A stretch of DNA of 64,000 nt from a phage. The position numbers and the translations under genes are program-made. The notes beneath the pieces were generated by a model that worked only from the letters and a program-made list of their open reading frames with translations, was not told where the DNA came from and did no database searches. Of the stretch, positions 1-64,000 are shown piece by piece (positions within the stretch are counted from its first letter, which is position 1; every line of letters begins with the position of its first letter). The stretch is taken from assembly GCA_017686895.1 (NCBI GenBank), contig GCA_017686895.1_4521.1; one strand, written 5' to 3'.

Positions 1-432
1 GAAATCTGTAAGAACGAAAATATCGAAATCGCTGATATGAAAGTTGTTGCAGCTCTGGTTAAAAAGAACTTCCCGGACTTTCGTCGCACAATCGGCCAAT
101 TAGACCAGTACTCGTCTAAAGGTGTTCTTGATGCAGGTATTCTGTCTATCGTAACTAATGATCGTGGCACAGTCTCTGATGTTATTGAAGCAATGAAGAA
201 CAAAGATATCAAACAACTTCGTGCATTAGCTCCAAAATATGCTGCAGATTATTCATGGTTCATCGATAAATTAGTTTCAGAATGTTACGACCAAGTTGCA
301 CCTGGTAAAAGTATTATTTCGCTTTACGAAATTGCAGGCGAAAATAATAAGTTTCATGGACTAGCAAGTAATATTGAATTACATGTTATGTATATGCTTC
401 TTCAACTGACCTGTGAACTGACTTGGAAATAA
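1..432 (+). CDS. 44: Clamp loader large subunit gp44, C-terminal part (5' end upstream of window)
   Basis: Open in frame from position 1; C-terminal sequence ([11 protein letters not shown]...[11 protein letters not shown]...) matches recalled T4 gp44; followed by 62/regA/43 as in T4. Confidence 0.85.
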
Positions 433-433
433 T

Positions 434-997
434 ATGAACTTATTCGATGATGACGTCCAGCTTAACGAGCACCAAATTGCATGGAAGTCTAATGACGCTG
501 ATGCGATTCAAAAATGTGCTGATATGTTTAAAGAAAAACCTGAGAATGAATTCTTTAAAATCATTAATGCTATTAATGAAAAGAAATCTATGTCAATTGC
601 TCAGGTCGACTACTCAAAATTTATGGTTGAGAACTCATTATCCCAGTTTCCAGAATGTATGCCAGCTGTTTACATGATGAACTTAGTCGGTTCTGAATTA
701 AGCGATGAAGCGCACTTCAACTATATGATGGCGGCAATTCCGCGTGGTCGTCGATTCTCTAAATGGGCTAAACTAGTCGAAGACACTTCAGAGTTACTAG
801 TTATCAAACTGTTGATGAAACATTACACAATCAACATGAATGACGCCACTGAGTATAAGCGGCTCCTTGAAAAAAATAACAAGTTGCCAATAGTCCTTAA
901 AGAACTGAAGGCCATGGTCACTGATGAATTTCTCAAAGAAGTTACCAAAAACGTGAAAGAACAAAAACAATTTAAAAAATTAGCATTGGAATGGTAA
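434..997 (+). CDS. 62: Clamp loader small subunit gp62
   Basis: 187 aa, same length as T4 gp62; near-identical recalled motifs (DDx[32 protein letters not shown]). Confidence 0.9.
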
Positions 998-999
998 AA

Positions 1000-1368
1000 A
1001 TGATTGAAATTAAATTGAAGAACCCCGAAGATTTTCTGAAAGTCAAAGAGACTTTGACCCGTATGGGCATCGCTAATAACAAGGATAAAGTCCTTTACCA
1101 GTCTTGTCATATCCTCCAAAAGCAAGGTAAATATTACATCGTCCACTTTAAAGAAATGCTGCGTATGGACGGACGTCAGGTTGATATTGATGGTGAAGAC
1201 TATCAGCGACGTGATTCGATTGCTCAGTTGCTTGAAGACTGGGGCTTGATTGTTATTGAAGACTCTGCTCGTGAAGATCTATTTAGCCTGACTAATAACT
1301 TCCGAGTTATCTCTTTTAAACAGAAAGATGACTGGACTTTGAAAGCAAAATATACAATTGGTAATTAA
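1000..1368 (+). CDS. regA: Translational repressor RegA
   Basis: Starts MIEIKLK like T4 RegA (MIEITLK); strong identity through YQSCHILQK...FKEMLRMDGRQV; ATG at 1000 preferred over the track start at 991. Confidence 0.85.
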   Translation: MIEIKLKNPEDFLKVKETLTRMGIANNKDKVLYQSCHILQKQGKYYIVHFKEMLRMDGRQVDIDGEDYQRRDSIAQLLEDWGLIVIEDSAREDLFSLTNNFRVISFKQKDDWTLKAKYTIGN

Positions 1369-1373
1369 AGCAA

Positions 1374-1389
1374 TGGGACTTCGGTCCCA
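1374..1389 (+). other. UUCG-tetraloop hairpin (TGGGAC-TTCG-GTCCCA) after regA
   Basis: Perfect 6-bp stem with TTCG loop directly after regA stop; weak U-tract (ATTTGG). Confidence 0.5.
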
Positions 1390-1421
1390 TTTGGAGTATA
1401 ATGAGTTCATCAACAAACAAA

Positions 1422-1449
1422 AGACAATAACTCGTCTAAAGGAAATTAA
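1422..1449 (+). promoter_or_regulatory. Putative gp43 autogenous translational operator (hairpin plus Shine-Dalgarno)
   Basis: Short stem AGAC/GTCT enclosing 8-nt loop AATAACTC, then SD AAGGAA and ATG 1450; the loop matches what I recall of the T4 gene 43 operator. Confidence 0.45.
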
Positions 1450-4161
1450 ATGAAAGAATTTTACTTAACGGTTGAACAGATTGGTGATTCAATTTTTGAA
1501 CGTTACATCGATTCTAATGGCCGTGAACGTACTCGTGAAGTAGAATATAAACCATCACTGTTTGCTCATTGTCCAGAAAGTCAGGCTACGAAATATTTCG
1601 ATATCTACGGTAAGCCGTGTACTCGTAAGTTGTTCGCTAATATGCGTGATGCCTCCCAATGGATTAAACGCATGGAAGATATCGGACTTGAAGCACTTGG
1701 CATGGACGATTTCAAATTGGCGTATTTGTCTGACACTTATAACTATGAAATCAAATACGACCATACAAAAATTCGTGTGGCTAACTTCGACATCGAAGTA
1801 ACATCTCCGGATGGGTTCCCTGAGCCGTCACAAGCAAAACATCCAATTGATGCTATCACCCATTATGACTCAATTGATGACAGGTTCTACGTATTTGATC
1901 TATTGAATTCTCCATATGGTAATGTAGAAGAATGGTCTATTGAAATCGCTGCTAAGCTTCAAGAACAAGGTGGTGATGAAGTTCCATCTGAAATTATCGA
2001 TAAAATCATTTATATGCCATTCGATAATGAAAAAGAATTGTTGATGGAATATCTCAACTTCTGGCAACAGAAAACTCCTGTCATTTTGACTGGATGGAAC
2101 GTTGAGTCATTTGATATTCCATATGTGTATAACCGAATCAAGAATATTTTTGGCGAATCTACTGCGAAACGTTTATCACCACATCGTAAAACTCGTGTTA
2201 AAGTTATCGAAAACATGTATGGTTCTCGTGAAATCATTACATTGTTCGGTATCTCTGTTCTTGATTATATCGACCTTTACAAAAAATTCTCTTTCACAAA
2301 CCAACCGTCGTATTCTCTGGATTACATTTCAGAATTTGAATTGAATGTCGGTAAACTGAAATATGACGGTCCTATTTCTAAACTTCGTGAAAGTAATCAC
2401 CAACGATATATTTCTTATAACATTATCGACGTGTATCGTGTATTGCAAATTGATGCTAAACGCCAGTTCATCAACTTGAGTTTGGACATGGGTTATTATG
2501 CTAAGATACAGATTCAATCTGTGTTTAGCCCAATTAAAACATGGGATGCTATTATTTTTAATAGCCTTAAAGAGCAGAACAAGGTGATTCCACAAGGTCG
2601 TTCTCACCCGGTTCAACCTTATCCTGGCGCTTTTGTTAAGGAACCTATTCCAAATCGATACAAATATGTAATGAGTTTCGACCTTACATCTCTGTATCCA
2701 AGTATTATTCGCCAAGTGAATATTAGCCCAGAAACAATAGCAGGAACGTTTAAAGTAGCTCCATTGCATGATTATATTAACGCAATCGCTGAACGTCCTT
2801 CAGATGTGTACAGTTGCTCTCCTAACGGCATGATGTATTATAAAGACCGTGACGGTGTAGTTCCAACCGAAATCACCAAGGTCTTTAATCAACGTAAAGA
2901 ACATAAAGGTTATATGCTTGCTGCTCAACGTAACGGTGAAATAATTAAAGAGGCATTGCATAATCCTAATCTTTCTGTTGATGAACCATTAGATGTTGAT
3001 TATCGTTTCGACTTCACTGACGAGATTAAAGAAAAGATTAAAAAGTTGTCTGCTAAATCTCTTAATGAAATGTTGTTTAGAGCTCAACGTACTGAAGTTG
3101 CAGGTATGACTGCCCAAATTAACCGTAAATTGCTCATCAACTCGCTTTATGGTGCACTTGGCAACGTTTGGTTCCGTTATTACGATTTGCGTAATGCTAC
3201 TGCAATCACAACATTTGGTCAAATGGCTTTACAATGGATTGAACGTAAAGTTAATGAATATCTGAATGAAGTTTGTGGTACAGAAGGTGAAGCTTTCGTT
3301 CTTTATGGTGATACAGACTCTATTTACGTATCTGCTGATAAAATTATCGATAAGGTTGGTGAATCTAAATTCCGTGATACCAACCATTGGGTAGACTTCT
3401 TAGATAAGTTCGCACGTGAACGTATGGAACCAGCTATTGATAAAGGTTTCCGTGAAATGTGTGAATACATGAACAATAAACAACACTTAATGTTCATGGA
3501 CCGAGAAGCTATCGCTGGTCCTCCGCTTGGTTCTAAAGGTATTGGTGGATTCTGGACTGGTAAGAAACGTTATGCATTAAACGTGTGGGATATGGAAGGA
3601 ACTAGATACGCTGAGCCTAAACTCAAAATCATGGGTCTAGAGACTCAGAAATCTTCGACCCCTAAAGCAGTACAGAAAGCTCTTAAAGAATGTATTCGTC
3701 GTATGCTTCAAGAAGGTGAAGAATCATTACAAGAATATTTTAAAGAGTTTGAAAAAGAATTCCGTCAATTGAATTATATTAGCATCGCGTCGGTATCTTC
3801 TGCGAATAACATTGCTAAATATGATGTAGGTGGATTCCCTGGTCCTAAATGTCCGTTCCATATTCGTGGAATTCTGACATATAACCGAGCTATCAAAGGT
3901 AATATTGATGCTCCACAAGTTGTAGAAGGTGAAAAAGTATATGTTCTGCCTTTACGTGAAGGAAACCCATTCGGTGATAAATGTATCGCATGGCCTTCTG
4001 GTACTGAAATCACAGATTTAATTAAAGACGACGTACTTCATTGGATGGACTACACTGTTCTCCTTGAGAAGACATTTATTAAACCACTTGAAGGATTCAC
4101 ATCAGCAGCGAAACTCGATTACGAGAAGAAAGCATCTCTGTTCGATATGTTCGATTTTTGA
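1450..4161 (+). CDS. 43: DNA polymerase gp43 (family B)
   Basis: 903 aa; sequence matches recalled RB69 gp43 (MKEFYLTVEQIGDSIFERYIDSNGRERTREVEYKPSLFAHCPES..., exo motifs FDIEV and YNIIDV, YGDTDS, KKRY). Confidence 0.97.
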   Translation: MKEFYLTVEQIGDSIFERYIDSNGRERTREVEYKPSLFAHCPESQATKYFDIYGKPCTRKLFANMRDASQWIKRMEDIGLEALGMDDFKLAYLSDTYNYEIKYDHTKIRVANFDIEVTSPDGFPEPSQAKHPIDAITHYDSIDDRFYVFDLLNSPYGNVEEWSIEIAAKLQEQGGDEVPSEIIDKIIYMPFDNEKELLMEYLNFWQQKTPVILTGWNVESFDIPYVYNRIKNIFGESTAKRLSPHRKTRVKVIENMYGSREIITLFGISVLDYIDLYKKFSFTNQPSYSLDYISEFELNVGKLKYDGPISKLRESNHQRYISYNIIDVYRVLQIDAKRQFINLSLDMGYYAKIQIQSVFSPIKTWDAIIFNSLKEQNKVIPQGRSHPVQPYPGAFVKEPIPNRYKYVMSFDLTSLYPSIIRQVNISPETIAGTFKVAPLHDYINAIAERPSDVYSCSPNGMMYYKDRDGVVPTEITKVFNQRKEHKGYMLAAQRNGEIIKEALHNPNLSVDEPLDVDYRFDFTDEIKEKIKKLSAKSLNEMLFRAQRTEVAGMTAQINRKLLINSLYGALGNVWFRYYDLRNATAITTFGQMALQWIERKVNEYLNEVCGTEGEAFVLYGDTDSIYVSADKIIDKVGESKFRDTNHWVDFLDKFARERMEPAIDKGFREMCEYMNNKQHLMFMDREAIAGPPLGSKGIGGFWTGKKRYALNVWDMEGTRYAEPKLKIMGLETQKSSTPKAVQKALKECIRRMLQEGEESLQEYFKEFEKEFRQLNYISIASVSSANNIAKYDVGGFPGPKCPFHIRGILTYNRAIKGNIDAPQVVEGEKVYVLPLREGNPFGDKCIAWPSGTEITDLIKDDVLHWMDYTVLLEKTFIKPLEGFTSAAKLDYEKKASLFDMFDF

Positions 4162-4167
4162 TATAAT
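4159..4167 (+). promoter_or_regulatory. Candidate extended -10 promoter (TGaTATAAT) for the sugar cassette
   Basis: TGATATAAT overlaps the gene 43 TGA stop, 35 nt before ATG 4202; no good -35 or MotA box seen. Confidence 0.35.
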
Positions 4168-4201
4168 ACCATGGACGGTAAACTAATTAAATGAGAGAAA
4201 T

Positions 4202-4837
4202 ATGAAAACTACACCAATCACTATCGCTATTGACGCAATCGTAAAACAAGCTTCTTCTTTGGCTACTATGGCCAAAGTAATTAGTCAAAACCCTGCTCGT
4301 TATAATGCTATTCTAGAAACTCTTCGACGCCCTGGACTGAGTAATTATGAAAGCCGAGTAATTATTACAGGTGTTGGTAAGAACGCTAATATCGCAACTA
4401 AAGCTTCCGAGACTTTTGCTTCACTAGGTATTCCTAGCATGTATTTGAACACCGGGCATTATTCTCATGGCGACGCAGGGTTTATTGCACCTAATGATGT
4501 ATTAGTTCACATCAGTCGTTCTGGTAAGACTGAAGAAATGATAGGTGTTGCTAAACATCTTCGTATGATTCGTCCTCAGGTTAAACAGATTCTGTTACAT
4601 TGTAACCCTGACATTCCGCAAGAATACGAAGCTCTTTTTGATTATACGTTCTGTACAGGCATCGCGGTAGAGGTTGATGAGAATTCTCTGGCTCCGACCA
4701 TGTCCACTACATTGTTGTTAGCGCTTATCGATACGTTTGCTATCAACCTTTCGTCTGAACGTGGATTTACCTCTAATGACTTCCTTAAGTTCCACCCTGG
4801 TGGTGCACTAGGTGCCATGTTACGAGGCGAACAATGA
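4202..4837 (+). CDS. SIS-domain sugar-phosphate isomerase, arabinose-5-phosphate isomerase (KdsD/GutQ)-like
   Basis: SIS motifs VGKNANIATKASETF, HGDAGF, VLVHISRSGKTEE resemble KdsD-type API rather than GmhA. Confidence 0.7.
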   Translation: MKTTPITIAIDAIVKQASSLATMAKVISQNPARYNAILETLRRPGLSNYESRVIITGVGKNANIATKASETFASLGIPSMYLNTGHYSHGDAGFIAPNDVLVHISRSGKTEEMIGVAKHLRMIRPQVKQILLHCNPDIPQEYEALFDYTFCTGIAVEVDENSLAPTMSTTLLLALIDTFAINLSSERGFTSNDFLKFHPGGALGAMLRGEQ

Positions 4838-4977
4838 AAGCAATAACAATAGGACTTTTACTATTGATGCTTGTCATGACTATCTACTGGAGCTTAACGG
4901 CTCCAGTAATGATTCCGACTCTTATAATCGGATGGATTATGATTGGACTACAAACAAAGTATGAATGCTTTAACTAG
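4834..4977 (+). CDS. Small hydrophobic protein (47 aa), not in ORF track
   Basis: ATG overlaps the upstream TGA (ATGA coupling); translation MKAITIGLLLLMLVMTIYWSLTAPVMIPTLIIGWIMIGLQTKYECFN is almost entirely membrane-like. Confidence 0.35.
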   Translation: MKAITIGLLLLMLVMTIYWSLTAPVMIPTLIIGWIMIGLQTKYECFN

Positions 4978-5018
4978 AATAGTGTACAATACACCTACTT
5001 ACCAATGAGGACCACAAC

Positions 5019-6704
5019 ATGAAAAAAGCTGTTATTCTTGGTGCTGGACTGGCAACTCGTTTGTATCCAATAACGCACCATATTCCTAAGGTGCTTGTTA
5101 ACTATAAACAAGACACTATTCTGAGCAATTTGTATACAATTTATTCTGACCTTGGTGCAGATGAAATTATTGTAGTAGTTCATTCAAAATTTGTTGAAAC
5201 TGTTCGAGCTTATTGTGAGCAAGAAGGGTTCAATGTGACTATTCGTACAGTTGATGAAGCGTATGGTTCTGCTTATGCTCTTGCTAAATTATACAAAGAT
5301 TTAGATGGCCATAACGTAATTGTTAACTGGTGTGATATTATTCCTGATTTTGGTTCATGGTCTTGGAATGTTAACGCAATCTATGTTAAGGGTGATGAAT
5401 GTCGATATAATTTCGATGGTGAAAATATCACTAACGTAGGTTCAACAGGCGGTAATGTTGTAGGAATTTATCAGTTCAAAGACTGGGAATTCTATATGGG
5501 TTCTACTGATGAGGAAATTCATGAATACTGCAAAGGGCGTGATTTCGTAGAATTCCTTTACGGCAGTGCATTCAATAAATCAGAGCTTATGAATCTAATT
5601 GATTTAGGTGATATGCCTAAACTTGAAAAAGCTCATGAAGTTCGTGAACTTAATCGTAGTTTTAATGCAGTTGAAATTGGTGAAGAAACTGTAACTAAAT
5701 TCGCATTAACCGAACAGGGACGAGCTCTTCAGAAAGATGAGATTTCGTGGTATCTTAAAGTGAAATCAGATTCAGTTCCTCAGTTAGTTTCTGTTAATGA
5801 AAATAACTTTGAAATGGAACGCATTAAAGGTAAGCCAGCATTTGAATATATTAAATCCAAATCAAGTCTTGCTCGTCCACAAATTGTTGATGCAATTTTA
5901 GATGCACTGAAATTCAGCACAGACACTTATTTTGTAAGTCCTGAAACTGTTCGTCGTGATTTCACTAAAGAATTCTATACGAAAGTTATTGATCGTTGTG
6001 AAAGCATTCAACCATTGATTGATTCATTTGGTAAAATCACACATGTGAACTACACTAAGATTGGACGTCTGAAGCCAATGCTGAAACAAGCTTTAGAACA
6101 CCTTATTCGTTATCATAACCGTTCTCAGGGACAGTACTCTGTTATTCATGGTGACCCGAACTTCAGTAATACTATGATTACTGATAACGGCGAAGTCAAG
6201 TTTATCGACCCTCGTGGATATTTTGGCGAAACCAAGATTTACGGGCCAAAATTGTACGATGAAGCTAAAGTGCTTTATGCTGTTTCAGGTTATGATGAAT
6301 TCAATGCTAATCCGACCTGGGGACAGTTTACTATTGATGAAACAACTTGTAATGTGACTATTAACATCAATCCATTAATTTACAAATATGGAAAGATGAG
6401 TTCGTTTAACGAGTATCATCATTTGGCGGTGGCAATTATCTGGATTGCATTAGGTGGTTATTTCAAGAATAATCCACTTAAAGCGGTAGCCGCATATTAT
6501 AAAGGTATGGAACTTCTGACTAAGCAATTACGCAACATGGGCCGTGTACTTCAAGACGGCTCTATTAGTTATGACGTAGCAGAACCTGTAACGGCTACTC
6601 TGATTACAAAAAATCCTGGTAAATGGGTACTAACTGATAAAGAAACTGGTGTTTCCTATCGTCCAATCGGTGGCGATATCACTCATCAATGGGAACGAAT
6701 CTAA
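5019..6704 (+). CDS. Bifunctional sugar-1-phosphate nucleotidyltransferase / APH-like sugar kinase
   Basis: N-terminal ILGAGLATRL nucleotidyltransferase motif; C-terminal HGDPNFSN...IDPRG kinase motifs (aminoglycoside/choline kinase fold). Confidence 0.7.
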   Translation: MKKAVILGAGLATRLYPITHHIPKVLVNYKQDTILSNLYTIYSDLGADEIIVVVHSKFVETVRAYCEQEGFNVTIRTVDEAYGSAYALAKLYKDLDGHNVIVNWCDIIPDFGSWSWNVNAIYVKGDECRYNFDGENITNVGSTGGNVVGIYQFKDWEFYMGSTDEEIHEYCKGRDFVEFLYGSAFNKSELMNLIDLGDMPKLEKAHEVRELNRSFNAVEIGEETVTKFALTEQGRALQKDEISWYLKVKSDSVPQLVSVNENNFEMERIKGKPAFEYIKSKSSLARPQIVDAILDALKFSTDTYFVSPETVRRDFTKEFYTKVIDRCESIQPLIDSFGKITHVNYTKIGRLKPMLKQALEHLIRYHNRSQGQYSVIHGDPNFSNTMITDNGEVKFIDPRGYFGETKIYGPKLYDEAKVLYAVSGYDEFNANPTWGQFTIDETTCNVTININPLIYKYGKMSSFNEYHHLAVAIIWIALGGYFKNNPLKAVAAYYKGMELLTKQLRNMGRVLQDGSISYDVAEPVTATLITKNPGKWVLTDKETGVSYRPIGGDITHQWERI

Positions 6705-7090
6705 TGCACCGTGTAGAAAACATGCTTAATCTTTGTTTTGATGTCGATGATTGTATAACAGAGTGGAATAACAATCGTGATTACGTGAACTTCAAACCAG
6801 ACGTCGAAATGGTGTCTGCCATTAATGCCCTGTATGATGCAGGGCATACCATAACGCTTTACACTGCTCGTGGTATGAAGTCAGTAGGTCCTGGTCGTAT
6901 AGCAATTGACATTCTCCCAAGTCTGATTCAGAACTTGGCAAACATTGGCTTGAAGTACCATAATTTGCTAACACATAAACCAGTATATGATTGGATTATC
7001 GACGACAAAGCTATGCGTCCTGACGAATTCAAAGCTCTTATGAATAAAGGCGAATTCGAAACATTTAAATCATATAAACCGAATCTATAA
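6704..7090 (+). CDS. HAD-superfamily phosphatase-like protein
   Basis: FDVDDCIT (DxD motif I), LYTAR, K...DWIIDDK; TAATG overlap with upstream gene; track start 6689 is an alternative. Confidence 0.5.
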   Translation: MHRVENMLNLCFDVDDCITEWNNNRDYVNFKPDVEMVSAINALYDAGHTITLYTARGMKSVGPGRIAIDILPSLIQNLANIGLKYHNLLTHKPVYDWIIDDKAMRPDEFKALMNKGEFETFKSYKPNL

Positions 7091-7136
7091 TAATTTAAGT
7101 AAGACCTGCAAAAACCATCGCATCAATTAACGCGAG

Positions 7137-8306
7137 ATGCAAAAAATGAATACTTTTAAAATCGGAACGAATTTTGATTTAGCTCTTCTTGATAAAATCG
7201 TAGAGCTCAATAAAACCTATCCTAATAGCTTGATAAACGAAGTATATGGCTCTACAAGAGAAATGGCTTTTGTAGCAGCCAGACCTGATTTTAGGCTTCC
7301 TGACGTTGACAAAAAGATGTTAGAAGATTACGTTAAACGTTGTAACGAATTAGGTATTTGCTTTAACTATACACTCAACACGATAAATCCTGGTTCAAAA
7401 AGAGAACTAGTTGAGTGGAAGAAGAAAGCTATTCAGGATTATGTTCAGTATCTTTGGTCAATAGGCGTATGGCGTATTACTATCGCTAACCCTGTTGTTA
7501 TGGAAATTGTTCGTGAAGTCAATAAAGATATTGAGATTGAAGTTTCAACAATTCTACATGTCGATGCGGTAACTCAAATCAAATACTTACATGACCAATA
7601 TAACATCAAAAAGGTCTGTTGCGGAATTCATAAGAACCGTTCAGTTTCTTTCCTGAAGCGTGCAGCAGAGTTTTGCAATAAGAACAATATAATATTTGAA
7701 GTTCTTGTAAATGAGTTCTGTTCTAATGCTGGTAAAGGGTATACAACACATTGTAGTTATCGTGACTCTTGCTATATTTTCCATAGTACTGATGTTACAG
7801 CTGATGATGCTAAATCCTTAAATGGATATCCAATGCAACACTGCATTAAAGCTCGTGATACAGACCCATTTAACTGGTTGAGAACTCGTTTTGTTCGTCC
7901 TCAAGATTTGAAACTTTATAATGATATTGGTATCACTCAATTCAAAGTTTCAGGACGTACAGGTAGCACAGACTACATTTTGAAAGTTCTTGAAGCATAC
8001 GCTTCTGAAAAGTTTGAAGGTAATTTGTTAGAACTGTGGAAGCCTTTAGAGACTATTTTCACTCTTGAAAATGAGACTGAGTTTTCACATACAGTAAATA
8101 TTGAAACCTCTTTGTTAGATGGCTTTTTAGAAAAAAGGTGGTTCAGACATCCAGATTTTGATTGTGCTAATGAAATCTGTGGGTCAACGTGTACATATTG
8201 TGAAAGGTATTATAAACGTCAATTATCTAAAAACGGGTTAGCAGAAAACTCCATATCTATTATTGATATAACTAACTCTGATGACGCTTTGAGGTACCCG
8301 GAATGA
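7137..8306 (+). CDS. Cys-rich protein of unknown function; weak resemblance to peptidase U32-family TIM-barrel proteins
   Basis: 389-aa ORF in the cassette; motifs NEVYGS, FKVSGRTGSTDY and clustered Cys (CxxxxGxGxxxxC, CANEICGSTCTYC); family assignment from memory only. Confidence 0.5.
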   Translation: MQKMNTFKIGTNFDLALLDKIVELNKTYPNSLINEVYGSTREMAFVAARPDFRLPDVDKKMLEDYVKRCNELGICFNYTLNTINPGSKRELVEWKKKAIQDYVQYLWSIGVWRITIANPVVMEIVREVNKDIEIEVSTILHVDAVTQIKYLHDQYNIKKVCCGIHKNRSVSFLKRAAEFCNKNNIIFEVLVNEFCSNAGKGYTTHCSYRDSCYIFHSTDVTADDAKSLNGYPMQHCIKARDTDPFNWLRTRFVRPQDLKLYNDIGITQFKVSGRTGSTDYILKVLEAYASEKFEGNLLELWKPLETIFTLENETEFSHTVNIETSLLDGFLEKRWFRHPDFDCANEICGSTCTYCERYYKRQLSKNGLAENSISIIDITNSDDALRYPE

Positions 8307-8542
8307 TTTCTAGAAAAAGTTTTAATTATAAACTTAACGAAGAGATTTTGACTATGAAACTGAACACTAACGAACAAATTCTTAAAAAGGCCCTTATGGG
8401 CCTGTTTGAAACCAAAGCGGCTAAAGTGATTAAAGAACCTGTTCAATTGGAATACTACACTGATGCATTCCTTCATAGTGTTCTTGGAAGTATAGATTCT
8501 GAAGCTTTACGTTATATCAACATTGTCAAGAAATTCAAATAA
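8303..8542 (+). CDS. Hypothetical protein
   Basis: 79-aa ORF, ATGA overlap with upstream gene. Confidence 0.45.
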   Translation: MISRKSFNYKLNEEILTMKLNTNEQILKKALMGLFETKAAKVIKEPVQLEYYTDAFLHSVLGSIDSEALRYINIVKKFK

Positions 8543-8565
8543 GCTTTATGAATTGAGTATATAAT
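8541..8565 (+). promoter_or_regulatory. Candidate middle promoter (MotA-box-like AAGCTTTAT plus TATAAT)
   Basis: MotA-like box about 12 bp upstream of TATAAT (8560-8565), 20 nt before ATG 8585. Confidence 0.3.
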
Positions 8566-8584
8566 AAATTGTATTGAGGTAAAT

Positions 8585-9301
8585 ATGGGAAAACATAACA
8601 CAATGAAATATATCAAAGCCGCAGATTTTCAAACCGCATTTAAAGCAGTCAATCGTGAAATTTTAGAAAACCCCGAATTCGTAACTGATTCTCGTATTGG
8701 ACGTTGTAATGAAATTGGGTCTATGACAGTAGTTGTTGACACTCCATCATCATTCAAAATGACCGACCCACGTATTAACCGCATCTCTTATGAATATGCC
8801 GAAGACTTCTGGAAGTTTATGATTTCTGGTGGTACCAACGCAGAAGAAGCGTTTAAGGCATATCCTAATGTCGCTAAATTTATTTCTAAACCAAAATCAG
8901 ATGTTTTGCCGGCGAACTTCAACACTTTCTATGGTCCTCGCATTGCGGCCCAATTACCAACTCTTCTAAAAGAACTTAAAGAAAAACCTAACTCTCGAAG
9001 AGTTGTGTTCCAAATTCTAGAAAGTTCTGATCAGGCTTTGCTTGATTCGGACGAAACACTTGAATATCCATGTACTGACTCAGTAACTTATTATATTCGT
9101 GATGGTAAGCTTTATACCCACTGTCATATGCGTTCTCAGAACTGTGCTGTTGTTATGCAGTTGGATTTTTATCTCCAAGGAAAATTACTTCATTATATCG
9201 CTAACGAATGCGGTGTAGAAGTTGGTGATTATACTCATACCATGGTAAGTGCCCATGTGTTTGAACGTGATTTTGATTATGTTAAAGGATTCCTTGACTA
9301 A
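8585..9301 (+). CDS. 42: Thymidylate-synthase-fold deoxycytidylate hydroxymethylase-like enzyme (gene 42 position)
   Basis: TS-fold motifs NSRRVVFQI, YPCTDSVTYYIRDG (catalytic Cys), Asp at the pyrimidine-specificity position (QLDFY) as in dCMP hydroxymethylase; more divergent from recalled T4 gp42 than neighbouring core genes. Confidence 0.6.
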   Translation: MGKHNTMKYIKAADFQTAFKAVNREILENPEFVTDSRIGRCNEIGSMTVVVDTPSSFKMTDPRINRISYEYAEDFWKFMISGGTNAEEAFKAYPNVAKFISKPKSDVLPANFNTFYGPRIAAQLPTLLKELKEKPNSRRVVFQILESSDQALLDSDETLEYPCTDSVTYYIRDGKLYTHCHMRSQNCAVVMQLDFYLQGKLLHYIANECGVEVGDYTHTMVSAHVFERDFDYVKGFLD

Positions 9302-10200
9302 TGGCTATTTTCCGCGTACCAATCTTGAGTATGCGGTCTTATGAAACTGGACAGTATGCTATCCTTAAGGATGGCAACTTCCAACTTCATTTGCACCGTG
9401 CTAATCCAGGTGATGTGATTACATATCCACGTAATGCATCTGATATTAAAGAATGCGAACGTCTTTTCCCAGAATTTAAGTTTGTTCCATTATGGTATAA
9501 AGATAACGCGTATAACACTCGTAAATATTTCTGGTCTGAAAATGAATTTGTGGTTGATTCATTAATTGCTTATTATGATTGTGATTTTCTAATCACAGAT
9601 ATCACCGGATATGACGGCGCTTTTGATGTGGAATTCAATTTCAATATCACTGCAGACCCTAATAAACCACGTTTTTATATTGACGAATTCTTAAAAACTG
9701 ATATGTTGTCGGTTAATCGTTCACTTCAAACTACTGTGTTGAATGAACGTCAAAAAGAAGTGCTGGTTAACGCAGGTGCAGATGGTAATAAGATTATCGT
9801 AACGCAGAAAGTTATACGTCCTTCCATCATGCAGCGTCTTGTAGGTGATTTGGCTCCTATTCATCTAGATGGTATTTTTCATCCATTTCGAATTAGTGAC
9901 CCGTGCTATCGTTTTGAACAAGTGGTTGAATGTGCAATTCAATTAGGCCAACCGCTTTATATAACCGATCCAAATAATAGCTTCGACAGAAATAAGTATC
10001 CTGAAGAAGCATTGATTCGAATTTTTAAACCAACTAAAACTGAGTACTATCAAATTCTTAAAGGACGTCCGAAGATTCAATATTTCGAAAATCCTGAAGA
10101 AGTATTCCATCCAGGTCTTGGTGAGTTCATCTACTTTAATGCTTTAATTTCTTCGCCGTATAATATACCTAAATATGAAGATGTCGTAATCGAGGAATAA
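9301..10200 (+). CDS. Hypothetical protein (occupies the T4 beta-glucosyltransferase position)
   Basis: 299-aa ORF, TAATG coupled to the hydroxymethylase gene; no recognisable motif. Confidence 0.55.
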   Translation: MAIFRVPILSMRSYETGQYAILKDGNFQLHLHRANPGDVITYPRNASDIKECERLFPEFKFVPLWYKDNAYNTRKYFWSENEFVVDSLIAYYDCDFLITDITGYDGAFDVEFNFNITADPNKPRFYIDEFLKTDMLSVNRSLQTTVLNERQKEVLVNAGADGNKIIVTQKVIRPSIMQRLVGDLAPIHLDGIFHPFRISDPCYRFEQVVECAIQLGQPLYITDPNNSFDRNKYPEEALIRIFKPTKTEYYQILKGRPKIQYFENPEEVFHPGLGEFIYFNALISSPYNIPKYEDVVIEE

Positions 10201-10201
10201 A

Positions 10202-10750
10202 ATGGCTAAAATTATTTTAGTAGATGGCCCGGATAATGCTGGTAAAACAACTTTCATTAATGACATAATGGAAATTAGTGAAAGATATGTAAAGATTGAT
10301 TTCCCTAAACGAACAGTTGATGGACGTTTCGATGTTAAGTCTCGAAATGAAGTTGGCTGTTTCGAAACTATGTTGAATTATTTAGACCCTACTAAGATTT
10401 ATCTATTAGACCGTGGATATATTAGTAACTGGGTTTATGGACGTATTCGACAAGATGCGGACTCGGTTCTTGACGTTTATGAACAGGATTATGTTCGTCT
10501 TTGCCAAAACCATGATGTGTTCACAATTATTTTAACACGTAACGAAATGACTGAAAGTTTTGAAGACGACCTTATTACTTTGTCTTCATTCGGTTTTAAT
10601 ACAGTAATTTCACATTTTGAAGAGTTTGCAATTCATAACGAAATCCAAACGTATCAATTACTTAATCATGATGGTGCTAACAAAGTTATAGGATTTAATG
10701 CAAGCGAACGTAATAATTTGATTACAGAAATCATCAAATGGGCTCGTTAA
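10202..10750 (+). CDS. P-loop NTPase, nucleotide/nucleoside kinase-like
   Basis: Walker A GPDNAGKTT near N-terminus; 182 aa. Confidence 0.55.
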   Translation: MAKIILVDGPDNAGKTTFINDIMEISERYVKIDFPKRTVDGRFDVKSRNEVGCFETMLNYLDPTKIYLLDRGYISNWVYGRIRQDADSVLDVYEQDYVRLCQNHDVFTIILTRNEMTESFEDDLITLSSFGFNTVISHFEEFAIHNEIQTYQLLNHDGANKVIGFNASERNNLITEIIKWAR

Positions 10751-10767
10751 GAGCCATTTAAAGTTTT

Positions 10768-10795
10768 AAATGCTGTATAACCCTTAGTATATAAT
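10768..10795 (+). promoter_or_regulatory. Candidate middle promoter for uvsX (MotA-box-like AAATGCTGTA plus TATAAT)
   Basis: Box 12 bp upstream of TATAAT 10790-10795. Confidence 0.4.
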
Positions 10796-10848
10796 CATCT
10801 TATCTTTTAAACATGAGTAAAATATAATGATGCCTATGGAAAAATACA

Positions 10849-12021
10849 ATGTCTGATTTAAAATCTCGTCTGATTAAAGCTTCTACTTCTAAAATGACTG
10901 CAGACTTGACTAAGTCTAAGCTGTTTAATAATCGTGATGAAGTCCCTACTCGTATTCCAATGTTGAATATTGCACTAGGTGGTGCACTGAATGCAGGGTT
11001 GCAATCAGGCTTAACTATTTTTGCTGCTCCTTCTAAACATTTTAAAACGTTGTTTGGGCTGACCATGGTTGCAGCATATATGAAGAAATATAAAGATGCA
11101 ATCTGTTTGTTTTATGACTCAGAATTCGGTGCTTCAGAATCTTACTTCCGTTCGATGGGTGTTGATTTAGACCGTGTAGTTCATACTCCGATTCAATCCG
11201 TCGAACAACTTAAAGTTGATATGACTAATCAGCTTGACGCGATTGAACGCGGCGATAAAGTTATTATCTTTATCGATTCAATCGGTAATACTGCATCTAA
11301 GAAAGAAACCGAAGATGCGTTGAACGAGAAAGTTGTAGGTGATATGTCTCGTGCTAAGGCACTTAAATCTCTTTTCCGTATTGTGACTCCTTATCTGACT
11401 ATTAAAGATATTCCGTGTGTTGCAATTAACCATACTGCAATGGAAATTGGCGGATTGTATCCTAAAGAGATTATGGGCGGTGGTACAGGTATTCTTTATT
11501 CCGCCAACACGGTATTTTTTATCTCTAAACGTCAGGTTAAAGAAGGTACAGAATTGACCGGTTATGACTTCACGTTGAAAGCAGAAAAATCTCGTACAGT
11601 TAAAGAGAAATCTACTTTCCCGATCACGGTTAATTTCGACGGTGGTATCGACCCATTCAGTGGCTTGTTAGAAATGGCAACTGAAATCGGTTTTGTGGTT
11701 AAGCCTAAAGCTGGTTGGTATGCTCGCGAATTCCTTGACGAAGAAACAGGTGAAATGATTCGTGAAGAAAAATCATGGCGTGCTAAAGCTACTGATTGTG
11801 TAGAATTCTGGGGACCTTTGTTTAAACATAAGCCTTTCCGTGACGCAATTGAAACTAAATATAAACTAGGTGCTATCTCTTCTATTAAAGAAGTTGATGA
11901 CGCTGTTAACGACCTTATTAATTGCAAAGCAACAACTAAAGTTCCGGTTAAAACTTCTAATGCTCCGTCTGCAGCAGATATAGAAAACGACCTTGACGAA
12001 ATGGAAGATTTCGATGAATAA
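10849..12021 (+). CDS. uvsX: Recombinase UvsX (RecA-like)
   Basis: 390 aa; syntenic with T4 uvsX; RecA-type Walker motifs. Confidence 0.92.
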   Translation: MSDLKSRLIKASTSKMTADLTKSKLFNNRDEVPTRIPMLNIALGGALNAGLQSGLTIFAAPSKHFKTLFGLTMVAAYMKKYKDAICLFYDSEFGASESYFRSMGVDLDRVVHTPIQSVEQLKVDMTNQLDAIERGDKVIIFIDSIGNTASKKETEDALNEKVVGDMSRAKALKSLFRIVTPYLTIKDIPCVAINHTAMEIGGLYPKEIMGGGTGILYSANTVFFISKRQVKEGTELTGYDFTLKAEKSRTVKEKSTFPITVNFDGGIDPFSGLLEMATEIGFVVKPKAGWYAREFLDEETGEMIREEKSWRAKATDCVEFWGPLFKHKPFRDAIETKYKLGAISSIKEVDDAVNDLINCKATTKVPVKTSNAPSAADIENDLDEMEDFDE

Positions 12022-12355
12022 TCTCGATGATTTAAATCTAGAAATCGTTGATGAATCCCCTTCTTCGGAAGGGGAGGACATTCGCAAAGAACGAGTGTTT
12101 AATGAATCTCTTAAAATTATCCGTTCAGCAATGGAAAATGTCATTCAAGAGATTCTGATTACACTTGAAGACGGTTCCCATCATATAGTCTATATTACAA
12201 AACTAGACTGGGTTGATGGTAAAATCGTAATGGACTTTGCAGTTCTTGACCAGGACAGAAAAGCAGAACTTGCACCACACGTTGAAAAATGTGTTACAAT
12301 GCAAGTACAACAAGCTTTTAATGAACGAACCAAGAAAAAATTTAAATTCTTTTAA
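11993..12355 (+). CDS. 40: gp40-like protein
   Basis: 120-aa ORF between uvsX and 41 as in T4. Confidence 0.5.
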   Translation: MTKWKISMNNLDDLNLEIVDESPSSEGEDIRKERVFNESLKIIRSAMENVIQEILITLEDGSHHIVYITKLDWVDGKIVMDFAVLDQDRKAELAPHVEKCVTMQVQQAFNERTKKKFKFF

Positions 12356-12364
12356 GGAGTTATC

Positions 12365-13807
12365 GTGGTAGAAATTATTTTGTCTCATCTAGTATACGAC
12401 CAGGCTTATTTTTCTAAGGTCTGGCCTTATATGGATTCTGACTATTTTGAGCGTGGACCGGCAAAAAATGTCTTTAAAATTATAAAGAGCCACGTTAACG
12501 AATATAATGCAATGCCATCTATCAATGCGTTAAAGGTGGCTTTAGATAACAGTTCTTTAACTGAAGCCGAATATAAAGGAACTTCAGACCTAATTGAAAA
12601 ATTGGCTGATACTCCTGAAGACCATGAATGGTTGGTTAAAGAAACTGAGAAATATATCCAGCAAAAAGCGATGTATAATGCTACATCCAAAATCATTGAG
12701 ATTCAGTCTAATGCTGAACTACCTCCGGAACAACGTAACAAGAAAATGCCTGACGTAGGAGCTATTCCTGATATTATGCGTCAAGCACTTTCAATTTCGT
12801 TCGATAGTTATGTTGGGCATGACTGGATGGAAGACTATGAAGCACGTTGGCTTTCTTATCTAAATAAAGCACGTAAGGTCCCGTTCAAATTAAACATTTT
12901 GAATAAAATCACCAAAGGCGGCGCAGAAACAGGTACACTAAACGTTTTAATGGCTGGTGTTAACGTCGGTAAATCTTTAGGCCTTTGTTCACTTGCTGCA
13001 GATTATCTTCAAACAGGTCATAATGTTCTTTATATTTCCATGGAAATGGCTGAAGAAGTTTGTGCTAAGCGTATAGATGCAAACATGCTTGACGTATCAC
13101 TCGATGATATCGATGATGGTAACATATCTTATGCTGAATATAAAGCCAAGATGGAAAAATGGCGTTCAAAAACAACATTAGGACGTTTAGTAGTTAAACA
13201 GTATCCTACTGGCGGAGCTAATGCTAATACATTCCGTGCATTGCTTAATGAGTTAAAACTTAAGAAGAACTTTGTGCCATCTGTAATCATGGTTGATTAC
13301 TTAGGTATTTGTGGGTCTTGTCGTATCAGAGTTTACACTGAAAATAGCTACACATTAGTTAAAGCTATCGCAGAAGAACTTCGTGCATTAGCAGTAGAAT
13401 CTGAAACAGTTCTATGGACTGCAGCTCAAGTAGGACGTGCAGCATGGGATGCTTCAGACATGAACATGAGTGATATCGCAGAATCAGCAGGTTTACCAGC
13501 AACGGCAGATTTCATGTTGGCTGTAATTGAAACCGAAGAACTTGCACAAGCTGAACAACAACTTATCAAACAAATCAAATCACGATACGGCGATAAGAAT
13601 AAGTGGAATAAATTCCTGATGGGTGTACGTAAAGGCAATCAGAAATGGGTTGAGATTGAGCAAGAAGGCATGAACACACCTAACACAGTAAATGAAAACG
13701 CAGGTGCTCAGATGCGTCAGGCAGAGGTGAATCGTACGGAACGCGTAGGTAAAGCCAAAGCAACACGTGCTGACCTAGATAGCTTAGCCAATGAGTTAAA
13801 ATTTTAA
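12365..13807 (+). CDS. 41: Replicative DNA helicase gp41 (DnaB-like)
   Basis: 480 aa; starts MVEIILSHL like T4 gp41; GTG start codon 7 nt after AAGGAG. Confidence 0.93.
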   Translation: MVEIILSHLVYDQAYFSKVWPYMDSDYFERGPAKNVFKIIKSHVNEYNAMPSINALKVALDNSSLTEAEYKGTSDLIEKLADTPEDHEWLVKETEKYIQQKAMYNATSKIIEIQSNAELPPEQRNKKMPDVGAIPDIMRQALSISFDSYVGHDWMEDYEARWLSYLNKARKVPFKLNILNKITKGGAETGTLNVLMAGVNVGKSLGLCSLAADYLQTGHNVLYISMEMAEEVCAKRIDANMLDVSLDDIDDGNISYAEYKAKMEKWRSKTTLGRLVVKQYPTGGANANTFRALLNELKLKKNFVPSVIMVDYLGICGSCRIRVYTENSYTLVKAIAEELRALAVESETVLWTAAQVGRAAWDASDMNMSDIAESAGLPATADFMLAVIETEELAQAEQQLIKQIKSRYGDKNKWNKFLMGVRKGNQKWVEIEQEGMNTPNTVNENAGAQMRQAEVNRTERVGKAKATRADLDSLANELKF

Positions 13808-13813
13808 TAAAAA

Positions 13814-13829
13814 GGAGACTTCGGTCTCC
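13814..13829 (+). terminator. UUCG-tetraloop hairpin (GGAGAC-TTCG-GTCTCC) after gene 41
   Basis: Perfect 6-bp stem, TTCG loop, followed by TTT. Confidence 0.5.
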
Positions 13830-13836
13830 TTTCGGG

Positions 13837-13866
13837 GTTTACATCTTCCTCTAGGCATGATATGAT
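13837..13866 (+). promoter_or_regulatory. Early-type promoter GTTTAC-N18-TATGAT
   Basis: Spacer contains TTCCTCT, complementary to the downstream SD AGAGGAA (13883-13889). Confidence 0.5.
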
Positions 13867-13895
13867 GTACTTACACAAACCAAGAGGAAAACATT

Positions 13896-14270
13896 ATGAA
13901 TATGTCTCAAGCAATTTTTACTGCAATCACCGAAAACACAACTGTTGAAGTAGTTTCTCCGCTGGCAACCTACGTTATTCTTGCTCCTAAAACTATTGTA
14001 TCTCGTATGGAAAACACAGGCAAACGTATCGTACAAATAGTTGGAGCTGGAAATCAAAAACTTGATTATCTACGAACCATCAAAGCTTACGAACATTTCC
14101 AACTCGAAAAAGGTTCTCCTATCCAGGTAGAACTCGTAAATGGTGATATCGTTCGAGCAATGTTCCATCATTTCTATGCATTGAATGACCCATCTAAAGC
14201 GGTTCGTTTAATTGCATATGACGCAAACCAAAACGAAATCAACGCAGATATATCTAAATTACATTTTTAA
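13896..14270 (+). CDS. Hypothetical protein
   Basis: 124-aa ORF with SD AGAGGAA. Confidence 0.5.
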   Translation: MNMSQAIFTAITENTTVEVVSPLATYVILAPKTIVSRMENTGKRIVQIVGAGNQKLDYLRTIKAYEHFQLEKGSPIQVELVNGDIVRAMFHHFYALNDPSKAVRLIAYDANQNEINADISKLHF

Positions 14271-14299
14271 GTTTACTTCTCCAGTAGTTGTGTTATTAT
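14271..14299 (+). promoter_or_regulatory. Early-type promoter GTTTAC-N17-TATTAT embedded in a 12-bp inverted repeat
   Basis: Arms CTCCAGTAGTTG (14279-14290) and CAACTACTGGAG (14308-14319) flank the -10; the downstream arm contains the SD. Confidence 0.55.
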
Positions 14300-14325
14300 A
14301 GACCTATCAACTACTGGAGAACAAA

Positions 14326-14643
14326 ATGAAAACCATCGATTGTAAAGCAGAATTTAAGATTTTTTATCACGGTTCAAGTAGTTCAGCTAACATCGAAAAC
14401 ATGCTTTGTCCTCCTGAAGAAACAGGAGTTCTGTCTGAAACTGGACGTAAGAAAAACTTGGATCGTGTATTCTTTACTGAAGATATCGGTTTAGCAAAGA
14501 TTTATGCAGGACGAGCAGCACGCTCTTATGGAGGTGAACCACGTCTCTATCGAGTAATTTCTCCGGTAGATGTAGTTCAAATGAATGATACTAAAGGCGC
14601 TACAGTTTATCACGCTGAATGGGCATTTTGCGAGGAAATATGA
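14326..14643 (+). CDS. Hypothetical protein
   Basis: 105-aa ORF. Confidence 0.5.
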   Translation: MKTIDCKAEFKIFYHGSSSSANIENMLCPPEETGVLSETGRKKNLDRVFFTEDIGLAKIYAGRAARSYGGEPRLYRVISPVDVVQMNDTKGATVYHAEWAFCEEI

Positions 14644-14831
14644 GCAAATTAACTAAAGTTACTTTTATCGGTTGGTTTAAAAGCGGTGAGATGTTCACTA
14701 AAGATATCATGTTATCAGGTGATCGCGAAGAAATCGAGTGGGTTACGGTACAACTTGCTGAAGTGAACAATGCATTAGTTAAAGCATTTATTAATGACGA
14801 GAAAGTTTTTGAAGCTGATTTCAGAGGATAA
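14640..14831 (+). CDS. Small protein, possibly Dmd (61.5)-like antitoxin
   Basis: 63 aa from ATG 14640 (SD GAGGAAA, ATGA overlap); position next to gene 41 and motifs KVTFIGWF, NALVKAFI resemble my uncertain recollection of T4 Dmd. Confidence 0.35.
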   Translation: MSKLTKVTFIGWFKSGEMFTKDIMLSGDREEIEWVTVQLAEVNNALVKAFINDEKVFEADFRG

Positions 14832-14832
14832 T

Positions 14833-15045
14833 ATGTATTCAACTGTGTTTAAACCATCAACATACGAATTTGCATCAACTACACAATGGAAAGCTCTTAT
14901 TCTGGAAGGATGGGAACTAATGATGGACTGCGAAGCATCTGAAAAGTTTCCACACGGCAAAGTGGACTTCGTTAAATTTGCTGTACGTCCGACTAAACGA
15001 CAGATTCGTCAAGAAAAACGCAAATTTCGAAAAAGTTTAAAATAG
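14833..15045 (+). CDS. Hypothetical protein
   Basis: 70 aa from ATG 14833 (SD GAGGA); basic C-terminus. Confidence 0.4.
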   Translation: MYSTVFKPSTYEFASTTQWKALILEGWELMMDCEASEKFPHGKVDFVKFAVRPTKRQIRQEKRKFRKSLK

Positions 15046-15047
15046 CT

Positions 15048-15077
15048 GTTTACAAGCACCACATACTGTGTTACTAT
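15048..15077 (+). promoter_or_regulatory. Early-type promoter GTTTAC-N18-TACTAT
   Basis: Followed by the CTATCAACTAC element shared with the 14300 promoter. Confidence 0.4.
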
Positions 15078-15105
15078 CTTTCTATCAACTACAGAGGAAA
15101 TTGAA

Positions 15106-15474
15106 ATGAAAAAATTAATCGCTTTAGCAATGGTATTTGGATTAACCGGATGTGGTGCCCATGGCTTTATCCCTAATAACGTCGGCCAATTGATTTACAA
15201 TCCGAATGTTAAACAGTACGACCAACCTAAAGTTGAAGTGGAAGACCCGGTTACTGTAGGTAATCGAATGATTCAAGCTGATGCCCATGCTCAACGTTAT
15301 CGTGACTCTGATACCGTAGCATTGTCAAAAGAACAACGCGTTAAAGAACATTGTCTACAGGCTACTGAAATCGCATTCATTCGCTATGTTGAAACAACTG
15401 GTAAAGAGCCTACCCAGAAACAAATCGCGAATAACTACGTCCAGTGTATTGAACGTTTAAACAAATTTAATTAA
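15106..15474 (+). CDS. Putative lipoprotein
   Basis: Signal peptide with lipobox LTGC (MKKLIALAMVFGLTGCG). Confidence 0.6.
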   Translation: MKKLIALAMVFGLTGCGAHGFIPNNVGQLIYNPNVKQYDQPKVEVEDPVTVGNRMIQADAHAQRYRDSDTVALSKEQRVKEHCLQATEIAFIRYVETTGKEPTQKQIANNYVQCIERLNKFN

Positions 15475-15535
15475 TTGGTTTACACCAAAGTTAAAATAAG
15501 ATACTATAAACATAACAAATCAAGAGGAAATTAAC

Positions 15536-15784
15536 ATGGAATTATTCGTAGCTAGTTCAGTAGCAGTTTTAATCGCAGGTATTGGTTCAATCATCATTTA
15601 CATGTTGCCTTGGGTAATCGCACTTATTCGTGGCACAAAAAGCACAACAGCAATCTTCTTTGTATCTTTACTCTTTAACTGGACGATGGTTGGTTGGATT
15701 GGAACTTTAATTTGGTCTATCGTTGCCGAAAAGAAATCTGCTCAGCAGCCTCAACAAGTAATTATTATTCGCGAAAAAGAATAA
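15536..15784 (+). CDS. Superinfection-immunity (Imm)-family small membrane protein
   Basis: YMLPWVIALIRG...NWTMVGWIGTLIWSI matches the Imm-family signature as I recall it. Confidence 0.55.
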   Translation: MELFVASSVAVLIAGIGSIIIYMLPWVIALIRGTKSTTAIFFVSLLFNWTMVGWIGTLIWSIVAEKKSAQQPQQVIIIREKE

Positions 15785-15788
15785 ACTT

Positions 15789-15818
15789 GTTTACATTATA
15801 GATGGACTATAGTATAGT
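15789..15818 (+). promoter_or_regulatory. Early-type promoter GTTTAC-N18-TATAGT
   Basis: Followed by AGTCCTATCAA box; imperfect inverted repeat GGACTA/TAGTCC around the -10. Confidence 0.45.
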
Positions 15819-15847
15819 AGTCCTATCAAATTAACTAAGGAGTTAAA

Positions 15848-16141
15848 ATGAAAAAGTTATCATTGGCAGCAATCTTACTTGCAGTATCATGTGCACCGGC
15901 TCCAGTTACGGCAGGTTATGATAAAGACCTCTGTGAGTGGTCAATGACTGCAAATCAAGAAGATGTTGAACAACAAATCTTCTCTGATATCATGAACATC
16001 ACTAAACGAGACCGTCCTAATATGGTTAATAAAGTTGTTGAACAACTTAAGTCTGGCGGTATCATGCAGTACAATTATGTTTTGTATTGTGACCCTAATT
16101 TCGATAACAAAGATATCGTAACCGAAATCACAGGTGAATAA
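15848..16141 (+). CDS. Secreted small protein, Spackle (sp/61.3)-like by size and position
   Basis: 97 aa with N-terminal signal peptide (MKKLSLAAILLAVSCAPA); T4 sp is about this size in this interval. Confidence 0.4.
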   Translation: MKKLSLAAILLAVSCAPAPVTAGYDKDLCEWSMTANQEDVEQQIFSDIMNITKRDRPNMVNKVVEQLKSGGIMQYNYVLYCDPNFDNKDIVTEITGE

Positions 16142-16793
16142 TATGATTTATTACATGCACAAAAACGCACCATTTAAATATGGTAAATTTCCTAATGCAC
16201 AATGTTATAATATAACGCCGAACGAAAATAATAACGGATATCATATTGGTGTAATTTTTGTAATTGTTAAAGATAACGAAATCGTTGCCTGGGCCGATTT
16301 TAAAGGTACAACATATGATGTTAATCCTGTGCCTTTCACATATTACAATATAATGGATTTGGCATATGATTATAATTGGTTTAATCATGACGCGTTGGCT
16401 CATATTGAAGGTGTAGGATTTGACATCTCTTATTCTAGCTATTCATTATGTCCTATGAGCAGGGCTCATGGTAAAGATGCATCATATCTTTCATTTCGGA
16501 AACGTGTAAACTTCAAACGTAGTACAGAGTATGTTGGCGGACTCTTTGTTAAAGATAATAAAATAACCCGTATTAGTTATCCTTTAAGTGTAGGTCAAAA
16601 AGATGTTGATGTTGATTTAGACTTAACTGAAAATAACATTAATCGTATTGCTTCTGTATATTTTGATATCGATGAAAAAATTGTAGTGTGTGGATACGAA
16701 TTACCACCTGAAGAAAAGGCTGAAGCAGTTGAAGTCGAATTAGAAATTTCTGTTGATGACCAAATATTTAATGCATTTATGAATCGAGGTTAA
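16134..16793 (+). CDS. Hypothetical protein (61.2 position)
   Basis: 219-aa ORF. Confidence 0.5.
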   Translation: MNNMIYYMHKNAPFKYGKFPNAQCYNITPNENNNGYHIGVIFVIVKDNEIVAWADFKGTTYDVNPVPFTYYNIMDLAYDYNWFNHDALAHIEGVGFDISYSSYSLCPMSRAHGKDASYLSFRKRVNFKRSTEYVGGLFVKDNKITRISYPLSVGQKDVDVDLDLTENNINRIASVYFDIDEKIVVCGYELPPEEKAEAVEVELEISVDDQIFNAFMNRG

Positions 16794-16794
16794 A

Positions 16795-16992
16795 ATGACT
16801 ACTGCAATTTGCACTGGTTCTAAAATTAGTGTTTTTACAAGTTTTGAAGATTATGAAGTTGTTTCAAAACACCAACGCCATATTAGCGTAAAAGCTAATG
16901 ACGGTGTAATTTGGAATATTCCACAGTATGAAGGCACTACATATGAAGTCACAGATATAAATGGTGACAAAGCAATCTTTGTAATTGATTAA
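16795..16992 (+). CDS. Hypothetical protein
   Basis: 65-aa ORF. Confidence 0.4.
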   Translation: MTTAICTGSKISVFTSFEDYEVVSKHQRHISVKANDGVIWNIPQYEGTTYEVTDINGDKAIFVID

Positions 16993-17011
16993 ATATACTC
17001 AGGAGGTACCT

Positions 17012-17479
17012 ATGGGTATTATTAACACTGCAATAGATTCTGTTTACGCATATAAGTTTATTCGACTAATGCAAAAACCTTTTACTGAATGGAAAGCGTA
17101 TGAAGCCAAAATCATCGATGAACGTGGGAGTGTTCTTAAACGCCCTTCCACTCCTGAAGAGAAAGCGGCTTATACACCTTTTCATGCTTCAGTTCGTTCA
17201 ATGAAGCGAATGATGAGCACTGTTCCAGGTCTTAATGGAATGGCCTCAATGATGTCTGCCTGGAGTGCTGTAGCTTCACGCTATAACATTACGGAAGAAC
17301 AACAGAAAGAAATATTTAAAGAACTCCCTTTATTTGAGGATATGGTTGCTGGTGATTCAGGTGGCAGCCCTCAAGCTATTGCATCAGGAACAACTACAGG
17401 TGCAGTAGTAAATAAAGGTCCAGAACAAATTCCTTCCAAGAAAAGAAAGCGAATTAAAGTAAATATTAATAAGTTGTGA
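17012..17479 (+). CDS. Hypothetical protein
   Basis: 155 aa from ATG 17012 (SD AGGAGG). Confidence 0.5.
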   Translation: MGIINTAIDSVYAYKFIRLMQKPFTEWKAYEAKIIDERGSVLKRPSTPEEKAAYTPFHASVRSMKRMMSTVPGLNGMASMMSAWSAVASRYNITEEQQKEIFKELPLFEDMVAGDSGGSPQAIASGTTTGAVVNKGPEQIPSKKRKRIKVNINKL

Positions 17480-17518
17480 TATGATGGCCTTATTAATTTA
17501 AGGCCTCTGGAGAATACT

Positions 17519-18541
17519 ATGGCTGAATGGATAGATAATGAATTTGCTTATCGTGCGTTTTCTCACCTACCTCGTTTTAGACAAATCAATAATTCAAGCA
17601 CATTTAAATTAACATTTCGATGTCCAGTTTGTGGCGACTCCCAGACAGATGCAATGAAAGCTCGCGGATGGTATTATGGTGGAACTCCAGGTAATGTGCA
17701 TTGCTATAACTGTCAATATCATAATACAATTTCCGGATACTTAAAAGAGTATGATGAAGAGCTTTATCGCGAATATCTAATGGAAGTTCGTAAAGAAAAA
17801 GCTAGAATGGAACCAAAGATTGAAAAGGTTCCTGAAGCTAAGCCGGAACCAGAGAAAAAGACTATAAATTCTTTGCCGTCTTGTTCTCGTCTGGACAAGC
17901 TGCCCGAAGAGCATCCTATTGTGAAATATGTTAAGTCTCGGTGTATTCCTAAAGAATCATGGAACAGATTATGGTTCACATTAGAATGGCCTAAATTGGT
18001 CAACAAGATTCAACCTGGTACGTATAAGAAAGAGATTCCCGAACCACGTTTAGTGATTCCTATTTTTAATAAAGATGGGAAGGCCGAGTCATTCCAAGGA
18101 CGTGCACTTCGTAAAGATGCTCCTCAGAAATATATCACTATTAAAGCGTTTGAGTCTGCAACAAAAATTTATGGTGTTGAACGTGTTAAGGAAGGGGACG
18201 TCTGGGTAATGGAAGGCCCTATTGATAGTTTATTCATACCCAATGCAATCGCTATTACAGGCGGCTCGATAGATTTAGATGTGGTACCATTTAAAGAACG
18301 TCGGGTATGGGTAATGGATAATGAACCTAGGCATCCGGATACTATAGCTCGTATGAAGCGATTAGTTGATGCAGGCGAACGTGTCATGTTCTGGGACCGA
18401 GCTCCATGGAGATCAAAGGATGTGAATGATATGGTAATGAAAGAAAATGCAACACCACAAGAAATTTTAGAATATATGAAACAGAATATTTCAAGTGGGT
18501 TGCATGCTAAAATGAGATTATCTCGTTATTCGAAGATTTAA
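17519..18541 (+). CDS. 61: DNA primase gp61
   Basis: 340 aa; zinc-ribbon CPVCGDSQTD...CYNCQYHN; syntenic with T4 61. Confidence 0.9.
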   Translation: MAEWIDNEFAYRAFSHLPRFRQINNSSTFKLTFRCPVCGDSQTDAMKARGWYYGGTPGNVHCYNCQYHNTISGYLKEYDEELYREYLMEVRKEKARMEPKIEKVPEAKPEPEKKTINSLPSCSRLDKLPEEHPIVKYVKSRCIPKESWNRLWFTLEWPKLVNKIQPGTYKKEIPEPRLVIPIFNKDGKAESFQGRALRKDAPQKYITIKAFESATKIYGVERVKEGDVWVMEGPIDSLFIPNAIAITGGSIDLDVVPFKERRVWVMDNEPRHPDTIARMKRLVDAGERVMFWDRAPWRSKDVNDMVMKENATPQEILEYMKQNISSGLHAKMRLSRYSKI

Positions 18542-18735
18542 ACAAGCCCTATAATAGCAAAGGCCAAATCAACTACAGTATCCAATGGAACAGAAGGAAC
18601 TATAATACCATGGGCAACTAACAATGGTGCAATCCCGAAGTTCCATGAAATAATGCCACCTACAACTATTGCAGCGATGGCAGTTTTCTTTTTATTGCCT
18701 TTAATAGCGTTGATTAACGACGGAAGTTTAAACAT
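18538..18735 (-). CDS. Small hydrophobic protein on the minus strand
   Basis: 65-aa ORF with strong SD (AAGGAG 7 nt upstream), two predicted membrane segments; convergent with gene 61. Confidence 0.4.
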   Translation of the reverse strand: MFKLPSLINAIKGNKKKTAIAAIVVGGIISWNFGIAPLLVAHGIIVPSVPLDTVVDLAFAIIGLV

Positions 18736-18823
18736 AATATCTCCTTAGTTACCTATTATTTATTACGCTTTATAAAATTAATGTTAGAATTAACTCTCTT
18801 ATACTGAATTGAAAGGAAAAATA

Positions 18824-19345
18824 ATGGCGCACTTTAATGAATGTTCACAACTTATTTCTGGTGTTGATAAAGCAGAAGAAGTTTATTTTAATGCTCTGAT
18901 TCACGAAGATAAAGACCCACTTCAGGTAATGCTTGATATGCAGAAATCTTTACAGGTTCGTCTGGCAAATGACAAGCCTGAACATAACAAACATCCTGAT
19001 GAATTGGCTACTGCTGGTGATGTTGTTGATTGGCTGCGTAATCAGAAAGATTATATTGATGATGAATTCCGTGAACTGTTGACTTCACTTGGTGGTATGA
19101 GCAATGGTGAAAAAGCCGCCAGCAGTGTATGGAAGCCTTGGAAAGCACAACATGCTGAATATCGAAATCGTCGTATCGATGAACTGTCTCCTGAAGACCA
19201 GCTTGAAATTAAATTTGAGATGATTGATATTCTTCATTTCGTTCTGAATATGTTCCAAGGTCTGGGTCTTTCTGCTGAAGAAATCTTTAAACTTTACTAC
19301 TTGAAAAACCAACACAACTTTGAACGTCAGGATAATGGTTACTAA
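18824..19345 (+). CDS. 56: dCTPase/dUTPase gp56 (MazG-like)
   Basis: Starts MAHFNEC like T4 gp56; DKDPLQVMLDMQ, FRELLTSLG, EEIFKLYYLKN conserved. Confidence 0.85.
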   Translation: MAHFNECSQLISGVDKAEEVYFNALIHEDKDPLQVMLDMQKSLQVRLANDKPEHNKHPDELATAGDVVDWLRNQKDYIDDEFRELLTSLGGMSNGEKAASSVWKPWKAQHAEYRNRRIDELSPEDQLEIKFEMIDILHFVLNMFQGLGLSAEEIFKLYYLKNQHNFERQDNGY

Positions 19346-19351
19346 TTAAGT

Positions 19352-19359
19352 TATAAATA
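19352..19359 (+). promoter_or_regulatory. Late promoter TATAAATA upstream of soc
   Basis: Exact T4 late consensus about 30 nt before soc ATG. Confidence 0.55.
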
Positions 19360-19390
19360 CACCTGTAATTAAACAACAAAGGAGTTAATT

Positions 19391-19627
19391 ATGGGTGGTT
19401 ATGTAAACATCAAAACCTTTACGCATCCTGCTGGTGAAGGCAAAGAAGTTAAAGGTATGGAAGTTTCTGTTCCGTTTGAGATTTATTCAAACGAACATCG
19501 GATTGCAGATTCTCATTACCAAATCTTTCCATCAGAAAAGGCAGCTTATTCTACTGTAGTTTCTAATGCAGCTGACTGGAAAACTAAGAACGCTGAAATG
19601 TTTACCCCTACACCAGTAAGTGGTTAA
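19391..19627 (+). CDS. soc: Small outer capsid protein Soc
   Basis: 78 aa; GYVNIKTF, HYQ.FPSEKAAYSTV match recalled T4 Soc. Confidence 0.8.
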   Translation: MGGYVNIKTFTHPAGEGKEVKGMEVSVPFEIYSNEHRIADSHYQIFPSEKAAYSTVVSNAADWKTKNAEMFTPTPVSG

Positions 19628-19635
19628 ATAATTTA

Positions 19636-19660
19636 AGGAATCCTTCGGGATTCCTTTTTT
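19636..19660 (+). terminator. Rho-independent terminator (AGGAATCC-TTCG-GGATTCCT plus T-run) after soc
   Basis: 8-bp stem, UUCG loop, TTTTT tail. Confidence 0.7.
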
Positions 19661-19728
19661 CGTTTCTAGAGTTTACATCCACTAAAAACTATGTTAAGAT
19701 ATTCTTACTTACTCAAGAGGAGAACATT

Positions 19729-19956
19729 ATGTTAAATCGTTGGATTAAACCTAATAACACATTAGGTGCTTTGATTGCTCAAGAAGTTTCGTTGAAATAC
19801 GGCCTTGGATATTATGATGACGTAGTCGTACACTCATTCATGATGGATGGTGAAGACGTCAAATTTAATGCCGAAATCCGTTGGGATGATGGTGGTGTTC
19901 GTTTTGTTCGAGGAACAATTAATGCTTACGATGCTGAAGAAGTTATTTGTTGTTAA
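19729..19956 (+). CDS. Hypothetical protein
   Basis: 75-aa ORF with SD GAGGAGAA. Confidence 0.45.
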   Translation: MLNRWIKPNNTLGALIAQEVSLKYGLGYYDDVVVHSFMMDGEDVKFNAEIRWDDGGVRFVRGTINAYDAEEVICC

Positions 19957-19969
19957 ACCAGGCGAAGGT

Positions 19970-20158
19970 ATGATGCCTATTCCTGATACACATGAAAAAA
20001 GTTGGGAATATATTGGTGACGGCATGATGGAAGAAGTTATTCGTCCTAAGTCTGCTTCAAGCTCTTCAAGTTATAATCATTCTTACGTATCATCCTGGTC
20101 TGGAGATTCTGGTTCAAGTTATTCTGATTGTAGTTCGGACTCAGGGAGCTGCGAATGA
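19970..20158 (+). CDS. Hypothetical protein with Ser-rich C-terminal tail
   Basis: 62 aa from ATG 19970 (SD GAAGG). Confidence 0.35.
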   Translation: MMPIPDTHEKSWEYIGDGMMEEVIRPKSASSSSSYNHSYVSSWSGDSGSSYSDCSSDSGSCE

Positions 20159-20333
20159 ACAGAATAGTAAAATGGTTTAAAAGCTGGAATGATGGAGTCG
20201 GACCAGAAGATTGGTTAGATGCTCTTGAAGAGAATATGGCTAAAGAATTCCAGAAACATGAAGAAAAACTCGTCGAAGATGAAGGCGAACGTATTGTAAA
20301 ACTTTATATGGGTGAACCATCGAGGAAATTATA

Positions 20334-20798
20334 ATGGATGCTATGTTATTTAAAATGTATTTGCTTGAAGCCAAGTCATTTAAACATATACCAGTAGAAG
20401 ATAAGACTCCACTAGAAATAGCTATTCTCATTAACAAAAGTCTAAATAATCCGCAATATATCGTAGAAGAATTCTGCAAATTGCAGATTCCTAAAGGTTA
20501 CAAAATTCGTGTAGAGCGAGTTGGAGCTATTACTCATTCTAAAAATTCTCCGTTTAGTCTTGAAGAAGGCATAAAGGACTTAGGGTATGAATCTACAGAA
20601 AATGCTGTTTATGTGAATCCTGAAAAGCGTTTAGACCTGTTTGAAAAGCGAGACCATACGTATTTTGCCAAAAAATACTTTATTACATCATTAGCAGATT
20701 TAATCCATTTGCAACGAGCTATTTGGAAATTTTTTAAGACAAAAGGTGTAGCACTAGAAACATTCTCTGAACCTGCTAGTTTTTATTTAGGTGAATAA
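20334..20798 (+). CDS. Hypothetical protein
   Basis: 154-aa ORF. Confidence 0.5.
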   Translation: MDAMLFKMYLLEAKSFKHIPVEDKTPLEIAILINKSLNNPQYIVEEFCKLQIPKGYKIRVERVGAITHSKNSPFSLEEGIKDLGYESTENAVYVNPEKRLDLFEKRDHTYFAKKYFITSLADLIHLQRAIWKFFKTKGVALETFSEPASFYLGE

Positions 20799-20979
20799 TA
20801 TGGACCTTATGAGTATGTTTGACGAGCCTGAAGTTGAGGCTCCTAAAGTGCATCGTAGTGAACTTGTTGATGAACTAGATAGTATTATACAACGACACGG
20901 CTTTAGTTTACCATTAGATGTCCTGAAAGACCTCGCCTCTTATTATGATGACCCTCCACCATGGAGTCCTTGGAAATGA
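20791..20979 (+). CDS. Hypothetical protein
   Basis: 62-aa ORF, acidic. Confidence 0.4.
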   Translation: MNNMDLMSMFDEPEVEAPKVHRSELVDELDSIIQRHGFSLPLDVLKDLASYYDDPPPWSPWK

Positions 20980-21139
20980 AAGAGAAATTGAAAGAGAAAT
21001 TCTTACTAGAAATCAAGGAAAAAGACTTTGAGACATGGTATCGAATGGTGAAAGGGTTGACATTGCTTTTTAAAGCATCGTTATTCGTGTTAGAACAACC
21101 TGGCCCTGATGGACCTTTAGTAGGAAAGCTTAAAAAGTA

Positions 21140-21168
21140 GTTTACATTCCCTCCTCTCGTGTTATGAT
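21140..21168 (+). promoter_or_regulatory. Early-type promoter GTTTAC-N17-TATGAT
   Basis: The G of GTTTAC is the last base of the upstream TAG stop; spacer CCTCC is complementary to downstream SD GGAGG. Confidence 0.5.
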
Positions 21169-21195
21169 AGGCTTATCTTTAAATGGAGGTCTATC

Positions 21196-21777
21196 ATGAC
21201 ATGTCAATCTGAACTTCAAGAACGCGAATATCTCGCAGCACTAATTGATGATAAATTCACTAAACAAGAACAAAACATTCTCTGGGCTTGCACTGATTAT
21301 AAGGAAGACCCGGATTTCCACTATGAATTAGACCATCTTGTTCGTAAGCATATGACTTCTACAGTACCAGTAGAACTCTACCGTGGTGTAACTCCAGAAG
21401 AAGTAGAACGTCTTTCCCTTCTTTCTGTTGGATGTCATTGGTCTCCCGGACGAGTAACATCGTTTACAACAGACTTTGGTACGGCCAGACAGTTCTCTGG
21501 GAGTTGGGAATATCAAACGTACACTATTCTTAGTCTCAGGAATGCTCCGTTCATTTTCGATTACTACCAAAACATGGTTAACATTGTACTCGCCGGAAAG
21601 AACCCTAAGCATGTTATGGAAGAAAAACGTGTTGACGTCCTAGATATGATTGAATCTGAACAAGAATACATGGTCTCAGGTATCTCTAGATTTGAGATTG
21701 TAGAAATTGAAGACTTAGAATATGACCCTTTATCTCGGTTATACAAAATCATTCATTTGAAAATGTTGAATTTTTAG
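21196..21777 (+). CDS. modB: ADP-ribosyltransferase, ModB-like
   Basis: R-S-E ART motifs: LYRG, SFTTDF, ESEQEYMV; T4 order modB-modA in this direction. Confidence 0.6.
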   Translation: MTCQSELQEREYLAALIDDKFTKQEQNILWACTDYKEDPDFHYELDHLVRKHMTSTVPVELYRGVTPEEVERLSLLSVGCHWSPGRVTSFTTDFGTARQFSGSWEYQTYTILSLRNAPFIFDYYQNMVNIVLAGKNPKHVMEEKRVDVLDMIESEQEYMVSGISRFEIVEIEDLEYDPLSRLYKIIHLKMLNF

Positions 21778-21834
21778 TGTACAAACTCTTCCGATGATGA
21801 TACTATACCTTTATCAACCACAGGAGAAACCTAA

Positions 21835-22443
21835 ATGTTTATGCCGTATAACGAGTGTGAAATTGAAGAAATGGTTCGTCGTGCTCAAAACCCCGAATAT
21901 CAAGATGTATTGCAGTACGAAATTGATAGTCAATTCAGCGACATTGAACAAAGTGTACTGTGGCAGTGTATGGAAAACAAGCCAGTCTGTATTCAACAGG
22001 AGTTAAGTTCAATCGTTCGTAGAAATTGGACGTCTTCTGTTCCTGAGACAATGTATCGTGGAATCTCTAAGAAAACTATGGCCGCACTCGATGATAAAGG
22101 CATTGGTAGTATTATTAAATTTGACAGAGTAATGAGCTTCAGCCCAGTGTTCGGTGTAGCACGTAACTTTGCTTCGTATAATTTTTACGGAACATTTAAT
22201 ATGTTCTGCATCAAAGATGCACCGTTTGCTTTCAACTTCCGTGAACATATGCTTAACATGATTCTGGCTGCGCCATCTTGTGAGTTCAATGGAGCTTTCC
22301 CTGAAGCGACAAGACGGTCTAATGCTAGACTTATATCTGACGAATGTGAATTTATGCTCCCTATAGGGACTACACTGCGTGTAGATTCTATTATTCAAGA
22401 TGGACGTTATACAATCTGGAATCTGTCTATTGTCAGTTACTGA
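21835..22443 (+). CDS. modA: ADP-ribosyltransferase, ModA-like
   Basis: MYRG, MSFSPVFG, SDECEFML; paralog of the preceding gene. Confidence 0.6.
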   Translation: MFMPYNECEIEEMVRRAQNPEYQDVLQYEIDSQFSDIEQSVLWQCMENKPVCIQQELSSIVRRNWTSSVPETMYRGISKKTMAALDDKGIGSIIKFDRVMSFSPVFGVARNFASYNFYGTFNMFCIKDAPFAFNFREHMLNMILAAPSCEFNGAFPEATRRSNARLISDECEFMLPIGTTLRVDSIIQDGRYTIWNLSIVSY

Positions 22444-22595
22444 CTGAATTGGAATAACCGGATGGAACTCAGAACCATTATAACACATAAAAAATTAAAG
22501 CATTTTATGAAAAAAGAGTGTACACTACCTGAGGGCATGATATTATAAGCTTATCAGCTAAATGACCTAACGTCCGTAAGACAGAGGAAAATATT

Positions 22596-23342
22596 ATGTT
22601 ATCAAATAATAAAATTAACAAAATCAATCGTCGTCTTGACCACACCAGAGCTTCTGCGAAGAGACACTCTAAGGATTTTAACTTGGACTTTAATTACCTT
22701 AAAAACATTCTTGATCAAAAGGTCTGCGCTTACTCAGGTGAATCTTTTAATAACTCTGTTGAAGGTGAGAAATTATCCTTAGAACGTTTTAATAATGATA
22801 TAGGCTACATTAAAGGTAATGTTATCCCGGTTAAGAAAAAATATAACACGGCTCGTTCTGATTTAACATTAGAAGAACTTATTGAGAAACGTGATGCCAT
22901 TGCAAGACGTATCGCTAATCCTTCTGCCCGTAAAGTAGAGAAACTTAATCTCGACGAGAAGAAATGGGCCCAAATTAAAAAGGTTTATGGTGCTATTTTA
23001 AAAATCCGAGCAAAACGTGAAAATCGTGTTAAGCATATGGCGAACATGATGAAAAATCAACCTTTATCTAACGAATCTAAACTTAGAATTGTTGCTTTAA
23101 AAGCACGCATTAATGGCTCACATCAAGCAGAAGGCCATGAACTTACTAAACTCAACGTTCTTCTTAAAGGCTCTGACTGGAAAACTAAAACTAAATTAAC
23201 TGACGCTGAATCGCTTTTCGATACATATGATAAAGTTATCCAAGGTCTGCAACGTTTTGAAAAGATTGGTTTCATTGGTAAATTAAAATTGAAACGTGGC
23301 TTACCACTTAACGCATCATTATTCCAACTGATTAAAGGTTAA
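22596..23342 (+). CDS. Hypothetical basic protein (srd position)
   Basis: 248-aa ORF; N-terminal region resembles a degenerate HNH motif. Confidence 0.5.
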   Translation: MLSNNKINKINRRLDHTRASAKRHSKDFNLDFNYLKNILDQKVCAYSGESFNNSVEGEKLSLERFNNDIGYIKGNVIPVKKKYNTARSDLTLEELIEKRDAIARRIANPSARKVEKLNLDEKKWAQIKKVYGAILKIRAKRENRVKHMANMMKNQPLSNESKLRIVALKARINGSHQAEGHELTKLNVLLKGSDWKTKTKLTDAESLFDTYDKVIQGLQRFEKIGFIGKLKLKRGLPLNASLFQLIKG

Positions 23343-23344
23343 TT

Positions 23345-23656
23345 ATGGTTTATGTATATGCAATAGTTTATCGAGATATGGAAGGATTTACTGTCCCGGT
23401 CCCACTTGATGAGCATCGTCCTGCAGTATTTTTTAGAAAGGATATTGCAGATAAAGTTTTCGATACTTTGAAAACACAGTATAAAACAGATTTAAAAACG
23501 GGAGTTCTAAGAATGGTCGAAACTCCGCGTAAGTTCTGGTTTAATAAGCTTGAAATGAAACACGTTAAACTAGATGCGGAGACGCAAAGATTGTATCAAC
23601 GAATCCTGGACACAGGCCGTATTGTTAGTATTCCAATTGCAGGGACTTTACGATGA
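23345..23656 (+). CDS. Hypothetical protein (dda.1 position)
   Basis: 103-aa ORF, ATGA overlap with dda. Confidence 0.5.
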   Translation: MVYVYAIVYRDMEGFTVPVPLDEHRPAVFFRKDIADKVFDTLKTQYKTDLKTGVLRMVETPRKFWFNKLEMKHVKLDAETQRLYQRILDTGRIVSIPIAGTLR

Positions 23657-24966
23657 CATTTGATGATTTGACTGAAGGCCAGAAAAACGCCTTCAACGTT
23701 GTTATGAAAGCTATTAAAGAAAAGAAACATCACGTAACTATTAATGGGCCTGCCGGTACAGGTAAAACAACCCTTACTAGATTCATCGTTGAAGCCCTTA
23801 TTTCTTCTGGAGAATCAGGTATTATTTTAGCAGCCCCTACACACGCTGCTAAAAAGGTTCTAAGCAAACTTGCAGGTCAAGAAGCATCGACTATTCATAG
23901 CATTCTTAAAATCAACCCAACTACATACGAAGAAAACGTATTGTTTGAGCAGAAAAAGGTTCCCGACTTAGCCTTGTGTCGTGTACTGTTATTTGATGAA
24001 GCGTCAATGTGCGACCGTCCTCTGTTTAAAATAATGTTAGCTAGTATCCCTAAATGGTGTACAGTAATTGGAATTGGTGACAGATGCCAGATTCGACCGG
24101 TAGACCCAGGCGAATCCACTGCGTATCTAAGTCCTTTCTTCACTCACAAAGACTTCGTGCAATGCAACCTTACAGAAGTTAAACGTAGCAATGCGCCAAT
24201 TATTGATGTTGCGACTGATATTCGTAATGGCAAATGGATTTACGATAAAGTAGTTGATGGGCATGGTGTTCATGGATATACAGACCTTAAATCGTATATG
24301 ATGAACTATTTTAACGTCGTTAAAACTCCTGAAGACCTTTTCGAAAATCGAATGATGGCATTCACAAATAAGTCGGTGGACAAGTTAAATTCAATTATTC
24401 GCCGAAAACTTCTTGAAACAGAAAAACCATTTATTAAAGACGAAGTCATTGTTCTACAAGAGCCATTTACTAAGACATATAAGCTAGACGGTAAAAATAT
24501 GACCGAAATGCTTTTCAATAATGGGCAATTCGTTCGTATTCGAGATGCTGTAGAAACGTCTACATTCGTTAAAGCACGTGGTGTTTCAGGCGAATATATG
24601 ATACGATACTGGAATCTTACAGTAGAAACATATGGTGATGATGAAGAATACATCCGCGAAGATATAAAGGTTATTTCTTCTGAAGAAGAGCTTTATAAAT
24701 TCAATTTGTTTTTGGCTAAGACCGCAGAAACATACAAATTTTGGAATAAAGGTGGTAAAGCTCCATGGAGCGAATTCTGGGATGCTAAACGTATGTTCAC
24801 TAAGGTGAAGGCGCTACCAGTATCAACCTTCCATAAGGCCCAGGGTATGTCTGTTGACACAGCCTTTGTTTATACACCGTGTATCCATTATGCTGATTCA
24901 GAATTAGCTAAACAGTTGTTGTATGTCGGCACAACTCGTGGTCGTTTTGACGTCCATTTTATTTGA
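23653..24966 (+). CDS. dda: DNA helicase Dda (SF1B)
   Basis: 437 aa; Walker A GPAGTGKTT, DEASM; syntenic. Confidence 0.9.
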   Translation: MTFDDLTEGQKNAFNVVMKAIKEKKHHVTINGPAGTGKTTLTRFIVEALISSGESGIILAAPTHAAKKVLSKLAGQEASTIHSILKINPTTYEENVLFEQKKVPDLALCRVLLFDEASMCDRPLFKIMLASIPKWCTVIGIGDRCQIRPVDPGESTAYLSPFFTHKDFVQCNLTEVKRSNAPIIDVATDIRNGKWIYDKVVDGHGVHGYTDLKSYMMNYFNVVKTPEDLFENRMMAFTNKSVDKLNSIIRRKLLETEKPFIKDEVIVLQEPFTKTYKLDGKNMTEMLFNNGQFVRIRDAVETSTFVKARGVSGEYMIRYWNLTVETYGDDEEYIREDIKVISSEEELYKFNLFLAKTAETYKFWNKGGKAPWSEFWDAKRMFTKVKALPVSTFHKAQGMSVDTAFVYTPCIHYADSELAKQLLYVGTTRGRFDVHFI

Positions 24967-24975
24967 GAGAAAATT

Positions 24976-25653
24976 ATGAGCACTGATGTTATTATAGATT
25001 TTGAAACATTCGGCAATACATCAAAAGCGGCTGTTATTGACCTTGCGGTTATTGCATATAATTCAGACCCTGAAGTTGTTGAATCATTTGAAGAACTTGT
25101 TCAACGAGGTAAGCGAATTAAATTTAATTTAGCTTCTCAAAAAGGGAAGCGAGTTTTCGCTAAATCCACTATGAAATGGTGGAAAGAACAATCAGCAGAA
25201 GCACGTAAAAACCTGGCCCCATCTGAAGACGATGTCACTACGCTTGAAGGCATTAAAATCTTTTTAGATTATTGTCGAGCTAATAAAGTTGACCAATGGA
25301 AATCACAGATGTGGTGCCGTGGTATGAGCTTTGACTTCCCGATATTGGTCGATTTGATTCGTGACCTCTATCGTGATGAAGGTGTTCTTGAACCAGATAT
25401 TGATACCGATAAATTAGAACCTGTTAAATTCTGGGCTCAACGCGATATTCGTACGGCAATCGAAGCTTACTCGTTGACACGAGGATTAAGTATGTGTCCA
25501 TTACCGATGGGTACTCTAAAAGGATTCGTTGCCCATGATAGTATTCATGATTGTGCTAAAGATATTTTGATGTTAAAATATGCTCAGCGTTATGCGCTTG
25601 GTCTTGAAGATGTACCTGAGAATCCTGACCCGTTAAGTGTAAAACAGCGATAA
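24976..25653 (+). CDS. dexA: Exonuclease A DexA
   Basis: 225 aa; IIDFE, RGMSFDFPILVDLIRD, AHDSIHDCAKDI match recalled T4 DexA. Confidence 0.9.
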   Translation: MSTDVIIDFETFGNTSKAAVIDLAVIAYNSDPEVVESFEELVQRGKRIKFNLASQKGKRVFAKSTMKWWKEQSAEARKNLAPSEDDVTTLEGIKIFLDYCRANKVDQWKSQMWCRGMSFDFPILVDLIRDLYRDEGVLEPDIDTDKLEPVKFWAQRDIRTAIEAYSLTRGLSMCPLPMGTLKGFVAHDSIHDCAKDILMLKYAQRYALGLEDVPENPDPLSVKQR

Positions 25654-25658
25654 AACCA

Positions 25659-25688
25659 GTTTACAACCAAGGATGGTTGGAGTATAAT
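25659..25688 (+). promoter_or_regulatory. Early-type promoter GTTTAC-N18-TATAAT
   Basis: Spacer ...CAAGGATGGTTGGAGTATAAT is near-duplicated at 26215-26245. Confidence 0.5.
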
Positions 25689-25718
25689 CTTTCTATCTTA
25701 ACCAAACAGGAAAACATT

Positions 25719-26213
25719 ATGAATATCAATACTACGGCTACTTACATCCTGAAAGATGAAAAACAAATCAACTGGTACGGTGCTTCAGTGCGAGCTTATG
25801 AAAAGTTTTGTGAAATTTTAGGTGCCACTCAAGGTAATAGTTTCACTATTGTTAACTTCATCAAACAAGTTGAAGGCCCTTGGTTATTCTTAGAAATTAA
25901 AAATTCATATGGTACAATTTCTACCACCGCCCTTCCAAGCACCGACTTTGAACTGTTGATTGAAGAAGTAGAACCCGTTAAAGATATCTGTATTGATATG
26001 GATATCGCTTGTATGTACGGTACTCTGATTAAGCCTATTGAGCCTACTGATTTGTTGTGTAAATATGTTTCAATTCGACGCCCATTCGCTGGTCCAGTAA
26101 ATGGATGGGTGACTGATCAGTGGATTGAAGACGGTGTTGAACTTCTGAACGTTGTTCATGCAGGTGATTTTAGTGTAGTTCCACGTAGTGCTGTGGTTAA
26201 TATCCTTAATTAA
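25719..26213 (+). CDS. Hypothetical protein, paralog family member 1
   Basis: Shares C-terminal motif W(I/V)EDG..L.N(I/V)V..GDF.VV with the next two genes. Confidence 0.5.
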   Translation: MNINTTATYILKDEKQINWYGASVRAYEKFCEILGATQGNSFTIVNFIKQVEGPWLFLEIKNSYGTISTTALPSTDFELLIEEVEPVKDICIDMDIACMYGTLIKPIEPTDLLCKYVSIRRPFAGPVNGWVTDQWIEDGVELLNVVHAGDFSVVPRSAVVNILN

Positions 26214-26214
26214 T

Positions 26215-26245
26215 GTTGTACATCCAAGGACGGGTGGAGTATAAT
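26215..26245 (+). promoter_or_regulatory. Promoter-like element GTTGTA...TATAAT (duplicate of the 25659 element)
   Basis: CAAGGACGGGTGGAGTATAAT nearly identical to the upstream copy. Confidence 0.4.
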
Positions 26246-26274
26246 GAATTCAACTTAAACAAAGAGAGAAAATT

Positions 26275-26760
26275 ATGAATCTTGGTATTATTGGTGAAAT
26301 CGTTCGCGTATCTAACAAATCTCGTTCTAAAGCAGCAGGAAAATTGGTCGAAGTTGTAAGTATTCAACTTAAAGAAGGCGTTAAAGATGAAGATTCTGAG
26401 GTAAAAGTTCGTATTATTCCTAGTCTTGGGTCGAGGGAAACTCAGTTCGCTTATGTTCGTGCAAAGTTCTTGGAAACTCCTGCGAGTAGTGCTTTTGCTT
26501 CAAGAGAAAAAGTTGAATCCACAGAGCCTAATGTACAGTTCAAATGGGCCTTGTGTAAAGGTGTTGAATTCCAGACTGATAAAGAATTTGACTTCATCGA
26601 TGAATATGGTTATCCAAGCACAACTGATACCATGTGTGGCTTCATTAGTGACCAATGGGTAGAAGATGGTGAAAAGTTATACAATATCGTATTCTTAGGT
26701 GACTTCCGAGTTGTTAAAGAATCCGAAATCACTCGCTATGTGTCTCCTCGTAAAGCTTAA
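26275..26760 (+). CDS. Hypothetical protein, paralog family member 2
   Basis: N-terminal SRSKAAGKLVEV and C-terminal ISDQWVEDGEKLYNIVFLGDFRVV shared with 26770-27189. Confidence 0.55.
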   Translation: MNLGIIGEIVRVSNKSRSKAAGKLVEVVSIQLKEGVKDEDSEVKVRIIPSLGSRETQFAYVRAKFLETPASSAFASREKVESTEPNVQFKWALCKGVEFQTDKEFDFIDEYGYPSTTDTMCGFISDQWVEDGEKLYNIVFLGDFRVVKESEITRYVSPRKA

Positions 26761-26769
26761 GGAATTATT

Positions 26770-27189
26770 ATGAATATTGTAAATCTCTCTACAGGTGATT
26801 ACGTATATGTATCTGTTGCTTCTCGCTCTAAAGTTGCCGGGAAGTTGGTTGAAGTTCTTTCTGTGAGTGATCCGGTTTTTGGTCGTAACCAAGTTAAAGT
26901 TCGTGATGCTAATGGTAATATTGGCTACGTCTCAAGCCAGTTCATTGAGCCAGAAGAAAAAGCGTTCAAATGGGGACTATGCAGATCAGTTTCTGTTGAA
27001 AAAGACCATGAATTCACTATTGCTGCGGCAACTGATGGAACGCCATGGAAAACTAAGCAAATCGCCGGATTTATTAGCGACCGTTGGGTAGAAGATGGTG
27101 TTAAGCTTTATAACATCGTTTTCGCTGGTCAGTTCATGGTAGTTCCTGAATTCCAAATTAAAAAATATAGCCCAGCTGCTTTCGCATAA
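26770..27189 (+). CDS. Hypothetical protein, paralog family member 3
   Basis: SRSKVAGKLVEV...ISDRWVEDGVKLYNIVFAGQFMVV. Confidence 0.55.
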   Translation: MNIVNLSTGDYVYVSVASRSKVAGKLVEVLSVSDPVFGRNQVKVRDANGNIGYVSSQFIEPEEKAFKWGLCRSVSVEKDHEFTIAAATDGTPWKTKQIAGFISDRWVEDGVKLYNIVFAGQFMVVPEFQIKKYSPAAFA

Positions 27190-27193
27190 AGTT

Positions 27194-27222
27194 GTTTACT
27201 TCTCCTCTGGTTTTGATATTAT
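27194..27222 (+). promoter_or_regulatory. Early-type promoter GTTTAC-N17-TATTAT embedded in an 11-bp inverted repeat
   Basis: Arms CTCCTCTGGTT (27202-27212) and AACCAGAGGAG (27232-27242); downstream arm is the SD of the 27249 gene. Confidence 0.55.
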
Positions 27223-27248
27223 AACCATATCAACCAGAGGAGAATAAT

Positions 27249-27773
27249 ATGTTAGTTTACCGCGTAGAACGTAGTTTTTGCACTCAACGTGAATCATTAC
27301 CAGGAATTGCTATCGAAGACGGTAAAGCCGTCAGAATTTGGGAAACCTCTTGGAATAAAGAACCTCGTTCGCCATACGGTTGGTCGGGCACCGACAACTC
27401 TGAAGAAACATGGGAGTTCCTTGATAAGCATGGAATACTCTCAGGTAACTTCTACCATCACGGCGACAACTATAATGTCCCTAATCGTCCTACAGTAAAT
27501 GAAGACAAACTTCTTGAACAAAATATCTTAAGATACCATAGAATTGAGTACACATTTGAATTGAGTGAAGATTGGGCTCAAGGGTTCTATTTTGGATTTG
27601 AAAGCGTTGACGCGGTTTATGCATGGTTTGATGACCAGGTGGATGTTGAACTCTTGAAAGCTAAAGGATACTACATCGCGGTCTATGAAGCACCTGATTT
27701 CATCCTCGGAAGTTGTCAATTAATGTTTAGACGTTCATTGGCAGAACAAGTTGATTTTATTTTGCTAAAATGA
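27249..27773 (+). CDS. Hypothetical protein
   Basis: 174-aa ORF. Confidence 0.5.
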   Translation: MLVYRVERSFCTQRESLPGIAIEDGKAVRIWETSWNKEPRSPYGWSGTDNSEETWEFLDKHGILSGNFYHHGDNYNVPNRPTVNEDKLLEQNILRYHRIEYTFELSEDWAQGFYFGFESVDAVYAWFDDQVDVELLKAKGYYIAVYEAPDFILGSCQLMFRRSLAEQVDFILLK

Positions 27774-27830
27774 TGTACAACAACTATGGTCTATGATACT
27801 ATAGACCTATCAAAACAAGAGGAGAATATT

Positions 27831-28058
27831 ATGAAACGTCAAATCATTAAAAACGTAACTACTGATTCAAACATCGATGAGTTTGAAGATGTTCTGTTTA
27901 ATCCTGATTTAGTTGTTGTACAGAAAAACTGGACCAGATTTTTATGCTACACCGAAGTGGTTTACGTTTACGAAAAACTCGGCGATGAAATGCCTATCTA
28001 CGGTATCTTCCGTGAAATCACTGAAAACGGTACAACTTATTGGAAGGAAACTTACTAA
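27831..28058 (+). CDS. Hypothetical protein
   Basis: 75 aa from ATG 27831 (SD GAGGAGA). Confidence 0.45.
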
Positions 28059-28468
28059 TGGCTAATAAATTCCGCGTTAACTCGTGGTACCAATTTAAAG
28101 ATAAACGTGCCCAAGAAGAGTTTATTAAAAACCACACTGATAATGGGATTTATGCACGACGTCTTGGCATGGAACCATTTAAAGTATTAGATGTTGACCA
28201 TCTTGGTCGTCCTACTAAAATTGTGACATCTACTGGCACGGTTGGATACGCAACAGGCGGTGATATCCTTGATGAAAACTTTATCTGGCTCTCCACGAAT
28301 GAAGCAGAATTCTTTGACGAAGTTGGAAATCCGTATCAAGCGTCCGAAGAGCAAGATTCTGGTGAACTTGACGAATTGTCTGAATTTCCGGTGATGACAA
28401 TTACTATCGAAAATAACGACCAGGCATGGTCTTTGTATCAAATGTTGAAAGCACATTTTAAGGAATAA
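28058..28468 (+). CDS. Hypothetical protein
   Basis: 136 aa from ATG 28058 (TAATG coupling). Confidence 0.5.
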
Positions 28469-28470
28469 TA

Positions 28471-28650
28471 ATGCCGTTATACGACTATAAATGCCAATCT
28501 GAAGATTGCGGACATGAATATGAAAAAATTAAAAGGATTTCTGAACGAGAAAACGATGTTTGCCCTGAATGTCATCGTCTGTCTACTCGTCGGGTTTCTG
28601 CTCCTAAACATGTGAACGGTGGTTTTTACGACTTACTTAAGAAGGGTTAA
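28471..28650 (+). CDS. FmdB-type zinc-ribbon small protein (59 aa), not in ORF track
   Basis: MPLYDYKCQSEDCGHEYE...CPECH: CxxC...CxxC with the FmdB-like N-terminus; SD AAGGAA. Confidence 0.5.
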   Translation: MPLYDYKCQSEDCGHEYEKIKRISERENDVCPECHRLSTRRVSAPKHVNGGFYDLLKKG

Positions 28651-28652
28651 TT

Positions 28653-29078
28653 ATGGCTTTTAAAGGTTTTGAAGTTGGTAAGAAATATCGTATTATCAAA
28701 GGTCAAGAAGATAATTTCTTGAGAATTCTTAATACGACCGGTAAACGTCTTAATACTAATCTGCATACTACTTTATTGTCCAAAGATTTTATTGTGGAAG
28801 AGATGATTGGTTACGGTGTTTCGGTTATTGCTGTAGAAGCCGTAGGCGATTATGGTCGAACTATTCATAGTATGCAAGGTGATATTCTGCTTTATGGTGC
28901 AGAATTTAAATTCTTTGAAGAAGTTCCGGAACCAGATACATCTGTCGATTTCAAAAAAGGCTCTATAGAATTTGTTGATGGATCGGTGATCGTATCAGGC
29001 GATGTGGTCATTACAGTTAAAAGTGAACAAGGGCGTTTGGCTGTAATTGATGCACTTCAGAAAATTAAATTTAAATAA
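28653..29078 (+). CDS. Hypothetical protein
   Basis: 141-aa ORF. Confidence 0.5.
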   Translation: MAFKGFEVGKKYRIIKGQEDNFLRILNTTGKRLNTNLHTTLLSKDFIVEEMIGYGVSVIAVEAVGDYGRTIHSMQGDILLYGAEFKFFEEVPEPDTSVDFKKGSIEFVDGSVIVSGDVVITVKSEQGRLAVIDALQKIKFK

Positions 29079-29095
29079 GGGCTTCGGCCCTTTTT
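29078..29095 (+). terminator. Rho-independent terminator (AGGGC-TTCG-GCCCT plus TTTTT)
   Basis: Overlaps the stop codon of the upstream gene. Confidence 0.6.
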
Positions 29096-29119
29096 GCTTT
29101 AGATTTCGGATGATAGAAT
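29093..29119 (+). promoter_or_regulatory. Candidate middle promoter for gene 39 (MotA box TTTGCTTTA plus TAGAAT)
   Basis: Box matches the MotA consensus; 12 bp to the -10. Confidence 0.45.
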
Positions 29120-29141
29120 ACCTTCATAACGAGGAGACAAC

Positions 29142-30959
29142 ATGATTAAAAACGAAATTAAGGTATTGTCAGATGTAGAACATATTAAGAAACGTAGTGG
29201 TATGTATATTGGTTCTTCGGCTAAAGAAGCACATGAGCGTTTTTTGTTTGGTAAATATCAACAAGTTGAATATGTTCCTGGTCTGGTTAAATTAATCGAT
29301 GAGATTATTGACAACTCGGTTGATGAAGCTATTCGTACATCATTTAAGTTTGCAAATAAAATTGATGTGCAAATTAAAAATAATCAAGTTTCGGTGGAAG
29401 ATAACGGACGTGGTATTCCTCAAGGTTTAGTTACTGACCAAACAGGTGAACAAATTCCTGGGCCTGTAGCAGCCTGGACTATTCCAAAGGCCGGTGGTAA
29501 CTTTGGTGATGATTCTGAACGCAAGACTGGTGGTATGAACGGCGTCGGGAGTAGTTTAACTAATATCTTCTCTACGTTGTTTACAGGCATCACGTCAGAT
29601 GGCGAAAATGAAATCACTGTTAACTGTTCAAACGGAATGGAAAACAAATCATGGTCTTCTAAGAAATCTAAAGGTAAAGGCACTAAAGTAATCTTCACTC
29701 CTGATTTCACTTCATTTGAAGAGAATAATTTATCTCAAATTTATTTAGATATTACTTTAGACCGACTTCAAACATTGGCAGTTGTTTATCCTGATATCAA
29801 GTTCACATTTAATGGTAAAAAGGTTGATGGTAATTTTAAACGATTTGCTAAACAATTTGGTGAAGATAACATCATTCAAGAAAATGATAAAGTCTCTATA
29901 GCATTCACAACATCACCAGATGGCTTCCGTCATTTAACTTATGTGAATAACATCCATACTAAAAATGGTGGTCATCATGTTGAATGTGTAATGGATGATA
30001 TTTGCGAACATCTTTTACCGGGTATTAAAAAGAAATATAAGGGTATTGAAGTCACTAAAGCTCGTGTTAAAGAATGCCTCACAATGTTGATGTTTATTAG
30101 AGACATGAGCAATATGCGTTTTGATTCTCAGACTAAAGAACGTTTAACGTCAACGTATGGTGATATTCGTAATCATATCCAATTAGATGCTAAGAAAATT
30201 GCTCAGGCACTTCTTAAAAACGAAGCCTTGATTATGCCTATTGTTGAAGCAGCATTAGCTCGTAAATTGGCAGCAGAAAAGGCTGCAGAAACTAAAGCAG
30301 CTAAAAAGGCAACTAAAGCTAAGGTTCATAAGCATATTAAAGCTAACCGATGTGGTAAAGATGCAGATACGACATTGTTTTTAACAGAAGGTGATTCGGC
30401 AATTGGTTATCTCATTGATGTTCGTGACCGTGAACTACACGGTGGATTCCCATTACGTGGTAAGGTGATGAATAGCTGGGGTATGTCATATGCTGATATG
30501 ATGAAGAACAAAGAGCTCTTTGATATCTGTGCTATCACAGGTCTTATTCTTGGTGAAAAGGCAGAGAATACGAACTATCGTAATATTGCAATTATGACTG
30601 ATGCAGATCACGACGGTCTTGGAAGTATCTATCCGGCTTTGCTTGCTTTCTTTAGTAATTGGCCTGAATTGTTTGAACAAGGACGTATTCGCTTTGTTAA
30701 AACGCCTGTAATTATTGCACAAATTGGCAAAACTCAAAAATGGTTTTATACTGTAGCTGAGTATGAAGAAGTTAAAGATACACTGCCTAAGCATAGTATT
30801 CGATACATCAAGGGATTAGGCTCCCTTGAAAAGTCAGAATATCGTGAAATGATTCAGAACCCTGTGTACGACGTAGTTAAACTTCCTGAAAATTGGAAAG
30901 AACTCTTTGAAATGTTGATGGGTGATGATTCAGAACTTCGTAAAGAATGGATGTCCTAA
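29142..30959 (+). CDS. 39: DNA topoisomerase II large subunit gp39 (GyrB-like, single unsplit ORF)
   Basis: 605 aa with GHKL ATPase (VEDNGRGIP) and Toprim (LTEGDSA, DADHDG) in one frame; T4 splits this into 39 and 60. Confidence 0.92.
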   Translation: MIKNEIKVLSDVEHIKKRSGMYIGSSAKEAHERFLFGKYQQVEYVPGLVKLIDEIIDNSVDEAIRTSFKFANKIDVQIKNNQVSVEDNGRGIPQGLVTDQTGEQIPGPVAAWTIPKAGGNFGDDSERKTGGMNGVGSSLTNIFSTLFTGITSDGENEITVNCSNGMENKSWSSKKSKGKGTKVIFTPDFTSFEENNLSQIYLDITLDRLQTLAVVYPDIKFTFNGKKVDGNFKRFAKQFGEDNIIQENDKVSIAFTTSPDGFRHLTYVNNIHTKNGGHHVECVMDDICEHLLPGIKKKYKGIEVTKARVKECLTMLMFIRDMSNMRFDSQTKERLTSTYGDIRNHIQLDAKKIAQALLKNEALIMPIVEAALARKLAAEKAAETKAAKKATKAKVHKHIKANRCGKDADTTLFLTEGDSAIGYLIDVRDRELHGGFPLRGKVMNSWGMSYADMMKNKELFDICAITGLILGEKAENTNYRNIAIMTDADHDGLGSIYPALLAFFSNWPELFEQGRIRFVKTPVIIAQIGKTQKWFYTVAEYEEVKDTLPKHSIRYIKGLGSLEKSEYREMIQNPVYDVVKLPENWKELFEMLMGDDSELRKEWMS

Positions 30960-30975
30960 GCTCCTTCGGGAGCTT
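30958..30975 (+). other. UUCG-tetraloop hairpin (AAGCTCC-TTCG-GGAGCTT) overlapping the gene 39 stop
   Basis: 7-bp perfect stem; weak U-tract. Confidence 0.5.
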
Positions 30976-31001
30976 CATTTTAATTTTAATAAGGCTTAAT
31001 T

Positions 31002-32102
31002 ATGAAAGTTATGTTTATCCCATCTCGTGCAGTCCCATTTAATCCTGACCGTGTACAAGGTGGTCTTGAAGCAGTACATTTAAATGTGTTGAAATATCTT
31101 GTGTCCATCGGTGCTGATATTGATTATATCGGCTTTGATAATGACGTGTTTGGTGATTGGAAAGTTACACACCATCCTGTCGGCCATCTGACTAAATTCA
31201 GTCTAGGTATGAGTTATACTATGGCTCGTAAGATTGTTGAACTAGCCGGCATCCATGAATACGATTTTGTTGTTACTATGGAACCGACTAAACTAACCGT
31301 TCAGGCAATTAAAGACGCAGGTCTCTCTAAAGTTCATAAGAATTTTATGGCAACACCATTTGAACCGGTATCTCGTGGCATTGTTCAAATTTGGGACCAG
31401 ACTATTCAAATTCATAAGAATGGTGGTAAGAGTTATGCTCCTACTAAAGCCTTCCGTGAATTTGAACGCAAATATTGTTATATGACTTCAGGTCTGACTG
31501 ACAAAATTGATTATGATTATTGGCGAGCAAATCCGTTGTTTGAAGCCGAAGATTATCCGGTTATTTGTTTGAATGAGAAACCTGAAGTTCTTCCGGCGAC
31601 TGATCTGATTATTAGTGCACAACGTTATGACACTAAAATGCGTCGTACTGATGTTGCTCTTGAAGCGATTAAAGCACTAGGCGAAAATGGTGTAGGATAC
31701 TGTCCTAGTAAATGGGCGCCACCGGCTAAGTATCCTGTTATTATTGATGCTCCACATAGTGAAATCATGGAACGTCTTAAAACAGCTAAAGCACTTATCA
31801 ATACGTGTCCTGACACAGGTACGGTAGAGAATAGTTCTATTGAAGCCATCTCTAAAGGTGTCCCTGTAATCCAGTTAGTTTTTAAGGATTATCCTCATGC
31901 GACATTTGAATACGACCCAGATACTGTGCGTGTAGAAATTGATTCCTCTACTCCTAAGAAAGAAGTAGTTGCGCTTTACACAAAAGCTGTATTAGAATTC
32001 ACTGACACATACGAAGCTCGAGTTAAACGTGCTGAAGCCGTATGGAAGAAGTATAACCGAGATGCAGTTGTTGCGATGTGGGATAAAATCTTCACAGCGT
32101 AA
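31002..32102 (+). CDS. GT-B-type glycosyltransferase, candidate hmC-DNA arabinosyltransferase
   Basis: 366 aa; N-terminal DRVQGGLEAVHL and C-terminal TGTVENSSIEAISKGVPVI (E-x7-E-like); lies between 39 and rIIA. Confidence 0.7.
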   Translation: MKVMFIPSRAVPFNPDRVQGGLEAVHLNVLKYLVSIGADIDYIGFDNDVFGDWKVTHHPVGHLTKFSLGMSYTMARKIVELAGIHEYDFVVTMEPTKLTVQAIKDAGLSKVHKNFMATPFEPVSRGIVQIWDQTIQIHKNGGKSYAPTKAFREFERKYCYMTSGLTDKIDYDYWRANPLFEAEDYPVICLNEKPEVLPATDLIISAQRYDTKMRRTDVALEAIKALGENGVGYCPSKWAPPAKYPVIIDAPHSEIMERLKTAKALINTCPDTGTVENSSIEAISKGVPVIQLVFKDYPHATFEYDPDTVRVEIDSSTPKKEVVALYTKAVLEFTDTYEARVKRAEAVWKKYNRDAVVAMWDKIFTA

Positions 32103-32194
32103 ATCCTGAATAGCCTGAGGCACTATTACACATAAGATGATAGATTATATGGTCTTTAGTAATAGTGCCCTAGGAATCTACTGAAGAGAATATT

Positions 32195-32395
32195 ATGAGA
32201 ACATATAACGTGGACTTGGAACTTTTTGATAAAGCAGTGCTCCGGGAATTCCGGCTTATCCAAAGATTTTTTGATATTGAGTCAGCAGAGTCCTTTAAAG
32301 AACGCTTTAAAGAAATTCGATATAAAATACAAACCGATACAGCTACTAAAGAAGAACTTCTTGAAGTAGCAGAAATTTTTAAACGTAACTTGTGA
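32195..32395 (+). CDS. Hypothetical protein (rIIA.1 position)
   Basis: 66-aa ORF. Confidence 0.45.
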   Translation: MRTYNVDLELFDKAVLREFRLIQRFFDIESAESFKERFKEIRYKIQTDTATKEELLEVAEIFKRNL

Positions 32396-32407
32396 TGAGA
32401 GAAAAAT

Positions 32408-34621
32408 ATGATTATTGAAACGGCTAAAGAAACGATTATTGGTTCAGGCGGTAAGAGCACAGCATTTACTATTCAAGGCAATAGCAAAGTTTATAAGATT
32501 TTGTCTAATGACCTTTATACAAACAAAGAATTGGCTTGTGTACGTGAATTAATTACAAACTGTATCGATGGACAAATTCTTAACGGTTGCACTGATAAGT
32601 TTATTATTCAGGCTCCAGGTCGGTTAGACCCGCGCTTTGTAGTTCGAGACTTTGGTCCTGGTATGAGCGATTTCACCATTAGAGGTAATGACGAAGAGCC
32701 AGGAATTTATAACTCATATTTTGCTTCAACTAAAACATCGAGTAACGATTTCATCGGTGGATTCGGACTCGGCTCTAAAGCTCCGCTAGCATATACCGAT
32801 ACGTTTAACCTTACGTCTTATCACAACGGCGAAGTTCGTGGTTACGTAATCTACCAAGATGACACGGGTCCACAAATTAAGCCGACCTTTGTAGATAAGA
32901 TGGGTCCTGATGACCGTACTGGTGTAGAAGTAGTTGTACCGGTTAACCCGGAAGATTTTGAAAAGTTCGCATCCGAAATTGCATATGTTATGCGTCCTCT
33001 AGGTGATATTGCAGAAGTTCGTGGTGTTAAAGATATTAAATACTTCCCTGAATTTGACGATGTATATTTGGCCAAGGAAGCTCCATGGGGTGAACGCGGT
33101 AATATCATGGCTGTTTATGGCGGTATTGTATATCCAATCGGAAGTGTTATTAAAGAACAAACATGGATGATGACTCGATGCACTACAGCTTATATTAAAT
33201 TCCCTATGGGTGAACTAGACGTAGCTCCGTCTCGTGAAGCATTGTCATTTGATAAACGTACAGTAGCAAATATCCATAAACGCGTTGCAGAAATCGATGC
33301 TAAATTGTTCGCTGAAGATTCTAAGAAATGGATTGATTGTAAATACCCGCGTCATGTGTTCCGTGAAATTGATTCTCTTGGCTATACCGCTCGTAAATAC
33401 ATGGAAAAGGCCGGGTCTAATATTGAATCGCTGAAATACTCCAAAGAACAACTAACTTATTCTGAGTTGTACAAACGTTTTAAAATGGGGCCTGAGTGGT
33501 GTAATCTTGGCGTAGTATACGATATCGTTGAATCCCCTCGTCTTCGTCGTATTCGTGAAAGTGGTAGCTCAACGGCAACCATTTCAATTAACAGTCTGAT
33601 TGGCATTAACATTAAAAATGTTGAAATTGTTATTGACGACGTTAAGGGACGCGTTCCATTAATGCGAGCTCTTAATTCAATTGAAATGTCTAAAGACGAG
33701 GTTAAATTAACTGGTAAAGTTCCACGCGGTTTTGGTAAAAGTGTACTATTCGTTGACCCTACAGACGAAGATGCAATGAAACTTCTGGAACGCCTTAAAG
33801 TTATCTTTGATGGCGACAATATTAACATGTACAAGACTTCAGAGCTTTTACAAATCGTTAAGCCATGGATTGAAGTCAGGAAACGGACTAATGAGCCTCG
33901 TCCTAAATCGCCAAGTGCTCATCGATTCTTTAAGAATGAAAATGATGTTTGGGTATCAGAAGACCTCTTTATTCCGGCAAGTGAAGCAGATGAAATCCAA
34001 GGTTATGCTATAGTTCGTAATCGTTCTAATGCTGAATGTCTTGACGCAGATAAAGGTTGGTTGAACTATGACTCCAATTTCTTGACCCGTATTGCTGATT
34101 TGTCAGGTATTAAAGAGTTCACTGTAGTTCGTCCGCAGATTGCTAAGAAAGTTCGTAAACTTGGTGAAGTAGAATGCTTGTTCGAAAAATCAATTAATGA
34201 CTATATTACGCTAATCGATAAAGTGGATTATGATGAGTATGTATCACCAAGTCGTAGAGCACAGCCTTATTTGAATCATATTACTCGTAATGAAGAGCTT
34301 AACTTCCTTAGTAAGTATTTTAGCTCTAAGAACAAAGAAATCAGTAAAGACTTTGCAAAACTCTCAACAGTAAATAATCGTTGGGGATGGAATCGATTCG
34401 CAGGTGCTACTAATACAGACCTGAATAAGAAGTTAGAATTGTGTGCTAAAATTTTCGATAAGCTTAAAGATAATGCTTACGATAATGATGATAAAATGGT
34501 TATTGAATTCGAAACCAATTATCATATTGTGTCAGACTACATGGGACGACGTGGTACTCTTTCTAAAGAACAAGTCGCTCAAATCGTTAAATTCATGAAG
34601 GCTGTGGAAGCAGCCAAATAA
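32408..34621 (+). CDS. rIIA: rIIA protein
   Basis: 737 aa; extensive identity to recalled T4 rIIA (ELITN.ID, GRLDPRFV.RDFGPGMSDF, NDFIGGFGLGSK). Confidence 0.95.
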   Translation: MIIETAKETIIGSGGKSTAFTIQGNSKVYKILSNDLYTNKELACVRELITNCIDGQILNGCTDKFIIQAPGRLDPRFVVRDFGPGMSDFTIRGNDEEPGIYNSYFASTKTSSNDFIGGFGLGSKAPLAYTDTFNLTSYHNGEVRGYVIYQDDTGPQIKPTFVDKMGPDDRTGVEVVVPVNPEDFEKFASEIAYVMRPLGDIAEVRGVKDIKYFPEFDDVYLAKEAPWGERGNIMAVYGGIVYPIGSVIKEQTWMMTRCTTAYIKFPMGELDVAPSREALSFDKRTVANIHKRVAEIDAKLFAEDSKKWIDCKYPRHVFREIDSLGYTARKYMEKAGSNIESLKYSKEQLTYSELYKRFKMGPEWCNLGVVYDIVESPRLRRIRESGSSTATISINSLIGINIKNVEIVIDDVKGRVPLMRALNSIEMSKDEVKLTGKVPRGFGKSVLFVDPTDEDAMKLLERLKVIFDGDNINMYKTSELLQIVKPWIEVRKRTNEPRPKSPSAHRFFKNENDVWVSEDLFIPASEADEIQGYAIVRNRSNAECLDADKGWLNYDSNFLTRIADLSGIKEFTVVRPQIAKKVRKLGEVECLFEKSINDYITLIDKVDYDEYVSPSRRAQPYLNHITRNEELNFLSKYFSSKNKEISKDFAKLSTVNNRWGWNRFAGATNTDLNKKLELCAKIFDKLKDNAYDNDDKMVIEFETNYHIVSDYMGRRGTLSKEQVAQIVKFMKAVEAAK

Positions 34622-34630
34622 GGAAACATT

Positions 34631-35578
34631 ATGTACAATATTAAATGCTTGTCTCAAGAAGAACAGTTAGAAGCTTACGGCCTGGTTGAATCAGGCAAAT
34701 GGACTCGTAAAGAAATTGCCGATTACTTCGACATTTCAACAGATACTCTTCGTAAGATTGTTAAGAATTTTAAAGCAGAAGGCGTTGTCCCTGAAGCAAA
34801 CGATGCCTCTTATGTAATCGAAGAAGTTCCAGAAAATGATGAACCTATTATCGGCGGACATCGTCCAGAAATCGTATGGAACGCATCATCTAAATTTATT
34901 TCAATCATTGAAGGACGCGTAGCATACAATGCGACCCCATCAAGTCATGCAAATTTTGAAGAAATTAAAGCTAATCTGGTCGCAGGAAACCTTAGTAAAG
35001 CTGTCGAACTTATTAACATCAAGAAAGCTATTACTAAGTTTGTTGATGGTAATGTTACTATTGAAGGTGGTAGTTTATTTTATCAAGGTATAGAGATTCG
35101 TTCAGGGCTGGTTAACCGTATTATTGATTCCATGGAAAAAGGTGAAGACTTTAAATTCTATCTGCCATTCCTTGAAAACCTGTTAGAAAACCCAAGCGAA
35201 AAAGCTGTACAACGTTTATTCGACTTCTTGGTTGCAAATGATATTGAAATCACTGAAGATGGGTATTTCTATGCGTGGAAAGTAGTTCGTAAAGACTATT
35301 TAGATTGTTATAGCGGTACATTTGATAACTCACCAGGTAAAGTTGTTTCAATGCCTCGTACTCGTGTTAACGATGATGATACACAAACCTGCTCCCGCGG
35401 TCTACATGTTTGCGCTAAATCATATATTCGTTACTTTGGTTCAAGCTCAGATAAAGTTGTTAAGGTTAAAGTTCATCCACGTGATGTTGTATCCATCCCA
35501 GTTGACTATGGTGATGCTAAGATGCGTACTTGTCGTTATGAAGTAATTTCAGACGTTACTGAATTATTTGCAGAATAA
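34631..35578 (+). CDS. rIIB: rIIB protein
   Basis: 315 aa; starts MYNIKCL; C-terminal half near-identical to recalled T4 rIIB. Confidence 0.95.
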   Translation: MYNIKCLSQEEQLEAYGLVESGKWTRKEIADYFDISTDTLRKIVKNFKAEGVVPEANDASYVIEEVPENDEPIIGGHRPEIVWNASSKFISIIEGRVAYNATPSSHANFEEIKANLVAGNLSKAVELINIKKAITKFVDGNVTIEGGSLFYQGIEIRSGLVNRIIDSMEKGEDFKFYLPFLENLLENPSEKAVQRLFDFLVANDIEITEDGYFYAWKVVRKDYLDCYSGTFDNSPGKVVSMPRTRVNDDDTQTCSRGLHVCAKSYIRYFGSSSDKVVKVKVHPRDVVSIPVDYGDAKMRTCRYEVISDVTELFAE

Positions 35579-35583
35579 TAATT

Positions 35584-35604
35584 GGGGACTTCGGTCCCCT
35601 TTTT
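35584..35604 (+). terminator. Rho-independent terminator (GGGGAC-TTCG-GTCCCC plus TTTTT) after rIIB
   Basis: Perfect 6-bp GC-rich stem, UUCG loop, T-run. Confidence 0.75.
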
Positions 35605-35618
35605 CTTTAGGGGTAATT

Positions 35619-35906
35619 ATGATTCATCCATTTGACGTATCAGAATCCAAAATTGCTAATCTTCGTGGTCATCATAAGTGTAAATCAGTTTATTGTGCTA
35701 AATTGGTAAAACATCCTGGTGATGCACACTACGGCTGGTTAGAATGCGACGAAGTTGTTATTGAAATCCCACCGGTAGATGCTAACTATCTTGAAGAAGG
35801 AGACCGCATTTATTTTGGCGAACTACACATCAGAGGTATCTATGGTAAAGACGAACTTGGGACTGTTGAGACTGAAGAATCTTCCGACATTTATCCTGTC
35901 GAATGA
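35619..35906 (+). CDS. Hypothetical protein
   Basis: 95 aa from the ATG after the terminator; track ORF 35568 begins inside the terminator. Confidence 0.4.
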   Translation: MIHPFDVSESKIANLRGHHKCKSVYCAKLVKHPGDAHYGWLECDEVVIEIPPVDANYLEEGDRIYFGELHIRGIYGKDELGTVETEESSDIYPVE

Positions 35907-35922
35907 GTTTTTGACTAGTGAA

Positions 35923-36399
35923 ATGAAAGTGAAGATTGCTGACACTGCTCGGTATTCACTAAGCCAAAATCCAGACCAAAACAAAGAAGATGTAGTTCGA
36001 CGTTGTAAGGTTGCAGTCTTTGCAGAGTATGTAGTAGCAAATTGGCTAGACGGATATGTTAATAAAGGTATTGAAGATGTAGAAGACCCGTACACGTATG
36101 CATGGGACGTGTTAGCCCATCCCAAATATTGTGGAATTCGTGTAGAAGTCAAGACACATCAGATGGATTCTAAATGGATTTCTGTTACCACAGGATACAG
36201 TGGTGATTATCCGGGTGGCAACGGAATCAACATAGGGCCCTTCCTTAATCATCGAGTCGCTGACTGTATTATTATATTGAATGTCAAAGAAACCTCACCT
36301 GACGTCTTCTCTTATTCTATAAAGTTCGTTGGAGACCATGAAGACCTAAAGAAAATCGTCCGCAAGAGCAACTACAACGGGTGGTATCTTCATCTTTAA
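35923..36399 (+). CDS. Hypothetical protein (denB position)
   Basis: 158 aa from ATG 35923; the upstream extension to 35779 would overlap the previous ORF by over 120 nt. Confidence 0.35.
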   Translation: MKVKIADTARYSLSQNPDQNKEDVVRRCKVAVFAEYVVANWLDGYVNKGIEDVEDPYTYAWDVLAHPKYCGIRVEVKTHQMDSKWISVTTGYSGDYPGGNGINIGPFLNHRVADCIIILNVKETSPDVFSYSIKFVGDHEDLKKIVRKSNYNGWYLHL

Positions 36400-36411
36400 T
36401 TTCATAAAAGT

Positions 36412-36441
36412 GTTTACAACTAAGTAGGACTATGATATAGT
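36412..36441 (+). promoter_or_regulatory. Early-type promoter GTTTAC-N18-TATAGT
   Basis: Followed by AGTCCTATC box. Confidence 0.45.
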
Positions 36442-36467
36442 AGTCCTATCTAAAAGAGGATAACATC

Positions 36468-36731
36468 ATGAAATTTAAATTTTTCTACGCAAAACATAAA
36501 GTGACTGGTGAGTTTGTTTCAATGTACAACACTGCAGATGACGAAGGGATGATTTATACTCATTTAGGTCTATCTCATTGGGACTCAGACGTGCCTTATA
36601 TGTCATCCGAAGCCGAAATAACTCGTTTAGTTAATGGACATATGAATGACCATTTTGGTGTTATTCTTTCTAAAGACCTTAAAGAGGTTATCAACAAAGG
36701 ATATATGGAACTCGCGGAAGTTGAGATATGA
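36468..36731 (+). CDS. Hypothetical protein
   Basis: 87-aa ORF. Confidence 0.5.
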   Translation: MKFKFFYAKHKVTGEFVSMYNTADDEGMIYTHLGLSHWDSDVPYMSSEAEITRLVNGHMNDHFGVILSKDLKEVINKGYMELAEVEI

Positions 36732-36923
36732 GCTCTAAAATGTGGATTGGAATATGGTTGCTTAGTATCCCAATGATTTGTATAATATTTTCAATTGTGT
36801 TGAGGTACTTATGAAAAATGCACTTCTTATTGTACTAAAAACAATTTGTGATACTGGTTTTTACATTGCATGTTCGTTCACTGGAACATGGCTGGCTTTA
36901 ACATATTTTAATGTAATTTAATT

Positions 36924-36953
36924 GTTTACATCATGGTAGGATTATGGTATAGT
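36924..36953 (+). promoter_or_regulatory. Early-type promoter GTTTAC-N18-TATAGT
   Basis: Followed by AGTCCTATCAA box. Confidence 0.45.
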
Positions 36954-36981
36954 AGTCCTATCAAAACACGAGGAATACAAA

Positions 36982-37182
36982 ATGGCTAAGCTTTTTAAAG
37001 ATGTTGAAATTGGTGAAAAATTTGTCCTGAATAATGGTCAGCAGCTTATTCGTGTAGCTTCTATAGCCGGACAAACTCATAACTGCATCGCCCCAACGTG
37101 TTGGACCCGATTCTTTATTGAGGATGACACCGAATGTTTAACCGTTGAAGAGCTTTTTGAACGTTCTGATATGACCGAATAA
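36982..37182 (+). CDS. Hypothetical protein
   Basis: 66-aa ORF. Confidence 0.45.
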   Translation: MAKLFKDVEIGEKFVLNNGQQLIRVASIAGQTHNCIAPTCWTRFFIEDDTECLTVEELFERSDMTE

Positions 37183-37184
37183 AA

Positions 37185-37221
37185 TTGTACAAACTCTTGA
37201 GAGCAGAGTATAATGCTCTCA
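37185..37221 (+). promoter_or_regulatory. Promoter-like element TTGTAC-N18-TATAAT with flanking inverted repeat
   Basis: TGAGAGC (37198-37204) and GCTCTCA (37215-37221) bracket the -10. Confidence 0.4.
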
Positions 37222-37258
37222 TGGATTACAAAAACATTAATCAATTGAGGAAATTAGC

Positions 37259-37705
37259 ATGTCCAAATATTTAACTCGTAAAGACCTTCTGGCCGTTGGC
37301 GGTGAAGTTGTTGCAGTAGTTCGTAATGGTGAATACGGTTCCGAAGTTTCTAAAGAGTTTCGTTCTCGTGAAGGTTTTTACTTCTTTGTTAAAGGTTCAT
37401 CTGACTGGCGACAAGTAGCAGCACGATTCTTTGTAGGACGTCAACGTTCTAAACAAGGGTTAGATGCAATTCTTTCTCACATTCGTCAAGGCCGTTCACA
37501 ACTAGCTCGTACCATGGGTACTAATAATATTGAATATGACGTAATTTTTGTTTCAGCCAAGAACATGAAACCTCTGACCACTGGTTATGGTAAAGGTCAA
37601 TTGGCTCTGGCATTCACTCGCAATCATTCATCAGAATATCAAACACTCACTGAAATGAACCGTCTCCTGGCTGATAATTTCAAATTCATTCTGCAGAGTT
37701 ACTAA
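37259..37705 (+). CDS. ndd: Nucleoid disruption protein Ndd
   Basis: 148 aa; FYVGNQRSKQG...LSHIRQ.RSQLART...[19 protein letters not shown] matches recalled T4 Ndd. Confidence 0.8.
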
Positions 37706-38048
37706 TTTATATAGGCCTATTAAGTTAGGCCTTTAATTTATTTTTGAGGTAATTAAAATGGTAGCATGGATTATTGCATTGCTGTGTTGGTCGTTTTTAT
37801 TCGTTAGCACTTTAGTTACAGGCGAAACAACAGTATTTCAACAGGCCGTATCACAAGGTACCTTAGCGGTCTTAGCTCTTATTAACGTGTTAAAAGGCGA
37901 GTAATGATTAAGAAAATCTTAGCAGGAGCCTTCGGGCTCTTGTTGTTGCTTACGGTTCTGTATTATGGTGTGATGTTTGGACTAATCCAAGTGGTGCTTT
38001 TCATTTCAGATGTTATAATGGTTATTCGTTCATTAATATGGTGAAAAT

Positions 38049-39374
38049 ATGCAATTGAATTCTCGTAATCTAAAAAGTATTATTGATAACGAAGCCTTAG
38101 CATATGCGATGTACACCGTTGAAAACCGTGCAATCCCAAACATGATTGATGGATTTAAGCCGGTTCAACGTTTTGTTGTTCATCGGGCATTAGATTTGGC
38201 TCGTGGTAATAAAGAAAAATTTCATAAACTTGCGTCAATTGCAGGAGGTGTTGCAGATTTAGGTTATCATCATGGCGAATCTTCTGCACAAGATGCAGGT
38301 GCATTGATGGCTAATACGTGGAATAACAACTATCCACTGTTAGACGGCCAGGGCAACTTTGGTTCTAGAACAGTCCAAAAAGCTGCAGCATCTCGTTATA
38401 TTTTTGCTCGTGTAAGTAAAAATTTCTATAATGTCTATAAAGATACTGAATATGCTCCAGCACATGAAGATAAAGAACACGTTCCACCAAAATTCTATCT
38501 TCCTATTATTCCGACAGTTCTTTTGAATGGCGTCTCTGGTATTGCAACCGGTTACGCAACAAATATTCTGCCTCATAGTTTTAAATCAGTTAAAAAGGCT
38601 GTATTACAAGCTCTTCAAGGTAAAAATGTCACTAAGCCAAAAGTTGAATTCCCAGAATTCCGTGGTGAAGTACATGAAGTTGATGGGCGTTATGAGATTC
38701 ACGGAACATATAAGTTCACATCTCGCACTCAAATGCAGATAACTGAAATCCCATATAAATTCGACCGTGAAACGTATGTGAGTAAGGTTCTTGACCCGTT
38801 GGAAGACAAAGGTCTAATCTCATGGGAAGATGATTGTGGTGAACACGGCTTTGGGTTTAAGGTGAAGTTCCGTAAAGAGTACTCGCTTCCAGATGACGAA
38901 GAGCTACGTCATGAAAAAATCATGAAAGATTTTAGTCTCATCGAACGTCGTTCACAAAACATCACAGTGATTAATGAAAAGGGTAAATTGGCGGTCTACG
39001 ATAACGTAGTGGACTTAATCAAAGATTTTGTTGAAGTCCGTAAGACTTACGTTCAGAAACGTATTGATAACAAAATCCTTGAATCTGAAAAAGCATTTAA
39101 ACTTGCTTTTGCTAAGGCACACTTCATCAAAAAAGTTATCAGTGGCGAAATTGTGATTCAGGGCAAGACTCGTAAAGCTTTGACTGAAGAGCTAGCACAA
39201 ATCGAAATGTATAAAGAACATGTCGATAAACTGGTAGGTCTTAACATCTTCCATATCACTTCCGACGAAGCACGGAAACTAGCAGAAGAAGCTAAAGCTA
39301 AGAAAGAAGAAAATGAGTATTGGAAGTCTACTGATGTTGTGACAGAGTACACTAAAGACTTGGAGGCACTTTGA
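38049..39374 (+). CDS. 52: DNA topoisomerase II medium subunit gp52 (GyrA-like)
   Basis: 441 aa; starts MQLN.R.LKSIIDNEALAYAMYTVENRAIPNMIDGFKPVQRF as in T4 gp52. Confidence 0.93.
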   Translation: MQLNSRNLKSIIDNEALAYAMYTVENRAIPNMIDGFKPVQRFVVHRALDLARGNKEKFHKLASIAGGVADLGYHHGESSAQDAGALMANTWNNNYPLLDGQGNFGSRTVQKAAASRYIFARVSKNFYNVYKDTEYAPAHEDKEHVPPKFYLPIIPTVLLNGVSGIATGYATNILPHSFKSVKKAVLQALQGKNVTKPKVEFPEFRGEVHEVDGRYEIHGTYKFTSRTQMQITEIPYKFDRETYVSKVLDPLEDKGLISWEDDCGEHGFGFKVKFRKEYSLPDDEELRHEKIMKDFSLIERRSQNITVINEKGKLAVYDNVVDLIKDFVEVRKTYVQKRIDNKILESEKAFKLAFAKAHFIKKVISGEIVIQGKTRKALTEELAQIEMYKEHVDKLVGLNIFHITSDEARKLAEEAKAKKEENEYWKSTDVVTEYTKDLEAL

Positions 39375-39450
39375 GTGCCCTAGCCTTAGGATTTCTCAGT
39401 GCAATAGCTGCACTAGTGATTTGGCTGTATTGGTTGGACAATCATGATTA

Positions 39451-39470
39451 GGGAGCTTCGGCTCCCTTTT
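39451..39470 (+). terminator. Rho-independent terminator (GGGAGC-TTCG-GCTCCC plus TTTT)
   Basis: Perfect stem, UUCG loop, T-run. Confidence 0.7.
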
Positions 39471-39492
39471 GTGCATTTTTTCTCACAAAACA

Positions 39493-39521
39493 GTTTACAT
39501 GTGCTTCAAACGTGATATTAT
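39493..39521 (+). promoter_or_regulatory. Early-type promoter GTTTAC-N17-TATTAT with TGCTTCA in the spacer
   Basis: Followed by AGACCTATCAAAAC; near-duplicate of the promoter at 39814. Confidence 0.55.
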
Positions 39522-39560
39522 AGACCTATCAAAACAAAACAACCAAATTGGAGAAATAAA

Positions 39561-39776
39561 ATGTCTAAAATGAAATTAACCCAAAACACAACTACTCGTT
39601 TCGGTAAAGTCAAACCCGGTATGAATGCTCTCCGTAAAGCACTTGTTGAAGAATTAAATTTCTTAGAAGTTGAAATCAATTCTTTAGTGGTTCGCGGTTC
39701 AAATGGACATCATTTAGAAAAGCTTCGTTCTAAAAAGGCAAAACTTATTAGCCTTATTAAAGAAATGAGTTTGTAA
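39561..39776 (+). CDS. Hypothetical protein
   Basis: 71-aa ORF; N-terminus similar to the motA N-terminus (MSK..., shared leader TTGGAGAAATAAAATGTCTAAA). Confidence 0.45.
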   Translation: MSKMKLTQNTTTRFGKVKPGMNALRKALVEELNFLEVEINSLVVRGSNGHHLEKLRSKKAKLISLIKEMSL

Positions 39777-39813
39777 ATTTTACCAGGGCTTTTGAAAAAG
39801 AGCCCAAAATAAA

Positions 39814-39842
39814 GTTTACTTTTGCTTCAAACATGATATTAT
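39814..39842 (+). promoter_or_regulatory. Early-type promoter GTTTAC-N17-TATTAT for motA
   Basis: Spacer contains TTTGCTTCA; followed by AGACCTATCAAAC. Confidence 0.55.
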
Positions 39843-39878
39843 AGACCTATCAAACAAATACTAATTTGGAGAAATAAA

Positions 39879-40511
39879 ATGTCTAAAGTTACTTACATCA
39901 TCAAAGCTTCTGAAAACGCTCTGAATGAAAAAACTGCTGCAATAATGGTTTATATCATTAAGAACAACTTCACCACTGCTGCCAATGTCCGTGAAGCTCT
40001 GAAAGCGGAATACAATGCATCGGTTGTTAACTCTAACATTGGTGTATTGATTAAAAAAGGTTTAGTCGAAAAATCCGGTGATGGACTTGTGGCAACCGGC
40101 GAAGCAATGGATATTATCCAAAAAGCTGCAGACCTATTTGCTCAAGAAAATGCTCCAGAACTTCTCCAGAAACGTAACACCAGAAAAGCACGTGGAGTTA
40201 CTCCTGAAATGCATGAACTAGCGAACTTTGTTTTTGAAAATATTAAAGATAAAGTTGAAGTTAAAGAAATTGGTGAAAACCGTAGTAACTTAGAAGTTCG
40301 ATTCGCTAAACGAGTTCTAGGCATTCGCCAAATTGAAATTCGACGAGATGGCGCTCTTAGAATCTTTGCATACAACATGTCAGAAACTGAATCAAAGCTG
40401 TTTACTTCTCTTGAAAATGATGTTAAGATTAAAATCGGTGGTAAATATACTTACATTGACTTCCCTAATGTGTCCAAAGAAATCATTACCCTTGTAACTA
40501 ACGTACTGTGA
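39879..40511 (+). CDS. motA: Middle-transcription activator MotA
   Basis: 210 aa; MSKVTYIIKAS...NSNIGVLIKKGLVEKSGDGL matches recalled T4 MotA. Confidence 0.85.
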   Translation: MSKVTYIIKASENALNEKTAAIMVYIIKNNFTTAANVREALKAEYNASVVNSNIGVLIKKGLVEKSGDGLVATGEAMDIIQKAADLFAQENAPELLQKRNTRKARGVTPEMHELANFVFENIKDKVEVKEIGENRSNLEVRFAKRVLGIRQIEIRRDGALRIFAYNMSETESKLFTSLENDVKIKIGGKYTYIDFPNVSKEIITLVTNVL

Positions 40512-40521
40512 GGAATACATA

Positions 40522-40851
40522 ATGAATAAGCTGAATATTATTAACGAACTTCGTAAATGTGCAGAACCTACTCAGGAAGGATGGGATATTTGGTACCACG
40601 GGGCTTATTTAGGGACAATTGTAAAGATTAAAGCAGGCCAATATACGGTTATTCGTGAAAATAATGACGCGCCATTTGGCCTTCGTAAAAACTACATGGC
40701 AGCGATCAGTTCATTTGTTGATGCAGCTTACGAAATCTATAAAGAAGATTATAAAGAATATCAGCAGTCACAACCGGTTATTCGTTCGATTGGTGTAAAT
40801 AAACAAGCACAAAAATCTATTTGGCAACGTATTAAGGAATGGTTTAAATGA
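40522..40851 (+). CDS. Hypothetical protein
   Basis: 109-aa ORF. Confidence 0.5.
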
Positions 40852-41309
40852 AATCATTTAAAGAACGTTTAGAGCTATTAGATTTAGCCTTGTCTCGTGA
40901 GACTCCTGAAAGTCTAGCAGAAAAATTCCAGTCCTACGGTTATAATTATTCTGCTGATGATATAATGAATGAAGTTCCTGAAATCTGTTGGCAAACGTGC
41001 TATTGGAATAATGACCAAAAAGTTCAACGTGTTATAGTATGTGCAGCTAATAGGTTTAAATTGAAGAGTGGTGGAACTCTGGTTATTCCTGGAGTTCGTC
41101 ATTACTCTAAAGATATGGCTGAAGTACTTGACATAGTTGGTCCTCAATTAGTCTCGCAACAAGTTTGTGGTGACGACCAAGGCTTTATTGACCAATACTC
41201 TAATTACTGGACACGTGAAGAAGCAATGATTATTGCAACGTATGCTGGACAGGTACGTATTGAACGTGGCGGAAGTGAGAAAGAACTTTATTCAGAGGAC
41301 CTTTATTAA
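40848..41309 (+). CDS. Hypothetical protein
   Basis: 153-aa ORF, ATGA overlap. Confidence 0.5.
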
Positions 41310-41590
41310 TGAATATTAAACAACTCCAGAAAGATGCTATTGAATCACGTATCCAAGATATCAAACGTCTTAATCATATGATGGAAGAAAACTATGGTAT
41401 GTATGCTAATCAGCCTGGTTGGGACGCTTTAGATCATCCTTATTTGGTTAATTTATGTAAAGGTGATACGTTAGCAATTATTCGTGATGGGTTAAAACCT
41501 TTCTTGCGTGACATGTATATTAAAATGAACGAAGAAATTATTAGCTCGTTGCAATATCAATTAAGGAAATTAGATGATGAGAATAATTGA
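41309..41590 (+). CDS. Hypothetical protein
   Basis: 93-aa ORF, TAATG overlap. Confidence 0.45.
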   Translation: MNIKQLQKDAIESRIQDIKRLNHMMEENYGMYANQPGWDALDHPYLVNLCKGDTLAIIRDGLKPFLRDMYIKMNEEIISSLQYQLRKLDDENN

Positions 41591-41792
41591 TTCTAAAGCA
41601 GATTATTTTAATTCTGTTAATGATAAGAATAAAGCTTTAATTCGCCACTTTATTACTGAGATGGGTTATACTGACTCTAAAGATTTGAAAGAGCACATTA
41701 TCGAATGTTCTGTGGCTAAAAAGTTTTCTTTCACAGACAAATGTTTAAACGAGGTTATAAATCATTATGAACAATCTTGTAGCAAAACATGA
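41574..41792 (+). CDS. Hypothetical protein
   Basis: 72-aa ORF. Confidence 0.4.
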   Translation: MMRIIDSKADYFNSVNDKNKALIRHFITEMGYTDSKDLKEHIIECSVAKKFSFTDKCLNEVINHYEQSCSKT

Positions 41793-41875
41793 TTTCAATA
41801 AGGCTTCTGTCCATAAGGACAAGAAGAAATCAGAACTTCAATCTAAGCGTAAACAAAAACATAAGGGTAAAGACT

Positions 41876-42163
41876 ATGTTTACTAAAATCAAAGAAAATC
41901 CTGCCACTGAACTTGTTATTCGTTGTGAAGAACTTGCAGAGCTTTATCAGGTTAACCGAGAAGTGTGTCGTAGTGTTATCGTAGATATGGCAGACGAAGT
42001 ATGTTCTCGTATTCCTTTTAGCGTTGATTTCAATCATATGAAGCCTGGTGAAATCACTATCGTCTTTGGTTCTGACTATACTGAAGAACGGGCTCTTAAT
42101 GTCCTAGAATATGAAATGTCGTTCTTTGACATACAGGACTACATTGATAGTTATAAGGAATGA
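41876..42163 (+). CDS. Hypothetical protein
   Basis: 95 aa from internal ATG 41876. Confidence 0.4.
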   Translation: MFTKIKENPATELVIRCEELAELYQVNREVCRSVIVDMADEVCSRIPFSVDFNHMKPGEITIVFGSDYTEERALNVLEYEMSFFDIQDYIDSYKE

Positions 42164-42372
42164 TATGAGCCATAATCTTCAGAACGTAGTAGAGGCAGAA
42201 CGTGAGCGTGAGGCTTTAGTCTATAATGAACTATTAGTCACGTTCTTGGCCTTACACTCGTACGAACAGGAAGACTACACTGATTACGTTAAAAGTGTAG
42301 AAAAAGCCGTTTACAATCAACACTGATAATGGTACTATACTCATATCAACCAAATGGAATGAATAAAACGTT

Positions 42373-42645
42373 ATGAATAAAGACATTGAAATCGTACGTG
42401 AAATTATTACTATTGCTTCTATTTTGATTAAATTCTCTAGGGAAGATATTGTTGAAGACCGAGCAAATTTCATCGGATTCTTGAATGAGATTGGAATTAA
42501 AAAAGATGGTCGGCAGCTAAATCAGAATTCGTTCAGAAAACTAATTACAAATTTAACTGCCGAAGAAAAGAAAACACTGATTAGTGAATTCAATGAAGGT
42601 TTTGAAAATATTTATCGCCATTTGACGATGTATTCTAACAACTAA
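42373..42645 (+). CDS. asiA: Anti-sigma-70 factor AsiA
   Basis: 90 aa; MNK.I..VREIIT.ASILIKFSREDIVE.RANFI.FLNEIG matches recalled T4 AsiA. Confidence 0.85.
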   Translation: MNKDIEIVREIITIASILIKFSREDIVEDRANFIGFLNEIGIKKDGRQLNQNSFRKLITNLTAEEKKTLISEFNEGFENIYRHLTMYSNN

Positions 42646-43305
42646 TTATTTAGCCCGCCCTAATATCCTTGCTGCTTGGTTGCATATTGCAGCCAAGCGT
42701 TCTTCATTTAGCACATCCGATCCCTTATACCAATACATAGAAACAGTTCCCGCATATATGTTATCCAAATTGAAGTAAGGACAACTATACATATACGCCA
42801 GTTCCGGAGTTTTTGATTTGGTAGGTAAGAAAGCAAAATCTGTTTTAGAAGTAAAGTGAAGTCCACTTAAATGGACCGAATATTCTGCTGTCGTTTTATC
42901 AACAGGAAATCCTCCCATAGATTTTTCAGTTACTGTGCTAGGTAACTTACCTTCATACGCAATAAGGTCGACGAAATAATTTAGATTTTTAGGTCTGAAA
43001 GAATACACCGAACTAAAATCCGCCCTTGATGTGACGTGGACTATTTGTAGTTGTTCTAAAGCCGCAGATTCAAATCGTGTATTTCTTTCTTTTTGAATTA
43101 CTTCTGTGTAAGTATCATATTTCGACCTCACGTAATAATCCATAAAAATATTCCCTTTGTACCATATTAGTGCCATTAGGAACAAAAGAACTACAACAGC
43201 AACTCTTGAAATAAGAATATTTCCAGAGGCGTTATCTTTGAAAATGCGGTCTAGCAACCCAAATAAAATATCACTAGGCGAAAATGATACTTTTGGTGCT
43301 GCCAT
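42646..43305 (-). CDS. t: Holin T
   Basis: Starts MAAPKVSFSPSDILFG (T4 T: MAAPRISFSPSDILFG); start placed at the second ATG after the GGAGG SD. Confidence 0.9.
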   Translation of the reverse strand: MAAPKVSFSPSDILFGLLDRIFKDNASGNILISRVAVVVLLFLMALIWYKGNIFMDYYVRSKYDTYTEVIQKERNTRFESAALEQLQIVHVTSRADFSSVYSFRPKNLNYFVDLIAYEGKLPSTVTEKSMGGFPVDKTTAEYSVHLSGLHFTSKTDFAFLPTKSKTPELAYMYSCPYFNLDNIYAGTVSMYWYKGSDVLNEERLAAICNQAARILGRAK

Positions 43306-43324
43306 ATTACCTCCCATTTATCAA

Positions 43325-43332
43325 TATTTATA
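43325..43332 (-). promoter_or_regulatory. Late promoter TATAAATA for t
   Basis: Exact consensus on the minus strand between gene 38 stop and t start. Confidence 0.55.
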
Positions 43333-43350
43333 ATTGAGAGGTATTATCGT

Positions 43351-44130
43351 TTAAATCCAGGAGCCGTAGATTGTGCCTGTAGCACCCCATGACGGTGAAC
43401 TTCCGAATACTGCTCTGCCAGGAGCACCACCGCCAGATCTAGATAAGTGATTACCCCATCCATCTCCGCCACGACCTCCAGCATCACCGCCATTGCCTCC
43501 GCCGAATTGGGAAGTGTAACCGGCCCCGCCCGGGGCGTCATAACTAGCATTACCACCCGGCCAATTAACGCCACCTCCGCCGATGCCAAATGGTCTACCA
43601 CCACCGCCACCTGCTGTAGCATTTGGCGCCCAGCTATTCTGTAATGACACTGCACCACCTCCGCCACCGCCTGATGCAATAACACCATAGTTCCAAATAC
43701 GAAGTCTTCCGCCGATATCATTTTGGATTACATCGCCACCATTAGTGCCTGGGTTTCCGTTTACAGTACCGTTACCACCTCGTCCCCACATATGAACTCC
43801 ACCATGAATATTCAAAGTAACATATTCATTTGGCGTATCGCCATACATAAAGAATAATGGAACATCTTTACTATATGATACTAAATTTCCAGTGATATTA
43901 AACACTATAGGTGCACTACCTGCCTCAAAACATCTATCTCGGAACCATTGACCATTGAAGTTATGGTCTGCTCCAAGTGTGTGAATAATCTCACGAGACC
44001 GACCAGCAAATTGCGACATTGATACCGGTAGTCCCAATCTTAACTGTCCAGCCGCTGCAGACATCAATCGCTGGCCTGTTTCAGCCACTGCTGATGTTCC
44101 AATCCAACCAGGAATTCCTACTACTGCCAT
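43351..44130 (-). CDS. 38: Tail fiber adhesin gp38 (T2-type, glycine-rich motifs)
   Basis: 259 aa with repeated poly-Gly blocks ([39 protein letters not shown]); immediately downstream of gene 37. Confidence 0.75.
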
Positions 44131-44140
44131 AAAAACCTCC

Positions 44141-44156
44141 AGGGCCCGAAGGCCCT
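44141..44156 (-). other. UUCG-tetraloop hairpin between genes 37 and 38
   Basis: On the minus strand AGGGCC-TTCG-GGCCCT, followed by SD GGAGG of gene 38; no U-tract. Confidence 0.5.
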
Positions 44157-44159
44157 TTA

Positions 44160-47100
44160 TTATAATAATGATTTAATTAATGCTTTCAATTCAGCAATTT
44201 CAGATTTCAATTCCTTGATTTCGTCAGTATGCTCGTTGATAGTAGCAGTATTTAAACCGATAATACCGTTATAGTTTAAACGAAGTAAGCCGGTCTCTTT
44301 ATCTTCAGAAACAAGTTCAGGTAATACTTCTTGAACTTCCTGAGCAATTAAACCTGCGGACGGTTTAACTTCGTCTGTAACAGAGTTTTTAAGCAGATAA
44401 GTATAACCGCCCAATAGTTTAGATTTCTCTTGGGCATTCTCTATAAGCTTAATTTCTGACTTACAACGAATATCAGAACGAATATAAACGTCGTTAACAT
44501 CGATGTTATCACGAACATACATACCTGCATTACAGTGGAAGTTAACATCACCGAATGTCTGAGCTAAACCAGGTCTAAAACTAAACACACCTTGGCCGTT
44601 TGCATATGCGTTGAAAATACCATCGTTTTCCCAAAGCAAACCGGTATCGTTATCTCCCAGTACAATACACGGCCCGGCCCATGCAGGGTCACCGCCGCCT
44701 GCTGATACTCTGCCGCTCTTAAGTAAGCTAGGGGCATAAAAAACACCATTATGATGGAATTCATAGATGGCTTGGGGGTCAGAACCGTTTTCCTGGTTAC
44801 CTACACGAATAATACCTTGTGCCCAGGTATTAGTAATGCGTTGCATACCAAAATCTACGCCGGATACGTATCCTTCGTTAGTAATACCGGATTTTCCTTT
44901 AATAATAGGATAATAACTATCATTACCGACATTACCAAAATCTACAAATATAGGAGCTTCTTGGCGCCATTGGTTAGCCCAGTCACCGCCCTGGTGTGCG
45001 GTCCATTGTGTACCGTTTATATGGAGGCGGTCTCTATTAAAATTAAATGTTCCTTGGCCTTGAGGAGAAAGCGATATTTCACCGTTAGTTGTTATGTATA
45101 CACCGCCTTGTGTAATGTAACTGTAAAAACCTAGACCATTGTCGGCACCGCCTTTACCAATATACCAATTATTGGCCCCGGCCGTATCAGAACGAATAAA
45201 TGATGAATCACTGGCCAAAGGAGGATTAAGAACTATTCCAGCAGCATCTTTATTAATCCAAAGAGTGCCGGTCATCGTATCACCTTCTTTGGCAACACGA
45301 GTAGCTATTGCGTCGCGAATATTAGTTACGTCGCCTGCAGAAGTAAACGTTTTCCAAATATCCGAGAAAATATTACCATTACGAGCAATAGCAGCTTCAC
45401 CACCACCGACCAGAACGTTATCTGGGAAGTTAACAGTACCGTCTTGATTAAAACGAGATGTATGTCCTTGAGTTCCGTCTTCTTTTAAATGATGAATAAC
45501 AAATGTGCCTGAATTAATTTCAGTGCCTAAAGACCAAACGGCTTTACCATTTAAAAACTTCTGTTTAACAATAGGATAATATTTGCTTACAGCATCGTCA
45601 TCGATTTCCTGGAAAATAGGAGCCGCTTGAGCATATTGAATATCATAACCGCCGGCACCCGCTCCATGGCCAACAAATTTAATATAGCCGTTCGCAGTGA
45701 TCGTATTGTATTTTGATTGTAAATCTGGAATAGTAACTTTACCAGTATCTAAAGCCATACTAAACGGGCGAAGTGGACCGATATCGCCGTGTTTACCTTC
45801 ACCGTAAGCAGTTGGAATAATATGAAGACTATCTTCTGAACGTCTAAAAATAGCTCCATAATCTGCGTTCCAAATACGAAGAGCATTCACTTCTCCAGAT
45901 GAAATTTCACCTGTTGTGTGAACTCCTCTATCTCCAGCAGTAACACCAGATGATTCAAATGAGCCATTAACGTTCATTTCTACTTCGCCAGTAGTAAGTC
46001 TTTGAATATAGCTCATCCAGCTAGTTGCATCAGAAATTTCCATAATGTTTTTACGGATACCTCCGCTTGGATCAACAAACGTATTACCCCAAACTTTAAT
46101 ATCCATATTATCAACCGAGCTGTATCCTGTTGTGTTGCCTCTAAACATTAGTGTAGAAGAATTATTTCTACCATCTATATTAACAGAACCGCCAATAACA
46201 TCAATATTACCAGGAGTAACCAACAAACCGCCATGAGTATTAATGTTTGTGGTACCCTTACCACGGAAATAGTGATGATAGTTACCGCCTTGATAATATC
46301 CCAAAAGAGTCTGACCATCTCCAAACGCGTTATTATCGTGATATGTCACAACAGTAGCAAGAGCATAGTTTTCAGTTGGAGGAGTAGTTAAATCGGCTCC
46401 ATTAGTAGAATATCCAGCTACAAATTTTCTTAGGCTAGTTGTTTCGCTAGGATTAAATAAAAACGTTTTTGTTCCATTATTAACGCTGAAATAATATCCG
46501 TCTTGATGCCATTTAAATCCAGTATCATTATCCCCAAGAACAATAGAACCTTTACCTAAGGTTGAATATGTCATAGGCCCTGATTCCATACCTACTGCAA
46601 TCGAATGGCCTGCTTGAAAACCGCCGGAATAAGCAAAAGATAACATATAATCAGTAGGGGTTGAACCAGAATACCAACTGATGCCGTTGTTTTCACAAAT
46701 TTCATGGAGCATTGCGGCCGCTGGGTCGGTACGTACAACACGTAAATTATTTTTATCTGTATTAGAATTATTATTTGCTAATGAATAGATGTCATAATCA
46801 CCTGCCTTCTTCCCGTCTGTAATGACTTTGTCAGTCAAAATCTGAGGAGTTGACATAGATTTCCATGCCGATACTTCAGGTGAAATAAATTGTCCACTGC
46901 CTGAAAATGCATAGGTGCTTTCGCTACCAGCTGCGTAGTCTTGAACTCTAATATTAATTACTTGTGTAGTTAATCCATCATTAGCAGGAGAAAAAATGAT
47001 TCCACGTTCACGGTCAGCTGAATCATGAAAACGAACATGTGATGTACCTGAACTTTTTGTAATAAGTTCTCCGCCTTCAGTCATAATCTGCCCAGCGGCA

Positions 47101-47396
47101 ATAATATCGCGAGTTACTCGAGCAATACCAGTTAAATTAAAATTACCAGTCTGAGTGAAGACGCCATTTAAAGTATAATCACCAGTTTGATTATAGTTTC
47201 CTATATGAATAACATTCCCGTCAATACTACCACCCTTAGCAAAACCAAGATCAATGATATTTCCTTGGTCGTCTTTAGTAAAAAGTACGCGGTCTTTTAA
47301 GTTTATAGCCAATTCACCTTCGGCTAATACTGAAGCGGCAGGACGTGCTCCTGCAGTTTTGCTTCTTTTAAATTGTATTTGTTTTAAAGTAGCCAT
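44160..47396 (-). CDS. 37: Long tail fiber distal subunit gp37
   Basis: 1078 aa; conserved N-terminus and C-terminal intramolecular-chaperone region; position between 36 and 38. Confidence 0.9.
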
Positions 47397-47404
47397 AAGT
47401 CCTC

Positions 47405-48061
47405 TTAATAATAGCCGAAATCTTGAACAGAATCCTTAATAACAATTTGATCAAATCGTGGAACATGTGAGGGTTGAGATGCAGGATTCTGTGAGAAAAA
47501 GTTTGGGGCGGTTAGCGCGCCGGTCATCGTATCTCCTGAACGGAGTACACGACTGTTTGCATTAGCATTAACTGTATTTATTTGACTATCAACATAATCT
47601 TTGCGAGTAAGGTCGTAATTATTTAAAGGTGCTAACGTTGTGGCTCTGAATTGAGATGCTTCAATAACGCCTTTAGAACTTATATTACCGGTGCGAGTAT
47701 CAATTACAGCAGTTCTTTCACCTGTACCTTGAGATGATTTAAACCCAATACCATACCACGAAACAATATCCATGTTTGTTTGGTCGAATGTCGCAGCGTC
47801 ACCACCACCAGAAAAAATACCATTCGTTTGGTCATCTGCTGTTTTGACTGCAATACCTTCGTTAAAGATTACCTTTTTGAGATATGTCCCACCATTTGCT
47901 TTAGATACGAAATCGTTATCAGCCGCTTTTGGCTTGTTATATTCGGTGTATAATTTAAATGTTTTATATAGGATGTCATCGCCAGCTGGCATTAAAGGAA
48001 AATTGCCTTGATGCCATATGACGGAACCACCAACTGTACTTCCGGCTTTTAAATCGGCCAT
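47405..48061 (-). CDS. 36: Long tail fiber distal connector gp36
   Basis: 218 aa (T4 gp36 about 221); position. Confidence 0.85.
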   Translation of the reverse strand: MADLKAGSTVGGSVIWHQGNFPLMPAGDDILYKTFKLYTEYNKPKAADNDFVSKANGGTYLKKVIFNEGIAVKTADDQTNGIFSGGGDAATFDQTNMDIVSWYGIGFKSSQGTGERTAVIDTRTGNISSKGVIEASQFRATTLAPLNNYDLTRKDYVDSQINTVNANANSRVLRSGDTMTGALTAPNFFSQNPASQPSHVPRFDQIVIKDSVQDFGYY

Positions 48062-48087
48062 TTCGTGTCTCCTTATTAATATTAAAG

Positions 48088-48095
48088 TATTTATA
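48088..48095 (-). promoter_or_regulatory. Late promoter TATAAATA for gene 36
   Basis: Exact consensus on the minus strand about 27 nt upstream of gene 36 ATG. Confidence 0.55.
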
Positions 48096-48099
48096 CGCG

Positions 48100-48119
48100 A
48101 AAAGGAGACCGAAGTCTCC
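48100..48119 (-). terminator. Rho-independent terminator after gene 35 (GGAGAC-TTCG-GTCTCC plus TTTT)
   Basis: Perfect hairpin on the minus strand directly after the gene 35 stop. Confidence 0.6.
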
Positions 48120-48120
48120 T

Positions 48121-49245
48121 TTATTCTGTGTACTCTTTAAATTCCTGCCCAAATACCTTACCTGTGTCGTTAGATAACTGAGTAGGCAAGTCCATTATAT
48201 CATTACCGGTTAATGATTCATCGATGTAATTAGCACGAATACCATTTAGGCCAAACTCGGCAGGTTTTGCTATACTTCCGTTACATGATACTTCAGTGAA
48301 AATAACATTTCTTAGTCCACCTTGACCGACTGGGACCGTACGGTAACAATATACTGTAAAGCCATCGGCTTCAGCTGGTATTTCAACGTATTCTTCATAT
48401 AGCTTCCACACTCCAGCAGTTCCGTCAAAGTTTATATCTTTAGATGATATAGGAGAGCTAGATGGAGACTTAAAGAAACGAATTGAAAGTCTTGTGGTTC
48501 CTTCCTCTAATAATTCTTCATCAGCCATTAATTGAAATTTCAAATAAAGAAAATCTGTAGGCTTTAATCCATAGTTTGCGATAGGAGTAACAAGGGATGA
48601 TGTAGGCATCCTTTTTATTTCATTGTTAGTTCCTCCAACAGGAGATAAAAACGTTTCTAGAGCTTCATATGTACGTCTAGGATAGCCGGTAGCACCTATA
48701 TCAGCAATAGAGTCATATACAATATCTAATGGAGTTGAGTAATCAGAAATTGTTTTCTTATTACTGTATTTTATGTGTTCTAATGCAATAGTATTTTTAC
48801 CTGAAACATAAAACGCCGAATATGAAATATCAACAAGACTAGCAACTTCAATTGACGGTATAACTGAACTCCCAGCAGCTTTAAACCATTCAATTATTTC
48901 TGGCGGCAAATTAAATTTGTTATTAGAAATAAATGCGAAAATGAAATTATCTGCGTATGTATTAACAAACGAAATAAATGCAGCTGAAGTTGCATTATTT
49001 GTAGGCGCAAAATTGTATAATTTACTATCAACTATAGTTCCATTTTCCGGATTTATTACCCTAACATTTAGTCCAATACCAAAAGACTGCAACCCTAAAG
49101 GCTCATTTTGGAACAAAATATACGGATTAGTTGTTGAAAGCGGGCATGAACCCGCTATACTTAGTTTAAATCTAACTGAATTGCTTTCCGATAAAAACGG
49201 CGTTTGGACGTATCCCTGTCCAAACCTTGCCATAAATTTTTCCAT
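48121..49245 (-). CDS. 35: Long tail fiber proximal connector (hinge) gp35
   Basis: 374 aa (T4 gp35 about 372); position between 34 and 36. Confidence 0.85.
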   Translation of the reverse strand: MEKFMARFGQGYVQTPFLSESNSVRFKLSIAGSCPLSTTNPYILFQNEPLGLQSFGIGLNVRVINPENGTIVDSKLYNFAPTNNATSAAFISFVNTYADNFIFAFISNNKFNLPPEIIEWFKAAGSSVIPSIEVASLVDISYSAFYVSGKNTIALEHIKYSNKKTISDYSTPLDIVYDSIADIGATGYPRRTYEALETFLSPVGGTNNEIKRMPTSSLVTPIANYGLKPTDFLYLKFQLMADEELLEEGTTRLSIRFFKSPSSSPISSKDINFDGTAGVWKLYEEYVEIPAEADGFTVYCYRTVPVGQGGLRNVIFTEVSCNGSIAKPAEFGLNGIRANYIDESLTGNDIMDLPTQLSNDTGKVFGQEFKEYTE

Positions 49246-49253
49246 ATAACCTC

Positions 49254-52200
49254 TTATTCAACCCATATAAATTTAACTGTTTTGTTAACCGGGTCTGGAA
49301 CAATTCTCACATTTCCTAATTGTAAGAAGTCTCGAACAGTAAGGTTTCCAATAACAGCATTATCAGATGGGATAGCACCGACATCGCTAGGTGAAGGTGG
49401 GTTGCCACTATCAAATACCATTGCAAATGAAGTCCAAGCATCTTTATTTTTCTGCCAGGTACGAGTATATCGAATACTACCACCATTTGCACCTGTAGGA
49501 TAACAAATCCAATCCTGATAAAGCGAATCTAAGCTATTGCCGAATTGAGTCAAAGTACCAGGATATTTAATTTCTTGGTCACGGTTACCTTTGTTATCAC
49601 GCGTCCAGTATCCAGGGAATTGGCTATATACGGCAGAATCGTTAATGTCAATAGACCAAAAACCTACAGTAGAAGCTGTTGGTTTATCGGTATAAACCGT
49701 GGCAGTTTTAACGCCGTTAGAAATAATCCTGTTATTTACAGTTAACCCACCGGTAGTTATTGTTGCACCACTTGTGATTTGAACACCGTTGTCAAGACGA
49801 ACTAGGCCTGTGGCATTGTTAATCGTGATCGGGCGTAAGTTATTAAACGTCCCGGTCTGGTCACCTGAGTTAGTTAATGCAATATAAGAACTGTCACCAG
49901 CATTATAAAGCATAACACCATAGTTACCGTTAATAGCTCTGAATGCAATAGGAGAACTAGAAACAATTTCGCCTGTAGCACTAATAGGCCCGGTAAATGT
50001 AGAAACACCTGTAACATTTAATCCATTTGTAGAAACAATACCTGTTGAATAAAGTGTTCCATTAATATTAAATGATACTTTATTATCAGAAGCGCGCTGA
50101 GAATAGAAATGGTATCCGGTTTCGTCACCCGCTTCAAATACTGTATCACGGGCACCATCTGTAGCGCTATTACCCCATGCTCTAACAACGAAATTCTCTT
50201 TATTACTAAGAGATTGGGTTCCTTTAGTGAAAACTATTTCGGAACCGCTAGAGTCATTAAGAGTTAATCTACGAGTAACAGATGCTTCGGAACCAAAAGA
50301 AGCAGTGCTTGTAGATACTAAAGGAGCACTCAGGTTGGTCTGTTTAGTAAGACTTAAAGAACCATTAACCGTCTGGTCGATGTCTCTACGGATGAACTGA
50401 AGAGAATCTAGACCATCTAACAGATTACTATCTACGGCTTTAGCTTTCAATGGTAAGTAGTTAGCAAGTACACGGTTTAATTCATATGGAGAAATAGCAT
50501 AACTATTTTTCTCATAAAGATTCAGGTCCTGGGTACTACCTTGAGTATCGTCACCAACGAATGTAATAGAACCGGATGAAGTTTTAACGAATCCGCGAAT
50601 TGCTGTAGTAGCAGCCCATGTTGGTTCATCCTGGACAATCCATTTTAAATTCTTAGGCGATACAGCAGTATTAGCAGAAGTTCCTGTTACAGTTTCAGCC
50701 TGAGTAGCAACCTTAATTACACCTTCAGATGTTTCAGTGGACTTAGTCCCTAAAAGCTTTTTAGGAGTAATAAGAACATCATCTAAAGTTCCTGCATTAG
50801 ATTCTGCCTGGGTCGCTACACGAAGTGTACCACGTTGTGTTTCATTTGCTTTAGAAATATCAAGAGTATAATGGTTCCACAAGGTTCCTTCTTCAATAAG
50901 TCCGGAATCAGAATTAACACTGGTACGGTCAGAAGAATCAAAATGAGTTTTAATTTTCAGTGGAGACGAGATACGAGTATCGTCAGTTCCAGTATCAAAT
51001 TCAACTTGCGTAGCAATTTCGGCTATGCCGGATAATCCTTCCGTAGCTTTCCTATCATTTAACGTCTTAGGCGTTACTGCTCTAGTATAATCAGTTCCAG
51101 TGTTAGTTTCTGCTTGCGTAGCAATTTCAATTAAACCAATACGTCCATCAGTAGAAGTTTTCTTATGCAGAGTTTCAGGAGTCACTACAGCATTAGCCCA
51201 ACCGGTTTGTGATTCACCAGCGATAACTTCACTTTCAATAGCAAGAATTACTGCGCCCTGTTGAGTAGGGGTAGCTTTATACTGGTCAAGAGCCTTTGGA
51301 GAAATAGTTAAATTATCTACGGCTTTGTTATAAACGTTAGTCCCAGCATTACCACGAACAGTAGCCGCTGTAGTACCAGTCGTAGATGTGTATTTTACAA
51401 TACCAGATAAAACTTCAGAACCTTGACGGGCATCCAATTTCTTAGGAGTAATAATAGTGGTATCATCTATGCCAGCATTAGTTTCATCCTGAGTTGCAAC
51501 TTCAGCAACACCTCTACGGGTTTCAGTTGCTGTACGTTCGTTCAATTTCTTAGGAGAAATAATCAAGTCGTCTTGGAATGCAAAATCGGTATTCTGGTTA
51601 ACTTGTGCAGTTGTTGCAATTCGAGCAATACCACGACGAGTTTCAGTTGCTGTACGATTTGCTAATGTTTCCGGAGTAATAGCCAGTTCTTTACCAGGAG
51701 CATTTTCTAAATCAACATTTGCTTGCGCTTGAGAAGCAAGAGCAATAACACCTAAACGAGCTCGAGTGGTATTGCTCGATGCATCGACTCGTTCGACGGT
51801 TACGGTGTTTTGTTGAACTACCCAATATTTTGTTTCAGATGAATAATCTTCTATATAAGCTAACTCAAGTACAGGTACATACGAAGTATCACCATTAAAT
51901 TCCAGCTCACTAACAGAAACCCATTGTGCATCAGGTGGATACTCTGAACGTTTTGGGAACTGTAATAAAGAAATACTGCTAGCAATTGTATCGCCTTCAG
52001 CAGCTTTAATTTTTACAGTTTGCCCTTTACGCATATAATTCAACGATATTTTAACAGTATCACCAGACAAAATATCTGTAGGCAAAGTAAGATTTACCGT
52101 CGAGATTGTATCATTATTAGTTCCAAAAACAAGAACTTCTTCATTAGGGCGTAAATCAGTATCATTACGAACTATACGTAAACGAGATTTCTGGTCACCT

Positions 52201-53087
52201 TCCCAAACACGCCATAAGCTATTAGCAGAATCATAAACAAAGAATGCTTCTGCAGTATTACGTCCTTCTGCTACATGAACACCGGCTTCTCGTATAGAAG
52301 TTGTATCATCGTAAGTTTTGACAATTGTGTGATATAACGGGTTTAATTTGTCTAAATCAACTAAATTAATAATATCGCCATTATTAGCATTGCGAGGCAA
52401 TGTAATATTAATAGGAGCGGCTGATGTAAAACGTCGAATGATAAAATCGTTAGGTTGCGCCTGATATGGCTTAGCAGGAGTTACTGTGACTGCATTACGT
52501 TCGTAATCAGAAACATACATTTGCCATAGGCGGTTGCTAAAAATGAAGACCATTTTAGATTTTGGGTGCGTCATTAAAACTGAACGAACCTGTTGTCCTC
52601 TAAAGTTTACAATACTTTGAGCCTCTGCAGTAATTTGAACTTTTACATAGCCTACTCTACCGCCAATATCAGACAAAATAACTGTATCGCCATTTAAAGG
52701 ATTTTTAGGCAAAGTGAAATTAATATCAGTGCCAGCTGAAGTATCAACCGCAATAGAGTTACCTACTGATAATTGGAAATCTCCGCCTTGAACTGTAATC
52801 CATTCTGCATCTGTACGAGTTGCCTTCCATTTAGCCAAAGAGAAAGGGCCCGCCGGAGCTGGAATATCACTTAAAGCTTGATAAAAACGATTATCATAAA
52901 GAACAATAAAATCTTTTGTATACGCGCGCGTATCGTCATAATTCTGTACGGTGTTTTCTTGCACCAAAAAGTCAACGTTCACGCCATCGGTGCCAACTGT
53001 GCGGTCAGCAAGCGCAACGTTAACTATCTTATCACCGCCTGCGTCAAGACCATCTTCGGCCCTGAACTTACGTTTGATGTCAACCAT
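49254..53087 (-). CDS. 34: Long tail fiber proximal subunit gp34
   Basis: 1277 aa (T4 gp34 about 1289); repetitive beta-rich sequence; position next to rnh. Confidence 0.9.
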   Translation of the reverse strand: MVDIKRKFRAEDGLDAGGDKIVNVALADRTVGTDGVNVDFLVQENTVQNYDDTRAYTKDFIVLYDNRFYQALSDIPAPAGPFSLAKWKATRTDAEWITVQGGDFQLSVGNSIAVDTSAGTDINFTLPKNPLNGDTVILSDIGGRVGYVKVQITAEAQSIVNFRGQQVRSVLMTHPKSKMVFIFSNRLWQMYVSDYERNAVTVTPAKPYQAQPNDFIIRRFTSAAPINITLPRNANNGDIINLVDLDKLNPLYHTIVKTYDDTTSIREAGVHVAEGRNTAEAFFVYDSANSLWRVWEGDQKSRLRIVRNDTDLRPNEEVLVFGTNNDTISTVNLTLPTDILSGDTVKISLNYMRKGQTVKIKAAEGDTIASSISLLQFPKRSEYPPDAQWVSVSELEFNGDTSYVPVLELAYIEDYSSETKYWVVQQNTVTVERVDASSNTTRARLGVIALASQAQANVDLENAPGKELAITPETLANRTATETRRGIARIATTAQVNQNTDFAFQDDLIISPKKLNERTATETRRGVAEVATQDETNAGIDDTTIITPKKLDARQGSEVLSGIVKYTSTTGTTAATVRGNAGTNVYNKAVDNLTISPKALDQYKATPTQQGAVILAIESEVIAGESQTGWANAVVTPETLHKKTSTDGRIGLIEIATQAETNTGTDYTRAVTPKTLNDRKATEGLSGIAEIATQVEFDTGTDDTRISSPLKIKTHFDSSDRTSVNSDSGLIEEGTLWNHYTLDISKANETQRGTLRVATQAESNAGTLDDVLITPKKLLGTKSTETSEGVIKVATQAETVTGTSANTAVSPKNLKWIVQDEPTWAATTAIRGFVKTSSGSITFVGDDTQGSTQDLNLYEKNSYAISPYELNRVLANYLPLKAKAVDSNLLDGLDSLQFIRRDIDQTVNGSLSLTKQTNLSAPLVSTSTASFGSEASVTRRLTLNDSSGSEIVFTKGTQSLSNKENFVVRAWGNSATDGARDTVFEAGDETGYHFYSQRASDNKVSFNINGTLYSTGIVSTNGLNVTGVSTFTGPISATGEIVSSSPIAFRAINGNYGVMLYNAGDSSYIALTNSGDQTGTFNNLRPITINNATGLVRLDNGVQITSGATITTGGLTVNNRIISNGVKTATVYTDKPTASTVGFWSIDINDSAVYSQFPGYWTRDNKGNRDQEIKYPGTLTQFGNSLDSLYQDWICYPTGANGGSIRYTRTWQKNKDAWTSFAMVFDSGNPPSPSDVGAIPSDNAVIGNLTVRDFLQLGNVRIVPDPVNKTVKFIWVE

Positions 53088-53121
53088 GGTAGTCCTCTTA
53101 TCATTATGTGTTCTATTTTAC

Positions 53122-53129
53122 TATTTATA
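53122..53129 (-). promoter_or_regulatory. Late promoter TATAAATA for gene 34
   Basis: Exact consensus on the minus strand about 35 nt upstream of gene 34 ATG. Confidence 0.55.
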
Positions 53130-53207
53130 AATGAGTAAAAGACTATTTACGCTTTCGAACTAGTATGTTACTATAGTCCAAGTTGACTAACTGAACAAGA
53201 GGTTCAT

Positions 53208-54125
53208 ATGGATTTAGAAATGATGTTGAATGAAGATTACAAAGAAGGTATTGCACTTGCCGACTTTAGTAACATTGCATTGGCAGCTGCATTAAACAAC
53301 TTTGAAGACGGTGATAAAATTACTGTTCCGATGGTTCGCCATGTAGTCTTGAATTCAATTCGTAAAAACGTAGTGATGTTCCGTAAGCAAGGTTATACAA
53401 AATTTGTATTGTGCATGGATAACGCTACTTCTGGATATTGGCGTCGTGACTTTGCTTACTATTATAAGAAAAATCGTAAAACCGATCGTGAAGCTTCAAA
53501 GTGGGATTGGGAAGGATATTTTACTGCACTTCATCAAGTTGTTGATGAGATTAAGAAATATATGCCATACGTTGTAATGGATATTGACAAATACGAAGCG
53601 GATGACCATATCGGTGTATTAACTAAATATTTGTCATTAGCTGGTCATAAGGTGTGTATTGTTGCATCAGATGGTGACTTTACACAATTACACAAGTACC
53701 CTAACGTTAAACAGTGGTCGCCACCGCAGAAAAAATGGGTTAAAATTAAGAATGGTTCTGCTGAAATTGATTGCATGACTAAAATTCTTAAAGGCGACCG
53801 TAAAGATGGTGTTGCGTCTGTTCGAGTTCGTGGTGACTTCTGGTTTACTCGAGTTGAAGGCGAACGAACTCCAAGCATGAAAACAACGATTATTGAAGCA
53901 ATTGCCAATGACCGTTCTCAAGCTGAAGTATTATTAAGTGCAGAAGAATATAAACGGTACCAAGAAAATTTGGTTCTCATTGATTTTGATTATATCCCTG
54001 ATAATATTGCTTCAACCATTATAGAGTATTATAACTCGTATAAACAACAACCTAAAGGCAAGATTTATTCATACTTTGTAAAATCTGGTCTTTCTAAATT
54101 AACAAGTGTAATTAATGAATTCTGA
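53208..54125 (+). CDS. rnh: RNase H (5'-3' exonuclease)
   Basis: 305 aa, same length as T4 RNase H; starts MDLEMML.EDYKEGI; SGYWRRDFAYYYKKNR and DKYEADDHI conserved. Confidence 0.92.
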   Translation: MDLEMMLNEDYKEGIALADFSNIALAAALNNFEDGDKITVPMVRHVVLNSIRKNVVMFRKQGYTKFVLCMDNATSGYWRRDFAYYYKKNRKTDREASKWDWEGYFTALHQVVDEIKKYMPYVVMDIDKYEADDHIGVLTKYLSLAGHKVCIVASDGDFTQLHKYPNVKQWSPPQKKWVKIKNGSAEIDCMTKILKGDRKDGVASVRVRGDFWFTRVEGERTPSMKTTIIEAIANDRSQAEVLLSAEEYKRYQENLVLIDFDYIPDNIASTIIEYYNSYKQQPKGKIYSYFVKSGLSKLTSVINEF

Positions 54126-54132
54126 GGTAAAC

Positions 54133-54402
54133 ATGGCTAAGAAAGAAGCAGTTGAATTTAATCAAGATGTGCATGGTGAAGAACTGGCTAAACTAGTCAA
54201 GGAAGCTTCCGATAACAAACTTAAAATTTCTGGTTATAATGAACTGATTAAAGACATTCGTACTCGTGCTAAAGAAGAGCTTGGCGTCGATGGAAAAATG
54301 TTTAATCGTTTGTTAGCTCTTTATCATAAAGACGCTCGTGACCAATTTGAAGCTGAAAATGAAGAGGTAGTCGAGCTTTATGACACAGTTTTCACTAAGT
54401 GA
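54133..54402 (+). CDS. dsbA: dsDNA-binding protein DsbA
   Basis: Starts MAKKEAVEF (T4: MAKKEMVEF); KISGYNELIKDIR, GKMFNRLLALYHKD. Confidence 0.8.
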   Translation: MAKKEAVEFNQDVHGEELAKLVKEASDNKLKISGYNELIKDIRTRAKEELGVDGKMFNRLLALYHKDARDQFEAENEEVVELYDTVFTK

Positions 54403-54718
54403 TATTAAACCGGTTGATGAGGCCGGTTTATCTGAACAAGAATTAGCAGTAAAACACGATAAAGATGATATCGCTAAATTGCTTGACCGACAAGAAAACG
54501 GATTCATTATCGAATCCATGGTTGAACAATTTGGTATGTCTTATTTAGAAGCAACAACTGCTTTCTTGGAAGAAAATTCTATTCCAGAAACACAATTTGC
54601 TAAATTTATTCCTACAGGAATTGTTGAAAAAATTACAAGCGAAGCAATTGACGAAAACATGCTTCGCCCATCAGTTGCTCGTGGTGAAAAAACTAATACG
54701 TTAGATTTCTTATTATGA
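54380..54718 (+). CDS. 33: Late transcription accessory factor gp33
   Basis: 112 aa, same length as T4 gp33; starts MTQFSL.DI.PVDE.GLSE. Confidence 0.85.
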   Translation: MTQFSLSDIKPVDEAGLSEQELAVKHDKDDIAKLLDRQENGFIIESMVEQFGMSYLEATTAFLEENSIPETQFAKFIPTGIVEKITSEAIDENMLRPSVARGEKTNTLDFLL

Positions 54719-55368
54719 TTAAAATACGCATGCCTCCTGATGGAGAACGTTATATTAACGGTAAATCAGTATATAAACTATACTTGATGTGCAAACAACA
54801 TTTTGGTGGTCGGTATGACGTAATCAAATATAACTGGTGCATGCGTGTTTCGGATAATGCATATCAAAAACGCCGAGATAAATATTTCTTTGAGAAACTA
54901 GCAGAGAAATATAAGTTAAAGGAACTCACTTTGATATTCATCAGTAACTTAGTTGCTAACCAAGATGCATGGATTGGTGAGATATCAGACGCTGATGCAT
55001 TAGTTTTCTATAGGGAATATATTGGACGTCTCAAACAAGCCAAGGAGACGTTTGCTGAAGATGTACGTAACATCTACTATTTCAGTAAGAAAGTGGAAGT
55101 TAGTGCGCTTCAAGAGATATTTGATTATAATAATAAAGTTCAGTCGAGCTACATATTTAAATTGCTACAAAGCAATATAATTTCGTTTGAAACCTTCTTG
55201 TTGTTGGATTCATTCTTGAATATTATAGATAAGCATGATGAACTTACTGACAATTTAGTCTGGCAAAATTATTCTACCAAATTAAAGGCATATCGAAAAA
55301 TACTCCAAATCGATGGAAATGCTGCCAAGAAATTGTTCATAGAAACAATAAAATCATGCAAGTATTAA
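54715..55368 (+). CDS. 59: Helicase loader gp59
   Basis: 217 aa; starts MIKIRMP; KYNWCMRVSD.AYQKRRDKYFF conserved. Confidence 0.92.
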   Translation: MIKIRMPPDGERYINGKSVYKLYLMCKQHFGGRYDVIKYNWCMRVSDNAYQKRRDKYFFEKLAEKYKLKELTLIFISNLVANQDAWIGEISDADALVFYREYIGRLKQAKETFAEDVRNIYYFSKKVEVSALQEIFDYNNKVQSSYIFKLLQSNIISFETFLLLDSFLNIIDKHDELTDNLVWQNYSTKLKAYRKILQIDGNAAKKLFIETIKSCKY

Positions 55369-55397
55369 GCTTTATTTCTTGTGTGTTAAAATTACTT

Positions 55398-55405
55398 TAT
55401 AAATA
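55398..55405 (+). promoter_or_regulatory. Late-type promoter TATAAATA upstream of gene 32
   Basis: Exact consensus about 80 nt before the gene 32 ATG. Confidence 0.4.
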
Positions 55406-55415
55406 AATCATACCA

Positions 55416-55484
55416 GCTACGAGGTATAAGTGTCGTAGCAACCAACTGTAAATAAATTAAATAATCTAAATAAAGGTAAATATA
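55416..55484 (+). promoter_or_regulatory. Gene 32 5' leader: hairpin (GCTACGA...TCGTAGC) plus AU-rich repeats, candidate autoregulatory operator
   Basis: 7-bp inverted repeat 55416-55439 followed by TAAATAAATTAAATAATCTAAATAAA; resembles the T4 gene 32 operator layout. Confidence 0.45.
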
Positions 55485-56384
55485 ATGTTTAAACGTAAAT
55501 CTACTGCTGACCTCGCTGCTCAAATGGCTAAACTGAACGGTAACAAAGGTTTCTCTTCAGAAGATAAAGGCGAATGGAAGCTGAAGCTAGATGCATCAGG
55601 TAATGGTCAAGCGGTAATTCGTTTCCTGCCAGCAAAAACTGATGATGCACTACCATTTGCAATTCTTGTTAACCACGGTTTCAAGAAAAATGGTAAATGG
55701 TATATTGAAAATTGCTCTTCTACACATGGTGATTACGACTCTTGTCCTGTATGTCAGTACATTAGTAAAAATGACCTGTACAATACCAACAAAACTGAAT
55801 ATTCTCAACTGAAACGTAAAACTTCTTATTGGGCTAATATTCTGGTTGTTAAAGACCCTCAAGCCCCAGATAACGAAGGTAAAGTATTTAAATATCGTTT
55901 CGGTAAAAAGATTTGGGACAAAATCAATGCAATGATTGCAGTTGATACCGAAATGGGTGAAACTCCAGTTGATGTTACTTGTCCGTTTGAAGGTGCTAAC
56001 TTCGTTCTGAAAGCTAAGCAGGTTTCTGGTTTTAGCAACTATGACGAATCTAAATTCTTAGGTCAATCTGAAATTCCTCGTATTAATGACGAAGCATTCC
56101 AGAAAGAACTATATGACCAGATGGTAGACCTTACTACTTTGACGGCTAAAGACCAGTTCAAATCCTTTGAAAAATTAAATGAATCTTTCGCTAAGGTTCT
56201 TGGTACTGCCGCTCTTGGTGGTGCAGCAGCCGCAGCAGCTTCTGTTGCAGATAAAGTTGCTTCTGACCTTGACGATTTTGATAAAGACATGGAAGCCTTT
56301 AGTTCTGCAAAAACTGAAGATGACTTCATGAGTTCCTCGTCTTCTGATGATGGCGACCTTGATGACCTGTTAGCTGGTCTATAA
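55485..56384 (+). CDS. 32: ssDNA-binding protein gp32
   Basis: 299 aa; starts [36 protein letters not shown]; acidic C-terminal tail. Confidence 0.95.
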
Positions 56385-56390
56385 TAAATT

Positions 56391-56412
56391 GGGAGACTTC
56401 GGTCTCCCTTTT
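56391..56412 (+). terminator. Rho-independent terminator after gene 32 (GGGAGAC-TTCG-GTCTCCC plus TTTT)
   Basis: 7-bp perfect stem, UUCG loop, T-run. Confidence 0.75.
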
Positions 56413-56439
56413 GAGTATCTGTAAATTGCCGAAAAAGTT

Positions 56440-56468
56440 GTTTACTTCTTCCCTGGATGTGTTAGTAT
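56440..56468 (+). promoter_or_regulatory. Early-type promoter GTTTAC-N17-TAGTAT
   Basis: Followed by AGACTTATCAACAAC. Confidence 0.45.
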
Positions 56469-56497
56469 AGACTTATCAACAACATGAGGAAATCAAA

Positions 56498-56890
56498 ATG
56501 GAAATCGGAAAATCTTATATCATTAACCCTTTATTTAAAGACGACTTTGTTCAAGAAGCACCACACAATAACGCTAAGATGTTAAAATTAATTGAACTCC
56601 ACGGGCCTAGTTTTGTTGTAAACGGAATGGAACCTGATTATGATAGCGATACGTCAAACGTAGTAAGTGTAACTATGGAAGATGGTACTGTATGTTCTGC
56701 CGGTGGTGAAATTGAAACTTATTTTGAGATTTATCCTGACGAGTTCAAATACTTTATTGAGGTAGATTTAGTAAAGCCTCAACCTACTAACGAAGGTATA
56801 ACTTTAGGTGTAACAAAAATCCATTGTATCGTAGATGAAACCAACGTCGACGAAATCATCAAACTTTTGCAAAAAACTTTTAAAAAGTAG
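56498..56890 (+). CDS. Hypothetical protein (frd.3 position)
   Basis: 130-aa ORF. Confidence 0.5.
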   Translation: MEIGKSYIINPLFKDDFVQEAPHNNAKMLKLIELHGPSFVVNGMEPDYDSDTSNVVSVTMEDGTVCSAGGEIETYFEIYPDEFKYFIEVDLVKPQPTNEGITLGVTKIHCIVDETNVDEIIKLLQKTFKK

Positions 56891-56927
56891 TTTATAACAA
56901 GATAGGGTTATGTTATAGTAGCCCTAT
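56890..56927 (+). promoter_or_regulatory. Early-type promoter GTTTAT-N18-TATAGT with flanking inverted repeat
   Basis: G of the -35 is the last base of the TAG stop; ATAGGGTTA / TAGCCCTAT arms bracket the -10. Confidence 0.45.
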
Positions 56928-56953
56928 CAAATAAAAGTGAAGAGGAGAATAAA

Positions 56954-57196
56954 ATGAGATTGCAACGCCAGAGCATCAAAGATTCTGAAGTTAGAGGTAA
57001 ATGGTACTTCAACATCGTCGGTAAAGACGCTGAACTTGTTGAAAAAGCTGAACATCTTTTACGCGATATGGGTTGGGAAGATGAATGCGATGGATGTCCA
57101 CTCTATGAAGATGGTGAAAGTGCAGGATTCTGGATTTACCACTCTGATGTTGAATCGTTTAAAGCTGATTGGAAAATTGTGAAAAAGTCTGTTTGA
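56954..57196 (+). CDS. Hypothetical protein
   Basis: 80-aa ORF. Confidence 0.45.
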   Translation: MRLQRQSIKDSEVRGKWYFNIVGKDAELVEKAEHLLRDMGWEDECDGCPLYEDGESAGFWIYHSDVESFKADWKIVKKSV

Positions 57197-57207
57197 GGAA
57201 AAATAAT

Positions 57208-57450
57208 ATGATTTTTGTATTTGAATTTATGAATGACGAATTCGATTATGCAATTTTTAACGCATTGCATAATCCCGATTTAAGTGAATTTAATGAAATG
57301 TTTTCTGACGCTTTGAGTATGTCAGAAGAATACTGTGGAGAATGTCAACGTGTTTGTGTGACAGTTTTTGAAAACAAAGAAAAGACATATGAAGAGTTAT
57401 TCTTTGACGCTAATAAAGCCACTGAATGGTTTATTGAAAAGGGGTTTTGA
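57208..57450 (+). CDS. Hypothetical protein
   Basis: 80 aa from ATG 57208 (SD GAGGAA). Confidence 0.4.
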   Translation: MIFVFEFMNDEFDYAIFNALHNPDLSEFNEMFSDALSMSEEYCGECQRVCVTVFENKEKTYEELFFDANKATEWFIEKGF

Positions 57451-58408
<958 letters not shown>

Positions 58409-58421
58409 TTATAGGTGCTAA

Positions 58422-59282
58422 ATGAAACAATACCAAGATTTAATTAAAAATATCCTTGAAAACGGTTACGAAACAGACGACCGTACAGGCACAGGAACAA
58501 TTGCTCTGTTCGGAACTAAATTACGTTGGGACCTGACTAAAGGATTCCCTGCAGTAACAACTAAGAAATTAGCATGGAAAGCTTGTATTGCCGAGTTATT
58601 GTGGTTCATGTCCGGTTCTACTAATGTTAATGAATTACGTCTTCGTACTCATGGTAGTCTAATTGAAGGTAAAACTATTTGGGACGACAACTATGAAAAT
58701 CAGGCAAAAGACCTTGGATATCATAGCGGCGAACTTGGTCCTATTTATGGTAAGCAATGGCGTGATTTTGGCGGTGTAGACCAATTGGTCAAAACTATCG
58801 ACCGCATTAAAGCTCTTCCTAATGATCGTCGTCAAATAGTTTCTGCATGGAATCCGGCCGAAATAAATCAAATGGCTCTTCCTCCTTGCCATATGTTCTA
58901 TCAGTTCAATGTGCGTAATGGTCATCTTGATTTACAATGGTACCAGAGAAGTGTTGATGTTTTCTTGGGTTTGCCATTCAACATTGCCTCGTACGCTGCC
59001 TTGACTCATATTGTAGCTAAGATGTGTAATCTTATCCCGGGTGATTTAGTGTTCTCAGGCGGCAACACGCATATCTACATCAATCATGTAGAACAATGCA
59101 AAGAAGTTCTTCGTCGTGAGCCTAAAGAACTGTGTGAACTTAAAATTGATTGGCCTGAAGGATTCTCTGATTGGAGCACGACATTACAGCTTCATTGGGT
59201 AACAGAGCATATGAATCCGAGTGATTTCATTCTTAAAAATTACGAATCACATCCAGCTATCAAAGCTAAAATGGCGGTATAA
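58422..59282 (+). CDS. td: Thymidylate synthase (uninterrupted)
   Basis: 286 aa; PPCH catalytic Cys, DRRQIVSAWNP, classic TS motifs; single continuous ORF. Confidence 0.93.
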   Translation: MKQYQDLIKNILENGYETDDRTGTGTIALFGTKLRWDLTKGFPAVTTKKLAWKACIAELLWFMSGSTNVNELRLRTHGSLIEGKTIWDDNYENQAKDLGYHSGELGPIYGKQWRDFGGVDQLVKTIDRIKALPNDRRQIVSAWNPAEINQMALPPCHMFYQFNVRNGHLDLQWYQRSVDVFLGLPFNIASYAALTHIVAKMCNLIPGDLVFSGGNTHIYINHVEQCKEVLRREPKELCELKIDWPEGFSDWSTTLQLHWVTEHMNPSDFILKNYESHPAIKAKMAV

Positions 59283-59283
59283 A

Positions 59284-59532
59284 ATGATTTTACGTTTTAT
59301 TAATTCATATGGCACCACAATTTTTGAAATGAAAAATCCAAGTGAACTGGATATCCCTTCACCAAATAGTGAAATCACAGTTAAAGGTGAACGATTCATT
59401 TGCCATTCACACGAACGAATTTATGAATATCGTGAATTTTGTGGTGGTTACGGTATGGAAAAAGAACCATTGGTTTATTTCGATATCACGGTCTTGACAC
59501 CTAAAGAATATGAAGAATTGGAACGTAACTAA
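59284..59532 (+). CDS. Hypothetical protein
   Basis: 82 aa from ATG 59284, directly after the td stop. Confidence 0.4.
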   Translation: MILRFINSYGTTIFEMKNPSELDIPSPNSEITVKGERFICHSHERIYEYREFCGGYGMEKEPLVYFDITVLTPKEYEELERN

Positions 59533-59750
59533 TGGGTATCAATATTCGTATTGTTCGTAAAGGACATGGTAGTAAAAAGGTGTTAGCTGAACTTTATAAT
59601 GCTAATCCTCTTGAGCTCCCTATTAAAACTGAGACAATTAATGTTGACGGCTTTGAAGAGAGAGAGTTCTCTCTGTTACAAAGGTGTATGAATATAATAA
59701 GCATAATCTTTTGGATAATGTTTATGACTGTTGGTTTGAGGTTGACGTAA
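59532..59750 (+). CDS. Hypothetical protein
   Basis: 72-aa ORF, TAATG coupling. Confidence 0.4.
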   Translation: MGINIRIVRKGHGSKKVLAELYNANPLELPIKTETINVDGFEEREFSLLQRCMNIISIIFWIMFMTVGLRLT

Positions 59751-59751
59751 C

Positions 59752-60057
59752 ATGAAAATATGCCGCGTAGTGAATAAATACAAATCAGATTTTGATGTTA
59801 ATATTCACCGTGGCACATTCTGGGGAAATTATGTAGGCAAGGATGCCTCTTCTCGAGAAGAAGCTATTGAGCTTTTCAAAAAGGATTTTATTAAAAGAAT
59901 TAGAAGTGGAGAAATCACAAAAGCTCATCTTGAACCTTTACGTGGGATGCGATTAGGATGCACATGTAAACCAAAAGCCTGTCATGGTGATATAATAGCT
60001 CTAGTGGTTAATAAACTTTTTAAAGATGAATTTAATATAGAGGACATATGCAAGTAA
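59752..60057 (+). CDS. Hypothetical protein with CxC...CHGD motif
   Basis: 101-aa ORF; LGCTCKPKACHGD. Confidence 0.45.
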   Translation: MKICRVVNKYKSDFDVNIHRGTFWGNYVGKDASSREEAIELFKKDFIKRIRSGEITKAHLEPLRGMRLGCTCKPKACHGDIIALVVNKLFKDEFNIEDICK

Positions 60058-62303
60058 CTAAGAGCAGTGGTGTATCCCAAAATTTTGATGCACAGAAAAT
60101 TATTCAAGTCTTAACTTGGCAGTGTGAAGGAACACAAATCGACCCATACGAATTGTATGAAGAAATTAAGACTCATCTGGTTGATGGGATGAGCACCAAA
60201 GATATCCAGAAGATTTGTATTAAAGTTGCAGCTAACTTGATTTCTGTCGAAGAACCTGACTATCAATATGTTGCCGCTAAAGGATTAATGTTTGCACTTC
60301 GTAAAGATGTGTATGGGCAGTTTGAACCGCCTGCTTTTATCGACCATATTTCTTACTGTGTTAATGAAGGCAAATATGACCCTGAGCTGTTGTCTCAGTA
60401 TTCAGCAGAAGAAATCATTTATCTCGATTCACAGATTAAACATGAACGAGACTTTGACTTGACTTATGCTGGTGCTATGCAGCTTAAAGAAAAATACCTG
60501 GTTAAAGATAAAACAACCGGTAAGATTTATGAAACTCCGCAGTTTGCTATCATGGCTATTGGCATGGCCTTACACCAAGACGAAACTCATGACCGTTTGA
60601 AACATATTATTCGTTTTTATGATGCTGTTTCTACTCATCAAGTTTCATTGCCTACTCCAATTATGGCAGGTGCTCGTACTCCAACTCGCCAGTTCTCTAG
60701 TTGTGTAGTTATTGAAGCCGGTGATTCGTTAAAATCTATTAACAAAACTTCAGCATCAATTATTGAATATATTTCTAAACGAGCTGGTATTGGTATCAAC
60801 GTTGGTATGCTTCGTGCAGAAGGTTCTAAGATTGGTATGGGTGAAGTTCGACATACAGGTGTTATTCCATTCTGGAAACATTTCCAAACTGCAGTAAAAT
60901 CTTGTTCTCAAGGTGGTATTCGTGGTGGTGCTGCTACAGCGTATTATCCGATGTGGCACTTAGAAGTAGAGAACCTATTAGTTCTGAAAAATAACAAAGG
61001 TGTGGATGAAAACCGTATTCGACATATGGACTATGGAATTCAGATTAATGACCTCATGATGGAACGCCTTGGCAAAAATGATTATATTACTTTATTTAGC
61101 CCTCACGAAATGTCAGGCGAACTATATTACTCGTTCTTTGAAGATCAAGATAAATTCCGTGAGCTTTATGAGAAAGCTGAAAAAGACCCAACAATCAGAA
61201 AGAAAAGAATCAAAGCACTAGAACTCTTTGAATTGTTCATGACTGAACGTTCTGGTACTGCTCGAATTTATCCACAGTTTGTTGATAACACGAATAACTA
61301 CACTCCATTTATTCGTGAAAAAGCTCCAATTCGTCAGAGTAACTTATGTTGTGAAATCGCTATTCCAACTAATGATGTGAATGGCCCTGATGCTGAAATT
61401 GGTTTATGCACGTTATCTGCTTTTGTATTAGATAAATTTGATTGGCAAGACCAAGATAAAATTAATGAACTTGCTGAAGTACAAGTACGTGCACTTGATA
61501 ACCTGTTAGACTATCAAGACTATCCGGTTCCAGAAGCTTTAAAAGCCAAAAAGCGTCGAAATCTCGGTGTTGGTGTGACGAACTATGCTGCATGGTTAGC
61601 TTCTAACTTTGCTTCATACGAAGATGCTAACGATTTGACTCATGAATTGTTTGAGAGATTACAATATGGCCTTATCAAAGCGTCAATCAAACTTGCCAAA
61701 GAAAAAGGACGTTGCGAGTATTATTCAGACACTAAATGGTCTCGAGGCGAATTACCTATCGACTGGTACAATAAAAAGATTGACCAAATCGCAGCCCCAA
61801 ACTATGTATGTGATTGGGAAGAACTACGAGCCGAACTTAAAGAACACGGGATTCGTAACAGTACACTCAGTGCTCTCATGCCATGCGAATCAAGCAGCCA
61901 GGTCTCAAATAGCACAAATGGTATTGAACCACCTCGTGGCCCAGTAAGTATTAAAGAATCTAAAGAAGGTAATTTCCGTCAAGTAGTTCCTAATATTGAA
62001 CACAACATGGGTCTTTATGACTATGCGTGGAAACTCGCTAAGAAAGGTAATAAGCCTTATCTGACACAAGTTGTTATCATGTTAAAATGGGTGTGCCAAT
62101 CTGCTTCTGCTAATACATACTACGACCCTTCAGTCTTTGAGAAAGGCAAAGTGCCAATGTCTGTAATGCTTGATGACTTGCTTTACTTCTGGTACTTTGG
62201 TGGTAAGAACCTTTACTATCATAACACTCGAGATGGTTCTGGTACAGATGACTATGAGTTAGAAACGCCTAAAGCTGAAGATTGCTCCGCTTGTAAGCTT
62301 TAA
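60048..62303 (+). CDS. nrdA: Ribonucleotide reductase class Ia large subunit
   Basis: 751 aa; catalytic NLCCEI motif and C-terminal Cys pair (CSACKL). Confidence 0.95.
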   Translation: MQVTKSSGVSQNFDAQKIIQVLTWQCEGTQIDPYELYEEIKTHLVDGMSTKDIQKICIKVAANLISVEEPDYQYVAAKGLMFALRKDVYGQFEPPAFIDHISYCVNEGKYDPELLSQYSAEEIIYLDSQIKHERDFDLTYAGAMQLKEKYLVKDKTTGKIYETPQFAIMAIGMALHQDETHDRLKHIIRFYDAVSTHQVSLPTPIMAGARTPTRQFSSCVVIEAGDSLKSINKTSASIIEYISKRAGIGINVGMLRAEGSKIGMGEVRHTGVIPFWKHFQTAVKSCSQGGIRGGAATAYYPMWHLEVENLLVLKNNKGVDENRIRHMDYGIQINDLMMERLGKNDYITLFSPHEMSGELYYSFFEDQDKFRELYEKAEKDPTIRKKRIKALELFELFMTERSGTARIYPQFVDNTNNYTPFIREKAPIRQSNLCCEIAIPTNDVNGPDAEIGLCTLSAFVLDKFDWQDQDKINELAEVQVRALDNLLDYQDYPVPEALKAKKRRNLGVGVTNYAAWLASNFASYEDANDLTHELFERLQYGLIKASIKLAKEKGRCEYYSDTKWSRGELPIDWYNKKIDQIAAPNYVCDWEELRAELKEHGIRNSTLSALMPCESSSQVSNSTNGIEPPRGPVSIKESKEGNFRQVVPNIEHNMGLYDYAWKLAKKGNKPYLTQVVIMLKWVCQSASANTYYDPSVFEKGKVPMSVMLDDLLYFWYFGGKNLYYHNTRDGSGTDDYELETPKAEDCSACKL

Positions 62304-62353
62304 GAATTTTGTTTATAATTGACTCATGGATGAGTCACTATTGAGAGAATATA

Positions 62354-63532
62354 ATGAGTACAGTTTTTAATACCCAAAAAGTTGATGTTTTGAATGAACC
62401 AATGTTCTTTGGTTCTGGTCTTGGCCTTGCGCGTTACGATATTCAACGCCATAAAGTTTTTGAAGAGCTTATTGAAAAGCAATTGTCGTTTTTTTGGCGC
62501 CCTGAAGAGGTAAACTTGATGTTGGACTCTGCGCAGTTCAATAAGCTTCCACAGTTCCAACAGAACATCTTTACGAACAACCTTAAGTATCAATCATTAT
62601 TGGATTCTATCCAAGGCAGGGCACCATCTGCGGTACTTATGGCATTACTTTCCGACCCTTCATTAGATACATGGGTTGCTACATGGACATTCAGTGAAAC
62701 CATTCACTCTCGTTCATATACTCATATCATGCGAAATCTTTATACTGATCCATCGAAGGTATTTGATGAGATTGTATTAGATGAAGCAATTATGAAACGT
62801 GCGGAATCCATTGGACGTTATTATGATGACGTTCTGATTAAAACCCGTGAATGGGAAAATGCTAAAGAAATTTTTAAACGTTTTTCCGAAAATGAATATG
62901 ATTTAGATGCATATTCAAATAGTCTTATGCACATGGAAGAATGTAAACATGACCTAATGAAGTCTCTTTATCTCTGTTTGCATGTTATCAACGCCTTAGA
63001 AGCTATTCGTTTTTATGTATCATTTGCATGTACTTTCAACTTCCATAAAAATATGGAAATTATGGAAGGCAATGCAAAGATTATGAAGTTCATTGCTCGT
63101 GACGAACAACTCCATCTCAAGGGTACTCAGTACATTATCCGTCAACTTCAATCTGGTACTGACGGTGATGAGTGGGTTCAAATTGCTAAAGAATGTGAAC
63201 AAGAAGCAGTTGACATTTTTATGGAAGTAAATAGTCAAGAGAAGGAATGGGCTGCACACCTTTTTAAAGATGGTACATGTCCGGGTATCAATACTCAGAG
63301 TATGTGTGCTTTTGTTGATTACTTGACTGTGTCTCGTATGAAACAGTGCGGTTTGCCATGCCCAATCACTGACGCTCCGACCAAGCATCCGTATCCTTGG
63401 ATTCGTGAATATCTGAACTCTGATTTAGTTCAAGCAGCTCCTCAGGAAGTTGAAATCAGTTCTTATCTTGTTGCACAAATTGATAATGATGTAGACCAAA
63501 ATGTAATCAATTCATACAAAAAATATTTCTAA
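62354..63532 (+). CDS. nrdB: Ribonucleotide reductase class Ia small subunit (uninterrupted)
   Basis: 392 aa; di-iron/tyrosyl radical motifs; single continuous ORF. Confidence 0.95.
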   Translation: MSTVFNTQKVDVLNEPMFFGSGLGLARYDIQRHKVFEELIEKQLSFFWRPEEVNLMLDSAQFNKLPQFQQNIFTNNLKYQSLLDSIQGRAPSAVLMALLSDPSLDTWVATWTFSETIHSRSYTHIMRNLYTDPSKVFDEIVLDEAIMKRAESIGRYYDDVLIKTREWENAKEIFKRFSENEYDLDAYSNSLMHMEECKHDLMKSLYLCLHVINALEAIRFYVSFACTFNFHKNMEIMEGNAKIMKFIARDEQLHLKGTQYIIRQLQSGTDGDEWVQIAKECEQEAVDIFMEVNSQEKEWAAHLFKDGTCPGINTQSMCAFVDYLTVSRMKQCGLPCPITDAPTKHPYPWIREYLNSDLVQAAPQEVEISSYLVAQIDNDVDQNVINSYKKYF

Positions 63533-63535
63533 GGA

Positions 63536-63551
63536 CGGGACTTCGGTCCCA
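63536..63551 (+). other. UUCG-tetraloop hairpin after nrdB (CGGGAC-TTCG-GTCCCA)
   Basis: Perfect stem; weak U-tract. Confidence 0.5.
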
Positions 63552-63558
63552 CTTTATT

Positions 63559-63969
63559 ATGAAAGATATTGCCGCCGAATATTCCTTTATTAAATATACA
63601 GAATTGGAGCTATTAGAAGATGCAACAATTAAAACAGTCGACGTCCCTAATAAGAAAAATGTCATATACGCTATTGCTATAGATGACGAACTTTTGTATA
63701 TTGGTAAAACCAAGAATTTAAAGAAACGCATTAACTATTATCGAACAGCCATAAATCGAAAAGACCAGACTTCAGATTCAAGAAAATCACTTATGATTTT
63801 GGATGCCTTAATGCAAGGCAAAAAGGTTGAATTCTGGGCCCGCCAATGTTTTGACCTTTCAGTCACTAACGAACTTGGTTCAATGACCATTGCAACAATG
63901 GACCTTGAAGAACCACTTTTTATCAAAAAGTTCAACCCGCCTTGGAATATCCAACATAAGAAAAAGTAG
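63559..63969 (+). CDS. denA: Endonuclease II DenA (GIY-YIG nuclease)
   Basis: 136 aa, same length as T4 EndoII; VIYAIAID...LLYIGKTKNLKKRI GIY-YIG motif; position after nrdB. Confidence 0.75.
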   Translation: MKDIAAEYSFIKYTELELLEDATIKTVDVPNKKNVIYAIAIDDELLYIGKTKNLKKRINYYRTAINRKDQTSDSRKSLMILDALMQGKKVEFWARQCFDLSVTNELGSMTIATMDLEEPLFIKKFNPPWNIQHKKK

Positions 63970-64000
63970 TTTACATACCACAAGGATTGTGGTACAATTT

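Follow-up and report, generated by a model that had tools for sequence, protein, structure and literature searches.

Hairpins that pair early-promoter sequence with the ribosome-binding site point to own-promoter translation of some early genes in a Mosigvirus and T4

The window, by which we mean the whole 64,000-nt stretch of phage DNA that was analysed (GenBank assembly GCA_017686895.1, contig GCA_017686895.1_4521.1), belongs to a Mosigvirus (RB69 group). The locus considered here lies downstream of gene 41 and comprises the following features:

13811 to 13832, plus strand: terminator-like UUCG stem-loop 3' of gene 41, a 9-bp perfect inverted repeat
13837 to 13866, plus strand: upstream early promoter, GTTTAC-18-TATGAT, which drives ORF124 and is the putative source of read-through RNA
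13896 to 14270, plus strand: ORF124 (124 aa, phrog_10668), Mosigvirus-specific, with its stop 7 nt upstream of the 5' arm that begins at 14277
14271 to 14299, plus strand: T4-type early promoter, with -35 box GTTTAC (14271-14276), a 17-nt spacer, TGn (14291-14293) and -10 box TATTAT (14294-14299)
14277 to 14290, plus strand: 5' arm of the hairpin (anti-SD), TTCTCCAGTAGTTG, within the -35/-10 spacer
14291 to 14307, plus strand: 17-nt loop, containing the -10 box and the predicted start
14308 to 14321, plus strand: 3' arm, CAACTACTGGAGAA, containing the Shine-Dalgarno sequence (SD) GGAG at 14316-14319
14326 to 14643, plus strand: ORF105 (105 aa, phrog_2110), a conserved gene of unknown function and the candidate for regulation
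14640 to 14831, plus strand: dmd (antitoxin Dmd; Pfam PF17587, E 1.3e-21, in agreement with the annotation)

The stem-loop at 13811-13832 is labelled a terminator in related records and, from its context, may form the upstream boundary of an early transcription unit. The promoter at 13837 has Pe:20971 as its RB69 orthologue, and from this promoter or gene 41 to the 14271 promoter the terminator scan calls no terminator. ORF124 is flanked by two early-promoter cassettes, and other genera have no ORF at the same position. The ORF105 stop overlaps the dmd start (ATGA), and dmd is probably translationally coupled to ORF105. Searches of Pfam, PADLOC and PDB sequences gave no function for the regulated proteins, whose PHROGs matches are families of unknown function.

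We defined T4-type early promoters by a -35 box GTTTAC(A/T), a spacer of 17+/-1 nt, an extended -10 TGn, a -10 box TAnnnT, an AT-rich upstream region and a conserved start region. The promoter at 14271 reads GTTTAC-17-TGT-TATTAT, with ACATTTTTAA upstream and TATCAA as the start region, and conforms in sequence to the T4-type early (sigma-70 'uber') promoter. The consensus predicts that transcription in this phage starts at ~14306, in the conserved TATCAA. The RB69 orthologue of this promoter, Pe:20537, was predicted independently with an HMM (Nolan et al., 2006). For the analogous promoter of T4 denV, the Fig. 5 legend of PMC1702504 mentions, in ambiguous wording, promoter-derived reverse-transcriptase stops in primer extension; as we read that legend, promoter-derived 5' ends of denV may exist.

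A sequence-only reading of this DNA had described a 12-bp repeat in which part of the promoter spacer is complementary to the SD. The spacer sequence CTCCAGTAGTTG (14279-14290), its perfect complement CAACTACTGGAG (14308-14319), GTTTAC, TATTAT and ATG 14326 are all where that reading had placed them. Its length was understated: 14 bp pair perfectly (14277-14290 with 14308-14321), and a repeat search gave 19 nt at 89%. The SD had been put 8 nt before the ATG; the gap from GGAG to ATG is 6 nt. The 63-nt RNA folds at -21.5 kcal/mol, as compared to -9.0 +/- 2.5 for shuffled sequences (z -4.9), none of 200 shuffles being as good, and the 14-bp stem is retained when folded in a 156-nt read-through context. 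When promoters and SD windows were paired non-cognately across the 19 early-type promoters of the window, 0 of 342 pairings reached the run length or duplex energy of the 14271 site, and among 49 gene starts that have no early promoter even the top one was far weaker. The element does not have the form of an intrinsic terminator (a G+C-rich hairpin, then a U run): AACAAAAUGAAAACC follows the stem, and the terminator scan is silent. Rfam returned no family at its gathering score, the only match being a chance one to mir-2010 on the minus strand (27 bits versus a gathering score of 66).

What distinguishes the two kinds of RNA that could span this site is the 5' arm. This arm lies in the promoter spacer and is therefore present only in RNA made from upstream; because the predicted start at ~14306 falls in the loop, promoter-initiated RNA would carry the 3' arm and lack the 5' arm, as had been proposed from the sequence. 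Comparison of the two leaders by folding agreed with the proposal. Read-through RNA is predicted to fold over the SD in a perfect 14-bp stem that includes GGAG (z -4.9), and opening the ribosome site is predicted to take 17.8 kcal/mol on that RNA versus 3.2 kcal/mol on RNA begun at the promoter. The sequence-level elements of the idea that promoter choice is tied to translatability are thus supported. We infer that RNA reading through the 14271 hairpin exists, and that its translation would be blocked. The sequence GGAGAACAAAA at 14316-14326 (plus strand) fits the RegB/S1 consensus GGAGRAYARAA at 11 of 11 positions (consensus from Durand et al., 2006, PMC1702504); the folds leave it single-stranded when RNA starts at the promoter and place it in the helix when RNA reads through.

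Among Mosigvirus isolates the loop varies, while the arms are identical in GADS24 and PhAPEC2 and RB69 shows a single 3'-arm mismatch. The same leader occurs without the 5' arm in three phages that lack the GTTTAC promoter (L012, L016 and L017). In other genera the orthologous promoter keeps a complementarity of only 5-6 bp, which indicates that the hairpin is not essential for ORF105.

Two further early promoters in the window carry strong hairpins:

27194 to 27251, plus strand: second strong copy, 5' of a MotB.2-like gene, with GTTTAC at 27194-27199, -10 box TATTAT at 27217-27222 and ATG at 27249
27200 to 27212 and 27232 to 27244, plus strand: arms of this copy, TTCTCCTCTGGTT and AACCAGAGGAGAA (-23.9 kcal/mol, z -5.0, ddG 18.7)
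21140 to 21203, plus strand: third strong copy, 5' of modB, with the -10 region (21158-21173) as 5' arm and the 3' arm at 21188-21203

Both are as strong as the hairpin at 14271. The copy at 27194-27251 had gone unlisted in the sequence-only reading, which named weaker versions at 13846 and 21150. The former exists, at the 13837 promoter (TTCCTCT 13846-13852 with AGAGGAA 13883-13889) and is marginal (z +0.35, ddG 4.4). At the latter, CCTCC (21150-21154) and GGAGG (21185-21189) are present, but the dominant structure is a different, strong helix, 21158-21173 with 21188-21203, whose 3' arm covers part of the SD and the AUG (21196; -22.5 kcal/mol, z -4.1, ddG 14.2). An IMG/VR search with the MotB.2-like protein returned only three near-identical loci; a blastn search with the cassette was more informative.

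The hairpin feature is a property of a subset, not of all early promoters. At three of the 19 early-type promoters in the window (14271, 21140 and 27194) ddG is at least 14, and at the other 16 it ranges from -2.2 to 4.4. The 49 gene starts without an early promoter reach a maximum ddG of 8.2; soc is among the two top matches and, as the textbook late-promoter case, serves as a positive control. Upstream-SD duplex energies showed no overall difference between all promoter-bearing and non-promoter genes (Mann-Whitney p 0.30). We considered whether hairpin promoters are those without an upstream terminator and rejected the idea: there was no association or depletion (2/13 versus 10/40, Fisher p 0.71), as scored with a crude detector that missed the 13811 stem-loop. 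A second class of promoter-embedded hairpins, found in both the window and T4, spans the -10 box without touching the SD, and so hairpins confined to read-through RNA may have a role unrelated to translation.

The design recurs in T4, where ddG is at least 8 at 10 of 35 candidate early promoters. Stable, significant hairpins lie at regB, ndd.4/5, nrdC.8, motB.2, alc, modB, 30.8 and alt.-3 (z -2.9 to -5.3), and at denV ddG is 7.2 and z is -3.5. The T4 modB site has the same design as the modB site of the window, and the motB.2 hairpin is kept with different arms in three genera, represented by T4, the window and IME08 (CATGAGGAGAA). About a quarter of the early promoters in this phage and T4 share the hairpin design, with compensating base changes.

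Covariation was assessed in 48 distinct GTTTACWTCTCC...GGAG...ATG cassettes from IMG/VR viral contigs, a selection that itself imposes the CTCC/GGAG core. The cassettes were placed in an anchored, gapless pseudo-alignment in which the loop middle was replaced by AAAA, so that only the arms are real sequence; a full-length MAFFT alignment put several 3' arms out of register and was not used. In 28 of the 48, the helix runs at least 3 bp past the imposed core, against a random expectation of roughly 2%, and pairing runs of at least 5 occur in 48% of cognate versus 3% of non-cognate pairs, these being counts over cassettes that share ancestry and not independent events. The covariation score was 0.266, as compared to 0.110 +/- 0.012 for shuffles (0/500) and 0.057-0.104 for slid partners. 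That unrelated cassettes keep the helix with different sequences shows the pairing to be under selection. Isolated mismatches, in small numbers, were three G.U, no A.C and nine of other kinds, and G.U positions are likewise bridged in the stems of T4 regB and ndd.4/5; together these mildly favour sense-strand RNA over a DNA palindrome. The cassette matches 2-6 places per genome and adjoins different genes in different phages.

The sequence-only reading implied more novelty than the idea has, as T4 e, soc, 49 and I-TevI do likewise with late promoters. In this class, which also includes I-TevII/III, segB and Aeh1 mobE, a helix hides the SD and/or AUG on upstream-derived RNA, and a promoter within or after the 5' arm gives translated RNA without that arm. 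The window carries the soc example, with its late promoter TATAAATA at 19353-19360. The T4 class relies on gp55 late promoters and late genes, and is 'silent early, on late'; at 14271, by contrast, a sigma-70 early promoter holds the anti-SD in its spacer, so that the immediate-early transcript would be translated and read-through RNA would be silent. The 14271 site shares the stable SD-containing helix and, judged by sequence alone, the placement of the promoter; it has neither a late promoter nor a late gene, and TATAAATA is absent from 14271-14326. The genes known to use the promoter-in-hairpin mechanism are all late (Edgell et al., 2010). The 14271 element is thus predicted to act like this class, yet falls outside its current definition. 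No description of an early-promoter version was found in the literature searched, a scope that excluded the MMBR 2003 genome review and the T4 papers of the 1980s-90s.

We consider it probable, though well short of secure, that the hairpin is a translational insulator within the early-promoter cassette, so that the genes concerned are translated only from their own immediate-early transcripts. The -35/-10 spacer, free of coding constraint, would encode the anti-SD. On RNA from upstream, begun at the 13837 promoter or by gene 41 transcription past its stem-loop, the anti-SD would be made ~30 nt before the SD and would close with it into the 14-bp hairpin once the SD emerges, keeping out the 30S subunit and probably RegB too; neither ORF105 nor the overlapping dmd would then be translated from read-through RNA. 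RNA from the promoter itself would begin in the hairpin loop, without the 5' arm, leaving its SD open to ribosomes and, because this open SD is a consensus RegB/S1 site, later open to RegB inactivation as well. ORF105 protein output would track only its own immediate-early promoter, neither inflated by strong tandem upstream promoters nor prolonged on delayed-early, middle or late read-through RNA.

The same physical mechanism cuts T4 lysozyme synthesis 100-fold (PMC3014915). In vivo, RegB cleaves the T4 regB, motB.2 and nrdC.8 mRNAs at their SDs, and secondary structure inhibits RegB (PMC1702504); some of these mRNAs must therefore have an open SD, as the model predicts. The selective purpose of the hairpin may be both temporal and dosage insulation. 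The nearest upstream promoter, 13837, is itself early, so temporal gating does not fully account for the 14271 site, where one must also invoke dosage insulation or the silencing of RNA that reads through from gene 41.

PeSL cassettes (Arbiol et al., 2010; Comeau et al., 2014) resemble this element closely and suggest another role for it. They too are repeated, exchangeable intergenic cassettes with an AT-rich region, a strong early promoter, a stem-loop, an SD and an ATG, and flank lineage-specific ORFs; many of the stem-loops of RB49 and phi1 occupy the -35/-10 spacer or overlap the -10, with the SD and ATG at the 3' end (PMC2839356). The 14271 site likewise has promoter, stem-loop and SD/ATG in one cassette, beside the lineage-specific ORF124 that stands between two such cassettes, and shows signs of exchange. 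On that basis the stem-loop could attenuate or pause upstream polymerases or protect the 3' end of upstream mRNA, with the SD overlap incidental and the cassette also serving as a recombination site. One PeSL stem-loop lowered downstream lacZ in a transcriptional fusion (PMC2839356), and the hairpins that cover the -10 but not the SD in the window and T4 fit such a role. PeSL stem-loops, however, are short local hairpins read as terminators or attenuators, those of the T4/PST type lying upstream of the promoter, and the two PeSL papers discuss neither SD pairing nor an effect on translation. The 14271 stem-loop spans the -10, but the SD itself serves as its 3' arm, an arrangement not described for PeSL. 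It is followed by AACAAAAUG, without a U-tract, and draws no terminator call, though attenuation that needs no U-tract may still occur; the SD/anti-SD core is the best-conserved part of the helix, with the covarying extension always in register with it. A PeSL-type role, which gives no reason for the use of the SD as 3' arm across so many independent cassettes, appears to us unlikely.

RegB offers a related possibility, namely that the hairpin mainly shields intergenic GGAG sites on long delayed-early and middle polycistronic mRNAs and that the translation block is a side effect. The full match of GGAGAACAAAA to the RegB/S1 consensus, the GGAG-type SDs at most hairpin sites, and the inhibition of RegB by structure, with 16 structured T4 GGAG sites resistant (PMC1702504), are in keeping with this. 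Several T4 hairpin sites, on the other hand, are not RegB substrates: the denV SD resists RegB in vivo, an effect of its sequence, a C at position 9, according to Durand et al. (PMC1702504), while the alc (GGAC) and alt.-3 (GGAA) SDs are poor substrates according to Durand et al. or lack the A-rich consensus. At modB-type sites, moreover, the helix mainly covers the AUG. As the main function, shielding from RegB seems distinctly improbable, and it is compatible with the insulator explanation rather than an alternative to it. RegB and the hairpin act on the same 11 nt with an apparently shared goal, that early proteins be made in the first minutes only; RegB acts in trans, as a nuclease of accessible sites, whereas the hairpin is a cis structure on RNA that RegB cannot cut, and the two would be complementary.

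In the coat-replicase coupling of MS2 and Qbeta, as proposed here, an upstream complement of the ribosome-binding site controls translation; the block is lifted in the RNA phages by translation of the upstream cistron and at 14271, as we propose, by promoter choice. Relief of SD occlusion by upstream translation is well known in RNA phages, and ribosomes ending ORF124 (stop 14268-14270) might similarly melt the hairpin and make ORF105 translation from read-through RNA depend on ORF124. The stop lies 7 nt before the 5' arm, and in other cassettes 3-8 nt separate the upstream stop from GTTTAC. By established footprint and toeprint geometry, a ribosome whose A site holds a stop codon would cover mRNA as far as about +15 from the P site. 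A ribosome terminating on ORF124 would reach roughly 14280 and open no more than about 4 of the 14 bp, so that the two G's of GGAG stay paired in the other 10; the distance from stop to arm is larger still in other cassettes. We regard coupling of this kind as highly improbable. We strongly disfavour, and give hardly any weight to, a functionless by-product of chance or mutation (for example templated quasi-palindrome correction or a recombination scar). In its favour, the long stem is missing from the orthologous promoters of other genera, and cassettes have clearly been exchanged between loci. Against it stand the z of -4.9, the 0/342 non-cognate pairs, covariation that extends over dozens of cassettes and to the motB.2 and modB orthologues of different genera, and a loop that varies between arms kept constant in GADS24 and PhAPEC2.

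Temporal control of phage genes has its reference system in T4. Translational insulation of the kind favoured here, in a recurring design with compensating changes, points to an overlooked means of limiting some early genes to translation from their own promoters. More tentatively, and with rather less than even confidence, we suggest that anti-SDs in T4-type early promoter spacers form a general, unrecognised layer of control in the Tevenvirinae, one that would confine the translation of about a quarter of the early genes to the immediate-early transcripts of those genes themselves. Such a layer would cover host-takeover and self-limiting functions, among them regB, modB, alc, motB.2, denV and the ORF105-dmd pair. 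How T4 shuts off the making of early proteins is, by published account, not yet fully understood (PMC3014915). Acting alongside RegB and its destruction of open SDs, the hairpin would help to explain why synthesis of many early proteins stops abruptly while upstream-derived coding RNA continues to be made, and a cis rule that blinds a subset of early genes to read-through would supply a missing piece of that shut-off. Insulation would also show how packed, tandem strong promoters avoid cumulative over-expression downstream, and for synthetic biology the element would offer a compact promoter, insulator and ribosome-binding site in less than 60 nt. The 'free' promoter spacer would become functional RNA sequence, one that predicts which early proteins are strictly immediate-early.

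Window positions 13800-14700 are 100% identical to Escherichia virus vB_Eco_mar005P1 and >95% identical to ~150 further Mosigvirus genomes (RB69 group). The + strand order there is uvsX, 40, 41, stem-loop, a 124-aa ORF (ORF124), a 105-aa ORF (ORF105), dmd, 61.4, imm.1, imm, sp and onwards, which is a pre-replicative region transcribed from left to right. Listing all GTTTAC-like/TAnnnT pairs across the window yielded 19 on the + strand directly upstream of a Shine-Dalgarno sequence (SD) and ATG, most with a conserved TATCAA start region 5-7 nt past the -10 box; judged by sequence, this pattern is the signature of T4 early promoters. Two of these promoters, named by their -35 starts 14271 and 13837, have RB69 orthologues that an HMM had predicted independently (Pe:20537 and Pe:20971; PMC1524935 supplement). 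The features around 14271 are:

13896-14270, + strand: ORF124, phrog_10668
14271-14276, + strand: GTTTAC, -35 box of the early promoter, followed by a 17-nt spacer
14277-14290: 5' arm TTCTCCAGTAGTTG, the anti-SD within the spacer
14291-14293, + strand: TGn
14294-14299, + strand: TATTAT, -10 box
~14306: predicted start, ~7 nt past the -10 box
14308-14321: 3' arm CAACTACTGGAGAA
14316-14319: GGAG
14326-14643, + strand: ORF105, phrog_2110

ORF105 keeps 55-100% identity across 50 viral contigs and contains a FYHGS motif; searches of Pfam, PADLOC and PDB gave no match, and no ORF105 was found at its position in T4. Its stop overlaps the dmd start (ATGA), suggesting that the two genes may be translationally coupled. 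ORF124 is confined to Mosigvirus and, with an early-promoter cassette on each side, resembles an ORFan insertion flanked by promoter-early stem-loop cassettes (PeSLs).

The sequence-only reading had placed a promoter inside a 12-bp inverted repeat at 14271-14328. All its positions are correct and the perfect pairing is real, but the helix is longer, at 14 perfect bp, and an inverted-repeat search stretches the 14277/14308 repeat to 19 nt at 89%; the SD does lie in the downstream arm, but with 6 nt rather than 8 between GGAG and ATG 14326. For the 63-nt RNA the predicted folding energy is -21.5 kcal/mol, as compared to -9.0 ± 2.5 in dinucleotide shuffles (z -4.9; 0/200 as good), and the 14-bp helix is still dominant in a 106-nt context. 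The predicted start falls in the hairpin loop, giving a transcript with the entire 3' arm and, as had been proposed, no 5' arm; RNA from 14306 has no significant structure (z -0.27) and its GGAG is unpaired. An Rfam match to the mir-2010 precursor (14261-14328, minus strand; 27 bits where the gathering score is 66; E 0.034) was rejected as a chance hairpin resemblance.

We then compared the energy needed to open the ribosome-binding site (RBS, -14 to +4) between read-through RNA extending 120 nt upstream and promoter-initiated RNA. The proposed folding of read-through RNA over the SD is borne out in prediction, and three other promoters gave these values:

RBS opening energy (kcal/mol) at four early promoters
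Promoter; read-through RNA; promoter-initiated RNA
14271 (ORF105); 17.8; 3.2
27194 (MotB.2-like gene); 21.0; 2.3
21140 (modB); 18.7; 4.4
13837; 7.0; 2.6

The difference (ddG, read-through minus promoter-initiated) was -2.2 to 3.5 at the remaining 15 early-type promoters of the window and at most 8.2 at 49 gene starts that have no early promoter. Of these 49, soc (ddG 8.2; 19343-19393) ranks among the top two; it has late promoter TATAAATA (19353-19360) and upstream sequence that pairs with its RBS; being a textbook late-promoter case, soc serves as a positive control of the screen. In an all-against-all pairing of promoter regions (-45 to -1) and SD windows (-16 to +3), 14271 and 27194 formed 12-nt perfect runs with their own SD windows, in duplexes of -19.2 and -21.1 kcal/mol, respectively, and 0/342 non-cognate pairs matched either in run length or energy. 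The MotB.2 start annotated in LR027383.1 maps to window 27232, 17 nt from the SD-preceded ATG at 27249; the offset suggests indels between the two sequences or another annotated start. Two weaker versions had also been proposed: the CCTCC/GGAGG pairing at 21150/21185 exists, but the main structure at modB is another helix, in which the -10 region (21158-21173) pairs with 21188-21203, AUG included (-22.5 kcal/mol, z -4.1); the complementarity at 13846/13883 exists too, but its fold is marginal (z +0.35).

A scan of 150 kb of T4 gave 35 candidate early promoters, ten of them with ddG ≥8 kcal/mol (alc, alt.-3, nrdC.8, ndd.4/5, modB, regB, 30.8, gene 1, motB.2 and e.8); denV reached 7.2. Folding of eight of the ten gave -15 to -25 kcal/mol (z -2.9 to -5.3), and folding of denV -18.0 (z -3.5). 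The 5' arm always falls in the stretch from the -35 box to the start, and the 3' arm always takes in the SD, the AUG or both. T4 and the window both have such a hairpin at motB.2 and at modB, built from different arms, so the feature persists at orthologous positions in different genera.

By blastn, the 60-nt cassette has 2-6 matches per genome, ahead of differing genes in differing phages, and its copies keep the helix while differing in sequence:

Arms of four cassettes (5' arm; 3' arm)
T4 denV: TCTCCTGTAG; CTACAGGAGA
IME08 motB.2: TTCTCCTCATG; CATGAGGAGAA
Tequatrovirus F2: TTCTCCTCT; AGAGGAGAA
Klebsiella Jiaodavirus: UCCUCGAG; CUUGAGGA, one G.U pair

An IMG/VR scan with the pattern GTTTACWTCTCC-N20-45-GGAGA returned at least 48 distinct cassettes complete with a proper -10 box and an ATG. 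Among the matches listed, 28/48 extend the helix inward by at least 3 bp past the imposed core, with ~15 differing extension sequences, and 48% of cognate pairs have runs of 5 bp or more, versus 3% of non-cognate pairs. In an anchored gapless alignment of these 48 listed cassettes, with a linker in place of the loop, the covariation score was 0.266 as compared to 0.110 ± 0.012 for shuffled partners (0/500) and 0.057-0.104 for slid partners, five core pairs being imposed by the search pattern and the cassettes sharing ancestry. Cells changed on both sides numbered 115 versus 64.8 ± 5.4 in shuffles, and covariation reaches as far as the outermost pair (T following GTTTAC is matched by A following GGAGA, and A by T). 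Lone mismatches in the listed cassettes comprised three G.U, no A.C and nine of other kinds, and in T4 the stems at regB and ndd.4/5 likewise continue across G.U positions. Both observations tip the balance slightly towards sense-strand RNA and away from a DNA palindrome.

At the ORF105 locus itself, Mosigvirus GADS24 and PhAPEC2 have the same arms and a variable loop, and RB69 has a single mismatch near the stem top and a 16-nt spacer. Among relatives outside Mosigvirus whose promoter is of the GTTTAC type, most lack ORF124, and their promoter (GGTTTACATCTCCTGTAGG...TACTAT...CAACTTGGAGAA), directly after the gene 41 terminator, has complementarity down to 5-6 bp; a group without that promoter (L012, L016, L017) shares leader CAACTACTGGAGAA and lacks the 5' arm. 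Only Mosigvirus thus has the 14-bp stem, which occurs together with an inserted upstream early gene with no terminator behind it. In contigs with Dhakavirus-like cassettes (L006-L011, L174), ~80 nt upstream of the ORF105 orthologue, the 5' arm TCTCCTGTAGG is that of T4 denV and the leader is CAACTTGGAGAA, so that the helix is broken, as a cassette exchange would leave it if the crossover fell downstream of the -10 box and upstream of the SD.

The evidence best fits the promoter-choice interpretation of the sequence-only reading in a generalised form, which predicted structure, statistics, recurrence and covariation support. The spacer anti-SD would silence the gene on all RNA arriving from upstream, and the embedded promoter would supply the sole translatable mRNA. 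Leader GGAGAACAAAA fits the RegB/S1 consensus GGAGRAYARAA at 11/11 positions, and structure inhibits RegB, the T4 nuclease that cuts GGAG SDs (PMC1702504); thus the short mRNA, with its SD open, could be translated and later cut there, while read-through RNA, with its SD closed, would be out of reach of ribosomes and RegB. RegB cuts the T4 regB, motB.2 and nrdC.8 SDs in vivo (PMC3014915; PMC1702504), indicating that open-SD transcripts of these hairpin genes exist.

That the hairpin shields long mRNAs from RegB is compatible with promoter choice, but fails to account for the non-substrate sites denV, alc and alt.-3. A PeSL-type attenuator or stabiliser is plausible because a second hairpin class extends across the -10 box and leaves the SD free: such hairpins occur at window 15789, 36412, 36924 and 56890 and at the T4 dmd promoter, and PeSL stem-loops are reported to lower downstream expression (PMC2839356); the 14-bp stem, however, has no U-tract and its helix is anchored on the SD. 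Inverted repeats of this second class (window 15801-15827, 36423-36449, 36934-36963, 56901-56929; T4 MT984581 early promoters 20598 (dmd) and 57977) pair the spacer with the conserved -10/start region (e.g. GAUAGGGUUAU / GUAGCCCUAUC), form in read-through RNA only (-13.7 to -16.3 kcal/mol, z -1.5 to -4.7) and resemble the PeSLs' 'stem-loop overlapping -10'. Another alternative is opening of the hairpin by translational coupling to ORF124, whose stop is 7 nt from the 5' arm; by established footprint geometry, a ribosome terminating there would melt no more than ~4 of the 14 bp. A chance origin is excluded by the statistics and covariation together.

The same geometry governs T4 e (100-fold effect), soc, 49 and I-TevI (PMC3014915; PMC2988022), where the embedded promoter is late, whereas at 14271 it is, by its sequence, early. 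The reviews consulted give late-promoter cases only (PMC3014915; PMC2988022), and all genes using the promoter-in-hairpin mechanism are stated to be late genes (PMC2988022). The PeSL literature (PMC2839356 and a later PeSL paper) does not mention SD pairing or translation, and the promoter surveys and the RegB study (PMC1702504) do not mention an early promoter inside an SD-sequestering hairpin; a passing remark in the older T4 literature is possible. The physical mechanism is known, and the embedded promoter class, regulatory logic and family-wide prevalence are new relative to these sources.

T4 denV has the late genes ipIII and ipII upstream on the same strand, and its hairpin would hold denV silent on late RNA. 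The nearest promoter upstream of 14271 is likewise of the early type, and the likely benefit there lies in insulating dosage against strong tandem promoters and in silencing RNA that continues from gene 41; dmd, the antitoxin gene overlapping the ORF105 stop, would be gated together with ORF105.

Follow-up and report, generated by a model that had tools for sequence, protein, structure and literature searches.

Genes and early promoters between genes 41 and 61

The window analyzed here is a 64,000-nucleotide stretch of phage DNA (GenBank assembly GCA_017686895.1) from a Mosigvirus, an RB69/JS09-like coliphage; it shares 98–99% DNA identity over 3.8 kb with 155 Mosigvirus records, whose gene order and gene names agree with it. 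Positions 14326–16141 belong to a known accessory-gene region that runs from helicase gene 41 to primase gene 61 in RB69-like T-even phages (Table 1). A first-pass annotation had assigned four genes to this interval: a Dmd-like antitoxin, a lipoprotein with an LTGC lipobox, an Imm-family membrane protein and a secreted Spackle-like protein. All four are real, lie on the + strand at the positions it gave, and match protein families above curated thresholds at scores that are no chance result. Matches above the curated Pfam cut-offs were obtained for Dmd, DUF7279, DUF5481, Imm_superinfect, T4_Spackle and AdfA, and the PHROG matches agree. An NCBIfam scan of ten proteins returned only noise, and neither an Rfam nor a tRNA scan gave a hit anywhere in the window. 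Two ORFs within the interval had been left undescribed, at 14326–14643 (ADP-ribosyltransferase-like) and 14833–15045 (gp61.4, DUF7279).

Table 1. Predicted genes and regulatory features of the 41–61 region, in window coordinates.
Feature	Coordinates	Strand	Assignment and supporting match
Hairpin	13814..13829	+	GGAGAC-TTCG-GTCTCC, just 3' of gene 41 stop codon; read directly from sequence
Promoter of ORF041c	13837..13866	+	T4 early-type; GTTTACA-N17-TATGAT; -10 ends 30 nt before ATG at 13896
ORF041c homolog	13896..14270	+	124 aa, no assigned function; phrog_10668 E 3e-85; RB69ORF041c-like in JS09
Promoter of ORF040c-dmd-61.4 operon	14271..14299	+	Early-type; GTTTAC-N17-TATTAT; -10 ends 27 nt before ATG at 14326
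ORF040c homolog	14326..14643	+	105 aa, predicted minimal ADP-ribosyltransferase fold (Arr-like); first ORF of interval
dmd	14640..14831	+	Predicted antitoxin mimic against RnlA/LsoA HEPN RNases; Pfam Dmd (PF17587) E 1.3e-21
61.4 homolog	14833..15045	+	70 aa, basic C-terminus; Pfam DUF7279 E 3.5e-20; 57% identity to T4 gp61.4
Promoter of imm.1	15048..15077	+	Early-type; GTTTACA-N17-TACTAT
imm.1	15106..15474	+	Predicted lipoprotein; Pfam DUF5481, 37.3 bits vs cut-off 27
Promoter of imm	15478..15507	+	Early-type; GTTTACA-N17-TACTAT
imm	15536..15784	+	Predicted inner-membrane superinfection immunity protein; Pfam Imm_superinfect E 1.8e-15; phrog_1039
Promoter of sp	15789..15818	+	Early-type; GTTTACA-N17-TATAGT; probably also serves the tightly packed genes after sp
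sp	15848..16141	+	Secreted periplasmic inhibitor of tail-spike gp5 lysozyme, by homology; Pfam T4_Spackle (PF25676) E 1.1e-42
61.2 (adfA)	16143..16793	+	Anti-DarT factor A, RB69-type R164 allele; Pfam AdfA E 1e-120
ORF033c homolog	16795..16992	+	65 aa, no assigned function; phrog_3249 E 3e-33; annotated in JS09
61.1 homolog	17012..17479	+	155 aa; phrog_2086 E 1e-73

The genes dmd, imm.1, imm and spackle are already annotated in relatives: GenBank records at 98–99% identity carry the names dmd, imm and sp, the annotation dates from the published RB69 genome, and the identity of the genes was known beforehand. The finding is correct but ordinary, and its main value is that T-even accessory genes could be recognized from raw sequence. 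Among the flanking genes, the ORF041c homolog had no match in the Pfam scan, and only the C-terminal ∼55 residues of the gp61.1 homolog align with the 54-residue T4 gp61.1.

Sites of the form GTTTAC-N16-19-TAnnnT begin at 14271, 15048, 15478 and 15789, and a fifth, at 13837, falls shortly before the interval; across the window there are 21 such sites, as compared with 4.4 expected. The -10 element ends 27–30 nt before the ATG at each of the five. These sites suggest five back-to-back early units (ORF041c; a translationally coupled ORF040c-dmd-61.4; imm.1; imm; and sp-adfA-ORF033c-61.1), each with a T4 early-type promoter ∼28 nt 5' of a Shine-Dalgarno sequence and ATG, although transcription starts and operon structure are consensus-based predictions only. 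With an early-type promoter on each unit, all of the products would be expected within minutes of infection. The first-pass annotation had given every one of its four genes a promoter of its own, which is borne out for imm.1, imm and sp but not for dmd. The start codon of dmd and the stop codon of the preceding ORF overlap (ATGA, 14640–14643), and dmd is therefore predicted to be read from the ORF040c promoter; a 1-nt gap separates the dmd stop from the 61.4 start. The hairpin that follows gene 41 is a probable transcript-end or stabilizing hairpin; its T run is short, and it therefore escaped a simple terminator scan.

Exclusion and counter-defense genes

In T4, the orthologs of these genes serve as standard examples of superinfection exclusion and antitoxin mimicry. 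The first-pass annotation had listed a lack of homology in profile searches among the outcomes that would refute it; such searches gave strong matches for Dmd, Imm and Spackle. This homology to experimentally characterized T4 proteins, together with the gene names in the 98–99% identical GenBank records, supports the proposed reading of the interval as superinfection-exclusion and toxin counter-defense genes.

Dmd matches its Pfam profile at 77.2 bits (cut-off 27), with residues 4–63 on profile positions 3–60. It is near-identical to the protein in PDB 5i8j (E 2.6e-38) and shares 57% identity with T4 Dmd (5hy3_B, E 6e-18). By analogy with T4, Dmd would bind the HEPN RNase toxins RnlA/LsoA after their labile antitoxins decay, so that phage mRNA is protected.

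The product of imm.1 begins MKKLIALAMVFGLTGC and matches DUF5481, the Imm.1 family. Its N-terminus can be read as MKK-LIALAMVFG-LTGC, that is, a basic n-region, a hydrophobic h-region and a lipobox that satisfies the pattern [LVI][ASTVI][GAS]C, with Cys16 as the lipobox cysteine, Gly at +2 and a single N-terminal hydrophobic segment. T4 Imm.1, which is 33% identical, has L-A-G-C at the same place; homolog P0273 has LTGC, and in homolog P0271 the lipobox Cys is replaced by Phe. C83 and C114 are invariant. Homolog searches returned two clades and one intermediate sequence only, and an AF2 model built from a four-sequence alignment was poor (pLDDT 59.6, residues 1–56 below 50). In E. coli, the +2 rule associates Gly at this position with outer-membrane sorting, and Imm.1 is accordingly predicted to be sorted there, most likely as a periplasm-facing outer-membrane lipoprotein that moves with imm as a two-gene cassette. 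The imm.1 gene lies directly upstream of imm in the window and, elsewhere in the genome, in T4 as well. Each gene is single-copy in the window, and a duplication of imm/imm.1 was rejected. Imm.1 as a constant companion of imm is a lead to a third, cell-envelope component of exclusion.

Imm matches PF14373 at 56.9 bits (cut-off 27.9) and is 65% identical to T4 Imm over its full length. Kyte-Doolittle windows above 1.6 fall into two blocks (residues ∼1–35 and ∼40–60), giving the two hydrophobic segments expected of a membrane protein of this family. From its T4 counterpart, Imm in the inner membrane would stop DNA entry from a second T-even phage.

Sp matches T4_Spackle at 145 bits over residues 1–96, and its N-terminus consists of MKK followed by a hydrophobic stretch. 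It is 66% identical to T4 Sp without gaps, matches PDB 6x6o at E 1.4e-39, and aligns with the mature 75-residue chain of 7cn6 at residues 23–97. In Spackle, Cys29 and Cys81 form a disulfide and residues S32, M33, T34, A35, Q37 and N76 contact the gp5 lysozyme (PMC7677548); all eight are conserved here. Sp would be exported by a predicted signal peptide (residues 1–22) and may bind the lysozyme domain of incoming gp5, blocking cell-wall penetration.

The adfA gene, directly 3' of spackle, was missed in the first-pass annotation. Its product matches PF23813 at 401 bits (residues 1–216 on the 211-position profile) and is 69% identical to T4 gp61.2. By homology to its characterized T4 and RB69 counterparts, AdfA would bind the DNA ADP-ribosyltransferase DarT. 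Residue 164, numbered from the MHKN start, is Arg and not the His required for DarT1 binding and neutralization: the H164 form binds and neutralizes DarT1, whereas the R164 form, the RB69 allele, does neither (PMC11257639). The window AdfA is therefore a family member predicted to be inactive against that DarT1, and the R164 allele predicts phage sensitivity to DarTG1 unless another factor compensates. With AdfA directly downstream and an ADP-ribosyltransferase-like gene upstream of dmd, the predicted anti-defense content of the region is larger than first stated.

The interval had also been called a module. Exclusion and counter-defense genes are indeed present, but they form a series of independent predicted early transcription units in a known plastic region. 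That the four or five genes make up a single integrated exclusion and counter-defense module with interdependent parts is very unlikely. Their tight clustering and common early timing would fit such a module, as would the position of imm.1-imm beside sp in Mosigviruses, which makes both exclusion functions adjacent. Each gene or small operon nevertheless has its own promoter, and in T4 the sp and dmd genes keep their place between 41 and 61, with imm.1-imm at a distance of ∼6 kb, between genes 43 and 42. Published assays show the T4 proteins acting on their own (PMC7677548 for Sp), and the targets are unrelated: RnlA/LsoA, the gp5 lysozyme, the DNA entry site and DarT. We consider it highly probable (about 90%) that the locus is a plastic early-gene region that has collected independent functions rather than the parts of one machine, the mechanisms all being transferred from T4 or RB69 homologs at 33–69% identity.

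A small ADP-ribosyltransferase-like protein upstream of dmd

The small ADP-ribosyltransferase (ART) candidate encoded upstream of dmd is the one product of the locus that merits experiment, being widespread, highly conserved and uncharacterized. No publication on RB69ORF040c came up in a literature search, nor was an experimental study of the family found. Sequence searches of the PDB with the single protein and with a profile gave nothing meaningful; fold comparison alone succeeded, placing ORF040c in the ART fold with Arr, Tpt1/KptA and AcrF11 as the closest solved structures. The two-lobe architecture of the Tpt1/KptA RNA 2'-phosphotransferases, an N-terminal RNA-binding lobe plus an NAD+ lobe, was not found, and that identity was rejected.

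ORF040c did not match Arr-ms (PF12120, 25-bit cut-off) at E<=0.1, and 3 of 36 orthologs scanned reached only E 0.026. Three relatives (P0132, P0149 and P0127) pass Arr-ms at 27–29 bits on the homologous stretch. Since ORF040c is itself below the cut-off while these relatives pass, its family is, on profile scores, related to Arr-ms and not a member of it. Alignment of the family to Arr-ms by hhalign was weak (E 0.017, probability 2.7%) and was used as the basis for motif correspondence only.

The residues expected around an NAD+ pocket are highly conserved among 94 distant representatives. H15 is invariant (94/94), an H-G-[ST] motif is strictly conserved, F49 (98%) occupies the canonical Tyr position of the H-Y-E triad, Y60 is 100% conserved, and E38 (99%) lies in an E-x-G-R motif common to Arr. 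The catalytic acid is ambiguous from the alignment, the candidates being E38 and E103; invariance of E103 is confined to the orthologs from T4-like phages, and the position corresponding to Arr Asp84 shows no conservation. F49 and Y60 are 11 residues apart, as are the aromatic pairs of diphtheria toxin (Y54/Y65) and PARP1 (Y896/Y907).

These features bear on whether the protein is an enzyme. It could instead be a catalytically dead ART-fold binder or decoy, for example one that sequesters signals derived from NAD+, or a host ART, of which DarT is an instance. The very small size (105 residues), the Phe at the canonical Tyr position and the ambiguous acidic residue are all compatible with such a role, and the region is rich in binder-type anti-defense proteins (Dmd, AdfA). 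The strictness of the pocket signature across the distant representatives, comprising H-G-[ST], the aromatic pair and E-x-G-R as in Arr, speaks against loss of catalysis, as does the recurrence of the domain in injected polyvalent proteins, where its companions are enzymes as well (NUDIX, GNAT and a second ART). We regard a dead ART as unlikely.

A pairing of an ART toxin with a Dmd antitoxin was predicted by Iyer, Burroughs, Anantharaman and Aravind (2022; PMC9503650, section 3.7.1), and ORF040c apparently corresponds to their 'p0068' family, judging from the description of a p0068-family ART next to Dmd. ORF040c and Dmd would then constitute a phage-borne type II toxin-antitoxin pair. The two genes are adjacent and overlapping in the window and in other Mosigviruses, as such a pair would require, but their distributions argue against obligate pairing. 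ORF040c-type ARTs were found in 610 records of phages, 116 of them from Klebsiella, 68 from Acinetobacter and 62 from Aeromonas; Dmd occurs in 799 records, whose ten most frequent listed organism names are almost all phages of Escherichia, Shigella, Yersinia and Salmonella and include none of those three genera. The ART has other neighbors in the four other genera examined, represented by RB16, 44RR2.8t, Acj61 and Vibrio phage 501E54-1, and a Pfam scan of these neighbors found no Dmd or hidden Dmd-like partner. T4, conversely, has dmd under its own promoter and no ART. An addiction module is also of no obvious use to a lytic phage, and the 60–70% identity of the ART across phages of Escherichia, Klebsiella, Acinetobacter, Aeromonas and Vibrio is easier to reconcile with a conserved target than with a toxin that evolves fast. 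A toxin-antitoxin pair is thus improbable.

The most likely role of ORF040c is that of a miniature Arr-like ADP-ribosyltransferase that uses NAD+ and acts early on a conserved target. In its full form our proposal is tentative and falls somewhat short of even odds: a catalytically active Arr-like ART, made in the opening minutes of infection, would modify a conserved host or nucleic-acid target for takeover or counter-defense, independently of Dmd in most phages, and would have been put into the dmd operon in Mosigviruses. If this is true, ORF040c represents a fourth, non-Alt/Mod type of T-even ART.

Comparison with known systems

Relative to Arr (PF12120; PDB 2hw2, 9iaf), ORF040c is ∼40 residues shorter and has no counterpart of the C-terminal helices, and nothing indicates rifamycin as its substrate in a lytic coliphage. 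The anti-CRISPR ADP-ribosyltransferase AcrF11 (PDB 6kyf) shares no more than the fold with it (21% identity over 75 residues); it is found in other hosts and in other gene contexts, and targeting of defense proteins by ORF040c is not indicated. Imm.1 resembles the T5 Llp and lambdoid Cor-type exclusion lipoproteins in being an early phage lipoprotein encoded beside exclusion genes. On this analogy it might act at the outer membrane or in the periplasm, although no receptor-blocking role is known for Imm.1.

The 41–61 region of RB69 and JS09 has the same genes in the same order, strand and spacing (RB69ORF041c, ORF040c, dmd, 61.4, imm.1, imm, sp, 61.2, ORF033c and 61.1). Identity of the window DNA is 98.3% with JS09 and 99% with vB_Eco_mar005P1, with point differences only, making this practically the same locus. 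Between its genes 41 and 61, T4 carries orthologs of dmd, 61.4, sp, 61.2/adfA and 61.1 in matching order, with 57–69% protein identity and early promoters of the same type, but ORF041c, ORF040c and ORF033c, all present in the window, are absent from it. The window dmd is predicted to share a promoter with ORF040c, whereas T4 dmd has its own, and residue 164 of AdfA is His in T4 and Arg in the window. The T4 imm.1-imm pair is located between genes 43 and 42; in the window that position is occupied by SIS, nucleotidyl-transferase and U32-like genes, and imm.1-imm adjoins sp.

The gene 41-61 interval and its predicted transcription units

A megablast search of positions 13800-17600 against the phage collection returned 155 phage records with query coverage of 80% or more. 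Top-ranked among them are Mosigvirus genomes (vB_Eco_mar005P1, JS09, ST0 and other RB69 relatives) with 98-99% identity to this segment, and their annotation gives the gene string 41 helicase, RB69ORF041c, RB69ORF040c, dmd, 61.4, imm.1, imm, sp, 61.2, RB69ORF033c, 61.1, 61 primase. The shared gene string and high identity place the window in an RB69-like T-even coliphage and identify the interval, on sequence grounds, as its gene 41-61 interval. The first-pass annotation, which had proposed a Dmd-like antitoxin, a lipoprotein, an Imm-family membrane protein and a Spackle-like protein here, was right in substance and in the positions it gave; profile searches matched all four to families (Pfam Dmd, DUF5481, Imm_superinfect, T4_Spackle), and public genome records already carry annotations for these genes. 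Scans of the whole window (1-64000) for tRNA genes and for Rfam families at the gathering threshold came back empty.

Features of the interval and flanking genes (window coordinates)
Feature	Position	Strand	Description
DNA polymerase gp43	1450-4161		
dCMP hydroxymethylase gp42	8585-9301		
Hairpin	13814-13829		GGAGAC-TTCG-GTCTCC
ORF040c	14326-14643	+	105 aa; RB69ORF040c homolog, phrog_2110
dmd	14640-14831	+	63 aa; Pfam Dmd, E 1.3e-21
imm.1	15106-15474	+	122 aa; DUF5481 (Imm.1 family), 37 bits (cut-off 27)
imm	15536-15784	+	82 aa; Imm_superinfect, E 1.8e-15
sp	15848-16141	+	97 aa; T4_Spackle, E 1.1e-42
adfA (61.2)	16143-16793	+	Pfam AdfA, anti-DarT factor A, E 1e-120
61.1	17012-17479		155 aa
RB69ORF029w homolog	18538-18735	-	65-aa hydrophobic ORF

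Across the window, 21 sites fit the early-type promoter pattern GTTTAC-N16-19-TAnnnT, where 4.4 would be expected. Five of these promoter-like sites lie within 13837-15818, all intergenic, and the -10 element of each ends 27-30 nt upstream of an ATG with a GAGG-type ribosome-binding site; the genes served by these predicted promoters are ORF041c, ORF040c, imm.1, imm and sp. Each of the four proposed genes had been credited with its own early promoter, which holds for imm.1, imm and sp and fails only for dmd, whose ATG overlaps the ORF040c stop codon (ATGA, 14640-14643). Because of this overlap and the 1-nt gap between the dmd stop codon and the 61.4 start, ORF040c-dmd-61.4 reads as a single translationally coupled unit. 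T4 differs in having an early promoter directly between gene 41 and dmd. The hairpin, a perfect stem with a UUCG tetraloop, lies 7 nt past the gene 41 stop codon and immediately precedes the early promoter at 13837; a simple terminator scan did not flag it.

Dmd, Imm, Spackle and AdfA

The window Dmd is 57% identical to T4 Dmd; of solved structures, it matches the Dmd chain 5i8j at E 2.6e-38 and, at E 6e-18, the T4 Dmd of the LsoA complex (5hy3_B), bearing out its assignment as an antitoxin homolog. By analogy with T4 and RB69, Dmd would stand in for decaying RnlA/LsoA antitoxins (PMC8266594). Imm contains two hydrophobic blocks, as expected of the proposed membrane protein, shares 65% identity with T4 Imm over its full length, and would block DNA entry at the inner membrane. 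Sp aligns with T4 Sp without gaps (66% identity), and its residues 23-97 correspond to the mature 75-aa chain of PDB 7cn6. All eight residues that PMC7677548 names are retained: C29 and C81 of the disulfide, and S32, M33, T34, A35, Q37 and N76 at the contact with gp5. On the strength of that paper, Sp would be expected to inhibit the gp5 lysozyme of superinfecting phages. Residues 12-15 of the Sp signal peptide (15881-15892) read A-V-S-C, which resembles a lipobox (L-A-S-C in T4); even so, mature Sp was reported and crystallised starting at residue 23 (PMC7677548).

The adfA gene, which the first-pass annotation did not describe, starts 1 nt past the sp stop codon, and its match extends the anti-defence content past 16141. 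From T4/RB69 work AdfA would bind DarT. PMC11257639 reports two forms of AdfA that differ at residue 164: the RB69 form, with Arg, fails to bind or neutralise DarT1, and the form with His, seen in T4 and in RB69 escape mutants, does both. The window AdfA carries Arg164, numbered from the same MHKN start. Further downstream, gp61.1 is far longer than the 54-aa T4 protein and has only its last ~55 residues in common with it; its additional N-terminal 100 aa match a separate PHROG, phrog_18642. The RB69ORF029w homolog, between primase gene 61 and dCTPase gene 56, gave no family match.

A small ART-like protein and its proposed pairing with Dmd

The interval singled out at first pass begins at the start codon of ORF040c, which was left uninterpreted. 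ORF040c has no match in Pfam, NCBIfam or PDB sequences. Its homologs are abundant (149 clusters; 610 phage records at 60-99% identity, from Escherichia, Klebsiella, Acinetobacter, Aeromonas and Vibrio phages) and unusually conserved, with invariant residues that include H15-G16, E38, G40-R41, F49, T51, Y60 and E103. A profile search of 1.84 billion representatives found 222 distant relatives, many of them stand-alone proteins of ~100 aa and others parts of longer proteins, of as many as 3,924 aa. In 94 distant representatives, 96-100% conservation is seen at H15, G16, [T/S]17, E38, R41, F49, T51, Y60 and G69-G70. Ten distant relatives score above the Pfam cut-off for Arr-ms on the ORF040c-homologous stretch, and their neighbouring domains (ART-PolyVal, NUDIX, GNAT, Toprim, lambda-type portal, 2H/Acb1-like) fit the 'polyvalent protein' context in which injected phage effectors occur. 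Direct hhalign comparison of the family with Arr-ms is weak (E 0.017), yet it aligns the motifs: H15 falls on Arr H19, F49 on Arr Y49 and E38-x-G-R41 on Arr E40-x-G-R43. Taken together, ORF040c is a minimal ART-fold protein related to Arr, and its predicted NAD-pocket signature is intact. One candidate for the catalytic acid, E103, is invariant only among T4-like orthologs. A few GenBank records already label this gene 'ADP-ribosyl transferase'. A 954-aa metagenomic protein, P0166, combines a lambda-type portal, an ORF040c-like ART domain (692-784) and a C-terminal 2H/Acb1-like phosphoesterase domain, and looks like an injected multi-effector.

The ART-Dmd neighbourhood is already in print: Iyer et al. 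(PMC9503650) predicted an ART toxin and Dmd antitoxin pair, which we equate with ORF040c-dmd by description rather than by accession. If the two formed an obligate toxin-antitoxin pair they should travel together, yet the 610 ART records include 116 Klebsiella, 68 Acinetobacter and 62 Aeromonas phages, whereas the 799 Dmd records come, among the commonest organism names, nearly all from Escherichia, Shigella, Yersinia and Salmonella phages. ART genes also occupy other plastic regions in RB16 (with srd and rnlB), 44RR2.8t (with hoc and 30.6), Acj61 (with a nicotinamide phosphoribosyltransferase gene and sp) and Vibrio phage 501E54-1 (with hypothetical genes), and no Dmd match was found among the ART neighbours in these four phages; T4, conversely, has dmd and lacks the ART. 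The differing distributions and unpaired genes indicate that the adjacency is specific to a single lineage, and this makes an obligate pair less likely. In Acj61 (locus L006, 1-2797) the ART gene follows the nicotinamide phosphoribosyltransferase (NAD+ salvage) gene at a distance of ~1 kb and precedes sp, 61.1 and 61, a layout that may tie an enzyme that consumes NAD+ to its supply.

Imm.1 and comparison with the T4 arrangement

The Imm.1 N-terminus, MKKLIALAMVFGLTGC, runs from a basic n-region through a hydrophobic h-region to the lipobox L-T-G-C (L-A-G-C at the same position in T4 Imm.1), in keeping with the predicted lipoprotein; the protein also matches DUF5481. Under the E. coli +2 rule, Gly at +2 directs a lipoprotein to the outer membrane, and the residue at this position suggests such sorting for Imm.1. 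In one homolog, P0271, Phe replaces the lipobox Cys, so the lipid anchor may not be essential. The structure model is poor, with residues 1-56 at low confidence and helices at 75-120 with pLDDT 85-89. Imm.1 homologs fall into just two clades, a Mosigvirus type (at least 95% identical) and a Tequatrovirus type (~33% identical).

The interval had been read as a superinfection-exclusion and counter-defence module. Homology supports that content, but the genes are best seen as independent early functions gathered in the plastic 41-61 region rather than as one machine.

In T4, imm.1 and imm are separated by 11 nt and occupy the space between genes 43 and 42, whereas the single window copies lie between 61.4 and sp; imm.1 is directly upstream of imm in both. 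Retention of this adjacency at two genomic positions suggests a functional link. The slot between gp43 and gp42 that holds imm.1-imm in T4 contains, in the window (4202-8306), genes for a SIS-domain protein, a 561-aa nucleotidyl-transferase and a U32-like protein, which probably act in the sugar-nucleotide metabolism underlying RB69-type arabinosyl-hmC DNA (PMC6024577).

Follow-up and report, generated by a model that had tools for sequence, protein, structure and literature searches.

The window analyzed here (the whole 64,000-nucleotide stretch of phage DNA) is 97–98% identical to Mosigvirus genomes and is identified by its sequence as early-region DNA of a Mosigvirus, a coliphage of the T4 type that resembles RB69. 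The genes mrh, modA/B, srd, dda, and their neighbors are encoded on the + strand, which also carries all of the approximately 22 copies of a T4-type early-promoter cassette. These candidate promoters precede modB, modA, srd, motA, frd.1, rnh, and others in the same orientation as the genes, and T4 carries promoters at the orthologous sites, with the same early genes downstream. Moreover, 19 of the 58 early promoters predicted for RB69 (Nolan et al. 2006, PMC1524935, Additional file 3) map to the window with 96–100% identity.

A scan of the window for GTTTAC-N16-19-TANNNT returned 21 matches against 4.4 expected, and 18 of the 21 are on the + strand. A generic sigma-70 promoter scan of the window found 62 sites against 57 expected and did not separate them from background, so T4-type criteria are needed. 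The -35 element is GTTTAC at 15 of the 22 window sites, with GTGTAC (two sites), GTTTAT, ATTTAC, ATGTAC, and TTGTAC as variants. It is spaced 17 or 18 nt from a TAnnnT -10 whose T(-12), A(-11), and T(-7) never vary, and 17 of 21 promoters have TG at -15/-14. At positions -43 to -40, A is found in 11–14 of 19 window promoters and in 25–48 of 55 RB69 promoters. Of 19 window promoters, 13 have a leader of 20–24 nt, and a Shine-Dalgarno sequence and an ATG follow the leader. The early promoters (Pe) of T4, reviewed by Hinton (2010, PMC2988021), likewise combine an A-rich, UP-like tract near -42 with GTTTAC at -36 to -31, TGn, and a TAnnnT -10, and the RB69 paper reports GTTTAC, an A-rich tract at -40 to -44, and a preference for C at -3 to -1 (PMC1524935). 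The window sites are thereby supported as T4-type early promoters, as predicted from sequence and T4 geometry. Annotated promoter features were looked for in the T4 GenBank record and none is present; our comparison with T4 draws on sequence scans and on three start-site map units (PMC6024815). The RB69 set comprises the 55 of 58 published sites that lie outside RB69 100–130 kb, a region with three promoters.

If these cassettes work as their T4 counterparts do, the A-rich tract at approximately -44 to -39 would be a proximal UP-element subsite for the RNA polymerase alpha-CTD, and GTTTAC (-36 to -31) would be the sigma-70 region 4 site. The order of elements then continues with the 17/18-nt spacer ending in TGn, the TAnnnT -10, a downstream box, and a short G-poor leader, usually 20–24 nt, that leads to the Shine-Dalgarno sequence and the ATG.

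Several of these promoters begin inside the preceding gene. Upstream of modB, the + strand ORF 20961–21140 (a homologue of RB69ORF020c) ends in KLKK and a stop codon. Its last two Lys codons, AAA AAG (21132–21137), supply the modB early promoter with its A-rich, UP-like tract, and the GTTTAC -35 (21140–21145), to which RB69 Pe:13466 maps with 99% identity, starts at the G of the ORF's TAG stop (21138–21140). A TGt extended -10 (21160–21168, with the hexamer TATGAT at 21163–21168) and a degenerate box, AGGCTTATCTT (21169–21179), follow, and the predicted +1, placed by T4 map-unit geometry, is the A at 21175. The A-rich tract at -40 to -44 is conserved across the 55 RB69 promoters, and T4 has AAAAAGTT as non-coding DNA before modB. 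The same arrangement recurs on the + strand at the end of frd.2 (ORF 56498–56890, ending in TFKK and a stop), where AAA AAG TAG overlaps the GTTTAT -35 of the frd.1 promoter (56882–56895), and at the end of denA (ORF 63559–63969, ending in HKKK and a stop), where AAA AAG TAG overlaps the GTTTAC -35 of the rnlA promoter (63961–63974; RB69 Pe:139277). The rnlA promoter has the -10 TACAAT (63993–63998, +), and the window stops short of its +1. At all three ORF ends, then, a KK-stop shares the G of TAG with the -35, and the Lys codons plus TAG double as A-tract and first -35 position, exactly as the initial annotation had described.

Two further stop/-35 overlaps on the + strand had escaped that annotation. 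At 21777, the modB stop TAG (21775–21777) overlaps the GTGTAC -35 (21777–21782) of the modA promoter (RB69 Pe:12829), and at 27773 the TGA stop of ORF 27249–27773 overlaps a variant -35, ATGTAC (27773–27778; the whole overlap spans 27771–27778; RB69 Pe:6863), which is followed by the -10 TACTAT (27797–27802) and the box AGACCTATCAA (27803–27813, predicted +1 at 27809). The junction sequence itself, AAAAAGTAGTTTAC, is exact at 21132–21145 and 63961–63974 and has one mismatch at 56882–56895 (GTTTAT). A fourth match, also with one mismatch, is AAAAAGTTGTTTAC at 56432–56445 (+), where the upstream promoter consensus is non-coding and contains no stop. Together the exact and one-mismatch matches in the window number 4, compared with 0.04 expected from shuffles.

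Taken as sequence, AAAAAGTAGTTTAC is the upstream part of the early-promoter consensus (AAAAAGT-N-GTTTAC, with A at -37) read in one frame. Genes are so tightly packed that the reading frame of the preceding ORF runs on into the promoter until it meets an in-frame stop; an upstream ORF entering the promoter would translate the A-tract as Lys-Lys and take T(-38)A(-37)G(-36) as its stop. Short KK-stop tails and tight gene/promoter overlaps in T4-like phages would thus follow from the promoter consensus being read as codons. We read the junction as dual use imposed by genome compaction and not as a special module or dedicated element. An alternative is that the junction was selected as a dual-coding module that, for example, couples translation termination to promoter use. 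Its 3–5 recurrences in the window are in keeping with such a module, as is the frd.2 junction, which T4 shares with this phage down to the identical TFKK-stop (AAAAAGTAGTTTAC at T4 146143). Offset 0 is also the commonest class of stop position in RB69, again as a module would predict. Genes nevertheless run up to the promoter in general: of the 22 upstream stops in the window, 11 end 0 to -6 from the -35 and 5 of these share their last base with it, and 28 of 47 upstream ORFs in RB69 stop 0 to -10 from the -35. The RB69 stops are scattered over offsets 0 to -10 and use TAA, TAG, and TGA, and TAG at -38 to -36 occurs in 10 of 55 RB69 promoters, no more often than the approximately 10 predicted from column frequencies (8 of these 10 close ORFs of at least 63 codons). 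The same consensus is moreover non-coding both at 56432 and in T4, which has AAAAAGTTGTTTAC ahead of modB as well as several AAAGTTGTTTAC promoters, and at the denA/rnlA junction, where this phage has an early-type -35, the KKK tail of T4 denA instead adjoins a MotA-box middle promoter. We therefore consider a selected module highly improbable. The ends of T4 genes 41 and 60 also show TAG/-35 overlaps, and published work on T4-like phages already describes this layout, which makes the finding real but ordinary.

The second feature of these cassettes lies downstream of the -10. The sequence CCTATCAA occurs 7 times in 128 kb (both strands of the window), always on the + strand and each time 3 nt after an early-promoter -10, which bears out the earlier proposal of a conserved promoter module that extends to the box. 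The 11-mer (A/T)G(A/T)CCTATCAA has 6 exact copies, all at promoters, against approximately 0.2 expected from a composition estimate. At two mismatches the 11-mer search gave 70 matches against 72 expected by chance, and the search is informative only for exact and one-mismatch matches. Copies on the + strand include AGACCTATCAA at 14300–14310 (predicted +1 at 14306), AGTCCTATCAA at 15819–15829 (+1 at 15825) and at 36954–36964 (+1 at 36960), and AGCCCTATCAA of the frd.1 promoter at 56920–56930 (+1 at the A at 56926). Two more copies of AGACCTATCAA, at 39522–39532 (+1 at 39528) and 39843–39853 (+1 at 39849), belong to the first and second copies of a duplicated promoter cassette, the second being the motA promoter.

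That most promoters in the window share the box, as first noted, holds for its core and not for its strict form. Among the 21 promoters evaluable in our recount, TATC at -1 to +3 is found in 16, C(-3) in 18, T(-1) in 19, A(+1) in 21, T(+2) in 17, and C(+3) in 17, so most positions are kept in 16–19 of 21; the strict 11-mer is found in only 6 of 21 and CCTATCAA in 7 of 21. Column frequencies from a set of 19 promoters were similar (C-3 in 16, T-1 in 18, A+1 in 19, and C+3 in 16 of 19) and give an information content near that of the -10 and -35, while position -4 is unconstrained. The three junction promoters are likewise uneven: only 56890 has the full box and 21140 has the degenerate AGGCTTATCTT, while for 63969 the window ends before the box position, at which the RB69 orthologue lacks a box. 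The published RB69 predictions give an independent test of the box. In RB69 the four bases just past the published model are TCAA in 22 of 55 promoters and begin with TC in 31 of 55, where approximately 0.3 are expected from base composition. The published model ends at the start-site A and leaves this TCAA outside. Beyond RB69, GTTTAC-N17/18-TANNNT-NNN-CCTATCAA is found in at least 120 IMG/VR contig stretches, many of them on contigs of approximately 160–175 kb.

The register of the box points to its role. The box is invariably 3 nt from the end of the -10, but anywhere from 20 to 43 nt from the ATG, which argues that it belongs to the promoter and not to the ribosome-binding site. In T4, the start-site map units 35,662, 41,225, and 150,727 (PMC6024815) equal the coordinate of the -35 G minus 36 in our scan, and by this rule the A of ccTAtcaa is the predicted +1. 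One of the three reference promoters, Pe40.4, has C where geometry puts the +1, and the published T4 units may therefore be geometric and not precise to the nucleotide. The sequence after the -10 would accordingly be numbered A(-6) G(-5) W C(-3) C(-2) T(-1) A(+1) T(+2) C(+3) A A. In this register G(-5) would fit sigma region 1.2, T(-1)/A(+1) would be the preferred pyrimidine/purine start, and the box would fix initiation at the A, 7 nt past the -10, favoring strong initiation. The strong conservation of C(-3), C(-2), and C(+3) is not explained by any established RNA polymerase contact. Sequence and T4 geometry are the basis from which promoter activity and the exact +1 are inferred, together with the polymerase contacts, and the window very probably holds a T4-type early-promoter module in which the junction arises by compaction and the box combines discriminator, start site, and first transcribed bases. 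If so, early start sites in RB69-like phages would be predictable to the nucleotide, as the A of TATCAA, and the lineage-enriched C-3, T-1, A+1, T+2, and C+3 would bear on how these promoters outcompete those of the host.

Comparable start regions occur in other phages. Both T7 A1 (...cagccATCGA at the annotated start, 498) and lambda PL (...gagcacATCAG) have A(+1)T(+2)C(+3) and a C-containing discriminator, the lambda PL start being, we assume, the A of ATCAG. Unlike the window promoters, these two have a -35 of the TTGAC type and lack a conserved C-3/T-1 pair. Within the T4-type phages the box is unevenly distributed: the TATC(AA) core is found in 16 of 21 promoters here and is also commoner in RB69, unlike T4, where it is found in approximately 7 of approximately 24 scanned. 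Its rarity in T4 means that early promoters of the T4 type can function without the box, which may in part be a habit of the lineage. Two known motifs were compared with the box. TATCAA is similar to one half of the IHF consensus, WATCAA, and an IHF site was rejected since the TTR half is absent at the right spacing in the promoter sequences inspected. The NAD-capping consensus, which favors a purine at -1, was rejected as well, the box having T at -1.

The transcribed part of the box, 5'-AUCAA and the A/C-rich, G-poor leader, could alternatively be an RNA signal that stabilizes the 5' end or enhances translation from short leaders. Positions +2 to +10 are indeed conserved or biased in composition and almost free of G before the Shine-Dalgarno sequence, and the leaders are short (mostly 20–24 nt) and unstructured, with predicted folding energies near 0. 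But C-3 and T-1, which are among the most conserved positions, are not transcribed, and the constant distance is to the -10 and not to the Shine-Dalgarno sequence or ATG, so we regard an RNA signal as improbable. Less probable by far is a role for CCTATCAA as the operator of a phage or host protein that acts in trans, such as an early-promoter shut-off factor. Conservation does extend past the known RNA polymerase contacts, to a place where a bound protein would block initiation; the box nonetheless has no dyad symmetry, there is no candidate binding protein, and T4 early promoters are also shut off on schedule, mostly without the box.

Part of the conservation reflects shared descent, as many promoters fall into sequence families. 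Cassettes of a related kind have been described as PeSLs, in which an upstream stop within an AT-rich tract is followed by a stem-loop between or over the -35 and -10, a Shine-Dalgarno sequence, and an ATG (Arbiol 2010, PMC2839356; Comeau 2014, PMC4122927). PeSLs have been described for RB49/phi1, T4/PST, and KVP40/nt-1, and not for RB69-like phages. The cassettes in the window resemble them in the upstream stop within an AT-rich tract by the -35, in a stem-loop with G-T pairs, in the Shine-Dalgarno sequence and ATG at the 3' end, and in being repeated many times among small early ORFs. The box might therefore be kept mainly by descent and recombination, PeSL cassettes being copied between sites by homologous recombination with the box hitch-hiking and having no function of its own. 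Such shuffling by PeSLs is documented (PMC2839356, PMC4122927), and near-identical cassettes do occur here at non-orthologous sites (39484–39569 and 39805–39887; the group 15789/36412/36924/56890). The first pair are direct repeats that flank a 71-aa ORF (39561–39776) found in 77 of 154 Mosigvirus records and absent in about half, as in PeSL-mediated exchange, although this is a single case. Furthermore, a T4 spacer, taccacaaggatgtgg, is found again at another locus of this phage, and one single-linkage spacer family accounts for 23 of 55 RB69 promoters. Against this, where the spacers of two RB69 promoters are unrelated (mean identity 0.28, close to random), box identity is 0.45, compared with 0.26 expected at random, and the TATC core is present in 11 of 14 RB69 spacer families. 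Conservation is also position-specific (C-3, T-1, A+1, T+2, and C+3, with -4 free), and the same core is found in T4 and in many IMG/VR contigs. Judged on these sequences, box conservation is more than recent copying, and we think it rather unlikely that descent is the main cause.

In a subset of cassettes the AGNCCTA half of the box can also pair with the spacer, so that the two form the 3' and 5' arms of a predicted hairpin equivalent to the PeSL stem-loop. Four clear promoter hairpins are found in the window, and not all promoters have one. The hairpin over the -10 of the frd.1 promoter (56903–56926, +) pairs TAGGGTTA (56903–56910) with TAGCCCTA (56919–56926) around the -10 TATAGT (56914–56919), with a predicted energy of -16.3 kcal/mol (z -5.0). 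Elsewhere on the + strand, TAGGATTA (36937–36944) pairs with TAGTCCTA (36953–36960) with one G-T wobble, TAGGACTA (36425–36432) pairs with TAGTCCTA (36441–36448) over the -10 and ahead of the box variant AGTCCTATCTA, and the 5' half of the box at 15819 pairs with GGACTA (15804–15809).

These observations raise a different explanation for the 5' half of the box, namely that AGNCCTA exists as the 3' arm of a stem-loop with the -35/-10 spacer. The hairpin would form in read-through RNA or in single-stranded DNA and would attenuate, terminate, or process upstream transcripts or act as a recombination site, functions of the kind proposed by the PeSL authors (PMC2839356; PMC4122927). Pairing was assessed as duplex energy and longest complement, setting each promoter's own spacer against the spacers of other promoters. 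A spacer pairs far better with its own -8 to +1 region than with those of other promoters; permutations reached the observed mean in 0 of 5000 cases for RB69 and in 33 of 5000 for the window. Duplexes of -8 kcal/mol or better are found in 83 of 324 unique promoters, against 11 ± 3 when permuted, and the non-redundant set has 50 against 5.8. Pairing is also maintained where sequences differ (TAGGACTA/TAGTCCTA, TAGGGTTA/TAGCCCTA, GGTCTAT/ATAGACC, GAGAGC/GCTCTC, GGGAAG/CTTCC), the orthologous frd.1 promoter of T4 pairs GGGTA with TACCC, and the G-T wobbles in the stems fit an RNA helix better than DNA. Yet the box is no less present at promoters whose spacer lacks a complement (39493, 39814, 42309, 15048), and its TCAA half lies outside the stem. 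Fixed-register covariation is weak (2–7% excess pairing on the expected diagonal across 324 promoters), a result of the stems sitting in different registers. Nor are the hairpins good intrinsic terminators: they are A/T-rich, about 8 bp long, and not followed by a U-run, unlike the G/C-rich PeSL stems of RB49, one of which was shown to terminate transcription, so terminator activity here is doubtful. Termination and mini-circle recombination are experimental properties of PeSLs (PMC2839356). Our assessment is that the stem-loop accounts for the 5' half of the box with a likelihood somewhat above that of descent, but still below even.

The main observations all match published accounts and are in that sense already known, from T4 early promoters, from Nolan 2006, and from the PeSL reports (Arbiol 2010; Comeau 2014), and none of our findings alters the T4-type transcription picture. 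Neither spacer/box complementarity nor stop-codon overlap is mentioned in the parts of the RB69 text available to us (PMC1524935). The sole lead beyond the published accounts, and a modest one, is complementarity between the spacer and the Shine-Dalgarno sequence. At the promoters 14271 and 27194, the spacer can pair without a mismatch over 14 and 13 nt, respectively, with the leader of the same promoter, and the paired stretch takes in the Shine-Dalgarno sequence. Read-through RNA is predicted to form hairpins of -21.7 and -23.9 kcal/mol at these sites, while the promoter's own transcript is predicted to be unstructured; the hairpins can form only in RNA started upstream. Complements of 10 bp or longer number 10 among 222 non-redundant promoters, against 0.17 expected.

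In T4 e, soc, 49, and I-TevI, the ribosome-binding site is sequestered in read-through RNA and the proximal promoter lies within the hairpin (Uzan and Miller 2010, PMC3014915). Judged by sequence, the Shine-Dalgarno sequences of 14271 and 27194 could similarly pair upstream of the start. Unlike these T4 genes, in which the promoter inside the hairpin is late and expression is delayed, the embedded promoter here is early and the upstream transcripts are also early. We tentatively suggest, while thinking it rather doubtful, that in a sizeable subset of promoters the spacer has co-evolved to pair with either the start-site box or the gene's own Shine-Dalgarno sequence, leaving read-through RNA blocked and the promoter's own transcript open. 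If this suggestion is correct, read-through RNA would fold, resulting in a translation block, attenuation, or processing, and small early genes would each be insulated and expressed from their own promoter alone. Four classical T4 late-gene cases would then become a genome-wide rule for early genes, which would offer a possible account of the individual dosing of dozens of early genes in tandem.

Duplexes covering the Shine-Dalgarno sequence are modestly enriched overall (32 against 23 ± 3.7), and the pairing is weaker at 13837 and at 21140 than at 14271 and 27194. The latter of the weaker pair is the modB promoter, whose spacer includes CCTCC (21150–21154, +), complementary to the modB Shine-Dalgarno sequence GGAGG (21185–21189; ATG at 21196). 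Its read-through RNA has a predicted fold of -18.7 kcal/mol (z -4.1), compared with -3.0 for the promoter's own transcript.

Across the 4-kb stretch around the junction at 21132, identity is 97–98% to many Mosigvirus phages (RB69-like Straboviridae) of Escherichia and Shigella and merely 60–80% to T4-like records. The + strand gene set in an annotated relative comprises gp61, 56, soc, mrh, modB, modA, srd, dda, dexA, and motB; the window is the prereplicative 'early' region of a T4-type phage. The initial annotation was correct in its observation and essentially right in its interpretation, and the feature is of a known kind, already catalogued in the T4-like lineage. To this we add a TCAA extension past the published RB69 promoter model, the positional purity of the downstream box, an explanation of the KK-TAG junction as consensus plus compaction, and statistics on spacer complementarity.

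A scan of the window for GTTTAC-N16-19-TANNNT returned 21 matches against 4.4 expected, 18 of the 21 on the + strand. In RB69, 58 early promoters have been predicted (Nolan et al. 2006, PMC1524935); our comparison used the published coordinates and most of the RB69 genome, and took in 55 of these sites. Nineteen of the predictions were located in the window at 96–100% identity, giving, with three further sites, ~22 window promoters, 21 of them evaluable downstream. Anchored on the -10, the alignment is A-rich at -43 to -40, followed by GTTTAC, TG at -15/-14, and T(-12)A(-11)...T(-7). T4 early promoters have been described as UP/-35/TGn/-10 with 'additional regions of consensus' (Hinton 2010, PMC2988021), and GTTTAC, an A-rich tract at -40 to -44, and C at -3 to -1 are given for RB69 (Nolan 2006, PMC1524935). 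The window sites are thus predicted, from sequence, to be T4-type early promoters. One (27773–27834; RB69 Pe:6863, a published prediction) has a non-canonical -35, ATGTAC; because its Shine-Dalgarno sequence and ATG at 27832 match the cassette layout, the downstream gene probably does not begin at the mechanical ORF start, 27786. Two others, at 13837 and 19671, directly follow G+C-rich hairpins with T-runs, a terminator-then-promoter layout: GGAGACttcgGTCTCC-TTT at 13814–13829, and AAGGAATCCttcgGGATTCCTT-TTTT at 19635–19656, which lies 3' of soc and is usable on either strand.

The junction sequence AAAAAGTAGTTTAC occurs exactly at 21132 and 63961 and with one mismatch at 56882 (GTTTAT) and 56432 (AAAAAGTTGTTTAC), four matches where 0.04 are expected. 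The initial annotation held that the ORFs upstream of 21132, 56882, and 63961 end in -KK-stop and that the G of the TAG opens the -35 hexamer. Both claims are borne out on the + strand by ORF 20961–21140 (RB69ORF020c homologue; KLKK*), frd.2 (ORF 56498–56890; TFKK*), and denA (ORF 63559–63969; HKKK*), in each of which the G of the TAG is -35 base 1. Two overlaps had been overlooked: the G of the modB TAG is also the first base of GTGTAC at 21777, and the A of a TGA stop (27771–27773) likewise opens the variant -35 ATGTAC.

The three junctions have unrelated flanks and so are not copies of each other; what recurs is the upstream consensus of the promoter itself. Ahead of modB, T4 has a non-coding AAAAAGTTGTTTAC, and several more T4 promoters carry AAAGTTGTTTAC; the end of T4 frd.2 is an identical coding junction (TFKK*, AAAAAGTAGTTTAC), and T4 genes 41 and 60 also end with a TAG/-35 overlap. 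TAG at -38 to -36 is not enriched, as its occurrence in 10 of 55 RB69 promoters equals the ~10 predicted from column frequencies (T 27/55, A 26/55, G 43/55). In eight of these ten it closes an ORF of at least 63 codons. The upstream ORF stops 0 to -10 from the -35 in 28 of 47 RB69 promoters, with 0 the most frequent class and TAA, TAG, and TGA all represented, and 0 to -6 from it in 11 of 22 window promoters. Because the junction is promoter consensus and genes run into promoters, a gene entering in the right frame would have the A-tract read as lysine codons and T-A-G as its stop, and we read the junction as dual use arising via compaction. At the orthologous denA/rnlA junction (T4 137,440–137,560, minus strand; window 63950–64000), T4 DenA also has a KKK tail. 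There, however, the stop codon is a TGA overlapping a MotA box (TGCTTCC), with TACTAT after it, which marks a middle promoter, whereas in the window KKK-TAG is fused to an early-type GTTTAC; the two phages thus have promoters of different classes at this site.

The box is an 11-mer directly after the -10. All seven window copies of CCTATCAA, which lies within it, are on the + strand, each exactly 3 nt past a promoter -10, and the strict 11-mer occurs six times, always at promoters; a two-mismatch search of the window for the 11-mer gave matches at chance level. Tallied across 21 promoters, the box columns give A(-6) 17, G(-5) 11, C(-3) 18, C(-2) 11, and T(-1) 19 on the discriminator side, then A(+1) 21, T(+2) 17, C(+3) 17, A(+4) 14, and A(+5) 17. 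The proposal that most promoters share the box therefore holds for the core (TATC in 16/21; TATCAA in 12/21) and fails for the full 11-mer, which, among the three junction promoters, is found only at 56890 (frd.1). The Nolan RB69 model stops at its terminal A, leaving the four following bases outside it as an independent test: these read TCAA in 22 of 55 RB69 sites, and in 31 of 55 the first two of them are TC. T4 has the core at ~7 of ~24 scanned promoters, making it a lineage-enriched feature, and the composite promoter-plus-box pattern is common in IMG/VR contigs of T4-like size. The distance from box to -10 is constant, while that from box to ATG ranges from 20 to 43 nt. Copying is not sufficient to account for box conservation: where two RB69 promoters have unrelated spacers (identity 0.28), box identity is 0.45 versus 0.26 expected, and the core occurs in 11 of 14 RB69 spacer families. 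The promoter at 37185–37262 (-35 TTGTAC, -10 TATAAT) is without the TATC core (+1 context ctcAtgg); its -10 is enclosed by a GAGAGC (37199–37204)/GCTCTC (37215–37220) stem, and its cassette family, aaactcttgagagcagagtataatgctctc, is a separate one that is also present at three RB69 sites.

Three T4 early start sites (35,662, 41,225, and 150,727; PMC6024815) each equal the -35 G coordinate minus 36 in our T4 scan, so that +1 falls seven bases past the -10. By this geometry the window +1 would be the A of ccTAtcaa, and the box would span -6 to +5, covering discriminator, start site, and the beginning of the transcript. Both G(-5) and the T(-1)/A(+1) step agree with established sigma-70 holoenzyme preferences. 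The box, whose function we infer, has its A-T-C start in common with T7 A1 (...cagccATCGA at annotated start 498) and lambda PL (...gagcacATCAG).

Many spacers between -35 and -10 are complementary to sequence 3' of the -10. In the first class, hairpins enclose the -10, their 3' arm being the AGNCCTA half of the box, and have stems of ~8 bp including G-T wobble pairs; window examples, at -13 to -16 kcal/mol, are 15804–09/15818–23, 36425–32/36441–48, 36937–44/36953–60, and 56903–10/56919–26. Arm sequences vary between paralogues and between T4 and the window phage with pairing retained (TAGGACTA/TAGTCCTA, TAGGGTTA/TAGCCCTA, GGTCTAT/ATAGACC, GAGAGC/GCTCTC, GGGAAG/CTTCC; T4 GGGTA/TACCC). Pairing between spacer and downstream sequence is better within a promoter than between promoters, the RB69 own-pairing mean being reached in 0 of 5000 permutations. 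In a set of 324 unique promoters drawn from the window, T4, RB69, and 120 IMG/VR loci, 83 form duplexes of -8 kcal/mol or better versus 11 ± 3 in permuted pairs (50 versus 5.8 in the non-redundant set).

In a second, smaller class the pairing partner of the spacer is the leader of the same promoter, Shine-Dalgarno sequence included. Perfect complements of 14 bp (14277–14290/14308–14321; -21.7 kcal/mol) and 13 bp (27200–27212/27232–27244; -23.9 kcal/mol) occur at sites where the promoters' own transcripts are unstructured, the hairpin being possible in read-through RNA only. Complements of at least 10 bp are found at 10 of 222 non-redundant T4-type promoters versus 0.17 expected; duplexes covering the Shine-Dalgarno sequence show a modest overall enrichment (32 versus 23 ± 3.7). 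At the modB promoter (21140), CCTCC (21150–21154) lies opposite the modB GGAGG (21185–21189). In T4 e, soc, 49, and I-TevI, a hairpin containing the proximal promoter sequesters the ribosome-binding site (Uzan and Miller 2010, PMC3014915). Spacers may be embedded anti-Shine-Dalgarno sequences or hairpin arms insulating tandem early genes, the sole lead here with some novelty.

Promoter-early stem-loop (PeSL) cassettes are ordered as upstream stop codons in an AT-rich tract, -35, -10, stem-loop, Shine-Dalgarno, and ATG, with the stem-loop mostly between -35 and -10 or over the -10 and including G-T pairs, and they flank ORF indels (Arbiol 2010, PMC2839356; Comeau 2014, PMC4122927). Every sequence-level feature of these cassettes is present in the window. 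Direct repeats at 39484–39569 and 39805–39887, 84–93% identical, each comprise promoter, leader, and ATGTCTAAA; between them, and between gene 52 and motA, lies a 71-aa ORF (39561–39776). The whole 39484–39887 segment is present in only 77 of 154 Mosigvirus records, while the others resemble RB69 in having one copy; a PeSL-type cassette has been inserted or deleted here. The spacer of the rnlA promoter (63969), at 63975–63992, is ataccacaaggattgtgg, with an internal CCACA/TGTGG stem, and a nearly identical spacer occurs in T4 at other loci, 2458 and 167086 (gene 60/rIIA.1 junction; upstream of denB), which points to movement of promoter cassettes from site to site.
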